A DNA stretch of 64,000 bases from Malacoraja senta (lineage: Eukaryota), in assembly GCA_038087875.1 (NCBI GenBank), contig CM075995.1, positions 10,046,001-10,110,000 of the forward strand, read 5' to 3'. The notes beneath the pieces are model-generated. The model was not told the DNA's origin and did not search any database. It saw nothing but the letters and a program-made list of their open reading frames with translations. This document shows, in pieces, positions 1-64,000 of the stretch. The stretch's first letter is position 1, and the number at the start of each line of letters is the position of its first letter. Position numbers and translations under genes: made by a program.

Positions 1-1024
1 GGGTATGGAGAGAAGGCAGGGATGGGATACTGAGTTGGATGATCAGCCATGATCATATCGAATGGCGGTGCAGGCTCGAAGGGCCGAATGGCCTACTCCT
101 GCACTTATTTTCTATGTTTCTATGTAATGGGCCCAATTTAATAAAGGAACCATTAGGAGGTAGCGACCACAACATGATAAGTTTTAATCTGCAATTTGAA
201 AGGGAGAACATGAAATTGGATGTGTTGGTATTACAGCTGAGCAAAGGGGACTACAGAGGCATGAGGGAGGAGCTGGCCACAGTTGATTGGAAAGGGACCC
301 TAGCAGGGGTGACGGCGGAACAGTGACGGCAGGAATTTCTGGGAATGATCTGGAAGATGCAGGATCTTTTAATTCCAAAGAAGAAGATAGATTCTAGGAG
401 AAAGAGGCGACCATGGCTGACAAGGGAAGTCAAGGACAGTATAAAAAACTAAAAGTGAAGGTATATAACATTGCAAGGATTAGTAAGAAGCCAGAGGATT
501 GGGAAGCTTTTAAAGAACAACAGAAGGTAACTTAAAGGGCAATACGGGGAGAATAGATGAAATACGAAGGTAAGCTAGATAAAAAATAAAATAAAAGAGT
601 TTCTTCAGTTATATAAAGAGTAAGGAAGAGACAAGAGTGGACGTTGGACCGCTGGAGAATGATGCAGGAGAAGTGATAGTGGAGAATAAAGAAATGGCAG
701 AGGGGTTGAATAACTTTTTTGCATCAGTTTTCACAGTGGAAGACACCAGCAACGCGCCTGAAATTCAAGTGAGTCAGGGGGTGGAAGTTAGTGGAGTGGC
801 TATTACTAGGGAGAAGGTGCTTGGGAAGCTGAAAGGGCTGAAGGTGGATAAGTCACCTGGACCAGATGGACTGCACACAAGGGTTGTGAAAGGTGGTTTT
901 AGAGATTGTGGAGGCATTAATGGTGATATTTCAGGAGAGATCACAGATGATTGGAAAATAGCCAATATTACCCCTGCACAAGAAGGGAGCAAAGCAGAAT
1001 AGTGGGAACTATAGGCTGGTTAGT
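1..1024 (+). mobile_element. CR1-clade LINE fragments (3' tail, then degenerate ORF2 endonuclease/tether region)
   Basis: GSDHNMISF, LNNFFASVFT, KSPGPDGLH, DWKIANITP motifs; CR1-type 3' tail at 1-125. Confidence 0.85.
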
Positions 1025-1624
1025 CCATGTAGAAATTACAGCTGTGTTTATACATAGACCCCCCATTTCAGGGCACCATAATATTTTGGGAACATGGCTT
1101 CACAGGCATTTGTAATTGCTCGGGGGTGTTTAAATGCCTCCTAAATGCCTCCTTAAGTGAGCTCTCAGCACCTAGTCTTTCCTCCAGCCTTTCCATCACC
1201 GTTGGAAACTTTTATTGCTGTTTATCAACATGAGGACCAAAGTTGTGCCAATGAAAGTCAAAGAAGCGATTATGAGACTGACAAACAAGAATAAAACTGT
1301 GAGAGACATCAGCCAAACCTTAGGCTTACCAAAATCAACTGTTTTGGAACATCATTAAGAAGAAAGAGAGCACTGGTGAGCTTATTAATCGCAAAGGGAC
1401 TGGCAGGCCAAGGAAGACCTCCACAGCTGATGACAGAAGAATTCTCTCTATAATAATGAAAAATCCCCAAACACTCTGTCCGACAGATCAGAAACACTCT
1501 TCAGGAATAAGGTGTGGATTTGTCAATGACCACTGTCCGCAGAAGACTTCATGAACAGAAATACAGAGGCTACACTGAAAGATGCAAACCACTGGTTAGC
1601 CGCAAAAATAGGATGGCGTGGTTA

Positions 1625-2357
1625 AGGGGCTGTCCCACTGCGGTAACCTAATCTGCGAGTTTAGAATAGTTTGCCCTCGACTCAAACTCGCAGCATGGTC
1701 GACACGTGGTCCTAGGATGTCCTTTGAGGTCACTGGAACTCTCCTGCATGCTCGAAGGAAGTTCCCGCATACTTGCGGCCTCAGCTAGGTCGCAGAAAAC
1801 GTTTCAACATGTTGAAAATTTTTTCGCCAGTAAAAATTGGTCGGCATGGTTCATTTTAACTCATAGTGCAGTGGAGTGGGGTCGCTATTTAGTTACAGGC
1901 AGTCGAGGGCTGCCGTAGGCAATCTCCTTCGCTGACTGGGCATGTTTGGAGCTCATTGGAGCTTTCAGGACCAAGGAAAACCGACCGGTAGGTTAAATGC
2001 CCTCTAAACTTTATTAAACGTTGTCTGACTTCTTAAAAGTGTCTCCACTCCTTCTCCTCCCCTTCTCTCCCCTTCTCTCTCCTTCTCTCCCCCCCCCCCC
2101 CCCACCCCCACGCCTTCTAAAGGATTTACCGTACACTGTGCAGCCGTCTTTTACCTTCCTCTTCATCGCGGGTGTGAATTTCAGACAGTGCTCCCCCGCT
2201 TTCCCTGGCCCCCGCCTTTGCGATGTGTTTGTGTGTGTGCGGTCGGTCGCTGAAGGTCGATCCAGCTCGAGGTTTTCCAGGCGAGTACCCTCGAGCTTGA
2301 AGGTCGAAGACACTCTTCTGAACTCGCGGATTAGGTCGCCACAGTGGGACAGCCCCT
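1625..2357. mobile_element. Non-autonomous PIF/Harbinger-type element nested in Tc1
   Basis: ~37-bp TIRs AGGGGCTGTCCCACTG...; TTA TSD at 1622-1624 and 2358-2360; the Tc1 copy near 62270 shows the empty site with a single TTA. Confidence 0.88.
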
Positions 2358-2728
2358 TTACAGTTTGCCAAGAAGTACTTAAAAGAGCAACCACAGTTCT
2401 GGAAAAATGTTGTGTGGACAGATGAGACGAAGATTAACTTATATCACAGTGATGGCAAGAGCAAAGTATAGAGGAGAGAAGGAACTGCCCAAGATCATAG
2501 CATACCACCTCATCTGTGAAACACGGTTGTGGGGGTGTTATGACCTGGGCATGTATGGCTGCTGAAGGTACTGGCTCACTTATCTTCCTTGATGATACAA
2601 CTGCTGATGTTAGTAGCATAATGAATTCTGAAGTGTATAGACACATCCTATCTGCTCAAGTTCAAACAAATGACTCAAAACTCATTGGCCGGCAGCTCAT
2701 TCTACAGCAAGACAATGATCCCAAACAG

Positions 2729-2823
2729 GGACACAAAAATGCTGGAGAAACTCAGCGGGTGCAGCAGCATCTATGGAGCGAAGGAAATAGGCAACGTTTC
2801 GGGTCGAAACCCTTCTTCAGACT
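2729..2823 (-). mobile_element. Penelope-derived short repeat with minimal hammerhead motif
   Basis: Minus strand GTCTGAAGAAGGGTTTCGACCCGAAACGTTG; interrupts the Tc1 ORF. Confidence 0.7.
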
Positions 2824-3559
2824 GGATCCCAAAGATACTGCTGAAGCAACAAAGGAGTTTATCAAAGCTAAAAAATGGTCAATTCTTGAGTGGCCAAGTC
2901 AATCACCCGATCTGAACCCAATTGAGCATGCCTTTTATATGCTGAAGAGAAAAATGAAGGGGACTAGCCCCCAAAACAAGCATAAGCTAAAGATGGCTGC
3001 AATACAGGCCTGGCAGAGCATCACCAGAGAAGACACCCAGCAACTGGTGATGTCCATGAATCACAGACTTCAAGCAGTCATTGCATGCAAAGGATATGTA
3101 ACAAAATATTAAACATGACTACTTTTATTTACATGACATTGCTGTGTCCCAAACATTATGGTGCCCTGAAATGGGGGGACTATGTATAATCACTGCTGTA
3201 ATTTCTACATGGTGAAACCAAAATGTGTAAAAATGGCCTTTATTAAAATCTGACAATGTGCACTTTAACCACATGTGATTTTTTTCTATTACAAATCTCA
3301 AATTGTGGAGTGCTGAGGCAAATAAATAAATGACGGGTCTTTGTCCCAAACATTATGGAGGGCACTATATGGTGAGCGTTTGTCAGCACTGGGCATGTAC
3401 TCGCTGGAGTTTAGAAGAATGAGGGAGGACCTCGTTGAAACATACTGAATAGTGAAAGGTTTGGATAGAGAGTGGGAGAGTCTAGGACTAGAGGTCAAAG
3501 CCTTAGAAATAAAGGACAATCTTTTAGGAAGGAGGTGAGGGGGAATTTCTTTCGTCATA

Positions 3560-4425
3560 ACGTGATGCCTAACGGCAGCGGCTCGACTGCAGTCCGTCTG
3601 TCTTTATTTTTTATTTTTGTCTAGTTAAATGTAGTTGTTTGTGTTTTTTTATATTGTTTTTAACTGTGTATATGTGGGGGGCCTGGGGGGGGAGGGGGAA
3701 ACTTTAAAAAATCTCTTCCCTGTATGGAGGACCCGACCTTTCTCTGTCGGGTCTCCGTTGTCGTTGGGGCCTAGCACCGTGGAGCGGCCTCCAACCAGAA
3801 CGACCTGGGGCTCCAGTCGCGGAGCCTGCGGACTACTCACCATCGTGGAGCTGGCCGAGTTCGGAGCGTGGAGAGCTGCGGTGACGCGCGGCTGTGACCC
3901 GACCCCGGAGATTCGGAGGCTCCAGCCGCAGGTCTGGTGGACGGTAACATCGGGAGCTCGCGGGTCCCTGGTGGGAGACCGGTTTTCGGGGCTCCCGCAA
4001 CGGCAACTTCTCCCGCCCGAGTTGCGGGGTTGAAGATGACCTGGAGCTGGGTCTAACATCGCCCGGCGCGGCTTTAAATGGCCCCGGGACTTGCTAGCGC
4101 TACCGGGGGCTCCAGCATCCAGACCCGGAGGGCGGCCTTGCATCGCCCGGCGCGGCTTTAATGGCCGCGGGACATATTTTACATCGCCCGCCGGGGGCTC
4201 TGACTCTGACATCGGGAGGAGAATGGGGAGTGCAGGGAAGAGATAAGACTTTTGCCTTCCATCACAGCGAGAAGGAGATTCGCTGTGATGGATGTTTGTG
4301 TAAATTGTGTTGTGTCTTGGTTCTTTTTACTTGTTTGTATGACTGCAGAAACCAAATTTCGTTTGAACTTCATTTGAGGTTCAAATGACAATAAATGGTA
4401 TTGTATTGTATTGTATTGTATTGTA
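3560..4425 (+). mobile_element. GC-rich non-autonomous retroelement with (TATTG)n tail, inserted in a CR1 fragment
   Basis: Ends tgacaataaatgg(tattg)n; internal repeat catcgcccggcgcggcttta; related antisense fragment at ~6340-6615. Confidence 0.65.
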
Positions 4426-5397
4426 TGAATCTGTGGAATTCTTTGGCGCAGAAGGCTGTGGATATTTTTAAGGCAGTGGATATTTTTAAGGCAGAGATAG
4501 ATAGATTAATTTGTACGGGTGTTAGAGGTTATGAGGAGAAGGCAGGAGAATGGGGTTTGGAGGGAGAGATAGATCAGTCATGATTGAATGGCGGGGTAGA
4601 CTTGATGGGCCGAATGGCCTAATTCTACTCCTATCACTTATGAGCTCAAGGACAGGCCCTTCAGCCCACAGTGTCTGTGCTGGGTGAACAACCCTATTAC
4701 TAATCGACCTGGGCATAATCCATATCCCTCCAGATCCATGTGCCAATGTAAAAATCTCTTAAACTCTATATCTGTATCTACCTCTGCCATCACCCCTGGC
4801 AGTGTGTTCCTGGCACCCACCACCCTCTCTGTAAAATACACCCCACTCGTCTATTTTAAACTTTGTCCCTCTCACCTTATCGCTGTGCCCTCTAATATTT
4901 GATATTTACATACGATGATATAGGTTCTGACCGTCTACCCTGTTTATGCCTCATAATTTTATACGTCTGTCCAACCCATAACACCCCATAATCCATACAT
5001 CATGTGGTAAACCTCCTCTGCACCCTTTCCAGAACCTCCATATCCTTCCTGTAATGGTCTGACCAGAACTGCACACAATACTCCAAATGCAGCCTAACCA
5101 AAGTCCTAGAAACGACATCATGACTTACTGACCCTTGTACTCAATGCCCTGACTTAAGAAAGCAACTCTGCTTTCTTTACCTCTCTATCTACCAATAGTT
5201 GTCAAATATTGCCCCAATATCTTGATCAGTTGAGCAGGTGGGCTGAGGAATGCTTGATGGAATTTAATGCAGTCATGGTTGGACCTACGCAGTGAATGGT
5301 TGGGCTCTGGGGAGTGTTGTGGAGCAGAGGGATCTAGAAGTGCAGGTACACAGTTCAGCTCCTTCAGACCCCTCGCCCCAATCTCCCTTGTACTCAC

Positions 5398-5697
5398 TGT
5401 CTCCCCGGTGCGGTAGGGGGTAGACCCCTTGCCCCCGGCGATGCTGAAGCCCAGCCCGCGGTCGTCTCGGGCCAGTGAGGTGCAGAGCAGCTCCTTGGTG
5501 CCAGTGTCACCGCGCCGGCCGGCCCGCCGCTCCCGCGGGGCATAGTCATCCTCGGGCCGCAGCGGGGTGACGGTCACCGCGTTCTCCGGCTCCACCATCC
5601 TCTCCCGCAGCACCGCCATGGTCACCACTCCCCCTGAACTCCGCAACGCCTCCACCGCCCGCTGGTGCTCCGCGTCCTGCAGCCGCACACCGTTCAC
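5398..5697 (-). CDS. SCRIB: Scribble exon 19 equivalent, end of PDZ1 and start of PDZ2: VNGVRLQDAEH...GLGFSIAGGKGSTPYRTGET
   Basis: 300 bp, ccgcag| and |gtgagt; RERMVEPENAVTVTPLRPEDDY conserved. Confidence 0.96.
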
Positions 5698-6713
5698 CTG
5701 CGGGAGGGAGAGTGTGTCAGTTGGAGGACCAGGCCATCGGACCAGGCGGGAGGACTAGACCGGACTGTGGGAGGACCAGACAGGAGGACTAGACCGGATG
5801 ATGTTTAGAGAGGTGGGAGACAAAATCCCCCATGCTCTGCAATCTGGATTTTGAAATTCGGTGAAAAAATCTATTAAAATCTCCGCTTTCCACGAGACAG
5901 TGGGGGTGTCACTGTTTAGCGCTTATTAAATGTCTCTTTTGACACCGTATTAACACGATGTGTCACCAATTGTGTTTTGACCTTCAAGCAAAAATCATTG
6001 CTTTCAAGTATTACTGAAGGTATTCACGGAGAATTTCTTAAAGCTGTCTGATGCGGGTACAATTACCATTTGAACTAATTGGATGTATTGGTGGATGGGA
6101 AAGATTTAAACTGGTATCGGATTTAAATGGGTCAGGTCATTAAGGGCTCCGGTCGAACGGGTTTCTTGGCTGGCTTGCAGGTAAGTCACCCATTCACGGT
6201 CACTCACTTTATTTAATATTTTTTCCCCATCTCTCTCTCTCCCCTCTCCAAGGTTAGATCTTCTGTTTGCTTCAGTTTTATTTGTTTAAGTGTTATTTAT
6301 CACATCGTAGCTTTAGAAAGATTCAAGCGGGTATCAGACGCTTTCTAAGGGCTGAATCGGCCCGTTCGCGGGGTCTTTCATCGCGGCTTAATATCAAACT
6401 GTTGTGTCGAGGCAATCGAGGCTCCCGATGTTGAAGCCCCTGCCGGCCGATTTTAAGCTGCGCCGGGCGATTAAAGGCCCCGCAAACGGGCCGATTGAAG
6501 CCCCACGATTTGGGGCAGATGAAGCTGCTGTTGCTGGAGTTCGTAGTCGGTCACCAACCAGGTCAGCTCCCGATGTTACCGTCCACAAGGCCCACGGTTG
6601 AAGCCTCCAAAGCCTCGCGTGTGTGTGTGCGCATGCGGCCACCAAGAAATCGTGGACCCCCAAATCGTGTCCCTCCCATGTTTTGAAAGCGATTTCCGCC
6701 CCTGGACCGTACT

Positions 6714-6900
6714 GTGGGAGGACCAGGCGGGAGGACTAGACCGGACTGTGGGAGGACCAGGCGGGAGGACTAGACCGGACTGTGGGAGGACCAGGCGGGA
6801 GGACTAGACCGGACTGTGGGAGGACCAGGCGGGGAGGACTAGACCGGACTGTGGGAGGACCAGGTCACAGGACTAGACCGGACTGTGGGAAGACCAGGCG
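6714..6900. repeat. 34-bp minisatellite (ggactagaccggactgtgggaggaccaggcggga); more copies at 5724-5797
   Basis: Period 34 read directly. Confidence 0.9.
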
Positions 6901-6940
6901 GCTGGTGCTCCCTGTCCTGCAGCCCCACGTCGTTCACCTG
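6901..6940 (-). pseudogene. Degenerate partial duplicate of exon 19 5' end including its acceptor
   Basis: 35/40 identity to 5661-5700 (offset 1240 bp); reads VNDVGLQDREHQ vs VNGVRLQDAEHQ. Confidence 0.85.
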
Positions 6941-7149
6941 CGGTTGGGGGGGGGGGGGGGGGAGGGAGTGTGGGAAAGAGTGTGTCAATGGGAGGACCAG
7001 GCTGGAGCATGGGAGGAGCAGACAAGAGGACCACAGTCCCTGCTGCCTGAATGATCCATTGGCTATTGTGGACATAGCACGGAAAAGGGATCTTTAGCCC
7101 AACTCACCCTTGCTGACCAAGATGCCCCATCTAAGCTAGTCCTCTCTGC

Positions 7150-7700
7150 ACAGGCCAGCTGTGACTCTCCCCCCCTCTGGCCAGCTGTGACCCCCCCTCT
7201 GCACCGGCCAGCTGTGATCCCCTCTCTCTACACTGGCCAGCTGTGATCTCCTCTCTACACTGGCCAGCTGTGATCCCCCCTCTGGCCAGCTGTGATCTCC
7301 CTACACTGCCCAGCTGTGACCTCCTCTCTACACTGGCCAGCTGTGACCTCCTCTCTACACTGGCCAGCTGTGACCTCCTCTCTACACTGGCCAGCTGTGA
7401 CCTCCTCTCTACACTGGCCAGCTGTGATCCCCCCTCTGGCCAGCTGTGATCTCCTCTCTACACTGGCCAGCTGTGACCTCCTCTCTACACTGGCCAGCTG
7501 TGGCCTCCTCTCTACACTGGCCAGCTGTGACCCCCCCCCCTCTGGCCAGCTGTGACCCCCTCTCTACACTGGCCAGCTGTGACCCCCTCTCTACACTGGC
7601 CAGCTGTGACCTCCTCTCTACACTGGCCAGCTGTGACCCCCTCTCTACACTGGCCAGCTGTGACCTCCTCTCTACACTGGCCAGCTGTGATTCCCCCTCT
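7150..7700. repeat. 27-bp minisatellite (ggccagctgtgacctcctctctacact)
   Basis: Period 27; abuts the exon 18 donor. Confidence 0.95.
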
Positions 7701-7732
7701 ATCCACACTGACAGTGCAGGGAGATGACTCAC

Positions 7733-7810
7733 CTCCAGCAGTTTGTCCCCCACTCTCACACCAGCCTGAGCTGCGGGGCCCTCCTCCGACACGCGGGAGA
7801 TGAAGATTCC
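7733..7810 (-). CDS. SCRIB: Scribble exon 18 equivalent, PDZ1: GIFISRVSEEGPAAQAGVRVGDKLLE
   Basis: 78 bp, ttccag| and |gtgagt. Confidence 0.96.
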
Positions 7811-7974
7811 CTGGAACACACAGAGACAGAGATGAACAATATCCAGGGCCCTGACGGAGAGAAGCCTGGCTGCATGACATCCCCATCCACACAGGCCACG
7901 CACATGTGGGCACTCTTACCCATCACCCCTACATCAGAGCCGGCACCAGGGCTGGCAGAGGGGCAGAGGGAGTC

Positions 7975-8380
7975 ATGGGAGGAGGAAGAGAGGTGAGCAG
8001 GGGGTGGAAGGGAGGCAATGGCAGACGTTGGAGAGGTGCAGATGAGGGAGGGTGCAGGAGAGGAGGAAGAAGGAGAGGGGGAAGGAGGAGGAGAAAGGAG
8101 GAGAGGAAGGAGGAGAGGGGGAGGAGGAGAGGAGGTCGAAGGAGCAGGTGCAGAGGGAGGAGGGGAGGGGAGGAGGGAGGAGAGGAGGGAGAGGGAGGAT
8201 GAGAAGAGGGAGGAGCAGGAGAGGAGGGAGCAGGAGAGGAGGGAGCAGGAGAGGAGGTGAGGAAAAGACCAGGAGGGAGGAGGAGAGGAGGAGAGCAGGA
8301 GAGGAGGGAGGAAGAGAGGAGGGGAGAAGGGGGCAGGAGGGAGTAGAAGGGTGAGCTGTGGGAGATGGGAAGGGTGGGGG
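7975..8380. repeat. Polypurine GA-rich low-complexity tract
   Basis: Composition. Confidence 0.85.
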
Positions 8381-10235
8381 GAGAATTCAGAAATCAGAGG
8401 TGCAGAGGGACTTGTGATTGCTGGTGCAGGATTACCAAAAGGTTGAATTGGCAGTAAGGAAGGCAAATGCAATGTTGGCAATTATTTTGAGAGGACTAGA
8501 ATATATAAAACAAGGATGTAATGCTGAAGTTTTATAAAGCACTGGTCAGACCACATGTGGAATATTGTGAGCAATTTTGGTCCCCATATCTGAGGAAGGA
8601 TGTGCTGGCTCTAGAGAGGGTCCAGAGGAGGTTTACAAGAATGACCCCAGCAATGAGTGGGTTAACATATGAGTGTTTGTCAGCACTGGGCCTGTACTCA
8701 CTGGAGTTTAGAAGAGTGAGTGGAGACCTCTTTGAAAATTACTGAATAGTGAAAGGCTTGGGCAGAGTGGATGTGGAGAGGATGTTTCCACTAGTGGGAG
8801 AGTCTAGATCCAGAGGGCACAGCCTTAGATTATAAGGACCTACCTTTAGAAAGGAACCGAGGAGGAATTTCTTTAGTCAGAGGGTGGCGACTATGTGGAA
8901 TTCATTACCACAGATGACTGTGAAGGCCAAATCATTAGGTATTTCAAGGTGGAGATTGACACATTCTTGTAAACAAGAACTGTTCCAGAGCCGCTGTCGG
9001 AAAAAAGCTCAGAGAATTGCTAAGGACAAACTGCACCCCCTCCACATACACCTGGATCTCCTGCCATCAGGCAAGAGATATCGCAGCATCAAAGACTGCT
9101 AAACAGCTTCCTGCCATATGCTGTGAGGCTGCTAAACAGCCACTCTGTACTCACAGTCACCTGATTCTGCGGCTTGGCACGGACACTTTAATAACTGGCA
9201 CTGGCCACTTCAATAACTGGCACTGGCCACTCAAATCAGCCACCCCGGACATGTTTATGATTGGTTTTACTGTATTTTAACGTTGTTTTTACCTACTTTT
9301 TAACTATTTATACTGTTCCATCAGGGACTGGATTGTTTTTAGTGTTATTATGTGTGAAATGTTTTGAATTTCATGTGCGATGCTCCGGTATTCCCTGGGA
9401 AACATCTTTTCATTTTGCACTGTACAACTGTTGCTTGCAAGATGACAATAAAGGTTGATTGATTGATTAGTAAGGGTGTCATGGGTGAGGGTGAGGCCAT
9501 AAGTTCTAGGAGCATAGAAATATAGAAAATATGTGCAGGAGTAGGCAATTCCGCCCCTCGACCATTCAATATGATCATGGCTGATCATCCAAAATAATCA
9601 TGGCTGATCATCCAAAATCAGTACCTGTTCCTGCTTTCTCCCTATATCCTTTGATTCGGTTAGAGTCTGCGGAGCAGAATAAGGCCATTCAGCCCATCAG
9701 GTCTCCTCCGCCATTCAATCATCGCTGATGGCAGGAGAATGGGGTCAAGAGGGAAAGATAGATTAGCCATGATTGAATGGCGGAGTAGACTCAATGGCCT
9801 AATTCTGCTCCTATAACTTATGAAGGGAGCAAAGGCCAGGGAACATAGGAGACACAAGGAACAGCAGACACTGGAATCTAGCATTAAACACAAAGTACTG
9901 GAGGAATGCAGTGGGTCAGGCAGCATCAGCGGGGAGAATATACCGACCACCATAGGACCCTTCTTCACAGCGACTCTAGTAGGGGGGAAAACCTGGGAGT
10001 GGGACAAAGCTCAGCAGGTGACAGGTTGGTACAGGGGATGGGGAAATGGTAGTAGAGAAGAGTGGAGAGGGAGAAGGGACAGTAGGGTGGGAGAGATGGG
10101 AGGAGAAGGGGGTGAGGTATAGGGAAAGGGTGGGGTGAGGGGAGAGGTGAGGGTGATTGATTGGGGATGATCAGCCATGATCACATTGAATGGCAGTGCT
10201 GGCTCGAAGGGCCAAATGGCCTACTCCTGCACCTA

Positions 10236-10810
10236 TTGTCTATTGTGAGGGGAGAGGTGAGGGTGAGGGAGAGGGCAGGGTAAGGGAGAGGGGTGAGGTG
10301 GAGAGGTGAGGGAGAGGTGGAGGGGTGAGGTGGATGGGAGGGAGAAGGTGGGATGTGGAGTGGGTGCGGGTGGGGTGAGTGAAGGTTGGGTGAGGAGTGG
10401 GGTGTGGGTGAGGTTGGGGTGTGGCGTGGGTGGGGTGGGGTGTGGCGTGGGTGGGCAGTGGGTGGGTGAAGTTTGGGTGAGGAGTGGGGTGTGGTGTGGG
10501 TGGTGTGGGGTGAGGGTGGGGTGTGGCGTGTGTGGGGAGTGGGTGATGGTGGGGTGGGGTGAGCAGTGGGGTGTGGTGTGGGTGCGGTGGGGTGAGGGTG
10601 GGGTGTGGCATGGGTGGCGTGAGGGTGGGGTGGGGTGAGGGTGGGGTGTGGCGTGGGTGGGGTGAGGGTGGGGTGGGGTGAGGGTGGGGTGTGGCGTGGG
10701 TGGGGAGAGGGTGAGGGTGGGGTGTGGCGTGGGTGGGGAGTGGGTGAGGGGTGGGTGAGGATTTGGGTGTGGGTAGTGAGTGGGTGAGGGTGGGGTGAGG
10801 GTGGGGTGTG
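10236..10810. repeat. G-rich (ggtgg/gtgag) low-complexity tract with G-quadruplex potential on the plus strand
   Basis: Dense GGG runs abutting the exon 17 donor. Confidence 0.8.
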
Positions 10811-10817
10811 AGCTCAC

Positions 10818-10907
10818 CTCGTCCTCACCCTTGTAGGGTGTAGAGCCTTTGCCGCCAGCGATGCTGATACCTAGGCCCCCTGTTTTGCGGTGGATGATCA
10901 GCGTCAG
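10818..10907 (-). CDS. SCRIB: Scribble exon 17 equivalent, PDZ1 start: LTLIIHRKTGGLGISIAGGKGSTPYKGEDE
   Basis: 90 bp, cctgtag| and |gtgagc; GLGI carboxylate loop. Confidence 0.96.
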
Positions 10908-10968
10908 CTACAGGAAACACAGTGGGTTAGCACCAGCTCCCCACCGCACACACCAGGGTACCGCACCA

Positions 10969-13720
10969 GAGACACACACCCAGACATGTCCACACACACA
11001 CCCGGTCATGTACAGACACATACCCAGACATGTCCAACACACCCAGACATGTCGACACACACCCAGACATGTCCACACACAATCCCAGTCATGTCCAGAC
11101 ACACACCCAGACACACACCCAGACATGTCCAACACACCCGGATATATCCAGACAAACACCCAGACATGTCTGGCACACCCAGACATGTCCAGACACACAC
11201 CCAGACATGTCCAACACACCCAGACATGTCCAGACACACACCCAGACATGTCCAGACACACACCCAGACACGTCCAACAAGATACCCAGACATGTGCAGT
11301 CACATAGCCAGACATGCCAGCCACACACCCATACATGTCCAGCAACACACCCAGACATGTTGACACACACCCAGACATGTCCAGCAACACACCCAGACAT
11401 GTCAACACACACCCAGACATGTCCGGACACACACCCAGATATGTCCAACAACACACCCAGACACACACCCTGACATGTCCAGACACACACCCAAACACAC
11501 CCAGACATGTCCAAGAACACACCCACACACCGAGACATGTCCAAGAACACACCCAGACATGTCCAGACACACACCCAGATATGTCCAACAACACACCCAA
11601 ACACATACCCAGACATGTCCAGACACACACCCAGACATTAGACACACACCCAGACATGTCCAACACACCCAAACATGTCCAACACATCCGGACATGTCTA
11701 GACACACACCCAGACATGTTCAACAACACACCCAGACATGTCTAGACAAACCCAGACATGTCTAGATACACACCCAGACAAGTCCAACAACACACTCAGA
11801 CATGTCTAACACACCCAGACATGTCCAGACACACATACAGACATGTCCAGACACACACCGACATGTCGACACACACAGACATGCCCAACACATCCAGACA
11901 TATCCAACACATCCAGACATGTCCAACACACCCTGACATGTCCAACACACCCAGATATGTCTAGGCACATACCCAGACATGTCTAGACACACACCCAGAC
12001 ATGTCCAACACACCCAAACATGTCCAACACATCCAGACATGTCTAGACACACACCCAGACATGTCCAACAACACAGACATGTCTACACACACCCAGACAT
12101 GTCCAACAACACACCCAGACATGTCCAAGAACACACAGACGTGTCCAATACATCCAGACATGTCGAACTCACCCAGACATGTCCAGACACACACAGACAT
12201 GTCCAACACAGACATGTCCAGACACACACCCAGACATGCCCAGACACACAGCAGGGCATGTAGATACACAGACACATGTTCAGACACATACCTAGACATG
12301 TCCAGACACACACCCAGACATGTCTAGATACACACCCAGACATGTCTAGTCACACACCCGGACATGTCTAGACACACACCCGGACATGTCCAACAACATA
12401 CCCAGACATGTCTAGACACACACCCAGACATGTCCAAGAACGCACCCAGACATGTCCAACACCCCCAGACATGTATAGACACACACCCAGACTTGTCTGA
12501 TCACACACCCGGACATGTCCAGACACACACCCAGACATGTCCAACACCCAGACATGTCCAACACACCCAAACATGTCCAACACATCCAGACATGTCTAGA
12601 CACACACCCAGACATGTCCAACAACACACACAGGCATGTCCAATACATCCATACATGTCCAACACACCTAGACATGTCCAGACACACACACAGCCAAGTC
12701 CAGACACACACCCAGACATGTCCAGACACAAACCCAGACATGTCCAGACACACACACAGACATGTCGACACACCCAGACATGTCCGACACACCCAGACAT
12801 GTCGAAACATACCCAGACATGTCCAACAACACACTCAGACATGTAGACACACACAGACATGTTCAGACACACACCCAGACATGTCCAGACACACACCCAG
12901 ACATGTCCAAGAACACACAGACTTGTCCAACACATCCATACATGTCCAACACACCCAGACATGTCCAGACACACACCCAGACATGTCCAGACACATGGCA
13001 GATCATGTAAACACACAGACATGTTCAGACACACACCTAGACATGTCCAGACACACACCCAGACATGTCTAGATACACACCCAGACATGTCTAGACACAC
13101 ACCCGGACATGTCTAGACACGCACCCGGACATGTCCAAGAACGCACCCAGACATGTCCAACCCCCCCAGACATGCCTAGACACACACCCAGACTTATCTC
13201 GACACACACCCGGACATGTCCAACAACACACCCAGACATGTCTAGACACACCCAGACATGTCTAGACACACACCCAGACGGTCCAGACACACCCAAACAT
13301 GTCCAACACACACAGACATGTCTAGACACACACACAGACATGTCTAGATACACACCGACATGTCTAGACACACACCCAGACATGTCTAGACACACACCCA
13401 GACGGTCCAGACACACCCAGACATGTCCAACACACACACGCAGACATGTCTAGACACACACCCAGACATGTCCAACACACCCAGACATGTCTAGACACAC
13501 ACCCAGACATATCCAACACACCCAAACATGTCCAGACACACACCCAGACATGTCTAGACACACACCCAGACATGTACAGACACACACCCAGACATGTCTA
13601 GATACACACCCAGACTTGTCTAGACACTCGGGCATGTCTAGACACGCACCCAACATGTCCAACAACACACCCAGTCATGTCTAGACACACATCCAGACAT
13701 GTCCAAGAACGCACCAGACA
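10969..13720. repeat. Complex ~19-22 bp minisatellite (ccagacatgtccaacacac / ccagacatgtctagacacacac), left block
   Basis: Direct reading; continues beyond the LINE insertion. Confidence 0.95.
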
Positions 13721-16398
13721 TCAAGTCAAGTCAAGTGAGTTTATTGTCATGTGTCCCTGATAGGACAATGAAATTCTTGCTTTGCTTCAGCACAACAGAA
13801 CATAGAAGGCATGACTACAAAACAGATCAGTGTGTCCATATACCATTATATAAATATATACACACATGAATAAATAAACTGATCAAGTGCAAATAACAGA
13901 TAATGGGCTATTAATGTTCAGAGTTTTGTCCGAGCCAAGTTTAATAGCCTGATGGCTGTGGGGAAGTAGATATTCCTGAACCTGGTCGTTGCAGTCTTCA
14001 GGCTCCTGTACCTTCTACCTGAAGGTAGCAGGGAGATGAGTGTGTGGCCAGGATGGTGTGGGTCCTTGATGATACTGCCAGCCTTTTTGAGGCAGCGACT
14101 GCAATAGATCCCTCGATGGAAGGGAGGTCAGAGCCGATGATGGACTGGGCAGTGTTTACTACTCTTTGTAGTCTTTTCCACTCCAGGGCGCTCAAGTTGC
14201 CGAACCAAGCCATGATGCAATCGGTCAGCATGCTCTCTACTGTGCACCTGTAGAAGTTAGAGAGAGTCCTCCTTGACAAACCGACTCTCCGTAATCTTCT
14301 CAGGAAGTAGAGGCGCTGATGTGCTTTCTTAATAGTAGCATCAGTGTTCTCGGACCAGGAAAGATCTTCAGAGATGTGCACGCCCAGGAATTTAAAGCTC
14401 TTGACCCTTTCAACCATCGACCCATTGATATGAACGGGACTGTGGGTCCCCATCCTACTCCTTCCAAAGTCCACAATCAGTTCCTTGGTTTTGCTGGTGT
14501 TGAGGGCCAGGTTATTGTGCTGGCACCATATGGACAGTTGCTCAATCTCTCTTCTGTACTCTGATTCATCCCCATCAGTGATACGTCCCACAACAGTGGT
14601 GTCGTCAGCGAACTTGATGATGGAGTTCGCACTATGACCGGCTACGCAGTCATGAGTATAGAGTGAGTACAGCAGGGGGCTGAGCACGCAGCCTTGAGGT
14701 GCTCCCGTGCTGATTGTTTTCGAGTCTGACACATTTCCACCAATACGAACAGACTGTGGTCTGAGAATGAGGAAGTCGAGGATCCAATTGCAGGGGGATG
14801 CGCAGATACCCAGTTCTGCGAGTTTAGTAACCAGCTTGGAGGGGATGATTGTATTAAATGCCGAGCTGTAATCGATGAATAACAGCCTGACATATGAGTT
14901 TTTGTTGTCCAAGTGGTCCAGAGCGGAGTGGAGGGCCAGCGAGATCGCATCCACCGTTGATCTGTTCTGGCGGTAAGCGAACTGCAGTGGGTCCAGGTTT
15001 TTGTCGAGGTAGGAGTTGATTTGCACCATGATCAACTTCTCAAAGCACTTCATCACCACAGGCGTTAGTGCCACAGGTCGATAGTCATTGAGGCACGTCA
15101 CCTTGCTCTTCTTGGGCACTGGTATGATTGATGCCCTTTTGAAGCAGGTGGGAACCTCAGACCTCAGAAGTGAGAGGTTGAAAATGTCCGTAAAAACTCC
15201 AGCCAGTTGGTCTGCACCGGTTTTTAGAACACGACCAGGTATACCATCAGGTCCAGGCGCTTTTCGAGGGTTCACCCCTCTGAATGATTTCCTGATGTCG
15301 GCCTCTGTGACTGAGACTGAAATACCATCACAGCGAATGGGAGCTCGGGAAGGCACATCGGTGTTCTCCCTATCAAAGCGTGCGTAAAACGCATTGAGCT
15401 CATCAGGGAGTGATGCTTCGCCGACATTCGAGCTGCCTCCTGATTTCGCCTTGTAGGAGGTGATTGCATTCAGGCCCCGCCACAGCTGCCGAACATCTGT
15501 CTCATCCTCCAGTTTGGAGCAGAAGTCCCTTTTGGCCTTACCAAGGTCGTATCTGGACTTCTTGTAGACCACTGTATCATCAGACATGAATGCCCGGTGT
15601 CTGGTCTTCAGAAGAGTGCGGATCTCAAAGTTCATCCAAGGTTTCTGATTGGGAAACACTCGGAAGGTTTTTGTAGGGATGCAGTCCTCCACACATTTCT
15701 TAATGAAGTCTGTAACGACTGTGGCGTATTCGTTCAAGTCCGTTGCCGATTCCTTGAACATTGCCCAGTCTACAGACTCCAAACAGTCCTGTAGTTGTTC
15801 CTCTGCCCCCCCCCCCCCCCGACCAGCTCTGCACTGTCCTCACCTCTGGGGTGCGCTCTTTAATTGCTGCGTGTAGGCAGGAAGAAGCAGCACCGCGGTA
15901 TGGTCGGATTTACTGAAGTGAGGGCGAGGGATAGAGCGGTAGGCATTCTTGATGGTGGTGTAGCAGTGGTCGAGGGTGTTTGGTCCTCTGGTGCAGCAGG
16001 AGACATGTTGGTGGAAGTTAGGGAGTGATTTCTTTAGGTTTGCCTTATTGAAGTCCCCAGCAATGGTGGTAAATGCCTCGGGGTAAGACATCTGGTGTTT
16101 GTTGACTACGGCGTGCAACTCCTCCAGTGCCAGACGGACGTCTGCCTGGGGTGGGATGCAGACCGCGGTCAGGATGATGGAGGTGAATTCCCTCGGAACG
16201 TAGAATGGACGACACTTCACCGCCAGATGTCCGAGGTGTGGAGAGCAGGAGTTGGACAGGACTGCCACGTCTGAGCACCACGCAGAGTTGACCGTGAGGC
16301 AGACGCCCCCTCCTCTCCCTTTCCCAGATGCCAGTGTACGGTCCATACGGTGGATGGAGAACCCTTCAGGCTGGACCACTGAGTCTGGGGAGCTGGGG
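13721..16398 (-). mobile_element. 5'-truncated Rex1/Babar-type LINE, relatively young (APE C-terminal part plus RT)
   Basis: ORF 15840-16406 (IAGDFN, TLDHCY, SDH) and ORF 13998-15782 (GAPQGCVLSP, FADD); (acttg)n tail at 13721-13736. Confidence 0.93.
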
Positions 16399-17150
16399 TC
16401 CAACACACCCAGACATGTCTAGGCACACACCCAGACATATCTAGACACACACCCGGACATGTCCAACAACACACTCAGACATGTCTACACACACACCCAG
16501 ACATGTCCAGACACACCCAGACATGTCCAACACACCCAGACATGTCCAACACACCCAGACATGTCTAGACACACACACACACACACAGACATGTCTAGAC
16601 ACACACCCAGACATGTCCAACACACCCAGACATGTCCAACACACCCAGACATGTCCAGACACACACCCAGACATGTCCAACAACACACCCAGATATGTAG
16701 ACAGAGACATGTTGACACACACCCAGACACGTCCAAGAACGCACCCAGACATGTCCAACAACACACCCAGACATGTCTAGACACATACCCAGACATGTCC
16801 AACAACACACCCAGACATGTCTAGAAACACACCCAGACATGTACATACCCAGACATGTCCAACAACACGCCCAGACATGTCCACACACACCCAGACATGT
16901 CCAACACACACACATGTCCAGACATACACACACAAGCATGTCCAGACACACACCCAGACATGTCCAACACACACAATGTCCAGACATACACATACAGACA
17001 TGGACAGGCACACACACACTGCACACATCGGCACAGATATATATGCAGACACCGGCTGCGAAGGACTAGGCACACACCGACGCACATAAAGACCCAGACA
17101 CACATACAAACACACACACACCCAGACACTCCCACATAAACACACACTCA
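16399..17150. repeat. Right block of the agacatgt minisatellite
   Basis: Same unit as 10969-13720, decaying into CA repeats. Confidence 0.92.
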
Positions 17151-17169
17151 CCCCCTCATCAATACTTCA

Positions 17170-20100
17170 TGGTGCTCAGACATGGCAAGTCCTGTCCAAC
17201 TCTTGCTCCCCACACCTGGCGGCAAAGTGCCACCCCAGCTACCTCCCGAGAGAATTCACCTCCATCATCCTGACCGTGGTCGAGATCCCACCCCAGGCAG
17301 ACATCCGTCTAGCACTGGAGCTGCACGCCGTGGTCAAGAAACACCAGTCAGCGAACCCCAAAGCCTTTACCATCGTAGCCGGGGACTTCAACAAAGCCAA
17401 CCTGAAGAAATCACCCCCTAACTACCACCAACATGTCTCCTGCAGCCCCAGAGCATTAATAACCCTTGACCACTGCTATACGACCATCAGAGACGCCTAT
17501 CGCTCTATCCCTCACCCTCACTTCGGGAAATCCCACGATTCAGCCGTGCTGCTTCTTCCTGCATACAGGCAGCAACTGAAGAGCGCACCCCAGAGGTGAG
17601 GACTGCAGAGCTGGTCTGGGGAGGTAGAGGAGCAACTACGGGACTGCTTGGAGTTAGTAGACTGGGCAATGTTCAAGGACTCAGCAACGGATCTGAATTG
17701 TACGCCAGTTGTTACAGACTTCATAAGAAAATGTGTGGAGGAGTGTGTTCCCACAAAAACCATCGAGTGTTTCCTAACCAGAAACCTTGGATGAACCAGG
17801 AGATACACATTCTTCTGAGGACCACATCCTAGGCATTCAGGTCTGGCGACGCAGAGGTAAACAAGTCCAGATACAACGTTGTCAAGGCCATCAAAAAGGT
17901 TAAAAGGGACTTTCGCTCTAAGCTGGAGGACAAGGTGGATGTTCGACAACTGCGGCAGGGCTTGAATACCATCACTTCCTACAAGGCGAAATCAGGGGCA
18001 GTTCAAGCGACAACGAAGCATCACTCCCAGACAAGCTCAATCCGTCTCTTCATGCTTAGATAGGGAGAATGCTGATGTGTCTTCCCTTGCCCCCAGCATT
18101 GTTCCTGTTGAGGGTAGAGGGACCAGGAGAGCATCCCTTGTAGCCAGGGTCCGGAGGGCAAGGTGGTATTGCAATCAGTCAGAGGCTGATGTCAGAAGAG
18201 TGAACCGTTGGGAAGCGTTTGGACCTCATGGTGTACCTGGTCGTGTTCTTAAAACCTGTGCAGAACTGGCTGGAGTTTTTGCAATATCTTCAACCTCTCA
18301 TTACTGAGGGCCCCCACCTGCTTTAAGAGGGCATCAATAATACCGGTGACGTGCCTCAACGACTATCAACCAGTAGCACTAACGTCCGTGGTGAGAAGTG
18401 CTTTGAGAGGTTGGTTATGGCGCATATCAACTCCTACCTCAACAAGAACCTCGACCCATTACTATTTGCCTACCGCTACTACAGGTCAACAGAGGATGCG
18501 ATCTCACTGGCTCTCCTCTCTTCACTGGACCACTTGGACAATAAAAACACTTACGTCTGTTGTTTATAGACTACAGCTCGGTGTTCAATACTATCATTCC
18601 TTCCAAACTGGTTATCAGGGAAGGGGCAAGGGGGTGAAGGGGAACGACCGGCGTCAGCTCAGGTCCTTCTTGGATGACCTGGAGAAGGACGCCAAGACCA
18701 AGAGCAGCGTCGTTCCTGTTGAGGGTAGAGGGACCAGTAGAGCGTTCCTTGTAGTCAGGGTCCGGAGGGCAAGGAGCACCGCCACTCCACCTAGGGTCCG
18801 CAAGGGGAGGAGTGGCTCTGCTGTCAGTGACCGAAGGACTGGTGACAGGATCTAGGAAATGGGCAGGGCTGAAGATGTCCTGGTTGGGTTGCTCCTAGGC
18901 CTGGCCAAGCTGGCCATCCGCGAGTCACAGCACCAGGCGGAAGAGGGCTTTGCCCGAGGCAGATGCTTGCCCCCCTTTACCGGGGTTACGTCCATGCCCG
19001 GGTGGTGTTATTTGTAATAGTTGTTTGTCATTTAATGTATGAATAGTTTGGTGATTTTGTAATATGGTGGTGGGTATGTCACCACGGTTTTGTTTTTTGT
19101 ATCATGCTCGAAATTAAATATTCTTTTTTATACAAAAAAAAAGCTGGTTATCAAGCTCATGGCGGTGGGTCTCTGCGCATCCCTCTGCAACTGGATCCTC
19201 GACTTCCTCTTCAACAGACCAGTCTGTATGAATTGGCAACAACACTTCTTCCCCGATAACCATCAGAACGGGAGCACCTCAAGGGTGCGTTCTCAGCCCC
19301 CTGCTCTACTCATTCTATACTCTGTATACGACTGTGTAGCCGGACATAGTGCGAACTGCATCTTCAAGTTCGCCGACACCACCGTTGTGAGACGGATTAC
19401 AGATGATGATGAGTCAGAGTATACAAGTGAGATCAATGGACTGACCAAATGGTGCCAGCACAACAACCTGGCTCTCAGTCATTAAGACCAAGAAACTGAC
19501 TGTGGACTTTGGAAGAGGAATGATGAGGATCCACAAACCTGTCTATATCGACGGGACGATAGTGGAGAGAATCAAAAGCTTCAAATTCCTGGTTGTGCAT
19601 ATTTCTGAAGATCTTTTCTGGACCCAGCACATTGATGCAACTATAAAGTAAGCCCTTCAACGCTTCTACTTCCTGAGAAGATTGTGGAGATTCGGTATGT
19701 CAGAGAGGATTCTCTTGAACTTCTACAGGTGTACGTACAGTAGAGAGCATATTGACCGGTTGCATCACGGCATAGTTCGACAACTTGAATGCCCAGGATT
19801 GAAGAAGACTGCAAAAAGTGGTGAACACTGCCATCGAGGGTACTGACCTCCCACCATCGAAGGGAGTGTCTGCCTCTGCATCATCAGAAGGCAGCCAGCA
19901 TCATCAGAGACTCACACCACCATGGCCACACACACAATTCACTCCTGCCATCCGGAAGAAGACACAGGAGCCTGAAAACTATAATGTCCAGGTAAAGGAA
20001 CATCCTCTTCCCCACAGTCATCAGGCTATTAAACACTACAACCTCCAAAAAAGCTCTGAACTGCATAGACTTGGGGGCACACAGACACACACTGTACTTT

Positions 20101-20215
20101 TTTTTCCTCGTTTATTATATTGTTCAGTACTATGTTTACATATTCTGTTGTGCTGCTGCAAGTAAGAATTTCATTGTTCTGTCTGGGACATATGATAATA
20201 AGACAGTCTTGACTT
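17170..20215 (+). mobile_element. Degenerate Rex1/Babar-type LINE, opposite orientation to the 13721-16398 copy
   Basis: Same motifs ([42 protein letters not shown]) with frameshifts. Confidence 0.9.
18618..19143 (+). mobile_element. Tx1/L1-like 3' fragment nested in the Rex1 copy
   Basis: 10-bp TSD ctggttatca (18608-18617, 19144-19153), poly(A) tail, LLLGLAKLAIRES-type ORF2 end. Confidence 0.7.
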
Positions 20216-20380
20216 TTAACTTTTCTCACACAGCCGAACCCCACTTCACACGTATCTCCCCAGCTACCTCTCTCCTCCCTCCAGTCAGTCAGCACTGATG
20301 GGGTCACACTCATCCCGCTCACACAGAGCAGACACACACCCACGATACACACCGTGGTCGCCACAGAAACACAAGTCACC

Positions 20381-20802
20381 CCCTCCCACCCCGCGGACAC
20401 TGGCCCCACTCGCCATGTTGGTGATAGGTCTGCCAGTGGAAGGCTACAGTGCTGTGCCCGTGTGGCTGAGGCGACATACAGCGCAGTCACAGAAACACAG
20501 GACGAGGGAGCAGCAGCAATTCAGTAGCAAGCCGGTTGCGGCCAGTCGGTGAATTTACTGACGACAGAAACACTGAACGGTCACTGCTTCATTTCCCACT
20601 CATCCCCACCCTCCAGAGAGGGGAGGGGGTGAAGAGAGACCCAGCAACTGGCACCAGAGTATCGCTCACACCAACCAAACCTCATCTCCTGCACTGTATC
20701 CGGCCATCTCGCCTCTGCCACACGGGCACAGCACTGTAGCCTTCCACTGGCAGTCCCACCACCAACATGGCAAGTGGGGTCACTGTCCGGGGGGTGGGAG
20801 GG
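20381..20802. repeat. 94-bp inverted repeat (20381-20474 / 20709-20802) with a 234-nt spacer
   Basis: 86/94 identity by manual alignment, 37-bp perfect core. Confidence 0.92.
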
Positions 20803-23800
20803 GATGACCACCGGTTGGGGATGGTCACCAGTGACTGGGTGGGGTGGGGGGTGTCAATGATGCCTCCCGGGGTCAGTGTAGGGACATTCGGTGCCCAGTC
20901 TGGATGAGCGGAGGTCTGGGTGAGCGTGGGAACGTATAAACTCCGCACAGACAGTACCGTAGTCAGGATCAAATCCGTGTCTCTGGCACTGTGAGGCAGC
21001 TGAGACATCTCGGAGGAGGAGAATAGAGCATTCTGCAAGGGGAGAACATCATTGTTTATGATGCTTTTTAATAACACCATGTTAACGGTGGAAATTGGAT
21101 CATTTCTAGATCTCCATTTTGAGGAAGTAGCTTGATGCAATGACAATACCATAGATTAGGACTGATGCGAGGAGCATGGAAGTACATAAAGCATTAAGAT
21201 AACAGTCACATGTAGAATTATTATATAGCACTGGAGAGAATTATATATCTTCTCGATGTCAGAGGAGATGGCAGTGCTGTATATTCTGCATGAAATGTAT
21301 ATTTAATAGATCCCTGTATAGAAGTGATGCTGTTTCTTTCAGAGATATTAGTGTGATTATAATACATATTAAAGAATCTGCTTTACAACACATCATAAAA
21401 GATTGTGATATATTTGAGAGATTGCGTCATAGAAAACGGAATGAAGAGATTGTTGTGTATTAAAGCTAATATGTGCAGGAGAATCTCTTCAACATCAGAT
21501 GGAATGCTCAATGTTGTGAACAGTGCACTTTACATAACGTATAGCAAAAGGGTTGCTATATATCACCTAGACTACTATGTATTCAAGGAACCAAAGAATA
21601 CTGTATATTGGGAAAAAAACTTCATATTGAAAGATCTTTGTCTGTTGGCCCAACTTGCCCACACCGGCCAACATGCCCCATCTGCACTAGTCCTACTTGC
21701 CTGCGTTTGGCCCATATCCCTCTAAACCTGTCCTATCCATTTACTTTTCTAAATGTTGCGATAGCATCTGCCTCGACTATTTCCTCCAGCAGCTCATTTC
21801 ATACATTTACCACCCTTTATGTGAAAAGGTTACTGCTCGGTAGATGAGATAGGTCCCACAACAGCATTTAAAAGACACTTGGACAGGTACTTGGATAGGA
21901 AAGTTTAGACAACGTCTAAATGAGTCATACGTAGGCAGGTGGGTCTCGTGAAGATGGGTCATCTTGGGCGGCATGGGCAAGTTGGGCCAAAGGGCCTTGT
22001 TTCCGTGCCGTTTAACTCTGAGACTCTAAGTGACAAAGAGGTTGTGTGTAAGGCAACCAAGAGGTTGGGTATAAGGCCGTAGACTGGAGAGTGATTTCCA
22101 ATAGTATGATTGGAGGAATCAGTGGGATTTCAGTACATTTGAGAAACATCTGACAAAGTGTAACATTTTAGTTTTTAGTTTAGTTTATTATTGTGAAGTG
22201 TATCGAGATATAATGAAAGTTTTTGTTTGAGTGCTATCCCGTCAAAGAAAAGACTATACATGAATACAATCAAGCTGTCCAAAGTGCAGGGATACAGGGT
22301 ACAACATTTAGTGCAAGATAAAGTCTGATTAAAGATAGTTCAAGGGTCTCCAATGAGATAGATGGGATGTCAGGCCGCACTCTAGCTGATGAGCGGACTG
22401 ATCGGTCGACTGATAACAGCTGGAAGAAACTGTCCCAGAATCTGGAGATGTGCGTTTTCACACTTACGTACCTCTTGCCTGATGGGCGAGGGGAGAAGAG
22501 GGAGTGACCGGGGTGAGACTGGACCTCGATTATGCAGGTGGCCTTTGCCGAGGCAGCGTGAAGTGTAGATTGAGTCAATGGGGGAGGGTTGGTTTTAAAA
22601 TGCAATATTGTTAGATCAGCAAATTTGTGCACTTGGATTTCATTGGAATTTAAAAAGCATACCGTCTGTTCCACCAGACACACAGTAAACATGTTTGGAG
22701 TTGCAGGGACACTGGAGAACTGAATATTAGTTGTCAATGTGGTCTTTGCTGAAGTTTGAGACCGAGTGCACTGTCATCCCTTTAGGTCCGTTGGGAGAAC
22801 TGCGTATCTCTGGAGATTCATAATGTTTTCAACAAGAATGAATCAGTGTGCAACCTGATACTTTTTCACCACCCCAACACTGAGATATGTGAGAGAACCA
22901 AGATTCCATATAACTCAGGAAGACACAACGTGTTGGAGTAACTCAGCAGGTCAGGCAGCATCTATGGAGAAGATGGAAAGATGACATTTCGGGCTGCGTC
23001 CCTTCTTCAGACTGATTGTACTTGGAGGGAAGGAGGGTCCTGACCAAAACGTCTATCCATGTCCTCCAGACCCGCTGAGATATTCCAGCACTTTGTGTCT
23101 TTTAAAAACCCCCAGCATCTGCAGTGCCTAGTGTCTCAATTTAACTCAGTTGAGAAAGGTGAAAAGTGCAGAGGAGGAGGGGAGGACCAGAGGATGGGGT
23201 TGGATTCAGTTGTAATTCATCCTCCAGAGAGCTACACGTGTAACCAGAATTCCAAAGTGTAACCACGTACTTCTACAATCACTTTCAATCACTTCACTCA
23301 GCTGCCGAACACACTTGGTCACAGAGCAGAGTGCTATATTGTTTTTATAGCCAACAACTATGTTTCGGTTTGGGTAGAACTGTGAAATAGCCATGGGCAG
23401 AAAATGCTTGTTGGAGTTGTATAACAGACCACCAAACAGCAGTAGGGAGGTTGGGGATAGCATCAAGCAGGAAGTTAGGGATGTGTGGAGCAAAGGTACA
23501 TCAGTTATCATGGCTGACTTTAATCTACATATAGATTGGGCCAACCAAATTGGTAGCAGCGCTGAGGATTTCCTGGAATGTATATGGGATGGTTTTTTAA
23601 ACCAATATGTAGAAGGACCGACTAGATGGCAGGCAACCCTAGACAGGGTATTGTGTAATGAGGAAGGATTAGTTCAGTTCAGAGATACAGCGCGTAAATC
23701 AGCCATGATCGAACGGTGGTGCAGACTCGATGGGCCGAATGGTCTAAGTCTGCTCCTCTGCCTTATGGTCTTGCGGCAGCTCCATAGGACTTTGGCTAGT

Positions 23801-24261
23801 CTGTAGCTGGGGGCATTGCATGCAGTTTTGTTCACCCTGTTACAGGAAGGGCCTGGAGGTTTTGGAGAGGGTGCAGGAAAGATTTGAGGGGCTGATTGGC
23901 CTGTGTTGTTCCTGCCTCCCCACATATTCGGGTGCAAGAGCCTTACAACCCAGTGGTATGAATATCGTTATCCAACATCAAGTAACCCTTGCATTCCCCC
24001 TCTCTCCGTCCCCCCCCCCCCACCCTAGTTTTCTGACTAGTTTCACTGTCCTGATTAAATATTAGTTTGTAGGACTTGTTAGTTTGTAGGTTAGTAGCGA
24101 TCTTGTTGTGCAGACCCCCTTGTGCAACAGTGATCATAATATGGTGCAATTCTACATTCGGATAGAGAGTGACGGGACACCGGCCCAAACTTACAGCCAG
24201 CGCGGAGAAGAAGGGCTAACTCCACTGCTCCGGGCCGGTGTCCCGTCAGTCCAGGGCTGTG

Positions 24262-24943
24262 CAGGAAAGTAAGCATGGAGGTACAGCAGGCAGCGAAAAA
24301 TGGCATGTTGGCCTTTATAACAAGAGTAGTCGAGTATAGGATCAAAGAGGTCATTCTGCAGTTGTACAGGGCCCTAGTGAGACCACACTTGGGAGTATTG
24401 TGTGCAGTTTTGGTCCCCTAATTTGAGGAAGGACATTCTTGCTATTGAGGGAGTGCAGCGTAGGTTTACAAGGTTAATTCCCGTGATGGCGGGACTGTCA
24501 TATGCTAAGAGAAGGAGCGGCTGGGCTTGTACACTCTGGAGTTTAGAAGGATGAGAGGATATCTTATTGAAACATAAAAGATTGTTAAGGGTTTGGACAC
24601 GCTAGAGGCAGGAAACATGTTCCCGATGTTGGGGGAGTCCAGAACCAGGGGCCACAGTTTAAGAATAAGGGGTAGGCCATTTCGAACAGAGACGAGGAAA
24701 CAATTTTTCTCACAGAGAGTTGTGAGTCTGTGGAATTCTCTGCTTCAGAGGGCGGTGGATGTCGGTTCTCTGGATACTTTCAACAGAGAGCTAGATAGGG
24801 CTCTTAAAGATAGCAGAGTCAGGGGATATGGGGAGAAGGCAGGAACGGGGTACTGATTGGGGTTGATCAGCCATGATCACATTGAATGGCAGTGCTGGCT
24901 CGAAGGGCCAAATGGCCTACTCCTGCACCTATTGTCTATTGTC
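24262..24943 (+). mobile_element. CR1-clade LINE 3' fragment
   Basis: ESRTRGHSLRI...FFSQRVVSLWNSL and CR1 tail. Confidence 0.88.
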
Positions 24944-25804
24944 GGTTAACGTGGCGGGACAGGCAGAGATGAGCTGGAGTTAGTGCTTCTTCGCGCTGGC
25001 TGTAAGTCTGGGCCGCCACAGCAACGGGCCGACACCCCGCCAGTCCAAGGTCACCCCAGACATCTCCGGCCGCCCCCGGACAGGGATGGGACACTCAGGA
25101 GGGGACGGGGACGGTCCAGTGGCAATTCAACAGCGCTTGCAGCGCCGGAGATCCGGGTTTGATCCTGACTACGGATGAAACGCCGGTCTGTATTCATTCA
25201 GCAGGACAGTTGACAAGAATGTTTATAGCGAGTGACCTTTGACAAATCCCATGATTCCATGCGTTTTTCGGAATACCAAACTCACTTATTCCCGGGATGG
25301 GAGGACTGACATATGATGAAAGAATGGGTCGACTGAGCTTGTATTCATTGGAATTTAGGATGAGAGGGGATCTGATAGAAACATATAAAATTCTTAAGGG
25401 ATTGGACAGGTTAGATGCGGGGAAAATGTTCCCGATGTTGGGGGAGTCCAGAACCAGGCGTCAGAGTTTAAGAATAAGGGATAGGCCATTTAGGACTGAG
25501 ATGAGGAAACTTTTTTTCACCCAGAGAGTTGTGAATCTGTGGAATTCTCGGCCACAGAAATCAGTGGAGGCCAATTCACTGGATGTCTTCAAGAGAGTTA
25601 GATTTAGCTCATAGCTAAAGGAATCAAGGGATATGGGGAGAAAGCAGGAACGGGGTACTGATTTTAGTTTATTAGCCATGATCATATTGAATGGCCTACT
25701 CCTACACCTATTTTTCCAAGTTTAATCAGTTTATTTTGAATTGCCTGTATCATATCAGTTTCAAATTCAGCTCCAATTTCGTCCATTCTGCGGAGAATAT
25801 TGGT

Positions 25805-26752
25805 GGGTGAGTGTGGGACAGTGAGTGTGGGACAGTGAGTGTGGGTGGGTGAGTGTGGGACTGTGTCAGTGTGGGACTGTGTCAGTGTGGGACTGTGTCA
25901 GTGTGGGACTGGGTCAGTGTGGGACTAGGTCAGTGTGGGGCGGTCAGTGTGGGACTGGGTCAGTGTGGGACTGGGTCAGTGTGGGGCTATGTCAGTGTGG
26001 GACTGGGTGAGTGTGGGACTGGGTGAGTGTGGGACTGGGTGAGTGTGGGACTGGGTGAGTGTGGGACTGGGTGAGTGTGGGACTGGGTGAGTGTGGGACT
26101 GGGTGAGTGTGGGACTGGGTGAGTGTGGGACTGGGTGAGTGTGGGACTGGGTGAGTGTGGGACTGGGTCAGTGTGGGACTGTGTCAGTGTGGGACTGGGT
26201 CAGTGTGAGACAGTCAGAGTGGGACTGGGTCAGTGTGGGGCTGGGTCAGTGTGGGGCTGGGTCAGTGTGGGGCTGGGTCAGTGTGGGACAGTCAGAGTGG
26301 GGCTGGGTCAGTGTGGGGCTGGGTCAGTGTGGGGCTGGGTCAGTGTGGGGCTGGGTCAGTGTGGGGCTGGGTCAGTGTGGGACAGTCAGTGTAGGACTGG
26401 GTCAGTGTGGGACTGGGTGAGTGTGGGACTGGGTGAGTGTGGGACTGGGTGAGTGTGGGACTGGGTCAGTGTGGGACTGGGTGAGTGTGGGACTGGGTGA
26501 GTGTGGGACTGGATCAGTGTGGGACTGGGTCAGTGTGGGACAGTCAGTGTGGGACTGGGTGAGTGTGGGACTGGGTGAGTGTGGGACTGGATCAGTGTGG
26601 GACTGGGTCAGTGTGGGACTGGGTGAGTGTGGGACTGGGTGAGTGTGGGACTGGGTGAGTGTGGGACTGGGTGAGTGTGGGACTGGGTCAGTGTGGGACT
26701 GGGTCAGTGTGGGGGTGGGTGAGTGTGGGACTGGGTGAGTGTGGGACTGGGT
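25805..26752. repeat. 16-bp minisatellite (gtgtgggactgggtSa)
   Basis: Period 16. Confidence 0.95.
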
Positions 26753-29700
26753 CCAGGGATAGCTAGCCGATTGGAAAAGAGAATTGGCTTTATGGAAGGA
26801 TGCAGAGGGTGACGATGGAAGGATGTTTTTTGGATTGGAGGCCTGTGACTAGTGGTGTGCCTCAGGGTTCGTTGCTGGGACCATTGCCGTTTGTCTACAT
26901 TAACAATTTGGATGAGAATGTGCAGAAGACATTATTAGTAAAGTTGCAGATGACACGAACAGAGGTAGTATTGTATATAATTAATAGTTATCAAGAATGA
27001 CACCTGCTGTGCAGCATTCACCAGCCATCTCCTCCCTCTCTTTGCTTCACTGTCCCTTTCCATCTCCAGCCTTGCACAGATTTACCTTTCTTCTCTCCAG
27101 CCTTCTCTTTTCTTGCAAAACATGCTAGATTGCTAACATTTCCCACCGTTGATGAATGGTCATCATCCTGAACAATGGTACAGAGGCACAGCGGATAAAG
27201 CTATGACCTCACAGCGCCACAGAGCAGGTTCCAACCTGAGCTCGGGCGTTGTCCGTGTGCAGTCTGCACGTTCTCTCTGTGACTGCATGGCTTTCCTCCC
27301 CGTGCTCCGGGTTTCTCTCACGTCCCAAAGATGTGTGGGTTTGTAGGTTAAGTGGTCTCTGTAAATCCCCCCTATTGTGTGGGGAATGGATGCAAAGTGG
27401 GATAATGTAGAACGAGCGAGAGTGGGTATTTGATGGGCCTGTTTCCATGCAGTATCTCAAAACCTTCGTGACTGCTTCTCTTCCCACAGCTGCTGCCTGA
27501 CCAGGTGAAGATTAACAGAATGTTCAAGTGGACATGATATGTGCCTGCCATGTAAACTAGATGCAAATGCTGGACATCTCATTTGTCAGATGTTGATCTC
27601 CAGACAGGTTGCCAGGATCATCTCTCAGCCTTGTAAAACTGAATGGGGCAGCTGGCCTGGTGGGAGCCTGGGCATGAAACTACCCCACAACCCTAGTTGC
27701 AATCATCCCACAGCAGGACGGTGCTGAGACGTTTATTTGCCGAGTTGATGTATTGGAGAGCCGTCTCACTTTGTTGTACGATGCCAAAGGTGTGGATGAG
27801 CAGCCCAGTGTGAACAGCCATCACAGAATGAATCGGAGCCGAGGTGTCGGCCAGCAGCCTCCCCCTGGATATTGCTGGTGGACTCGGTGATCAGCCGGCT
27901 TGTAACGCCACTTCCAACTTCTCCTTCCTCTTCAGCCAGCAGTGACCAGCTGCGGCTCCCTCAGCACCAAACCACACTCCTCCAACTCAGCACCAAGCGG
28001 AAAAACATTCCCACACTGATTCTCCACAGCTCTGCCCTGGGCACAGGTGAACCTCCATCATTGGTCAGAGGACAATGGGTGGAGGTAGATACAACAGAGG
28101 GGTTCAACAAGCTTTTAGATTGGAGTGGATATGCAGGGAATATGGATCACGTGCAGAGAACATTAGTTAATTTGGCCTCATCAACAGCACAGACATTGTG
28201 GGCCGAAGGGCCTGTTCCGGCGCTGTACTGTTCTATGTACTTGAAAGAATAGGAAGAAATATTTGCAAGAAATCCTGAAACATGACGAACACAGTATCAG
28301 ATTTGGACCCTATAATCATCTGACAAAACACCTTTTGTTTCTCTGGACATCCGAAGCACATGAACATTAAAGATCCGGTATTTTTCAAAGAAAGCATTAC
28401 CAACAGAAAGTGCAACTAATCCGTAAAGAATGCACAAGGAAGAGGAGATAGTAACTTGTTTGTGCAGGAGTTCAATCAAGGACAGGATTTACGCCACCAC
28501 CTCTTGTCCAGCAGCTTCCCGAGCAGACCCCTGCGCTGGGAGCCCACCGGGGGGCGGCAGCAACGATTCAGCAGAGCTCCTCGATCGGCTTCTCCCCCTG
28601 CACAACCCTACCTCAGCACCAAACCACTCTGGACATCGAATAAATGAGGCACAAGGAACTACAGACACTGGAGCCTTGAGTAAAAGGCAACGGGTCAGGC
28701 AGCATCTGTGGAGGATACGGATAGGCGACATTTCAGGTCAGGAACCTTCTTCAGACCCTGAAGAGTCTGAAACTGACCTGAAACATATCCTTCGCAGATG
28801 GTGCGTGATGTACTTTTGCTTCCACTACAATGGTCTGGTTACCTAGAGTAACTGATGATTTATTGTACATTTATTTATTGTGTTGTGTTAATGAGCCTAT
28901 AGAGCTGCAACAAGTAAGAATTATATTATTGGGAGACACAAGATACTGGAATGTTGTGTTGGAGGAACTCAGTGAATCAGGCAGCAACACTGGTTGCGAC
29001 TTCTTCATTCTGCCCATTCCCTCCACAGATGCTGCCCGATCAGCTAGGTTGATCCAGGACTACATGTCCATGTTGCAGTCCTGGTGATGGACAGTGCAGA
29101 TGGGGAGTGATAATGACCACTGTTTCTTGAGGGATGGCTGGGCACACACGGGCGTGTGCAATATCATCAGAGACATTCTCAACGCATTGTACCAATAAGC
29201 AGCAGGCGTTGGCGCAGAGATAGCGTGACTGAGATCATTTAACAAAATAACACCAATGAAAGCTATCAAACACCGCCTGACAGAGGTAAGACTAAACCAG
29301 AGAAAGCAAGCCCTTTGCCCAAGTGAGGCAGGTTGCTGATCCAGAGAACAATGGGACGGGTTTTTTCAGTAGGTTGAAGAGTACGGGGAAGGGCTGAACA
29401 GTAGGAGTGGTGCAGTAGTGGCGAGGTGGAACAGACGGTGAGGTGGAGGGGTCAGTCTCAACACACAGTAAAGTCCCTCTTCTATTGGCACTAGTTTACA
29501 ATTCTGCCTCTCCTCTCCGCCCCTGACTGTCAGACCCATCCATCCCTCTCCTCCCCACCTACAAGATGACGGCAACGTTTTCACTGAGGATCAGAGATGA
29601 AAGCCTGTGCTCAAGGTGGAGGATGCTGAGAAGTGTGAGGTAGTACTAGGAGCCAGGGAGAAGAACAGGAAGGAGATTGAGAACCTCGTGTCCTGGTGTC

Positions 29701-31048
29701 GAGACAACAACCTTTCTCTCAATGCCAGCAATACAAAGGCTAGTGATTGACTTCAGGACAGTTTGCATTGACGGCGCCAAAGTTGAGATGGTCAAAAGCT
29801 TCTAATTCCTAAGAGTAAATATCACCAACCTGGACCACCCATATTGAAGCAACGAGCAAGAAAGCACACCAACGCCTCTAATTCCTTGGAAGGCTTTGGA
29901 GGTTCGGCAAGTCCCCAACAACTCTCACCAACTTTTACAGATTTGTCGTAGAAAGCATTTTATGAGGACGCGTTTATCACAGCTTGGTTTGGGAACAGCT
30001 CCATCCAAGACCACAAGAAACAGCAGAGAATTGGGGAAGCAGCCCAGGCCATCACACAAAACCAACCTCCGTTCCATTGACTCCATTTATACCTCATGCT
30101 GCCACGGCAAGGCCAGCAGCAGAATCAAGGATGAGTCACACCCTAGCCACTCCCTCTTCTCCCCTCTCCCACCAGCCAAGAGGTACGGAAGTACACACCT
30201 CCAGATTCAGGGACAGTTTCTTCCCAGCTGTTATCGGGCAACTGAACCATCCTAGCACAACTAGAGAGCAGTGCTGAACTACTATCTACCTCATTTGAGA
30301 CCCTCGGGCTACCTTTGATCGGACTTTGCTGGGTTTATCTTGCATTAAATATTATTCCCTTTTCATGTATCTGTATACTGTGAATGGCTGGATTGTAATC
30401 ATGTATTGTCTTTCCACAGACTGGTTAGCATGCACCGAAAGCTTTTCACTGTACCTCGATACACATGACAATAAACTAAACTAAACCTCACCCTTTGACA
30501 AATTACTGAACCTCCGCAGGTGTACGGTGGAGAACACAATGACTGGTTGCATCACGGCATGCTTTGGCAACTTAAACGCCCGGGAACGAAGGAGACTACA
30601 GAGAGCGGTGGACACTGCCCGTCCATCACAGGCACTGACCTCCCCACCATCCGAGGGATCTACAGGAGGGGCTGCCTCAAAAAAGGCAGCCAGCATCATC
30701 AGAGACCCACACCACCCTGGCCTCGCTCTTATCTCATTTCTTTCACCAGGAAGATAAAGGAGCCCGAAAACCGTGCCACAGCTTGTTCCCAGCAACAAGC
30801 AGGCTCTTGAACCACCCTGCACAACACTAACCATCAGTTCGGCGACTATGATCTTCCATGGTCTTTGTTTTGGTTGCAACACGGACTTTGATTTTGCACT
30901 ATCATGGTTATTTATTATTACTGATTAACGTTATATATTGTTATATATTTATCTGTGTGTTCTTGCATTAATCGGCCTGTAAAGCTGCAGTAAGTATGAA
31001 TTTCATTGTTCGTTGCCAAAGGCATCTGTACTCAAACTGCTGGATCCA

Positions 31049-31050
<2 letters not shown>

Positions 31051-31137
<87 letters not shown>
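31051..31137. repeat. (CT)n microsatellite
   Basis: Direct reading. Confidence 0.98.
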
Positions 31138-31141
<4 letters not shown>

Positions 31142-31322
31142 CCAAACTCTACCCCATGGGCTCTACACTTTAAAGTGAACCCCCATTAAAGAATTAAGTG
31201 CCAGGGGAATGAATGCCTTTACACCCAGCGCCTTGCCACTTGCACATGTTCAGGGTAAACCCACCACATCACAGATTGGGCATGCATGTGTAGAGCTGGT
31301 ATAGAAAGGGAACAGTACAGAC

Positions 31323-31385
31323 CTCTTCCTCCTCAATTCGAGCAGGCTCGATCAGCAGATTATTGACTTGATCAAAGGAGACCCC
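31323..31385 (-). CDS. SCRIB: Scribble exon 16 equivalent (alternative cassette): GVSFDQVNNLLIEPARIEEEE
   Basis: 63 bp phase 0/0, aacag| and |gtctgt; matches human GVSFDQANNLLIEPARIEEEE; too short for the ORF track. Confidence 0.95.
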
Positions 31386-32199
31386 CTGTTAGGATAGGAA
31401 CCAGCAGAGGCATGCGGATTAGTGGAGCATAGCTTCACCCCAATCAAAACACAGCCCCAGACACAGCACTGAGGATAGCACCAGGCACACAGGCAGGGGG
31501 GGCAGACAGACGCAGACAGATGTACACACAGACAGACGCAACCCTGGGCTCACAAATTCTCACCCTGACATTGAGGATAACCCTAAGGTGATAAAGAGAA
31601 GTGTAAGTGGATTTTCTTTGCTCTGTAGATGGGCTCCAGGCTGAGGCTAGTTCACTGAGGCTGGGCGTAAGACAGGACAGTACTGTGTGTGTGGGGGGTC
31701 CAGTACTGTGTGTGTGTGTGTGTGGGGTCCAGTACTGTATGTGTGGGGGGTCCGGCCACATAAATGCCCAGGCTTTGTCCAGCCAACCGCTACTGGCACC
31801 GTATCCTGGCTGAGGCTCACCACTGACGGATGAGGGGAGACGAACTGGTCCACACACACAGGCAAGCCTGGAGCATCGAGTAAAAGGGGTAGCTCTGCCT
31901 GTGGGACGGGCAGAGGTGGTGGTCGAGGGAGAGGGGAGGCCAGGCTGTAGTCACACCCGCAAGTGGCAGGTGGTGTCTGCCTGTGTGTGGGCGGGAGGGA
32001 AGGTCAGGCTGCGTGGTGAGGTGTGCGGGTTTCTGGGGAAGGCAGCACATGGGACGGTGGGGATGCAGCCAGGCCAGGGTGTGTCAGCTCAGACGGAGCT
32101 CCATTCACCAGAACCCATGACCAGGGGCTGCCACAGGAGTGAACACACTCTCCCCTGGAGAGGCCAGCAGGTGAGTGAAGCACTCTCCAGCACAGCGCT

Positions 32200-32570
32200 A
32201 CGGGCCAGCACACCTCCACACATGTGTACACACACAGACCACGGGCCCGCACACCTCCACACGTGTGTACACACAGACCACGGGCCCGCACACCTCCACA
32301 CGTGTACACACACAGACCACGGGCCCGCACACCTCCACACGTGTACACACAGGGCCACATGCCCGCACACCTCACGTGTACACACAGACCACGATCCCGC
32401 ACACAACTGCACGTATACACAGGCCCACGTGGCAGCACACCTCCACACGTGTACACACACTGACCATAGCCACACACATCCACACACGTATGCACACACA
32501 TAGGCCATGGGCACACACACCTCCACATATGTAGACGCACACATTTCCACACGTGTACAGACCGCAGTCC
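32200..32570. repeat. 39-bp minisatellite (acacagaccacgggcccgcacacctccacacgtgt...)
   Basis: Period 39, decaying 3'. Confidence 0.85.
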
Positions 32571-32824
32571 ACACACAGGAGCAGCAGCCTGAACTATCTA
32601 GCAGACCCCCAGACTATCTTGGATCGGACTTTACTGGCTTTACCTGGTTAATCCCTTTATCATGTATCTGTACACTGTGGACGGCTCGATTGCAATCATG
32701 TATTGTCTTTCCGCTGCCTGGTTAGCACGCAACAAAATCTTCTCCCTGTACCTCGGTACATGTGACATTAAACTAAACTCACTCACTCACACATGTGTAC
32801 AGGTGCACAGACCCCAAGCCCACC

Positions 32825-33490
32825 ATCCCCAATCCCCACTCACACACACACAATCCCCACACAATCCCCCCACACACACACAATCCCCACTCACACACAC
32901 ACACACACAATCCCCCCCCACACACACACACACAATCCCCCCCCACACACACACACACAATCCCCCCACACACACACACAATACCCCCACACACACAATC
33001 CCCACACACACACAATCCCCACTCACACACACACATTCCCCACACACACACACACACACACAATCCCCCCACACACACACACACAATCTCCCCACACACA
33101 CACACATACCCAAACCCCACTCACACACACAATCCCCACACACACACACCCAATCCCCACACACACACACACACACACAATCCCCACACACATACACACA
33201 CACACACAATCCCCACACACACACACACAATCCCCCCCCACATACACACACACAATCCCCTCTCTCACTTACACACACACACACACACAATCCCCACTCA
33301 CTCATACACACAATCCCCACTCACACACACACACACACACACACACACTAACTCATACACACAATCCCCACTCACTCACACACACAATCCCCACTCACAC
33401 ACACACACACAATCCGCACTCACACACACACACACAATCCCCACTCACACACACACAATCCCCACTCTCTCACTTACACACACAGCCCAA
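32825..33490. repeat. Degenerate (CA)n-caatcccc repeat
   Basis: Composition. Confidence 0.9.
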
Positions 33491-35175
33491 GTGCTGGTAA
33501 TCTCCGCACTCTCTCTCTCACATACATCCACACACACGTGTAAAGACACACACACCTCGTGTGCTTGCAATCCCCACACAAACCCCTCCAGGCATATGGT
33601 ACATACACCCCAGAAGCACGGAGACACAGCCAGCAGCAGGTGCGAGGGGAGAGCGGGAGGTGTGAGGCAAGGGGGCAGCACAGGAGAAAGGGGGGGGGGG
33701 GGAATCATTCTCCGATGCAAAGAGATACAGAGAACTCAGGAGTCTAACAGCCCTGCACTAGAATTTGAGAGCCCAGAGAATCCGTCAATGAAACTGCAAA
33801 CCTCCAGTCCAACGTGTAGAGGGCTTGGAAGGAGATGCAGAAAGAGTGAAGAGTAGGCAGTGCTGGAATCAGCTGCACATGGTGCTTGTCCGTTCTCACC
33901 AGCCCATGTCTCGGCATTCCTCGCGTTCCATGTGCAACATTCCGCTTAAACAGATGATCACCTTCACTGAATGAGATCTCAGTCTGGAAACGAGCAGCCA
34001 CCACCCGCAGAGACTGACACACGCCAAGGAGTGGATCCCACCTGTCAGGAAGCATGCGTCATGCTAACAGGTACCGACTCATGGCTCGCAGCAGGAGCGT
34101 GTAAAGGAGTCCACACACGGGTAATTGCACCATTCACGTGTTAGACTAAATCCTCTGCTCACAATCATGTGCACAGGAAGACCCTTTGGCCCGCTGTGCT
34201 TGTGCTAACCCTTTGCTCGAGCCCTTTGGTTCATTCCTTTGCCCACAGACTGCAGCATTGACATGCAGCCTTCAGCAAGCTGCTGGTGCAGACCATCGAT
34301 GGGATGTGCCCACACAGGCTATGCTTGCTCCCAGCACAAACAACAAACAACTCACGGCTCCGTCAGCGGCCCAGGCCAGGGACCCGACTGGCTGGGAGGC
34401 GGGCAGCTGGCCGCCACTCTCAAGGTCTGTACACACTGAGGAACACTCCATCAACCACTCGCCAAGTTAGAATACGGTTAGTCAGTTAGTCTGCGTGCTT
34501 CTGATAGCTTCACCGTTAATCATCTACGTTACAACAGGTTAAGGGGGGTGGGAGCGCGAAGGGGTAGATGAGGCAGGGGCAGGGTGGAATGGTAACGGCC
34601 AGCAAACAACACCAGACACAACACCAGACAGTTTGACTGAGTCACAGAATGACTGTATCCGAGAAAATGCAGGGGAGAGGTCGCAATGTAAGAGTGCAAG
34701 GTTGGAAGAGAGAGAGATGAGAGGAAGAGAGGGAGGGAGAAATGAAAGGGAAAGTAAGAGAGGGGGAAGAGGGACAGAATAAAATGGGAGCAGGAGGCCC
34801 CTCAGCCTGCCCATCATTCAACATGATTATGGATGACCTATCCCAGCCCCTTCTATGCCAGTTGCCCATAACACCCAATTCATCATCTCCCCATCTCTAC
34901 CCGGCCTCCAGCACCCCTGGGGGTCAGAGTTCCACAGAGGTTCACCACACTCTGAGAGCAGGAATTTCTGGAACATTCATTGGGCAGCAGTGGGGAAAGA
35001 ACGTACTGCCGAAACACTGGGGGAGGTTTCACCAAGTCTGCAAATGTAGAAGGTTAACAGTGGGCAATGGTCTATTGTTGTCACATGTACAGATAGGTTC
35101 TCCCAGTCAGTTTTAAAACACCTTAAACTACCAGAGTGCGCCAAAGTGAGGGTGGTGATCGCTGATACAAGAGAA

Positions 35176-35375
35176 NNNNNNNNNNNNNNNNNNNNNNNNN
35201 NNNNNNNNNNNNNNNNNNNNNNNNNNNNNNNNNNNNNNNNNNNNNNNNNNNNNNNNNNNNNNNNNNNNNNNNNNNNNNNNNNNNNNNNNNNNNNNNNNNN
35301 NNNNNNNNNNNNNNNNNNNNNNNNNNNNNNNNNNNNNNNNNNNNNNNNNNNNNNNNNNNNNNNNNNNNNNNNNNN
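35176..35375. other. Assembly gap (200 N)
   Basis: Run of exactly 200 N, adjacent to CA/C-rich low-complexity sequence. Confidence 0.99.
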
Positions 35376-37450
35376 CACACCCCCCCACACTCCCACACAC
35401 ACCACCCCCACACCCCCCACACACACACACCCCCACACCCCCACACACGCACACCCCACACACGCACACCCACACCCACCCCACACACACCCTCCCACAC
35501 ACACCCACACCACTCCGCCCCACACACCCCCCCCCACCCCCACCCCCACCCCACCCCCCACCCCCCCACACCCCTCACCCCCCACACCCACCCACTCCCC
35601 CCCACACTCCCCCCCCCCCCACACCCCCACCCCCCCACACACACACCCCCACCCCCACCCCCCCACACACCCCCCACAACACACACCCCCCACACACACA
35701 CACCCCCCCACCCCACTCCCCACACACACCCCCCCACACACACACCCCACACACACACACACACCCCCCACACACCACTCCCCACACTCCCCCCCCACAC
35801 ACCACCCCCCACACACACACACACCCCACACACCACCCCCCACACACACACACACCCCCCACACACCACTCCCCACACACACCCACAGCCCCCCCCACAC
35901 ACACTCCCCCACACACACAACCACCACACACACCACTCCCCACACTCCCCCTCCACACCCCCACACCCCCACCCCCACACACACACCACTCCCCACACTC
36001 CCCCCCCCACACACACACACCCACACACCCACACACACACCACTCCTCACACTCCCCCCCCACACACTCCCCCACAAACACACCCCCACACACACACTCC
36101 CCCCCACACACACACACACCCACACACACACCACTCCTCACACTCCCCCCCCCACACACTCCCCCACACACACACCCCCACACACACACGTCCCCCCACA
36201 CACACACACTCCCCCCACCACACACTCCCCCCACACAAACACTCCCCCACACCCACACACACACTCACCCCACACACACACTCACCCCCACACATACACT
36301 TCCCCCCCCACACACACACACACTCACCCCCCCCACACACCCTCACCCCCACCCCCCCCCACACACACACACACTCACCCACACACACACACACACACTC
36401 ACCCACACCCCCCACACACACACACACACTCACCCCCACACACACACTCATCCCCACACACACACTTCCCCCCACACACCCCCACACTGCACTCCCACTC
36501 CCACACACACACCCTACATTGCACTCGCACACACACTTCCCCCTCACACCAGCACACACACACTCCCCCCCACACACACTCCCCCCCACACACACACACT
36601 CACCCCCCCACACACACACTCACCCCACCCCCCCACACACACTCACCCACACCCCCCCCACACACACACACCCACACCCCCCACACACACACTCACCCCC
36701 ACACACACTCATCCCCACACACACTCCCCCCCACACCCCCTCACCCCCACAGTCCCCACACTGCACTCCCACTCCCACACTCACACACACCCTACATTGC
36801 ACTCACACACACACTTCCCCCTCACACCAGCACACACACTCCCCCCCACACACACTCCCCCCCCACACACACACACTTCCCCCACACACACTCCCCGCAC
36901 ACACACACACTCCCCCCCACACACACAAACTCCCCGCGCACACACACACAAACTCCCCCCTCACACACACACACACACACTCCCCCCTCACACACCCTCC
37001 CCCTCCACACACTCCTCCCACGCACTCACACACCCACACAAGACACACTCCCACACACACCCACATACACCCACTCCCACACACCCAGACACACAGCCAC
37101 AAACACATACCCACACACACACACCCCACATTGCACTCACACACCCACTCCCAATCCCCACTCCCACTCCCCCACACACACACACCCACATACACGCGCC
37201 CACACACACTCCAACACACACACACCCACACAAACACCCACACAAATACCTACACACACCCACCCACATAACCCCACTCCCACTCCCACATACACACACG
37301 CCCACCCACACTCTCCCACTGCGCTCCCACACACGCACACCCACACCCGCATACACACTCACCCGCACACAAACCCATACACTCCCGCACACTCCCACAC
37401 ACACTCCCACACATACACTCACGCACACACTCCCACACACACACCTGTCC
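35376..37450. repeat. CA/C-rich low-complexity tract
   Basis: Composition; flanks the gap. Confidence 0.92.
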
Positions 37451-38021
37451 CACTGCACCCTCCCACCTCAGGAACACTCATTCACCTCCTACCTCCCTGC
37501 CCTCTCCACCGCAAGCACACCCACTGCCCTGTTCCACCTCCCATCATGCTGCTCCCTATTCCAAGCCACTCCACATCTCAGCCATCAATCGTCCCAGATC
37601 CCCAGACTCCACATCTTCACATCTTCATCCGTCCGGCCCGTGGCCTGGCACCCCAGCCTTTGCCCAATCCCCATGCCAGTCAGCCCTGTCTCCCCCTGAT
37701 CCATCATTGCCTCTCTCCCACCTTCGCTTCAATCACCGTGGCCATTGATGACCCTCCCCAACCATCGCACACCCCAATGATGGCTCTCCCCCCTTCCCCA
37801 CTGTCAAATCCCCACCCCGCCCTCACACCAGATCCCTGCCCCCACCCATGTCCCCCTCACCTTTACCTATCCTGCCCCCCCCCACCTAAGTCATGTCCCC
37901 CTCCCGCCCCACCTCCCCACGCCCATGTCCAGATCCCCGTCCCCCCACCACTCTACCCATCCCTCGGATCCTGCCCCCTACCAATCCCCACGCCCCCACC
38001 GGCTGTAGCCACAGTGCTGAC

Positions 38022-38159
38022 CTGGGGCTCGGGAGAATCTGGTGAGGGAGGCGAGTCCTCTGCCCTGGCGGTGAGTGGCTCGCCCCTGCGGTCTTCGATG
38101 GCCTGTTTCATCACCTTCAGCTCGCTGGGGTGAGGAGTTGCTCGGCGCTGTAACCGGCC
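38022..38159 (-). CDS. SCRIB: Scribble exon 13 equivalent: GRLQRRATPHPSELKVMKQAIEDRRGEPLTARAEDSPPSPDSPEPQ
   Basis: 138 bp, gtgcag| and |gtcagc; LQRRATPHPSELKVMK conserved; donor position less certain. Confidence 0.88.
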
Positions 38160-39282
38160 CTGCACGAGGGACACAATGAACAATCGTCAGAGCCGACAGC
38201 CACACTGTTCCAAACATCTTGTGCCCATTCCCTCCACGGATCCTGCCTGGCCCACTGCCACCCTCCGGCACTCGTGTTGGCATTGCAGCTGTAGGTGCAG
38301 CGACCAGCTGCAGCTCCTAACTGACCACGTCAAGCAGCTAAATCCACAGCTGGCTGCACTCAGGATGGTGCGGGGGTGTGAGAGCGCCAGACATCAGAGT
38401 TACAGTGATGTGGTCACACCTAAGGTGCTGGCAGAGAGTAGATGGGAAACGGGAGTAGGCAGAGAGATGGAGACGCAAGGAACTGCAGGTGCCATTTTAT
38501 ACAACGTGCTGGACTAACTCAGCAGATCATCTCTGGACAACATGGATAGAGGACCAGATCAGAAACCTTCTTAGAGTGCAGGAATCCTCTGGGGCCATTT
38601 GCCTCAAAAACTGGCGCACCATTTTGGATACTATGAGGGGGATGAGGGGTCAGAGAGCAGCAGTCGCAGACAGGTGTGTGGCACAGTGCCTGTCTCTGAG
38701 GTAAAGTCAGGAAGAGCCATATTGAAAGGAGACTATTGCTTTTTGCTTTTGCTCTGATGTACAAATTCTTCCTCCATCTTGATAGTCACATAGCATGCCA
38801 CACGTCCATGTTGATCATGATGCACCATCTACACTAGTCCCACTGGCCGGTATTTGACCCATACCCCTCTAAACCTCTCCATTCATGTACCTGTCTGATG
38901 GCTTTTAACTGTTGTTGTTGTACCTGCCTCAACTACCGCCTCTGGCAGCTCGTTCCATATACAACCACCTGCAGTATGGAAATGTTGCCCTCAAGTTCCT
39001 GCTCAATCAGCTGGTTAACCCCAGCTGCTCACTAATGTTCCAAAATGGTTACACAGGGTTTTCCAAGCATTCCCAGTCCGGCCCAACTTATCCCAGCCCG
39101 TCTCATCCCAGCTCAGCTCATCCCAACCCCTCCTGGTGCAGAAGAGCCTATCCCAACTCACCCGGCCCATCTCACCCCAGCCCGGCCCAGTTCATCATGG
39201 CACGGCAGAGCCCATCCCAGCCCGGCCCACCCTAACCCATCTCATCCTGGCACAGCCCGGCCCGCCCTGCAGAGTGACTCAC

Positions 39283-39407
39283 GCGTCTCTCTGCCTCCTC
39301 CTCGATGTCCTCGCCGTCTCTGGGCTCCTCCTGGAACTGGATCACACTGACACGGTTCAGGTTGGGCTCAGGCCATGGCTCATCCACACTGTCCGTCAAT
39401 AGGTTCT
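39283..39407 (-). CDS. SCRIB: Scribble exon 12 equivalent: ENLLTDSVDEPWPEPNLNRVSVIQFQEEPRDGEDIEEEAERR
   Basis: 125 bp using the in-frame (proximal) ttgcag acceptor, |gtgagt donor; RVSVIQF motif conserved; acceptor is duplicated (see findings). Confidence 0.92.
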
Positions 39408-39474
39408 CTGCAATCAAATCCGGTCCGTCAATAGGTTCTCTGCAATCAGCACAGTCAGGTAGCACAGCACCTGT

Positions 39475-39557
39475 CACAGCCCAGGGACCACAGCCCAGGG
39501 ACCACAGCCCAGGGACCACAGCCCAGGGACCACAGCCCAGGGCTCACAGCCCAGGGC
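39475..39557. repeat. 14-bp tandem repeat (cacagcccagggac)
   Basis: Period 14; just upstream of the exon 12 acceptors. Confidence 0.9.
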
Positions 39558-40771
39558 CCAAAGCCGGCGGTTTTAAAGCTAATTAAGATGGATAAATCCC
39601 CAGGGCCTGACTAAGTACACCTTTGGACCTTGCGATAAAAGCTAGGTAGGAAATCGCAGAGGTTGTTGCAGATATATCTGCAGCATCGTTAGCCACAGCT
39701 GAAGTTTCGGAAGACTGGAGGGTGGCTGATGTTGTACCAGACCTTGTACTGTTGACAGGGTAGTAAGGACAAGCCAGGGACCAACAAGCCGGTGAGCCCC
39801 AGGGCAGCTTGGGAAAGGTGTTGGAGAGGATTCCCAAGGCCAAGATCGACCAGCATTTTGACTCATCAGGGTACTCAGCATGACTTTATACCTGGGAAAG
39901 AGAATCAGATTTAGCTCTTAGGGCTAAAGGAATCAAGGGATATGGGGGAAAGTAGGAACGGGGTACTGCCATGATCGTATTGAATGGTTCGATGGGCCGA
40001 ATGGCCTACTCCTGCACCTATTTTTCCATGTTTGTAAATCCTGTTTCACGAATCTGATTCAGCTTTCCAAAGAGCTCACGAAGAGGATTGAGGAGGGCAG
40101 CATAGTGGATGTTGTCTATAAACTTTAGAAAGGCCTTTGGCAAGGTCCGCTGGTCTGGAAGGTTAGATCACATGGGATCCAAGGTGAGCAAGTCAACAGG
40201 ATTCAAAATTGTCTCGCAGGAAATGGTCAATGGATAGTTGTGGGGGTTGGAAGCCCGTGAACAGTAGCCTTCCCCAGGGGTCGATGTTGGGTCCTCTGTT
40301 GTTGTTATTGACATTAAAGGTTTAGATGACACCGTAGTAACATTGTAAGTACATTTGCAGTTGACAACAAAATTAGTTGTGTAGTAAAAAGGAAGGAAGG
40401 ATATTAAAGCTTACAACAAGATCTAGACCTGTTGGGAAGGTGGGCCAAGGAATGGAACTCTGACAAATGTAAGGTGTTGCACTTTGGTATGTCAAACCAA
40501 GGCAGGACTTACACGGTAAATGGTAGAGGCCTTGAGAGTGTGTGGAACAGAGATCTGGGAGTACATAAAGTGGTGGGTCAGGTGAAGAAGGCATTTGGCA
40601 CGCTTGCCTTCATTGGGAAGGGTACAATGGTTCGGACATCCTGATACAGCTGTATACCACATGTGGAGAGACCACATTTGGAGTTGTGTGTGCAGCTATA
40701 GCAAGGATGTCATTAAATTCACCCAGATGAAGATTCACCTGCATGTTACCTGGGCTTGTGGGCTTGGGTTA

Positions 40772-41700
<929 letters not shown>

Positions 41701-44249
41701 CAACGTCAGTGCTGAATATGATGCCGTTAAACTAATATCCTCTGCCTGCATGTGATCAACATTCCCTGCATCTATCTATAAGCCTCTTTTCAATTATCTG
41801 CCCCCACCACCAGTCCTGGCAGTGTGCTCCCATCACTCTCGGTGTAAAAACTTGCCCTACTCACCTCCTTTAAATTTTCCCCCCTCTCACCTTGAATCTA
41901 TGTCCTCCAGTCTTTGACATTTCCACCCTGGGAAAAAAGATTCTGACTGTCCACCCTATCTATGGTTCTCATAATTGTATACACTTTCTATCGGGTCTTC
42001 CCTCAGCCTCCAGCGTTCTAGAGAAAACAATCTATTTGTCCCGTTATGTACTATGTTTACATATTCTGTTGTGCTGCAGCAAATGAGAATTTCATTGTTC
42101 TATCTGGGAGATATGACAATAAAACACTCTTGACGACTCTTGACTCATTGTAGCGAAGGATCTCAATCAAAACGTCACCTAGTCCTTTTCTTCAGAGATG
42201 CTGTCTAAGCCACTGGGTTACTAAGCTTTTTGTGTCTGTCTTCTGTAAAATCCAGGCAGCATTCCGGTAAACATCTGCACCCTCTCCAAAGCCTCCACAT
42301 CTTTTCTGTAATGGGGCGATCAGTTGTACACAAAACTGCAAATATTGAGTGCTATACGCAGCTTCACCATGACATCTCAACTCTTATATTGAATGCCTCG
42401 ACTGATGAAGGCAAGCATATCACAGCTCGTCTTTACCACTCCATCTACTTGTCTGTTACTTTCAGGGAGCTATGGATGGGCATCCCAAGATCCCTCTGTA
42501 GATCAGGGCTCCCGAAGGTCCTGCCATTGACTTACATTTGAGCTCCCAGTAACGCTACTTCCCTCGTTGCCCCGACTACATAGTGTCAAAAAAGCCACCC
42601 GGACAAACTTCAAAGGTTTTGCCATGTGAGTATTTTATGGCAAAGCAATCCCAATTAATATTTGAAAAAAATAAACAGTTAAGCACTATAACCTTACTTT
42701 TATCACCTGTCTTGCTATTTTAAGTCATGGAGTCATACAACATGGAAACAGGCCCTTCGTCCCAACCCTTCCATGCCAACCAAGGTCATAAGTGTTAGGA
42801 GCAAAATTAGGCCATTCAGTCTATTCCGCCATTCAATCATAGCTGATTTCGAGGAAGCTGAGACGAGGAAACACTTTTTCTCACAGAGAGTGGTGAGTCT
42901 GTGGAATTCTCTTCCTCAGAGGGCGGTGGAGGCAGGTTCTCTGGATGCTTTCAAGAGAGAGCTAGATAGGGCTCTTAAAAATAGCGGAGTCAGGGGATAT
43001 TGGGAGAAGGCAGGAACGGGGTACTGATTGGGGATGATCAGCCATGATCACATTGAATGGCGGTGCTGGCTCGAAGTGCCGAATGGCCTACTCCTGCACC
43101 TATTGTCTAATGTCTATTGTCTATTCCCTCTCCCTCCTTCTCCCCATAACCCCAACACCCGTATTAATCAAAAATTTATCTATTTCTGCCTGAGAAATAT
43201 CCAGAAATATTGAAGCTAATTCACTGGATGTTTTCAAGTTAGATATAGCTTTTAGGGCTAACAGAATCAAAGGATATGGGGGAAAAAGCAGGAACGGGGT
43301 ACTGATTTTGGATAATCAGCCATGATCATATTGAATGGCCTACTCCTGCACCTATTTTCTATGTTTCTATCCATTGACCTGGCCTCCACAGCCTTCTGTG
43401 GCAAAGAATTCCATAGGTTCACCACCTTCTGACTAAATAAATTTATCCTCGTCTCCTTCCTAAAGGAATGTCCTTTAATTCTGAGGCTATGACCTCTAGT
43501 CCCAGACTCTCCCACTAGTGGAAACATCCTCTCCACATCCACTTTATCCAAGCCTTTCACTATTCGTTAAGTTTCAATGAGGTCCCCCCTCATTCTTCTA
43601 AACTCCAGCGAGTACAGGTTCAGTGCTGACAAACACTCATCATATGTTAACCCACTCATTCCTGGGATCATTCCCGTAAACCTCCTCTGCGCCTTCTCCA
43701 GAGCCAGCACATCCTTCCTCAGATATGGTGCCCAAAATTGCTCACGATATTCCAAATGCGGCCAGACCTGCACGTTATGGAGCCTCAGCATTACATCCCT
43801 GTTTGTGTATTCTAGCCCACTTGAAATAAATGTGTTTGCCTTTCTTGCTACTGATTCGACTTGCAGATTAACTTTTTGGGAATCGTGCGCCATCTAAGCT
43901 CGTCCCATTTGGCCCATACCCTTCAAAGCCTTTCCTATTCATGTACCAGTCCAAATGTCTTTTAAAGATTTGATACCTGTCTCAACTACCTCCTCTGGCA
44001 GCTCGTTCCACATTTCTCTGTGTGAAAAGTTACTCTCGGGTTCAATTAAATCTTTCCCCTCTCACCGTACGCCTCTGTCCTCTGGTTCTTGATTCCCCCA
44101 CCATGGGGGAAGATTACTGCGTGTTCACCCAATTTATCCCTTTCATTATTGTACACACCTCTGTATGTTTTTCACTGTACCTCAATACCCGTGACCATAA
44201 TAAACTGCAACAGGTTGCCGCAGGATCACCGCAGTCACTCCTACGTATG

Positions 44250-44557
44250 GAGTTTAGTTTAGAGATACAGTGCGAAAACAGGCCCTTCGGCCCATCCAGT
44301 CCGTGCCCACCAGCGTTCCCCACACATTAACATCATCCTACACCCACTAGGGACATTTTTTAATATTATCAAGCCAATTAACCTACAAACCTGTACGTCT
44401 TTGGAGTGTGGGAGGAAACCGAAGATCTCGGAGAAAAGCCATGTAGGTCACAGGAGAACGTAAAAACTCCGTAGACAGCACCCGTAGTCGGGATGGAACC
44501 CGGATCTCCGGCGCTGCATTCGCTGTAAGGCAGGAACTCTACCGCTGTGCCACCGTG
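44250..44557 (-). mobile_element. tRNA-derived SINE (further copies ~27180-27460, 46010-46290, 50762-51045)
   Basis: A-box-like tggcacagcggt, B-box-like gggttccatccc, (ctaaa)n tail. Confidence 0.75.
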
Positions 44558-44591
44558 AACGCCCTCCCGTTGCCGTACACTCGCAGTCCTA

Positions 44592-45070
<479 letters not shown>

Positions 45071-45932
45071 CATTAACTGTGTATCGGAACCTTTTTGTCA
45101 ACAGATAAAACATTGCATTTATACTTTTCATTTTGCGTTATTATAGTCTGGTTACTGATATTACTGATTATTCATTCAATGTAATATTATATTTATCTGT
45201 GTGTTGTTGCTTTAATGAGCCTGTAAAGCTGCAGCAATAAGAATGTCATTGTTCCACTGCGGGTGCATGTGCAATGAAACACAGTTTGAATAATGATTGC
45301 ACTTCTACATGCAGGGAGATGTTACAAAGTGCCAGACAATCAGAGACTGACAGTAAGATGTAAGACATAAATGAACGTATAACAGTACAGCACAGGAGCA
45401 GTGGAGGAAGGAACTGCAGATGCTGGTTTATACTGAAGATAGACACAAAGTAACTCAGCGGGCCAGGCAGCACCTCTAGAGAAAAAGGATGGGTGACGTT
45501 TCAGGCCGGAACCCTTCTTCAGACTGAAAGTAGAGGGGTGGGAACTGGAGGTAGGAAAAGGCCAGAACAAATCAGGGCCGGCAACAGATGACTAAGGAAG
45601 GGTGGATCCCATTAATGGGTTGGGAAGAGGTGATAACGAAAGGATCCAGGGATGCGGACAGTGGAACTAGTAGGATGACTAGGGTGGGGGTGGGGGGGGG
45701 GGGGGGGCAAGAGAGGTAATTCAGTGGTCGCTGAGAGAAATCAATGTTCATACTGCTGGGGTGTAAACTGCCCAAACAAAATATGAGGTGCTGTCAGTGG
45801 ATGAAAGTGGATGAGGCCCAGGACAGAAAGATCAATATGGGTACACAAAAATGCTGGAGAAACTCAGCGGGTGCAGCAGCATCTATGGAGCGAAGGAAAT
45901 AGGCAACGTTTCGGGCCGAAACCCTTCTTCAG

Positions 45933-47060
45933 AACGCTGTAGTTTACTAGGCCCATAAACGCAGCAACAGACAGGTTCATGTACAATAAACGAATGACCA
46001 TAATACCATTGCGGCACAGCAGCGTAGCGGTAGAGCTACTGCCTTACAGCGCCAGAGATCCGGGTTTGATCCTGACTACCGATGCTTGCCCGTACACAGT
46101 TTGCACATTCTCCCTGGGACTGCGTTGGGTTTTCTCCCACACTCCCAAGTGTAGGTTTGTAGGTTAATTGGCCTGGTGTAAATGTGAAATTGTCACGTGT
46201 GTAGGATCGTATTAATGTGCAGCGATCGCTGGTCGGTGCGGACTTGGTGGGCCAAAGGGGCTGTTTCTGTACTGTATCTCTAAACTAAACTAGGTAAGCA
46301 AAATAGTACAACACCAAAGTCGCCTCACCATGTTAACCGAAAGATGTTGTCAAGCTTGAAAGGGTTCAGAGAAGATTTACCAGGTTGTTACCAGGATTCA
46401 AAGAACTGAGCTATAAGGAGAGGTTGAGCAGGGCTTTAATCCTTGGAGCGCAGGAGGATGAAGGGTGATCTTATAGAGGTGGACAAAATCATGAAAGGCA
46501 TAAATCAGGTAAATGCAGATCGTTGCTCAGAGTAAGGGAAATCGAGAACCGCTTTGTAATGGGGGAAAGATTTAATGGGAACTTGAGTGGTAACTTTTTT
46601 ACACAAAGGGCGGTGGGTGAATGGAAGATGCCGGAGGAGGTAGTTGAAGCAGGTAAGATTACAAAGTTTAAGAAACATTTGGACTTGTACATGGATTGGA
46701 TAGGTTTAGACGGATATGGGCCAAAAGTAGGCAGGTGGGACTAGTTTAGCTGGGGCATGTTGGTTGGCCTGGGCAAGTTGGGCCAAAGAAGCTGATAAGG
46801 AAGATGAGAGCCCATGGTATCAAAAGGCAGATACTAGCATGGATATCAGGTTGGCTGGATGGCAGAAGGCAGAGTGCCAATAAAGGGGGCTTTTTCTGGT
46901 TGGCTGCCAGTAACTAGCGGAGGTCGGAGCTGGGGCCGCTGCTCTTCACGTTGTATATTAATTATTTGGATGAGGGGATTGAAGGCTTTGTGGCTAAATT
47001 TGCCGATTATACAGCTAGGTGGAGGGGCAGGTTGTGTAAAAGTAGGGAACTCTTCAGAAG
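45933..47060 (+). repeat. ~1.13 kb direct duplicate of 50688-51816
   Basis: Near-identical by eye, with scattered substitutions and small indels; identical ORFs at 45979 and 50732. Confidence 0.95.
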
Positions 47061-47281
47061 ATCAATATGGGAATGGGAAGGGGAGTTAACATGTTTGGAA
47101 ACCGAGAGATCATGTTGGCCAAGGCACACTGAACGTAAGTGTTCAGCAAAACGATGGCCCAGTCTGTCGGAGCCCACACCAAGAACGAATATAGTAGATG
47201 AGATTGCAGGAGGTGCAAGTCAACCTCTGCCTCACCTGAAAGGACTCTCGGGGTACCTGGATGGAGTTGAGGGAGGAAGTA

Positions 47282-49832
47282 CAGTGGCTTGCAAAAGTTT
47301 TCATACCCCTTGAACTTTTCCACATTTTGTCACGTTACAACCACAAACGTAAATGTATTTTATTGGGATTTTATGTGATAGACCAACACAAAGTGGTGCA
47401 TAATTGTGATGTGGAAGGAAAATGATACATGGTTTTCAAATTTTTTTACAAATAAAAAACTGAAAAGTGTCGCGTGCAAAAGTATTCAGCCCCCCTGAGT
47501 CAATACTTTGTAGAACCACCTTTCGCTGCAATTACAGCTGCAAGTCTTTTGGGGTATGTCTCTACCAGCTTTGCACATCTAGAGACTGAAATTTTTGCCC
47601 ATTCTTCTTTGCAAAATAGCTCAAGCTCAGTCAGATTGGATGGAGAGCGTCTGTGAACAGCAATTTTTAAGTCTTGCCAGAGATTCTCAATTGGATTTAG
47701 GTCTGGACTTTGACTGGGCCATTCTAACACATGAATATGCTTTGATCTAAACCATTCCATTGTAGCTCTGGCTGTATGTTTAGGGTCGTTGTCCTGCTGG
47801 AAGGTGAACCTCCGCCCCAGTCTCAAGTCTTTTGCCGACTCTAACAGGTTTTCTTCCAAGATTGCCCTGTATTTGGCTCCATCCATCTTCCCATCAACTC
47901 TGACCAGCTTCCCTGTCCCTGCTGAAGAAAAGCATCCCCACAGCATGATGCTGCCACCACCATGTTTCACAGTGGGGATGGTGTGTTCAGGGTGATGTGC
48001 AGTGATAGGTTTCCGCCACACATAGCGTTTTGCATTTAGGCCAAAAACTTCAATTTTGGTCTCATCTGACCAGAACACCTTCCTCTACATGTTTGCTGTG
48101 TCCCCCACATGGCTTGTGGCAAACTGCAAACGGGACTTCTTATGGCTTTTTTTCAACAATGGCTTTCTTCTTGCCACTCTTCCATCAAGGCCCGATTTGT
48201 GGAGTGCACGACTAATAGTTGTCCTGTGGACAAATTCTCCCACCTGGATCTCTGCAGCTCCTCCAGAGTTACCATGGGCCTCTTGGCTGCTTCTCTGATC
48301 AATGCTCTCCTTGCCCGGCCTGTCAGTTTAGGTGGACGGCCATGTCTTGGTAGGTTTGCAGTTGTGCCATACTCTTTCCATTTTCGGATGATGGATTGAA
48401 CAGTGCTCCATGAGATGTTCAAAGCTTGGGATATTTGTTTATAACCTAACCCTGCTTTAAACTTCTCCACAACTTTATCCCTGACCTGTCTGGTGTGTTC
48501 CTTGGGCTTCATGATGCTGTTTGTTCACTAATGTTCTCTAACAAACCACTGAGGCCTTCACAGAACAGCTGTATTTATACTGAGATTAGATTACATCGAC
48601 GGATTTACACAGACAAACATGGGAAAAAGAACTAAATCAAATAATAACGAAAGATACTTGGGAAGAAAGTTTACAACACATACATCAATGTTCATTAAAT
48701 GCCAGACACTCTCTAATACAATTCAAAGTACTACATAGGTTACATTACTCTAAAACAAAATTAAACAAAATCTTCCCACATATTTCCCCTATATGTGATA
48801 AATGTCAACATTTAGATGCTAACTTAACTCATACGTTTGCGAATTGTATAAAAATTAAAACATTCTGGGCAAATATATTTAGAATAATATCTATAGTTAC
48901 CAGCACTCAATGGACCCGGATCCAAAATTAATAATACTAGGAATATTAGAACTAAAATCAAAGATTTACAACAACTCAAAGAAACTTTATTGATTATAGT
49001 ATAATAACTGGGAAAAAAATAATTCTAAAATTTTGGAAAGGTCCTATAACCCCCACAATCAAAATGTGGATTATAGAAATGACGGAGACCGTACACTTGG
49101 AAAGAATTAGACTTGTCCTGTTGGACAAACAAGAATTATTTGTTGGAACATGGTCTCCATTTATTGATTATCTAAAGGGTCAGAATGGTTCAGCACGGGA
49201 ACCTGACTAGCACTCGAGCCAAGGAATAGATGAAATGTTATACTCTGAAATGTATGAATATATCTCGAATGAAGTTTTTTTTCTTAGTAAGGTATTCCAT
49301 TCTTCTTTATTATCTCTTTCTTTTTTTTTTTTTTTTTTTTTTTCTTTTCTTTTCTCTCTTTTCTCTCTTTCTTTCATCTATCTTTTTATTTCTACTTACT
49401 TAAAAAAGAAAAGAAAAAATCATTGGAGACAATGTGAATAATGTTTGACAATATTATTAATTTAGAAAGGAAAGACTGGTAATATGATATGTATTTACCT
49501 CCAATAAAAAATATTATCTCAAAAAAAAGATTACACACAAGTGGACTCCATTTACTAATTAGGTGACTTCTGAAGGCAATTGGTTGCACTGGATTTTATT
49601 TAGGGGGTATCAGAGTAAAGAGGGCTGAATACTTTTGCACGCAACACTTTTCAGTTTTTTATTTGTAAAAAAATTTGAAAACCATGTATCATTTTCCTTC
49701 CAGTTCACAATTATGCGCCGCTTTGTGTTGGTCTATCACATAAAATCCCAATAAAATACATTTACGTTTGTGGTTGTAACGTGACAAAATGTGGAAAAGT
49801 TCAAGGGGTATGAATACTTTTGCAAGCCACTG
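47282..49832 (-). mobile_element. Tc1-like DNA transposon (family B), both TIRs present, transposase frameshifted
   Basis: ~210-bp TIRs CAGTGGCTTGCAAAAGT..., [27 protein letters not shown] at 47500-48078; HTH part at 48153-48512. Confidence 0.95.
48596..49528 (+). mobile_element. L1-clade LINE 3' fragment nested in Tc1
   Basis: CDKC...H...C zinc knuckle (IQFKVLHRLHYSKTKL...ICDKC...HTFANC...FW), AATAAA plus poly(A), TSD gattaca (48589-48595, 49529-49535). Confidence 0.88.
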
Positions 49833-50463
49833 TATAAGGACTAGAGGATGTGAGCTATAGGGAGAGGTTGTGTAGGCTGGGTCTCTATTCCATGGAGCGC
49901 AGGAGGATGAGGGGAGATCTTATAGAGGAATACAAAATCATGAGAGGAATAGATCAGGTAGATGCACAGAGTCTCTTGCCCAAAGCAGGGGGAATCGAGG
50001 ACCAGAGGACATAGGTTCAAGGTGAAGGGGAAAAGATTTAATAGGAATCCGAGGGGTAACTTTTTCACACAAAGGATGGTGGGTGATTGCAACAAGCTGC
50101 CAGAGGAGGTAGTAGAGGCTGGGACTATCCCATCATTTAAGAAACAGTTAGACAGGTACATGGAAAGGACAGGTTTGGAGTGATATGGACCAAGCGCAAG
50201 TAAGTGGGACTAGGGTAGCTGGGACATGTTGGCCGGTGTGGGCGAGTTGGGCCGAAGGGCCTGTTTCCACACTGCATCACTCTATGACTATGATAGGTGT
50301 TGCATCTCCTGCGGTTGCAGGGGAATGTTCCTGGGGAGGGGGTGGTTTGGGTAGGAAAGGATGGGTAAACCAGGGAATTGCTGAGGAAATGGATTCTGCG
50401 GTCTCTCTCTCAGTATCGCCCTCCTCAGTACTGCCCTCCCACTCCCAGTACCCCACTCCCTCA

Positions 50464-50796
<333 letters not shown>

Positions 50797-53360
50797 TTAC
50801 AGCGCCAGAGATCCGGGTTTGATCCTGACTACCGATGCTTGCCCGTACACAGTTTGCACATTCTCCCTGGGACTGCGTTGGGTTTTCTCCCACACTCCCA
50901 AGTGTAGGTTTGTAGGTTAATTGGCCTGGTGTAAATGTGAAATTGTCACATGTGTGTAGGATCGTGTTAATGTGCAGCGATCGCTGGTCGGTGCGGACTT
51001 GGTGGGCCAAAGGGGCTGTTTCTGTACTGTATCTCTAAACTAAACTAGGTAAGCAAAATAGTACAACACCAAAGTCGCCTCACCATGTTAACCGAAAGAT
51101 GTTGTCAAGCTTGAAAGGGTTCAGAGAAGATTTACCAGGTTGTTACCAGGATTCAAGGAACTGAGCTATAAGGAGAGGTTGAGCAGGGCATTAATCCTTG
51201 GAGCGCAGGAGGATGAAGGGTGATCTTATAGAGGTGGACAAAATCATGAAAGGCATAGATCAGGTAAATGCAGATCGTTGCTCAGAGTAAGGGAAATTGA
51301 GAACCGCTTTGTAATGGGGGGAAAGATTTAATGGGAACTTGAGTAGTAACTTTTTTACACAAAGGGCGGTGGGTGAATGGAAGATGCTGGAGGAGGTAGT
51401 TGAAGCAGGTAAGATTACAAAGTTTAAGAAACATTTGGACTTGTACATGGATTGGATAGGTTTAGATGGATATGGGCCAAAAGTAGGCAGGTGGGACTAG
51501 TTTAGCTGGGGCATGTTGGTTGGCCTGGGCAAGTTGGGCCAAAGAAGCTGATAAGGAAGATGAGAGCCCATGGTATCAAAAGGCAGATACTAGCATGGAT
51601 ATCAGGTTGGCTGGATGGCAGAAGGCAGAGTGCCAATAAAGGGGGCTTTTTCTGGTTGGCTGCCAGTAACTAGCGGAGGTCGGAGCTGGGGCCGCTGCTC
51701 TTCACGTTGTATATTAATAATTTGGATGAGGGGATTGAAGGCTTTGTGGCTAAATTTGCCGATTATACAGCTAGGTGGAGGGGCAGGTTGTGTAAAAGTA
51801 GGGAACTCTTCAGAAGGACTTGGACAGGTTGGGAGAGTGGGCAGAGAAGTGGCAGATGGAATATGGTGTAGCAAAGTGTGGAGTCATACATTTTGGTAGT
51901 AGGAATAAAGGCGGAGACTATTTTCTAAATGGGGTGAGAATCGAATAATTGGAGGTGCAAAGAGACTTGGGAGTGTTGGTGCAGGATTCCCAAAAGGTTA
52001 ATTTGCAAGCCGCATGGGTAGTAAGGAAGGCAAACACAATTTATTTCAAGAGGACCAGAATACAAAACCAGGGATGTAATGCTTTATAAAGCGCTGGTCG
52101 AACCACATATGGAATATTGTGAGCAATTTTGGGCCCCATATCTGGGGAAGGATGTGCTGGCACTGGAGAGTGTCCAGAGGAGGTTTACGGGAATGATCCC
52201 AGGAATGAGTGGGTTGACACATGATGAGCGTTTGACAGCACTGGACCTCTACTCGCTGGAGTTTAGAAGGGTGAGGGGGGGTTACCTCATTGAAACTTAC
52301 CGATTAATGAAAGGCTTGGACAGAGTGGATGTGGAGAAGATGTTTCCACTAGTGGGAGAGTCTAGGGCTAGAGGTCATAACCTCAGAATTAAAGGATGTT
52401 CCTTCAGGAAGGAGATGAGGAATTTCATTAGTTTCAGGATAGTGAATCTGTGGAATTCAATGCCACAGAAGGTTGTGGAGGCCATCAATGGATATTTTTA
52501 TGGCATAGATAGATTCTTGATTAGTCTCCCAACTTGGCCACACTGGCCAACATGTCCACGCTACACTTGTCCCGCCTGCCTATGTTGGGTCCATTTCCCT
52601 CCAAACCTGTCCTATCCATGTACCTGTCTAAATGTTTCTTAACGGTTGGGATAGTCCCAGTCTCAACTACCTCCTCTGGCAGCTTGTTCCATACATCCAC
52701 CACCTTTTGAAAAAGTCACCCCTCAGATTACTATTAAATCTTTTCCCCTTCACCTTAAACCTATGTCCTCTGGTCCTCGATTCCCCAATCTGGGCAAGAG
52801 ACGGATACGGATACAATTAGTGCAGATCTCAGGGCTTACGAACAGAGGGCAGGAGAATGCGGCTAAGAGGAGGAGATAGATCAGCCATGATTGAATGGCG
52901 GAGTAACTTGATTGGCCAAATGGCCTAATTCTGCTCCTATCACCTATGAACTTATGAAGGACCCGTTTCCATGCTTTATGACACTGTGTTACTGAGGTAG
53001 GTTGGTGTTGGGCAGTGTTGAAGGACTGGTTCCTGCTGAGAGTGCTCAGCTGCTGAGGAAGTCAAGGATCCAATTACACAGCGATGGGCAGAGAGCCAGT
53101 TCTCGAGTTTGCTGTTTGGAGGAGATGTTGGTGTTGAGTGTAGTCGACGAACAGCAGCCTGACTACTTGTCATAACTGTCCAAATGATTCAATGCAATGG
53201 GGAGAGCCAGCCAGATGGCAGAGACCTCAAGCAGAGTCTGCCGATCACCGTGGGCCAGACGAGTGGGCCAAAGCCTGCCCTCTGCTCACCAGTCAGACGA
53301 TGGATGTTCCACGTAGGGAGAGGTCCACAGGGCAGGACATCGCTCAGGGCTCCATTCTCA

Positions 53361-53615
<255 letters not shown>

Positions 53616-53629
53616 TCACACAACCAAAG

Positions 53630-54085
53630 TAACCCCACTGCCCCTCTCTCCCACAGCCCTGTATCAATCCCACACTAACCCCTCTCCCGCAGCCCTGTAT
53701 CAATCCCACACTAACCCCTCTCTCCCACAGCCCTGTATCAATCCCACACTAACCCCTCTCCCACAGCCCTGTATCAATCCCACACTAACCCCTCCCACAG
53801 CCCTGTATCAATCCCACACTAACCCCTCTCTCCCACAGCCCTGTATCAATCCCACACTAACCCCTCTCTCCCACAGCCCTGTATCAATCCCACTAACCCC
53901 ACTCTCCCACAGCCCTGTATCAATCCCACACTAACCCCACTCTCCCACAGCCATCAATCCCACTGCCCCACTCTCTCCCACAGCCCTGTATCAATCCCAC
54001 ACTAATCCCACTACTCCTCTCTCCCCACAGCCCTATTACAATTCCACACTAATCCCAATGCCCCGCTCTCTCCCACAGCCCTTTA
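53630..54085. repeat. ~36-39 bp minisatellite (ctctcccacagccctgtatcaatcccacactaaccc)
   Basis: Direct reading; upstream of the exon 8 acceptor. Confidence 0.92.
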
Positions 54086-54744
54086 TTTTCCCAATCTAAT
54101 TGCAAGTGTGCGGTGTTGCACTTTGAGAAGTTAAATATAAGCGGAAAGTATAGAGTTAATGACAAGACCCTTAACAGCACTGACAGAGGTTTCTTGATGT
54201 CCATAGCTTTCTGAAAGCAACATCATAAGAGTGGTTAAGAAGGTTTGTGGTATACTTGAGTTCATTGTCGAGGCACTGAGCATAAGGGTTCGAAGGTCAT
54301 TCTGCAACTTTAGTTTGACCGCATTTGGAGTATTATGTGCACTTCTAGTTGTCTCATTCCAGGAAGGATGCAGAGGCTTTGGAGATGGTGTAGAGGAGGT
54401 TTACCAGAATGCCTGGATTAGAGGGTTTCAGCTACAGAGACAGGTTGGATAGACTTGGACAGTTTTCCCTGGAACGTCAGATGTTGCGGGGAGACCTGAT
54501 AAAAGTTTATAAAATCATAAGAGGCATAGATAGGGTAGACTGTCAGACCCTTTTCCCCAGCACTAGAGGGTATAACTATCAAGGGGAAGAGGGATAAATG
54601 TAATGATGTGCGGAACAATTTTTTTTTTTTACAGAGTGATGGGGGCTGGAACAGTACAGGGGGTGGCGTTGGAGACAGATATGACAGTAGTGTTTAAGAG
54701 GCTTGTCGATAGGCACATGGAAGTGCAAGGAACAGAGGGATATA

Positions 54745-55295
54745 TAGTTTTGGTCTCCTAATCTGAGGAAAGACATTCTTGCCATAGAGGGAGTACAGAG
54801 AAGGTTCACCAGACTGATTCCTGGGATGTCAGGCCTTTCATATGAAGAAAGACTGGATAGACTCGGCTTGTACTCGCTAGAATTTAGAAGATTGAGGGGG
54901 GATCTTATAGAAACTTACAAAATTCTTAAGGGGTTGGACAGGCTAGATGCAGGAAGATTGTTCCCGATGTTGGGGAAGTCCAGAACAAGGGGTCACAGTT
55001 TAAGGATAAGGGTGAAGTCTTTTAGGACCGAGATGAGAAAAACATTTTTCACACAGAGAGTGGTGAATCTCTGGAATTCTCTGCCACAGAAGGTAGTTGA
55101 GGCCAGTTCATTGGCTATATTTAAGAGGGAGTTAGATGTGGCCCTTGTGGCTAAAGGGATCAGGGGGTATGGAGAGAAGGCAGGTACAGGATACTGAGTT
55201 GGATGATCAGCCATGATCATATTGAATGGCGGTGCTGGCTCGAAGGGCCGAATGGCCTACTCCTGCACCTAATTTTCTATGTTTCTATGTTTCTA
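54745..55295 (+). mobile_element. Young CR1-clade LINE 3' fragment
   Basis: Open ORF2 C-terminus 54826-55197 and (tttctatg)n tail. Confidence 0.9.
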
Positions 55296-55828
55296 GAGCA
55301 TGAGATATGGAGGAGGATGAGATCAGTTTAACTTGGCATCATGTTTGGCACAAATATTGTGAGCCGTAGGGCCTGCTCCTGTACTGTGTGATAAATATCA
55401 AAGACCCACACCACCTGGTCACGCTCTCATCTCACTGCTACCATCAGGAAGAAGGTACAGAAGCCTGAAAACCATGAGCTCCAGGTTCAAGTGCAGCTTG
55501 TTGCCAGCATCCATCAGGATCTTGAACCACCGTTCTCATCACTATCCAAGACCCCACCTCAGCTGTGTGAACTCTTGTGACTTAGTTTAGGATGCACTAC
55601 TTACTTTGGCTTGCACTACTACGGTCTGGGTACCCAGTATTACTGATTCCTGTATATTTATGCGTTATGTTAATGGACTGTAAAGCAGCAGCAGGTGAGA
55701 CTTTCACTGCTGTGTTGCTGGTGAATGTGGCAGTTTAACGCCCTGTACAACACTAAAGCTGCCCCCCCCCCCCCCCCCCCCCCCCAGTCTACGAGACCCC
55801 AGGCTCCTGTGTCTTTGTGTGTTCATAC

Positions 55829-55903
55829 CGGTGGCAGTGCAGTCAGCTGGTTCCTGTCCAGCCACAGTTCCCGGAGGTTCGGCAGGGCTCCCAGTGTGTC
55901 CGG
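55829..55903 (-). CDS. SCRIB: Scribble exon 7 equivalent: PDTLGALPNLRELWLDRNQLTALPP
   Basis: 75 bp, ttgcag| and |gtatga; near-identical to SCRIB. Confidence 0.96.
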
Positions 55904-57029
55904 CTGCAAAACAAATGCACAAGTTGTCACTGTCAGACTCGGAGCACAGAAGTCCACTAACCTGTCCAAATATAACACGGCTCTTGGGGAAAAGCTCCCA
56001 AAGTTGCTTCCACTGAAAGTCATTTGGGATATTCCAGTGATAGAAAATTAGAAAACTGGAACAAGTAGGCCATCCAGCCCTTCAGGGCTACACCATGACG
56101 ATCTGGGTCTATATTCATTAGTTACAGGAGCAGAATTAGGGCATTCGGCCCATCAATTTTACGATGCCATTCAATCATTATTGATCGAAGGTAGACACAA
56201 AAAGCTGGAGTAACTCAGTGGGACATTGAGAGAGAAGGAATGGGTGACGTTTCGGGTCGAGACCCTTCTTCAGACTAGTTAGGGATAAGGGAAACGAGAG
56301 ATATAGACGGTGATGTGGAGAGATAAAGAACAATGAATGAAAGATATGCAAAAAAGTAACGATAATAAAGGAAACGGGCCATTGTTGGCTGTTTGTAGGG
56401 TGAAAATGAGAAGCTAGTGCGATTTGGGTGGGGGAGGGATAGAGAGATAGGGAATGCTGGGGCAACCTGAAGCGAGATAAATCAATATTCATACCACTGG
56501 GCTGTAAGCTGCCCAAGCGAAATATGATTGCTGTTCCTCCAATTTGCGTTTAGCTTCACTCAATAGAGGAGACCTACGACAGAAAGGTCTGTGTAGGAAT
56601 GATTGGTTCACACGGGCTAAGCAAAGGTGTTCCGCGAAACCATCTCCAAGTCTGCTTTTGGTCTCACCGATGTTTCAGAGTCCACATCTTGAACAACGGA
56701 TACGGTAGATGAGGTTGGAGGAGGTGGAAATGAACCTTACACCGGCTTTTTGTGTCTATCTTCGGTTTAACCAGCATCTGCAGTTACTTCTTTCACATTA
56801 ATCATTATTGATCTATCTTTCCCATTCAACCCCATTCTCCTGCATTTTCCACATAACCCCTGATAATCCCACATAACTCCTGATGCCCTTACTAATCAAG
56901 AATTTGTCACTCTCCGCCTTAAAAATATAAATTGTCTTGGTTTCCACTGCCTTCCCTGGCAATGAATTCTAGATTCTCTGACAATCCTCTGACTAAAGAA
57001 ATTCTTCCTAATCTCCTTTCTAATGGTCA

Positions 57030-58340
57030 ATAGACACTAGACAAGAGGCGCAGGAATAGGCCATTTGGCCCTTCGTGCCAGCACCATCACTCGCTGTGAT
57101 CATGGCAAATCATCCACAATCAGTACCCCGTTCTTGCCTTCTCCCCATATCCCCTGACTCCGCTATCTTTAAGAGCTCTATCTAACTCTCTCTTGAAAGT
57201 ATCCAGAGAATTGGCCTCCACAGGGAATTATACAGATTCACAACTCTCTGGGTGAATGTTTTACCTCATCTCTGTTCTAAATGGCCCACCCCTTATTTTT
57301 AAACTGTGGCCCCTGGTTCTGGACTCCCACAACATCAAGAACATGTTCCTGCCTCTAGCGTGTCCAATCCTTTAATAATCTTATATGTTTCAATAAGATC
57401 CCCTCTCAGTGTTTACAAGCCCAGCCACTCCATTCTCTCAGCATATGACAGTCCCGCCAACCCGGGAATTAACCTTGTGAACCTACACTGCACTCCCTCA
57501 ATAACAAGAATGTCCGTCCTCAAATTTGGAGACCAAAACTTCACACAATCTCTAGGTATGGTTTCACTTGGGCCTGTACAACTGCAGAAGGACCTCTTTG
57601 CTCCTATACTCAACTCCTCTTGTTATGAAGGCCAACATGCCATTCGCTTTCAGCACTGCCTGCTGTACCTGTATGCTTACTTACAGCGACTGATGAACAA
57701 GGACCCCCAGATCCCGTTGTACTTCCCCAATTCCAACTTGATACCATTCAGATAATCTGCCTTCCTGTTTTTGCCACCAAAGTGGATAACCTCACATTTA
57801 TCCACATAACTGCATCTGCCATGCATCTGCCCACTCACCCAACCTGTCCAAGTCACCCTGCATCCTCATAGCATCTTCCTCACAGTTCACACTGCCACCC
57901 AGCTTTGTGTCATCTGCAAATTTGCTAATGTTACTTTTAATACCTTCATCTAAATCATTAATGTATATTGTAAATAGCTGCCGTCCCAGCACCGAGCCTT
58001 GCGGTACCCCACTAGTCACTGCCTGCCATTCGGAAAGGGACCCGTTAATCCCTACTCTTTGTTTCCTGTCTGCCAACCAATTTTCTATCCATGTCAGTAC
58101 CCTACCCCCAATACCATGTGCTCTAAATTTGCCCACTAATCTCTTATGTGGGACCTTATCAAAGGCTTTCTGAAAGTCCAGGTACACTACATCCACTGGC
58201 TCTCCCTTGTCCATTTCCCTCAAATAATTCCAGATGATTAGTCAAGCATGATTTCCCCTTCATAAATCCATGCTGACTCGAACCGATCCTGTGACTGCTA
58301 TGCAAATGTACCGCTATTTCATCTTCTATAATTGACTCTG
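57030..58340 (-). mobile_element. CR1-clade LINE RT fragment
   Basis: YLDFQKAFDKV, SGVPQGSVLG, KFADDTKL. Confidence 0.92.
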
Positions 58341-59547
58341 AGGCGATAGTAACATATTGCCTCTCAGCTTTTAGTATGAGAGTTTACTTTATCTCTGCTG
58401 CTCATGATCTTGTACACCTCAATATCAGTAAGACCCTCTCTTATTCATCAGCTCCAGTGAATGTCAGCCTGATCACGTCCACCTCCCCCTCTGGTCCTCC
58501 CACTGATGTGCAATGGGACCTGCAGTCACTGTACAGCACCCATTCCTGCTTGTTCACTCCAAGCCTCCTGTAGACAGGGCCATGCAGTGAAAGGCCTGCT
58601 GCACCTGCACATCTGGTGTCAGCGACAGTAAACACATGACTGTTGGAGAAGCGCCTCACCTTGGGAGGCTAACAGCCCAACGGTGTGAACATTGAATTCT
58701 TCAATTTCAAATAACATTCCCCAATGCAACCTCTTTCCCCTGCACCCCTCTCAATTCCCCCACCACCAGTCACCCTGCTCCTTTCATCTCCGCAGTACAC
58801 TCATCACGCAAATCCCCCCCTCCAGCTTCACATGGCACTTCTGCTCTTCTCTCCTAATCTGGCACCCTTTGGTCAGCCTTTCACCCCTAGCCTGTCACTT
58901 ACTATACACATCTGCCAATCACCCTCCTCACCTGCATTCTCCTATCATTTGTCAGCTTTTGTCCCGCTCCACCTCTTTTCCAATCTTCCTGCCCCATACT
59001 CCATCAGTCTGAATGTTGTCTGTCGATTCCCTCCACAGATGCTGCCTCACCAGCAGAGTTCCTCCAGCACTTTGCCTTTCTGTGGTTCTAGCGGCACATT
59101 TAGTGATGTTACTCCACACTTGTCCATCCACTCAGGTTGCCCGAGTCATCTAGGTCTGATGAACCCAAATCGACACCCATTCCTCTAACCTGAGATGCTG
59201 CCTGTCCCGCTGAGTTATTCCAGCATTTTGTGTCTATCTTTCTGCCCGATTCTTCTTCAGCTGGATCCTCAAACAAGCATCTGAATCACAATGGATGCGG
59301 CAGAAGGTTTGACAATTAAATAACTGCAAATCAAAAATAAAAACAAAACCAGCTGGAAACGCTCAGCCAGCATGACAAAGGGTCTTCCACCCAAAACATT
59401 CTCCACAATCCTCTGTCCACAGTTGTTGCCAGACCTGCAGTGCTTCCAGCACTCTGGGTTATTTCTGGTTACTGGGGACTGCAGGCAGTGTTTGTGACCT
59501 TGTGACCTGATGCAGAGTGAGGGGTAAAATGTGTAAACACTCATTAC

Positions 59548-59611
59548 CAGGACTTCAAGTTCATTGCTGCCCAGGTCCAACTCTTCCAACTTCACCAGGA
59601 AAGACAGCGAC
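59548..59611 (-). CDS. SCRIB: Scribble exon 6 equivalent, LRR: SLSFLVKLEELDLGSNELEVL
   Basis: 64 bp, cgcag| and |gtaatg; translation matches SCRIB LRR. Confidence 0.95.
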
Positions 59612-59829
59612 CTGCGGAGAGAACATCAACCATTACCAGTGCAGGACCCCACGAGACAGCAGCACCAGGACCAACAAACCCTACAGGCAAGGAATGTCCC
59701 TCAGCCCCGAGACAGGGCAGGCCACACTGGCCTGGAGATGGCATTGACCCACGGAGAGAGAGAGACTGGGGGCAAGACACACTGGGCTGGAGATGGCATT
59801 GACCCACGGAGAGAAAGACTGGGGGCAGG

Positions 59830-59891
59830 ACACAGAGAGAGAGGAGGGGGGGAGAGAGAGAGGGGGGGAGGGGGGGGGGAAGAGAGAGGGG

Positions 59892-59950
<59 letters not shown>

Positions 59951-60015
59951 AGGGGGGAGAGGGGGGGAGGGGGAGGGAGAGGGAGAGGGAGAGGAGAGGG
60001 AGAGGGAGAGAGAGG

Positions 60016-60069
<54 letters not shown>

Positions 60070-60070
60070 G
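59830..60070. repeat. (GA)n/(GACA)n purine-rich microsatellite
   Basis: Direct reading. Confidence 0.92.
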
Positions 60071-61285
60071 GGATGGGGCAGGGCAGACATGCAGGGAGAA
60101 GACCTACAGATGTGGAGACAGGGGTCAGAGCCACAGAGGGGAAGACAAATATCAATCAGGGGTCAGGACTTGCTGACAGGAAGAGGGGTCAGATCGTCAC
60201 CTGGATTAGTAACTGACCCAGTGCCGCTGCCAGGACAACAGGCCTTTATGGTCAAGCTAAGACTGTGACATGTTTTTAAATGTTCACATTTGAAGGATAC
60301 AGGATGGTTCTCTTGTGTACTGATTGATTGTGGTCCACTCTTGTACTTAGCATGATTATGCCTTAGATTGTCACTGAACAGTATGCAAACAAAATAATTT
60401 CATTGTACTTCGGTCGAGGTGATGATAAAGTGCCATTGAACCACAGACAGGGAACCTAGGCTAACATTGGTGGAGGGAACGTTTAAAGGAATGGCTTCAG
60501 GGAGCTAATATTACAGGGATAGAAACTGTTGTCGTGCCCGCAGAGCAAAGGTCGTGGTGAGGTGTAACACACATGTACACAGAGCTATGCAATAAGCTGC
60601 CCATACAGACTTGATAAAACTGTTCCTGTAACACCAGAGGAGACAGACTTAAAGCCAAATCAATTCACAGGAGACATGAAGAATCGCATCCGCGGGCAGC
60701 AAGGGACTAGCACGTGGAACACATCCCCTTACAGGGTGGGAAATGTCGAGGCAGACTTTGAACAAGGAAAAGAGTGGGGAGTGGGACTGTAGCTCTCCTC
60801 TGGCCAAGGGGCTGACCTCCATTTGTCCAACAACTGTTGTTGAACAAATGGCGCCTAACAACAACAGCCTAACTAAAATCTCAAAGGCACAAGGGTTGAG
60901 AGGTGAATTGGCTGATGTAAATTGCCACCCTGTGTGTAGTGGGTAAAATCTGGGGAGGAGGAGAAGTGGGGAGAATTAAAAAATGGGATGTGTGGTTAAT
61001 GTCAACAGACTCAATGGGCTGAAGGGTCTGTTCAAGTGCTGCATCGGTTACTAATGCCTGTGTTTAATTGGGGATGTTTCAGTTGTACAGCACTTAAATT
61101 CTATCACAGGTAGAATTACATCATTGAAACAGGCCCTTTGGCCCGACTGGTCCATGCCGACCAAGAAACCTGGTGTAAGCTAGTCCCATTTACCTGCGTT
61201 TGGATCACGTCCCTCTCACCTTTCCTCTCCAAATGTCTTTTAAATGTTATTCCGATTAAATCTTTCCCCTCTCACCTCAAACCTA

Positions 61286-62956
61286 CAGTGCTTTGGACAA
61301 AGATCCATCATTTATTTATTTGCCTCTGTACTCCACAATAGAAATTACAGCAGTGTTTATACATAGTCCCCCCATTTGAGGGCACCATAATATTTGGGAC
61401 ACAGCAATGTCGGACGTCTATTCATTGTGCTAGCCACAACAGGACCATACAGCAGACATTACAACAGCAATGTCATGTAAATGAAAGTAGTCATGTTTAG
61501 TATTTTGTTGCATATCCTTTGCATGCAATGACTGCTTGAAGTCTGCGATTCATAGACATCACCAGTTGCTGGGTTGCTTCTCTGGTGATGCTCTGCCAGG
61601 CCTGTATTGCAGCCATCTTTAGCTTATGCTTGTTTTAGGGGCTAGTCCCATTCAGTTTTCTCTTCAGCATATAAAAGGCATGCTCAATTGGGTTCAGATT
61701 GAATGATGAAAAACTCATTTGCTGCTTTAGCAGTATGTTTGATGTGTGTATTTATTGATGTGTGTATATATTTATACAATGGTATATGGACACACTGATC
61801 TGTTCTGTATTTATGCCTTCTATATTCTGTTGTGCTGAAGCAAAGCAAGAATTTCATTGTACTATCTGGGACACATGACAATAAACTCTCTTGAATCTTG
61901 AATGTTTGGGATCATTGTCGTGCTGTAGAATGAACTGCCAGCCAATGAGTTTTGAGGCATTTGTTTGAACTTATGCAGATAGGATGTGTCTATACACTTC
62001 AGAATTCATTGTGCTACTAACATCAGCAGTTGTATCATCAATGAAGATAAGTGAGCCAGTACCTTCAGCAGCCATACATGCCCAGGCTATAATACCCCCA
62101 CAACCGTGTTTCACAGATGAGGAGGTATGCTTTGGATCTTGGGCAGTACCTTCTCTCCTCCATACTTTGCTCTTGCCATCACTCTGATATAAGTTAATCT
62201 TTGTCTCATCTGTCCACAATACCTTTTTCCAGAACTCTGGTTGCTCTTTTAAGTACTTCTTGGCAAACTGTAACCTGACCATCCTATTTTTGCGGCTAAC
62301 CAGTGGTTTGCATCTTGCAGTGTAGTCTCTGTATTTCTGTTCATGAAGTCTTCTGCGGGCAGTGGTCATTGACAAGAGTGTTTCTGATCTGTCAGACAGG
62401 TGTTTGGGGATTTTTCTTTATCATAGAGAGAATTCTTTTGTCATCAGCTATGGAGGTCTTCCTTGGCCTGCCAGTCCCTTTGCGATTAGTAAGCTCACCA
62501 GCGCTCTCAATCTTCTTAATGATATTCCAAACAGTTGATTTTGGTAAGCCGAAGGTTTTGCTGATGTCTCTAACAGTTTTATTCTTGTTTCTCAGTCTCA
62601 TAATGGCTTCTTTCACTTTCATTGGCACAACTTTGGTCCTCGTGTTGATAAACAACGATAAAAGTTTCCAAAGGTGATGGAAAGACTGGAGGAAAGACTA
62701 GGTACTGAGAGCTCTCTCACCTGTGAAGCAATGTGTCCCAAACATTATGGTGCCCTGAAATGGGGGGACTATGTATAAACATAGTCTGTAATTTCTACAT
62801 GGTGAAACCAAAATGTATAAAAATGGCCTTTAATAAAATCTGACAATGTGCACTTTAACCACATGTGATTTGTTCTATTACAAATCTCAAATTGTGGAGT
62901 ACAGAGGCAAATAAATAAATGGTGGGTCTTTGTCCCAAACAGTATGGAGGGCACTG
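61286..62956 (-). mobile_element. Tc1-like transposon family A, second degenerate copy
   Basis: CAGTGC...GCACTG ends with TA TSD; LWTDETKINLY; homologous to 1025-3367. Confidence 0.92.
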
Positions 62957-63134
62957 TACGTCCTTTGGTCCTTGATTCCCCTATGCTGGGTAAAAGACTG
63001 GATAAGACTCTGTGCATTCACCCTATCTATTCCCCTAATGGTTTTATACAGCTCTGTAAGATCACCCGAGCCTCCTGTGCTCCAGGTCCTGGCCTGCCTG
63101 CCGAGTCCAGGCAACAGGATATGGTGCTACTCAC

Positions 63135-63191
63135 GTTGGCAGTGTCTTCAGGAGGTTCTCACGGAGTTCCAGGGTAACCAGGTTCGATAAA
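63135..63191 (-). CDS. SCRIB: Scribble exon (human exon 5 equivalent), LRR: LSNLVTLELRENLLKTLPT
   Basis: 57 bp, ttttacag| acceptor and |gtgagt donor; matches SCRIB LANLVTLELRENLLKSLP; phase compatible with next exon. Confidence 0.95.
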
Positions 63192-64000
63192 CTGTAAAAG
63201 GAATGAGAGTGGCGAGGATTGAAACCTTGCAACAGGACAATTAGATAGTAGGCTGGTGAGGCCATGTTTGGAATGTTAGAGAGCCATACAGCATTTTGGC
63301 CAAACTCATTCATACCAACCAAGACACACAGGTAAGCAAGAGCCATTTCTCCACATTTGGACCATATCCCTCTCAACCAGTTGTTCCCAAACGGTGTGCA
63401 TCGGCACAGAGGTGTGCCCTAAAGCCATTGTGTGTGTGCCACAATTTAACAAACAATCACATAAAGTCGGTTTCCAGTGATAGAGTCCCAAGGAGCAGGG
63501 ACCCAGTCGCAGGATCAGGGACCCAATCACAGGTGGGGTGTCAGGGATTATAGGGAGACGGCAGGAGAATGGGGTTAGGAGGGATAGATCAGCCATGAAT
63601 GAATGTCCGAGTAGACGATGGGCCGAATGGCCTGATCACTTATGATCAGGGATCCAGTACTCGGATCGTGGATGCAGTCCCAGGAGCAAGGATGGAAACA
63701 CAGCAGCAGCTCAAAGCCATAGTCAGAGGGTGGACCAGGAATCCTGGCCACAGGACGCACCAGCAAGTAAAACACGGTGGCCACAGAGTAACGTCTGTCC
63801 ACCCTCCCTTGTAGGGTCTACACCCGCGCCCCCGTCCGTACCCTCTACACCTCCGTACCCTTTACACCCCCCGTAACCTCTACACCTGCGCCACCATCGT
63901 TGTCAGCGTGTGTCAGACCCCTCCCCAATGTCCCGTCACTCTTTGCCTCTTCCTCCCCCCTCTACTGCCACGTGCCCTCAATGACAGCCCCTCCCACACT

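What the first reader, a model, noticed from the sequence alone, without database searches (positions are those of the whole stretch)
39391..39448. Tandemly duplicated 3' splice site of exon 12 whose upstream copy gives an immediate stop (LRR/LAPSD-only Scribble or NMD switch)
Seen: a 26-bp block spanning the intron-exon junction (gtccgtcaataggttctctgcaatca) occurs twice, 32 bp apart (39391-39416 and 39423-39448). The upstream acceptor (exon start 39439) is the first one reached after the intronic ctgac branch-like motif. It reads G|AG AAC CTA TTG ACG GAC CGG ATT TGA = ENLLTDRI*. Only the second acceptor (39407) keeps the frame. Established: the first AG after the branch point is usually favoured, and LRR+LAPSD without PDZ is the architecture of the paralog LRRC1/Lano. 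Inference: this is a built-in switch between full-length Scribble and a PDZ-less or NMD product, or a loss-of-function allele.
Basis: partly seen in the sequence, partly recalled or inferred. Interest (0 to 1): 0.75.

Follow-up and report, generated by a model that had tools for sequence, protein, structure and literature searches.

The report
Doubled splice acceptor in skate scribble
This skate genome sequence carries a 26-base extra copy of the splice signal in front of one exon of the cell-polarity gene scribble; using the extra copy would cut the protein short, but it is most likely a recent copying accident that the gene tolerates (or an assembly error), and nothing shows that it works as a switch.

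Summary
The sequence observation holds. A 26-bp block across the scribble exon 12 acceptor is present twice, and the upstream copy (39439) reads ENLLTDRI-stop. A related species has one copy but keeps the 6-bp spacer, so the upstream copy is the likely insertion.

The switch reading is unsupported. The short product stops at residue 432, before LAPSDb, so it is not Lano/LRRC1-like; similar human truncations harm polarity.

Two things were missed. The inserted copy supplies a branch-point-like motif 21 nt before the original acceptor. It also puts a third AG (39470), best-scoring of the three in a crude model, in frame (+21 aa).

The draft is noisy: this gene has 3 single-base frameshifts and missing exons, and such near-tandem copies are locally common (8 in 596 kb). 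Neither own-species RNA nor read confirmation of the copy was obtained.

Odds: tolerated recent insertion 0.48, assembly error 0.27, damaging heterozygous allele 0.20, regulated switch 0.05. The scan noted the same kind of thing before in other genomes (ANK2, SMG1, NOTCH4).

The parts
40885..41051 (-). scribble exon 11 (end of the LRR region and LAPSDa); phase-1 donor at 40885
39475..39565 (.). 14-bp minisatellite, 6.5 copies, directly upstream of the third acceptor; about 70 bases shorter in relative B
   Evidence: table 8 (X2 record 9 jumps from 39491 to 39562)
39471..39473 (-). third candidate acceptor A0 (CAG, exon start 39470), 63 nt upstream of the original; in frame and open (+21 aa) only with the 26 extra bases (63 nt instead of 37)
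   Evidence: use not shown
39454..39458 (-). ancestral branch-like motif (A at 39455): 16 nt from the upstream copy's 3' end, 22 nt from the acceptor in the relative's layout
   Evidence: motif match only
39423..39448 (-). upstream (inserted) 26-nt copy with acceptor A1, exon start 39439; out of frame
39427..39431 (-). branch-like motif inside the inserted copy (A at 39428), 21 nt before the original acceptor, no AG in between
   Evidence: motif match only
39417..39422 (-). 6-nt spacer; ancestral intron sequence, differing from relative B at 2 of 6 letters
   Evidence: table 4; agrees with the read-through protein P0001
39414..39416 (-). TGA reached from A1, 131 nt before the end of exon 12
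39391..39416 (-). original 26-nt block with acceptor A2, exon start 39407
39283..39407 (-). exon 12 (125 nt; LAPSDa-LAPSDb spacer); skipping it shifts the frame
38022..38159 (-). exon 13, encoding the LAPSDb motif (from residue 469)
   Evidence: boundary from PMC6605793 section 12
35176..35375 (.). assembly gap (200 N) 4.0 kb from the duplication; the exon(s) for residues 513-668 are missing around it

Best explanation
A 26-base copy of the scribble exon 12 acceptor sits 6 bases upstream of the original, likely left by a recent DNA-repair or replication accident in this skate lineage, and the gene likely tolerates it because enough mRNA would still be spliced in frame while transcripts using the extra copy would be destroyed by nonsense-mediated decay. 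Shown: the copy; its absence in a relative that keeps the spacer; the stop reached from the upstream copy; two in-frame routes. Inferred steps: (1) the copy arose by templated insertion, since the shared 'tg' at its left edge and the altered spacer fit error-prone end joining; (2) the copied exon letters give the original acceptor a new branch-like motif at -21, almost the ancestral -22, while the old motif now lies only -16 from the extra copy; (3) a third AG at 39470 became in frame and may add 21 residues to the LAPSDa-LAPSDb spacer; (4) splicing to 39439 yields a stop 131 nt before the next junction, a decay target (50-55 nt rule, recalled). The result is splicing noise, not regulation.
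For: Relative B: one contig (depth 42.6) spans 39230-39491 with 26 letters left out and the spacer kept (tables 4 and 8). P0001, an intron read-through from another skate, shows the same single-copy layout. Branch-like motif distances: original acceptor 21, relative's layout 22, extra copy 16. 18 of 29 other scribble acceptors have such a motif at 18-44 nt, the window that a clinical predictor uses (PMC11918821, passage). Acceptors 20 nt or more apart are typically defined with separate branch points, and the upstream bias is reduced when both flanking introns are long (PMC9225289 section 9); here they are 1477 and 1123 nt. Each rescue feature has a chance rate near 0.15 (motif 0.15; open and in frame 0.43 x 1/3), so having both fits an allele that survived selection. 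In the human analogue USH2A c.3812-3_3837dup the upstream junction made up only 20 of 1113 reads (PMC11311777 section 14). Short local duplications and flank-templated inserts are known repair products (PMC2671141 and PMC5730883, passages). Decayed pairs, which are older and unlikely to be artefacts, also occur nearby: 21 of 29 pairs. C-terminal truncation of Scribble is embryonic lethal in mouse (as cited in PMC4919504, passage), so a fixed null is unlikely.
Against: My position-weight model (29 acceptors of this one gene, crude) scores the extra copy above the original, 4.6 vs 1.7; only 1 of 29 true acceptors scores lower than the original. Competing 3' sites generally favour the upstream one, even in the long-intron class. 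New AGs downstream of a branch point are often pathogenic. In USH2A the main outcome was exon skipping (678 of 1113 reads), which here would shift the frame. The third acceptor has no branch-like motif within 50 nt and a pyrimidine fraction of only 0.53. The distance from the LAPSDa to the LAPSDb motif is 54-57 residues in 55 of 67 proteins, so +21 would be unusual, although three Rotaria proteins have 76-77. The assembly has other errors in this gene. No RNA data test any step.
Confidence: 0.48

Rival explanations
1. Assembly or polishing error: the animal has one acceptor, and the 26-nt copy was written by the consensus or polishing step of a noisy draft.
For: The same gene carries 3 single-base frameshifts in PDZ-region exons just beyond the window (L002, about 2705, 2592 and 1648), where Leucoraja and Amblyraja proteins are intact. 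Exons for residues 1-92, 513-668 and 1573-1839 of P0022 are missing from 664 kb that holds 9 gaps. Exact pairs lie closer to gaps than random (median 8.0 vs 20.2 kb, P=0.022), and this one is 4.0 kb from a gap. 0 exact pairs were found in 20 scattered 10-kb pieces of the same scaffold (192,593 unmasked bases). Only one locus matched in the genome, so no second haplotype is held.
Against: The other errors are single-base, whereas this is a perfect 26-nt copy offset by 6 nt with an altered spacer. Decayed pairs are also near gaps (P=0.035), so the gap effect does not single out artefacts. Five contigs of a run of the same organism match intron 11 and exon 11 with 0 differences over 1,406 letters (that run may be the source sample). 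The exon 12 stretch has no small indels against relative B apart from this one.
Confidence: 0.27
2. Real but damaging allele: the extra AG captures splicing or silences the acceptor (exon 12 skipping), most mRNA from this allele is frameshifted, and the sequenced animal carries it on one chromosome only.
For: The extra AG lies 14 nt after the ancestral branch motif and 32 nt before the original acceptor, inside the high-risk zone of PMC9284458 (passages). It outscores the original. The USH2A duplication caused mis-splicing in most reads. Both upstream use and skipping break the frame.
Against: Two independent in-frame rescue features are present. With respect to the new motif at -21, the extra AG lies upstream of the original acceptor's AG-free zone (28 nt). 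A private damaging allele must also have been the haplotype chosen for the assembly.
Confidence: 0.2
3. Regulated switch: cells choose between full-length Scribble and a short PDZ-less protein or a decay target through the two acceptors.
For: Two competing acceptors with different frames exist in the sequence. PDZ-less LAP-unique regions can support polarity when they include LAPSDb (PMC6605793, passages).
Against: The short product lacks LAPSDb and resembles harmful human truncations. The copy is absent in relative B and in P0001. Such copies are a common mutation class locally, and about 60 per 200,000 acceptors would be expected at the pooled rate (200,000 is an assumed round number).
Confidence: 0.05

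Closest known systems
Duplications spanning an intron-exon boundary, e.g. human USH2A c.3812-3_3837dup (PMC11311777; passages and section 14 read)
   Same: A short duplication (29 nt there, 26 here) copies the acceptor and the first exon letters; use of the upstream copy gives an early stop.
   Different: USH2A is a strict tandem copy with 3 intron letters, and its skipped exon is in frame. Here 9 intron letters are copied, a 6-nt ancestral spacer separates the copies, skipping shifts the frame, and a third in-frame AG exists. USH2A has RNA data; this has none.
Short paired duplications ('doublets') and repair-mediated or templated insertions (Thomas et al. 2004, seen only as described in PMC2671141; PMC5730883, passages)
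   Same: A short, near-tandem exact copy with short shared letters at one edge and an altered junction; several of this kind lie in the surrounding DNA.
   Different: It happens to fall on a splice acceptor. The repair pathway (polymerase theta versus classical end joining) cannot be told from one event.
[quoted passage not shown]
   Same: A new AG downstream of the ancestral branch motif and upstream of the original acceptor.
   Different: The insertion also brings a new branch-like motif behind the new AG, which point variants do not.
LRRC1/Lano and PDZ-less LAP-unique-region constructs (PMC6605793; passages and section 12)
   Same: LRR region and LAPSDa present, no PDZ domain.
   Different: No LAPSDb. 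The predicted 432-residue product corresponds to the non-rescuing sLUR-420/469 mutants, not to Lano or sLUR-517.

Membership tests
Scribble orthologue | LRR region, LAPSD domains and PDZ domains, collinear with named Scribble proteins | tested here: met
   1261 of 1839 residues of Amblyraja P0022 map collinearly; the rest is missing from the draft
[quoted passage not shown] | Both copies contain the acceptor AG and the first exon letters | tested here: met
[quoted passage not shown] | Derived state: relatives carry one copy | tested here: met
   1 of 1 relative laid on DNA lacks 26 letters; P0001 agrees; polarity rests on parsimony, no outgroup intron seen
[quoted passage not shown] | Present in the animal's DNA, not only in the assembly | tested here: inconclusive
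   no listed piece of the three same-organism runs spans the site
LRRC1/Lano-type architecture | LRR region and LAPSDa present, no PDZ | tested here: met
   product ends at residue 432; LAPSDa ends near 420; first PDZ starts at 693
LRRC1/Lano-type architecture | LAPSDb present | tested here: not met
   motif begins at residue 469, in exon 13, after the stop; human boundary 469/470; the LRRC1-labelled P0096 has the motif (that model also carries PDZ hits, so its label is uncertain)
Regulated unproductive splicing (poison acceptor coupled to decay) | Alternative site gives a stop well upstream of a later junction | tested here: met
   stop 131 nt before the exon 12 donor, with many later exons
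Regulated unproductive splicing (poison acceptor coupled to decay) | Conserved across related species | tested here: not met
   absent in relative B and in the source of P0001; congeners not seen
Regulated unproductive splicing (poison acceptor coupled to decay) | Alternative junction seen in RNA and changing with tissue, stage or decay block | not testable with these tools
   needs RNA reads of this species
Polymerase-theta templated insertion | Insert copied from the immediate flank, with short shared letters at the junction | tested here: inconclusive
   the insert is copied from 6 nt away, with 2 shared letters at the left edge and an altered spacer; one event cannot separate pathways (PMC5730883)

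The most novel reading that the evidence does not exclude
A newborn three-way acceptor caught at birth. One 26-base insertion, fixed in this skate lineage, simultaneously created a poison acceptor, rebuilt a branch point for the original acceptor out of copied exon letters, and shifted a lineage-specific upstream AG into frame. This skate would then make a Scribble with a 21-residue longer LAPSDa-LAPSDb spacer beside the normal form, and would set its Scribble dose by the share lost to decay.
Probability: 0.1. Interest if true: 0.5.

Novelty: new member of a known kind. Interest (0 to 1): 0.2.

Why it matters
Most likely it matters little: it is one more short duplication on a splice acceptor, a known mutation class, in a draft with errors in the same gene. 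If real and fixed, it is a compact natural test of 3' splice-site choice. Two acceptors share identical -9 to +17 context and differ only in branch-point spacing, and a third competitor lies upstream, in an essential polarity gene. Planar-cell-polarity signalling is implicated in skate fin shape (PMC10115646, passages; scribble is not mentioned there), but a copy absent from other skates cannot explain a trait they share.

Tried and rejected
Sequencing runs: no RNA holder listed for the stretch (24 runs listed, none on record as RNA). Four of the 24 were laid. X1 (same organism, about 88 in 100 of the run read) has no piece over exon 12 or the original copy and no listed piece spanning the duplication. 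X23 and X24 (same organism) gave no informative cover there. These blanks say nothing either way. A second laying of reads (more relatives, a relative's RNA) was not obtained, so zygosity, presence in raw data, and the state in organisms C-G remain open.

Protein look-ups: no database protein reads through the doubled acceptor (exact look-up of P0018, 1 candidate, P0001 only). This is weak, because such fragments are rarely called.

LRRC1/Lano in this genome: not found with the exon 11 query (3 candidates scored); absence is not shown. The exon for residues 513-668 was not found genome-wide with a 69-residue query.

RNA folding: all three AGs are predicted mostly paired (0.03, 0.00, 0.10 unpaired), which does not discriminate.

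GAG acceptors 2 nt downstream of each CAG score below all 29 true acceptors and were rejected as main routes. A 32-nt tandem duplication was rejected as the simplest history because the relative keeps the spacer.

Literature: no paper held all of 'duplication, spanning, splice acceptor, intron-exon boundary, duplicated acceptor'. The 2 papers returned for skate plus planar cell polarity do not contain 'scribble'. The library lacks most subscription papers. No supplements were read.

Full report
Observation. The two 26-nt copies are exactly where stated. On the minus strand each has 9 intron letters ending in CAG and 17 exon letters. The window holds scribble exons from residue 149 to 846 on the minus strand. 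The best relative is Leucoraja erinacea P0002, so the organism is a skate. From the phase-1 donor at 40885, acceptor 39439 (A1) gives ENLLTDRI-stop, and 39407 (A2) gives the frame found in 20 of 20 chondrichthyan database proteins spanning the junction (these are annotated models).

History of the copy. P0001, a read-through of this intron from another skate, has two extra codons between the upstream intron and the acceptor block, which suggested that the 6-nt spacer is old. Laying contigs confirmed it: in organism B one contig spans 39230-39491 with 26 letters left out and the spacer kept, differing at 2 of 6 letters. The simplest history is insertion of a 26-nt copy 6 nt upstream of its source, in this lineage. 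Polarity rests on parsimony; only one relative's DNA was laid. Both copies share the letter at 39400/39432 where B differs. Perfect identity does not prove extreme youth: at about 3.5% divergence from B, a copy as old as the split would stay perfect about 4 times in 10 (my arithmetic). Flank-templated inserts and small duplications are known products of end joining (PMC5730883, passages), and short local 'doublets' are an abundant class (PMC2671141, passages citing Thomas et al. 2004).

Base rate. Around the gene, 29 near-tandem pairs were found outside tandem arrays in 596,267 unmasked bases, 8 with an exact run of 24 nt or more; in 20 scattered 10-kb pieces of the scaffold there were 2 pairs, none exact. 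At the pooled rate about 60 of 200,000 acceptors (assumed number) would be hit if such copies were neutral; the rate is uneven, so this figure is rough. Finding one in a genome scan is unsurprising, and the scan's notes hold three similar cases in other genomes (unchecked AI notes).

Which acceptor would be used. I scored acceptors with a matrix built from 29 other acceptors of this gene (crude, leave-one-out range 0.0-16.1): A1 4.6, A2 1.7, relative's layout 5.8. This favours A1, as do the first-AG rule and the high-risk zone for new AGs (PMC9284458 and PMC7317903, passages). Against it, the ancestral branch-like motif was 22 nt from the acceptor and is only 16 nt from A1, while the copied exon letters place a similar motif 21 nt before A2 with no AG between. 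18 of 29 true acceptors have such a motif at 18-44 nt. Acceptors 20 nt or more apart usually use separate branch points; the upstream one is still preferred overall, less so between long introns (PMC9225289 section 9), and both introns here exceed 1.1 kb. In the closest human case, USH2A c.3812-3_3837dup, the upstream junction made up 20 of 1113 reads and skipping 678 (PMC11311777 section 14; no decay block is mentioned in that section, and the authors note that the stop-carrying form may be under-counted). Skipping exon 12 here would shift the frame.

A third acceptor. It scores 9.3, second of 84 AGs between 39290 and 40880, and lies 63 nt before A2 in an open frame, adding 21 residues. Without the insertion it would be 37 nt away and out of frame. 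P0001's translation has leucine at that codon, so its source lacks this AG (inferred from protein); B's state is not listed. A0 has no branch-like motif within 50 nt and sits behind a 14-bp minisatellite that is about 70 bases shorter in B. The LAPSDa-to-LAPSDb distance is 54-57 residues in 55 of 67 proteins with both motifs; the rest are short models, intron read-throughs or rotifer-like proteins at 60-77. Each rescue feature has a chance rate near 0.15; both were noticed after the fact, so they raise the odds of a tolerated allele only modestly.

The short product is not Lano-like. It would end at residue 432. In human Scribble LAPSDa is 403-420 and LAPSDb follows 469; constructs ending at 420 or 469 lost basolateral restriction and worsened tight-junction defects (PMC6605793 section 12). 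The LAPSDb motif begins at 470 in human P0059 and at 469 in skate, in exon 13. The stop lies 131 nt before the next junction, so decay is expected (rule recalled). A useful PDZ-less isoform is therefore unlikely.

Is it real? The draft is noisy. Just beyond the window the same gene has three single-base frameshifts where Leucoraja and Amblyraja proteins are intact. Residues 1-92, 513-668 and 1573-1839 of P0022 have no exon in 664 kb with 9 gaps. Exact pairs lie nearer to gaps than random (P=0.022), but so do decayed pairs (P=0.035; post-hoc tests, and two of the decayed pairs are copies of one element). Five contigs of a same-organism run match the neighbouring intron and exon 11 without a difference over 1,406 letters (possibly the source sample). 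The copy itself was not confirmed in read data, and no RNA of this species was examined.

Verdict. Best reading: a real, recent, tolerated insertion that adds splicing noise (0.48). Rivals: assembly error (0.27), damaging heterozygous allele (0.20), regulated switch (0.05). These odds are my judgement. It is a new member of a known kind; interest 0.2. All ten papers were seen as search passages, three of them also as one full section each; no supplements were read.

Noticed in passing
L002, about 2705, 2592 and 1648 (G000:C19, 7.3-8.4 kb left of the window): Three single-base frameshifts in two scribble exons of the PDZ2-PDZ3 region; orthologues are intact. Probably consensus errors in GC-rich DNA.
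   Followed up: partly
window 35176-35375: 200-N gap beside a 2-kb CA-rich array; the exon(s) for residues 513-668 are missing from the assembly.
   Followed up: partly
L002, about 2160-2600 (minus strand): The exon after PDZ2 encodes a Gly/Thr/Ser/Ile-rich repeat, with different repeat content in this genome and in Leucoraja P0002; the Pristis protein P0003 gave no match over it.
   Followed up: no
window 39475-39565 and 41102-41558: Minisatellites sit directly upstream of the acceptors of exons 12 and 11 (14 bp x 6.5; 31 bp x 14.7); the first is about 70 bases shorter in relative B.
   Followed up: partly
G000:C19:9726001-10390000 versus 20 scattered 10-kb pieces: Short near-tandem duplications are much denser around scribble (29 in 596 kb) than elsewhere on the scaffold (2 in 193 kb).
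   Followed up: partly
window 39891: The best-scoring AG in intron 11 by my matrix (11.0), inside a repeat-derived stretch and out of frame; a decoy or cryptic acceptor.
   Followed up: no
window 39370-39372: This genome keeps proline here, as do Pristis, Narcine and Callorhinchus, whereas Leucoraja, Amblyraja, P0001 and relative B have alanine, hinting that it branches outside those skates.
   Followed up: no
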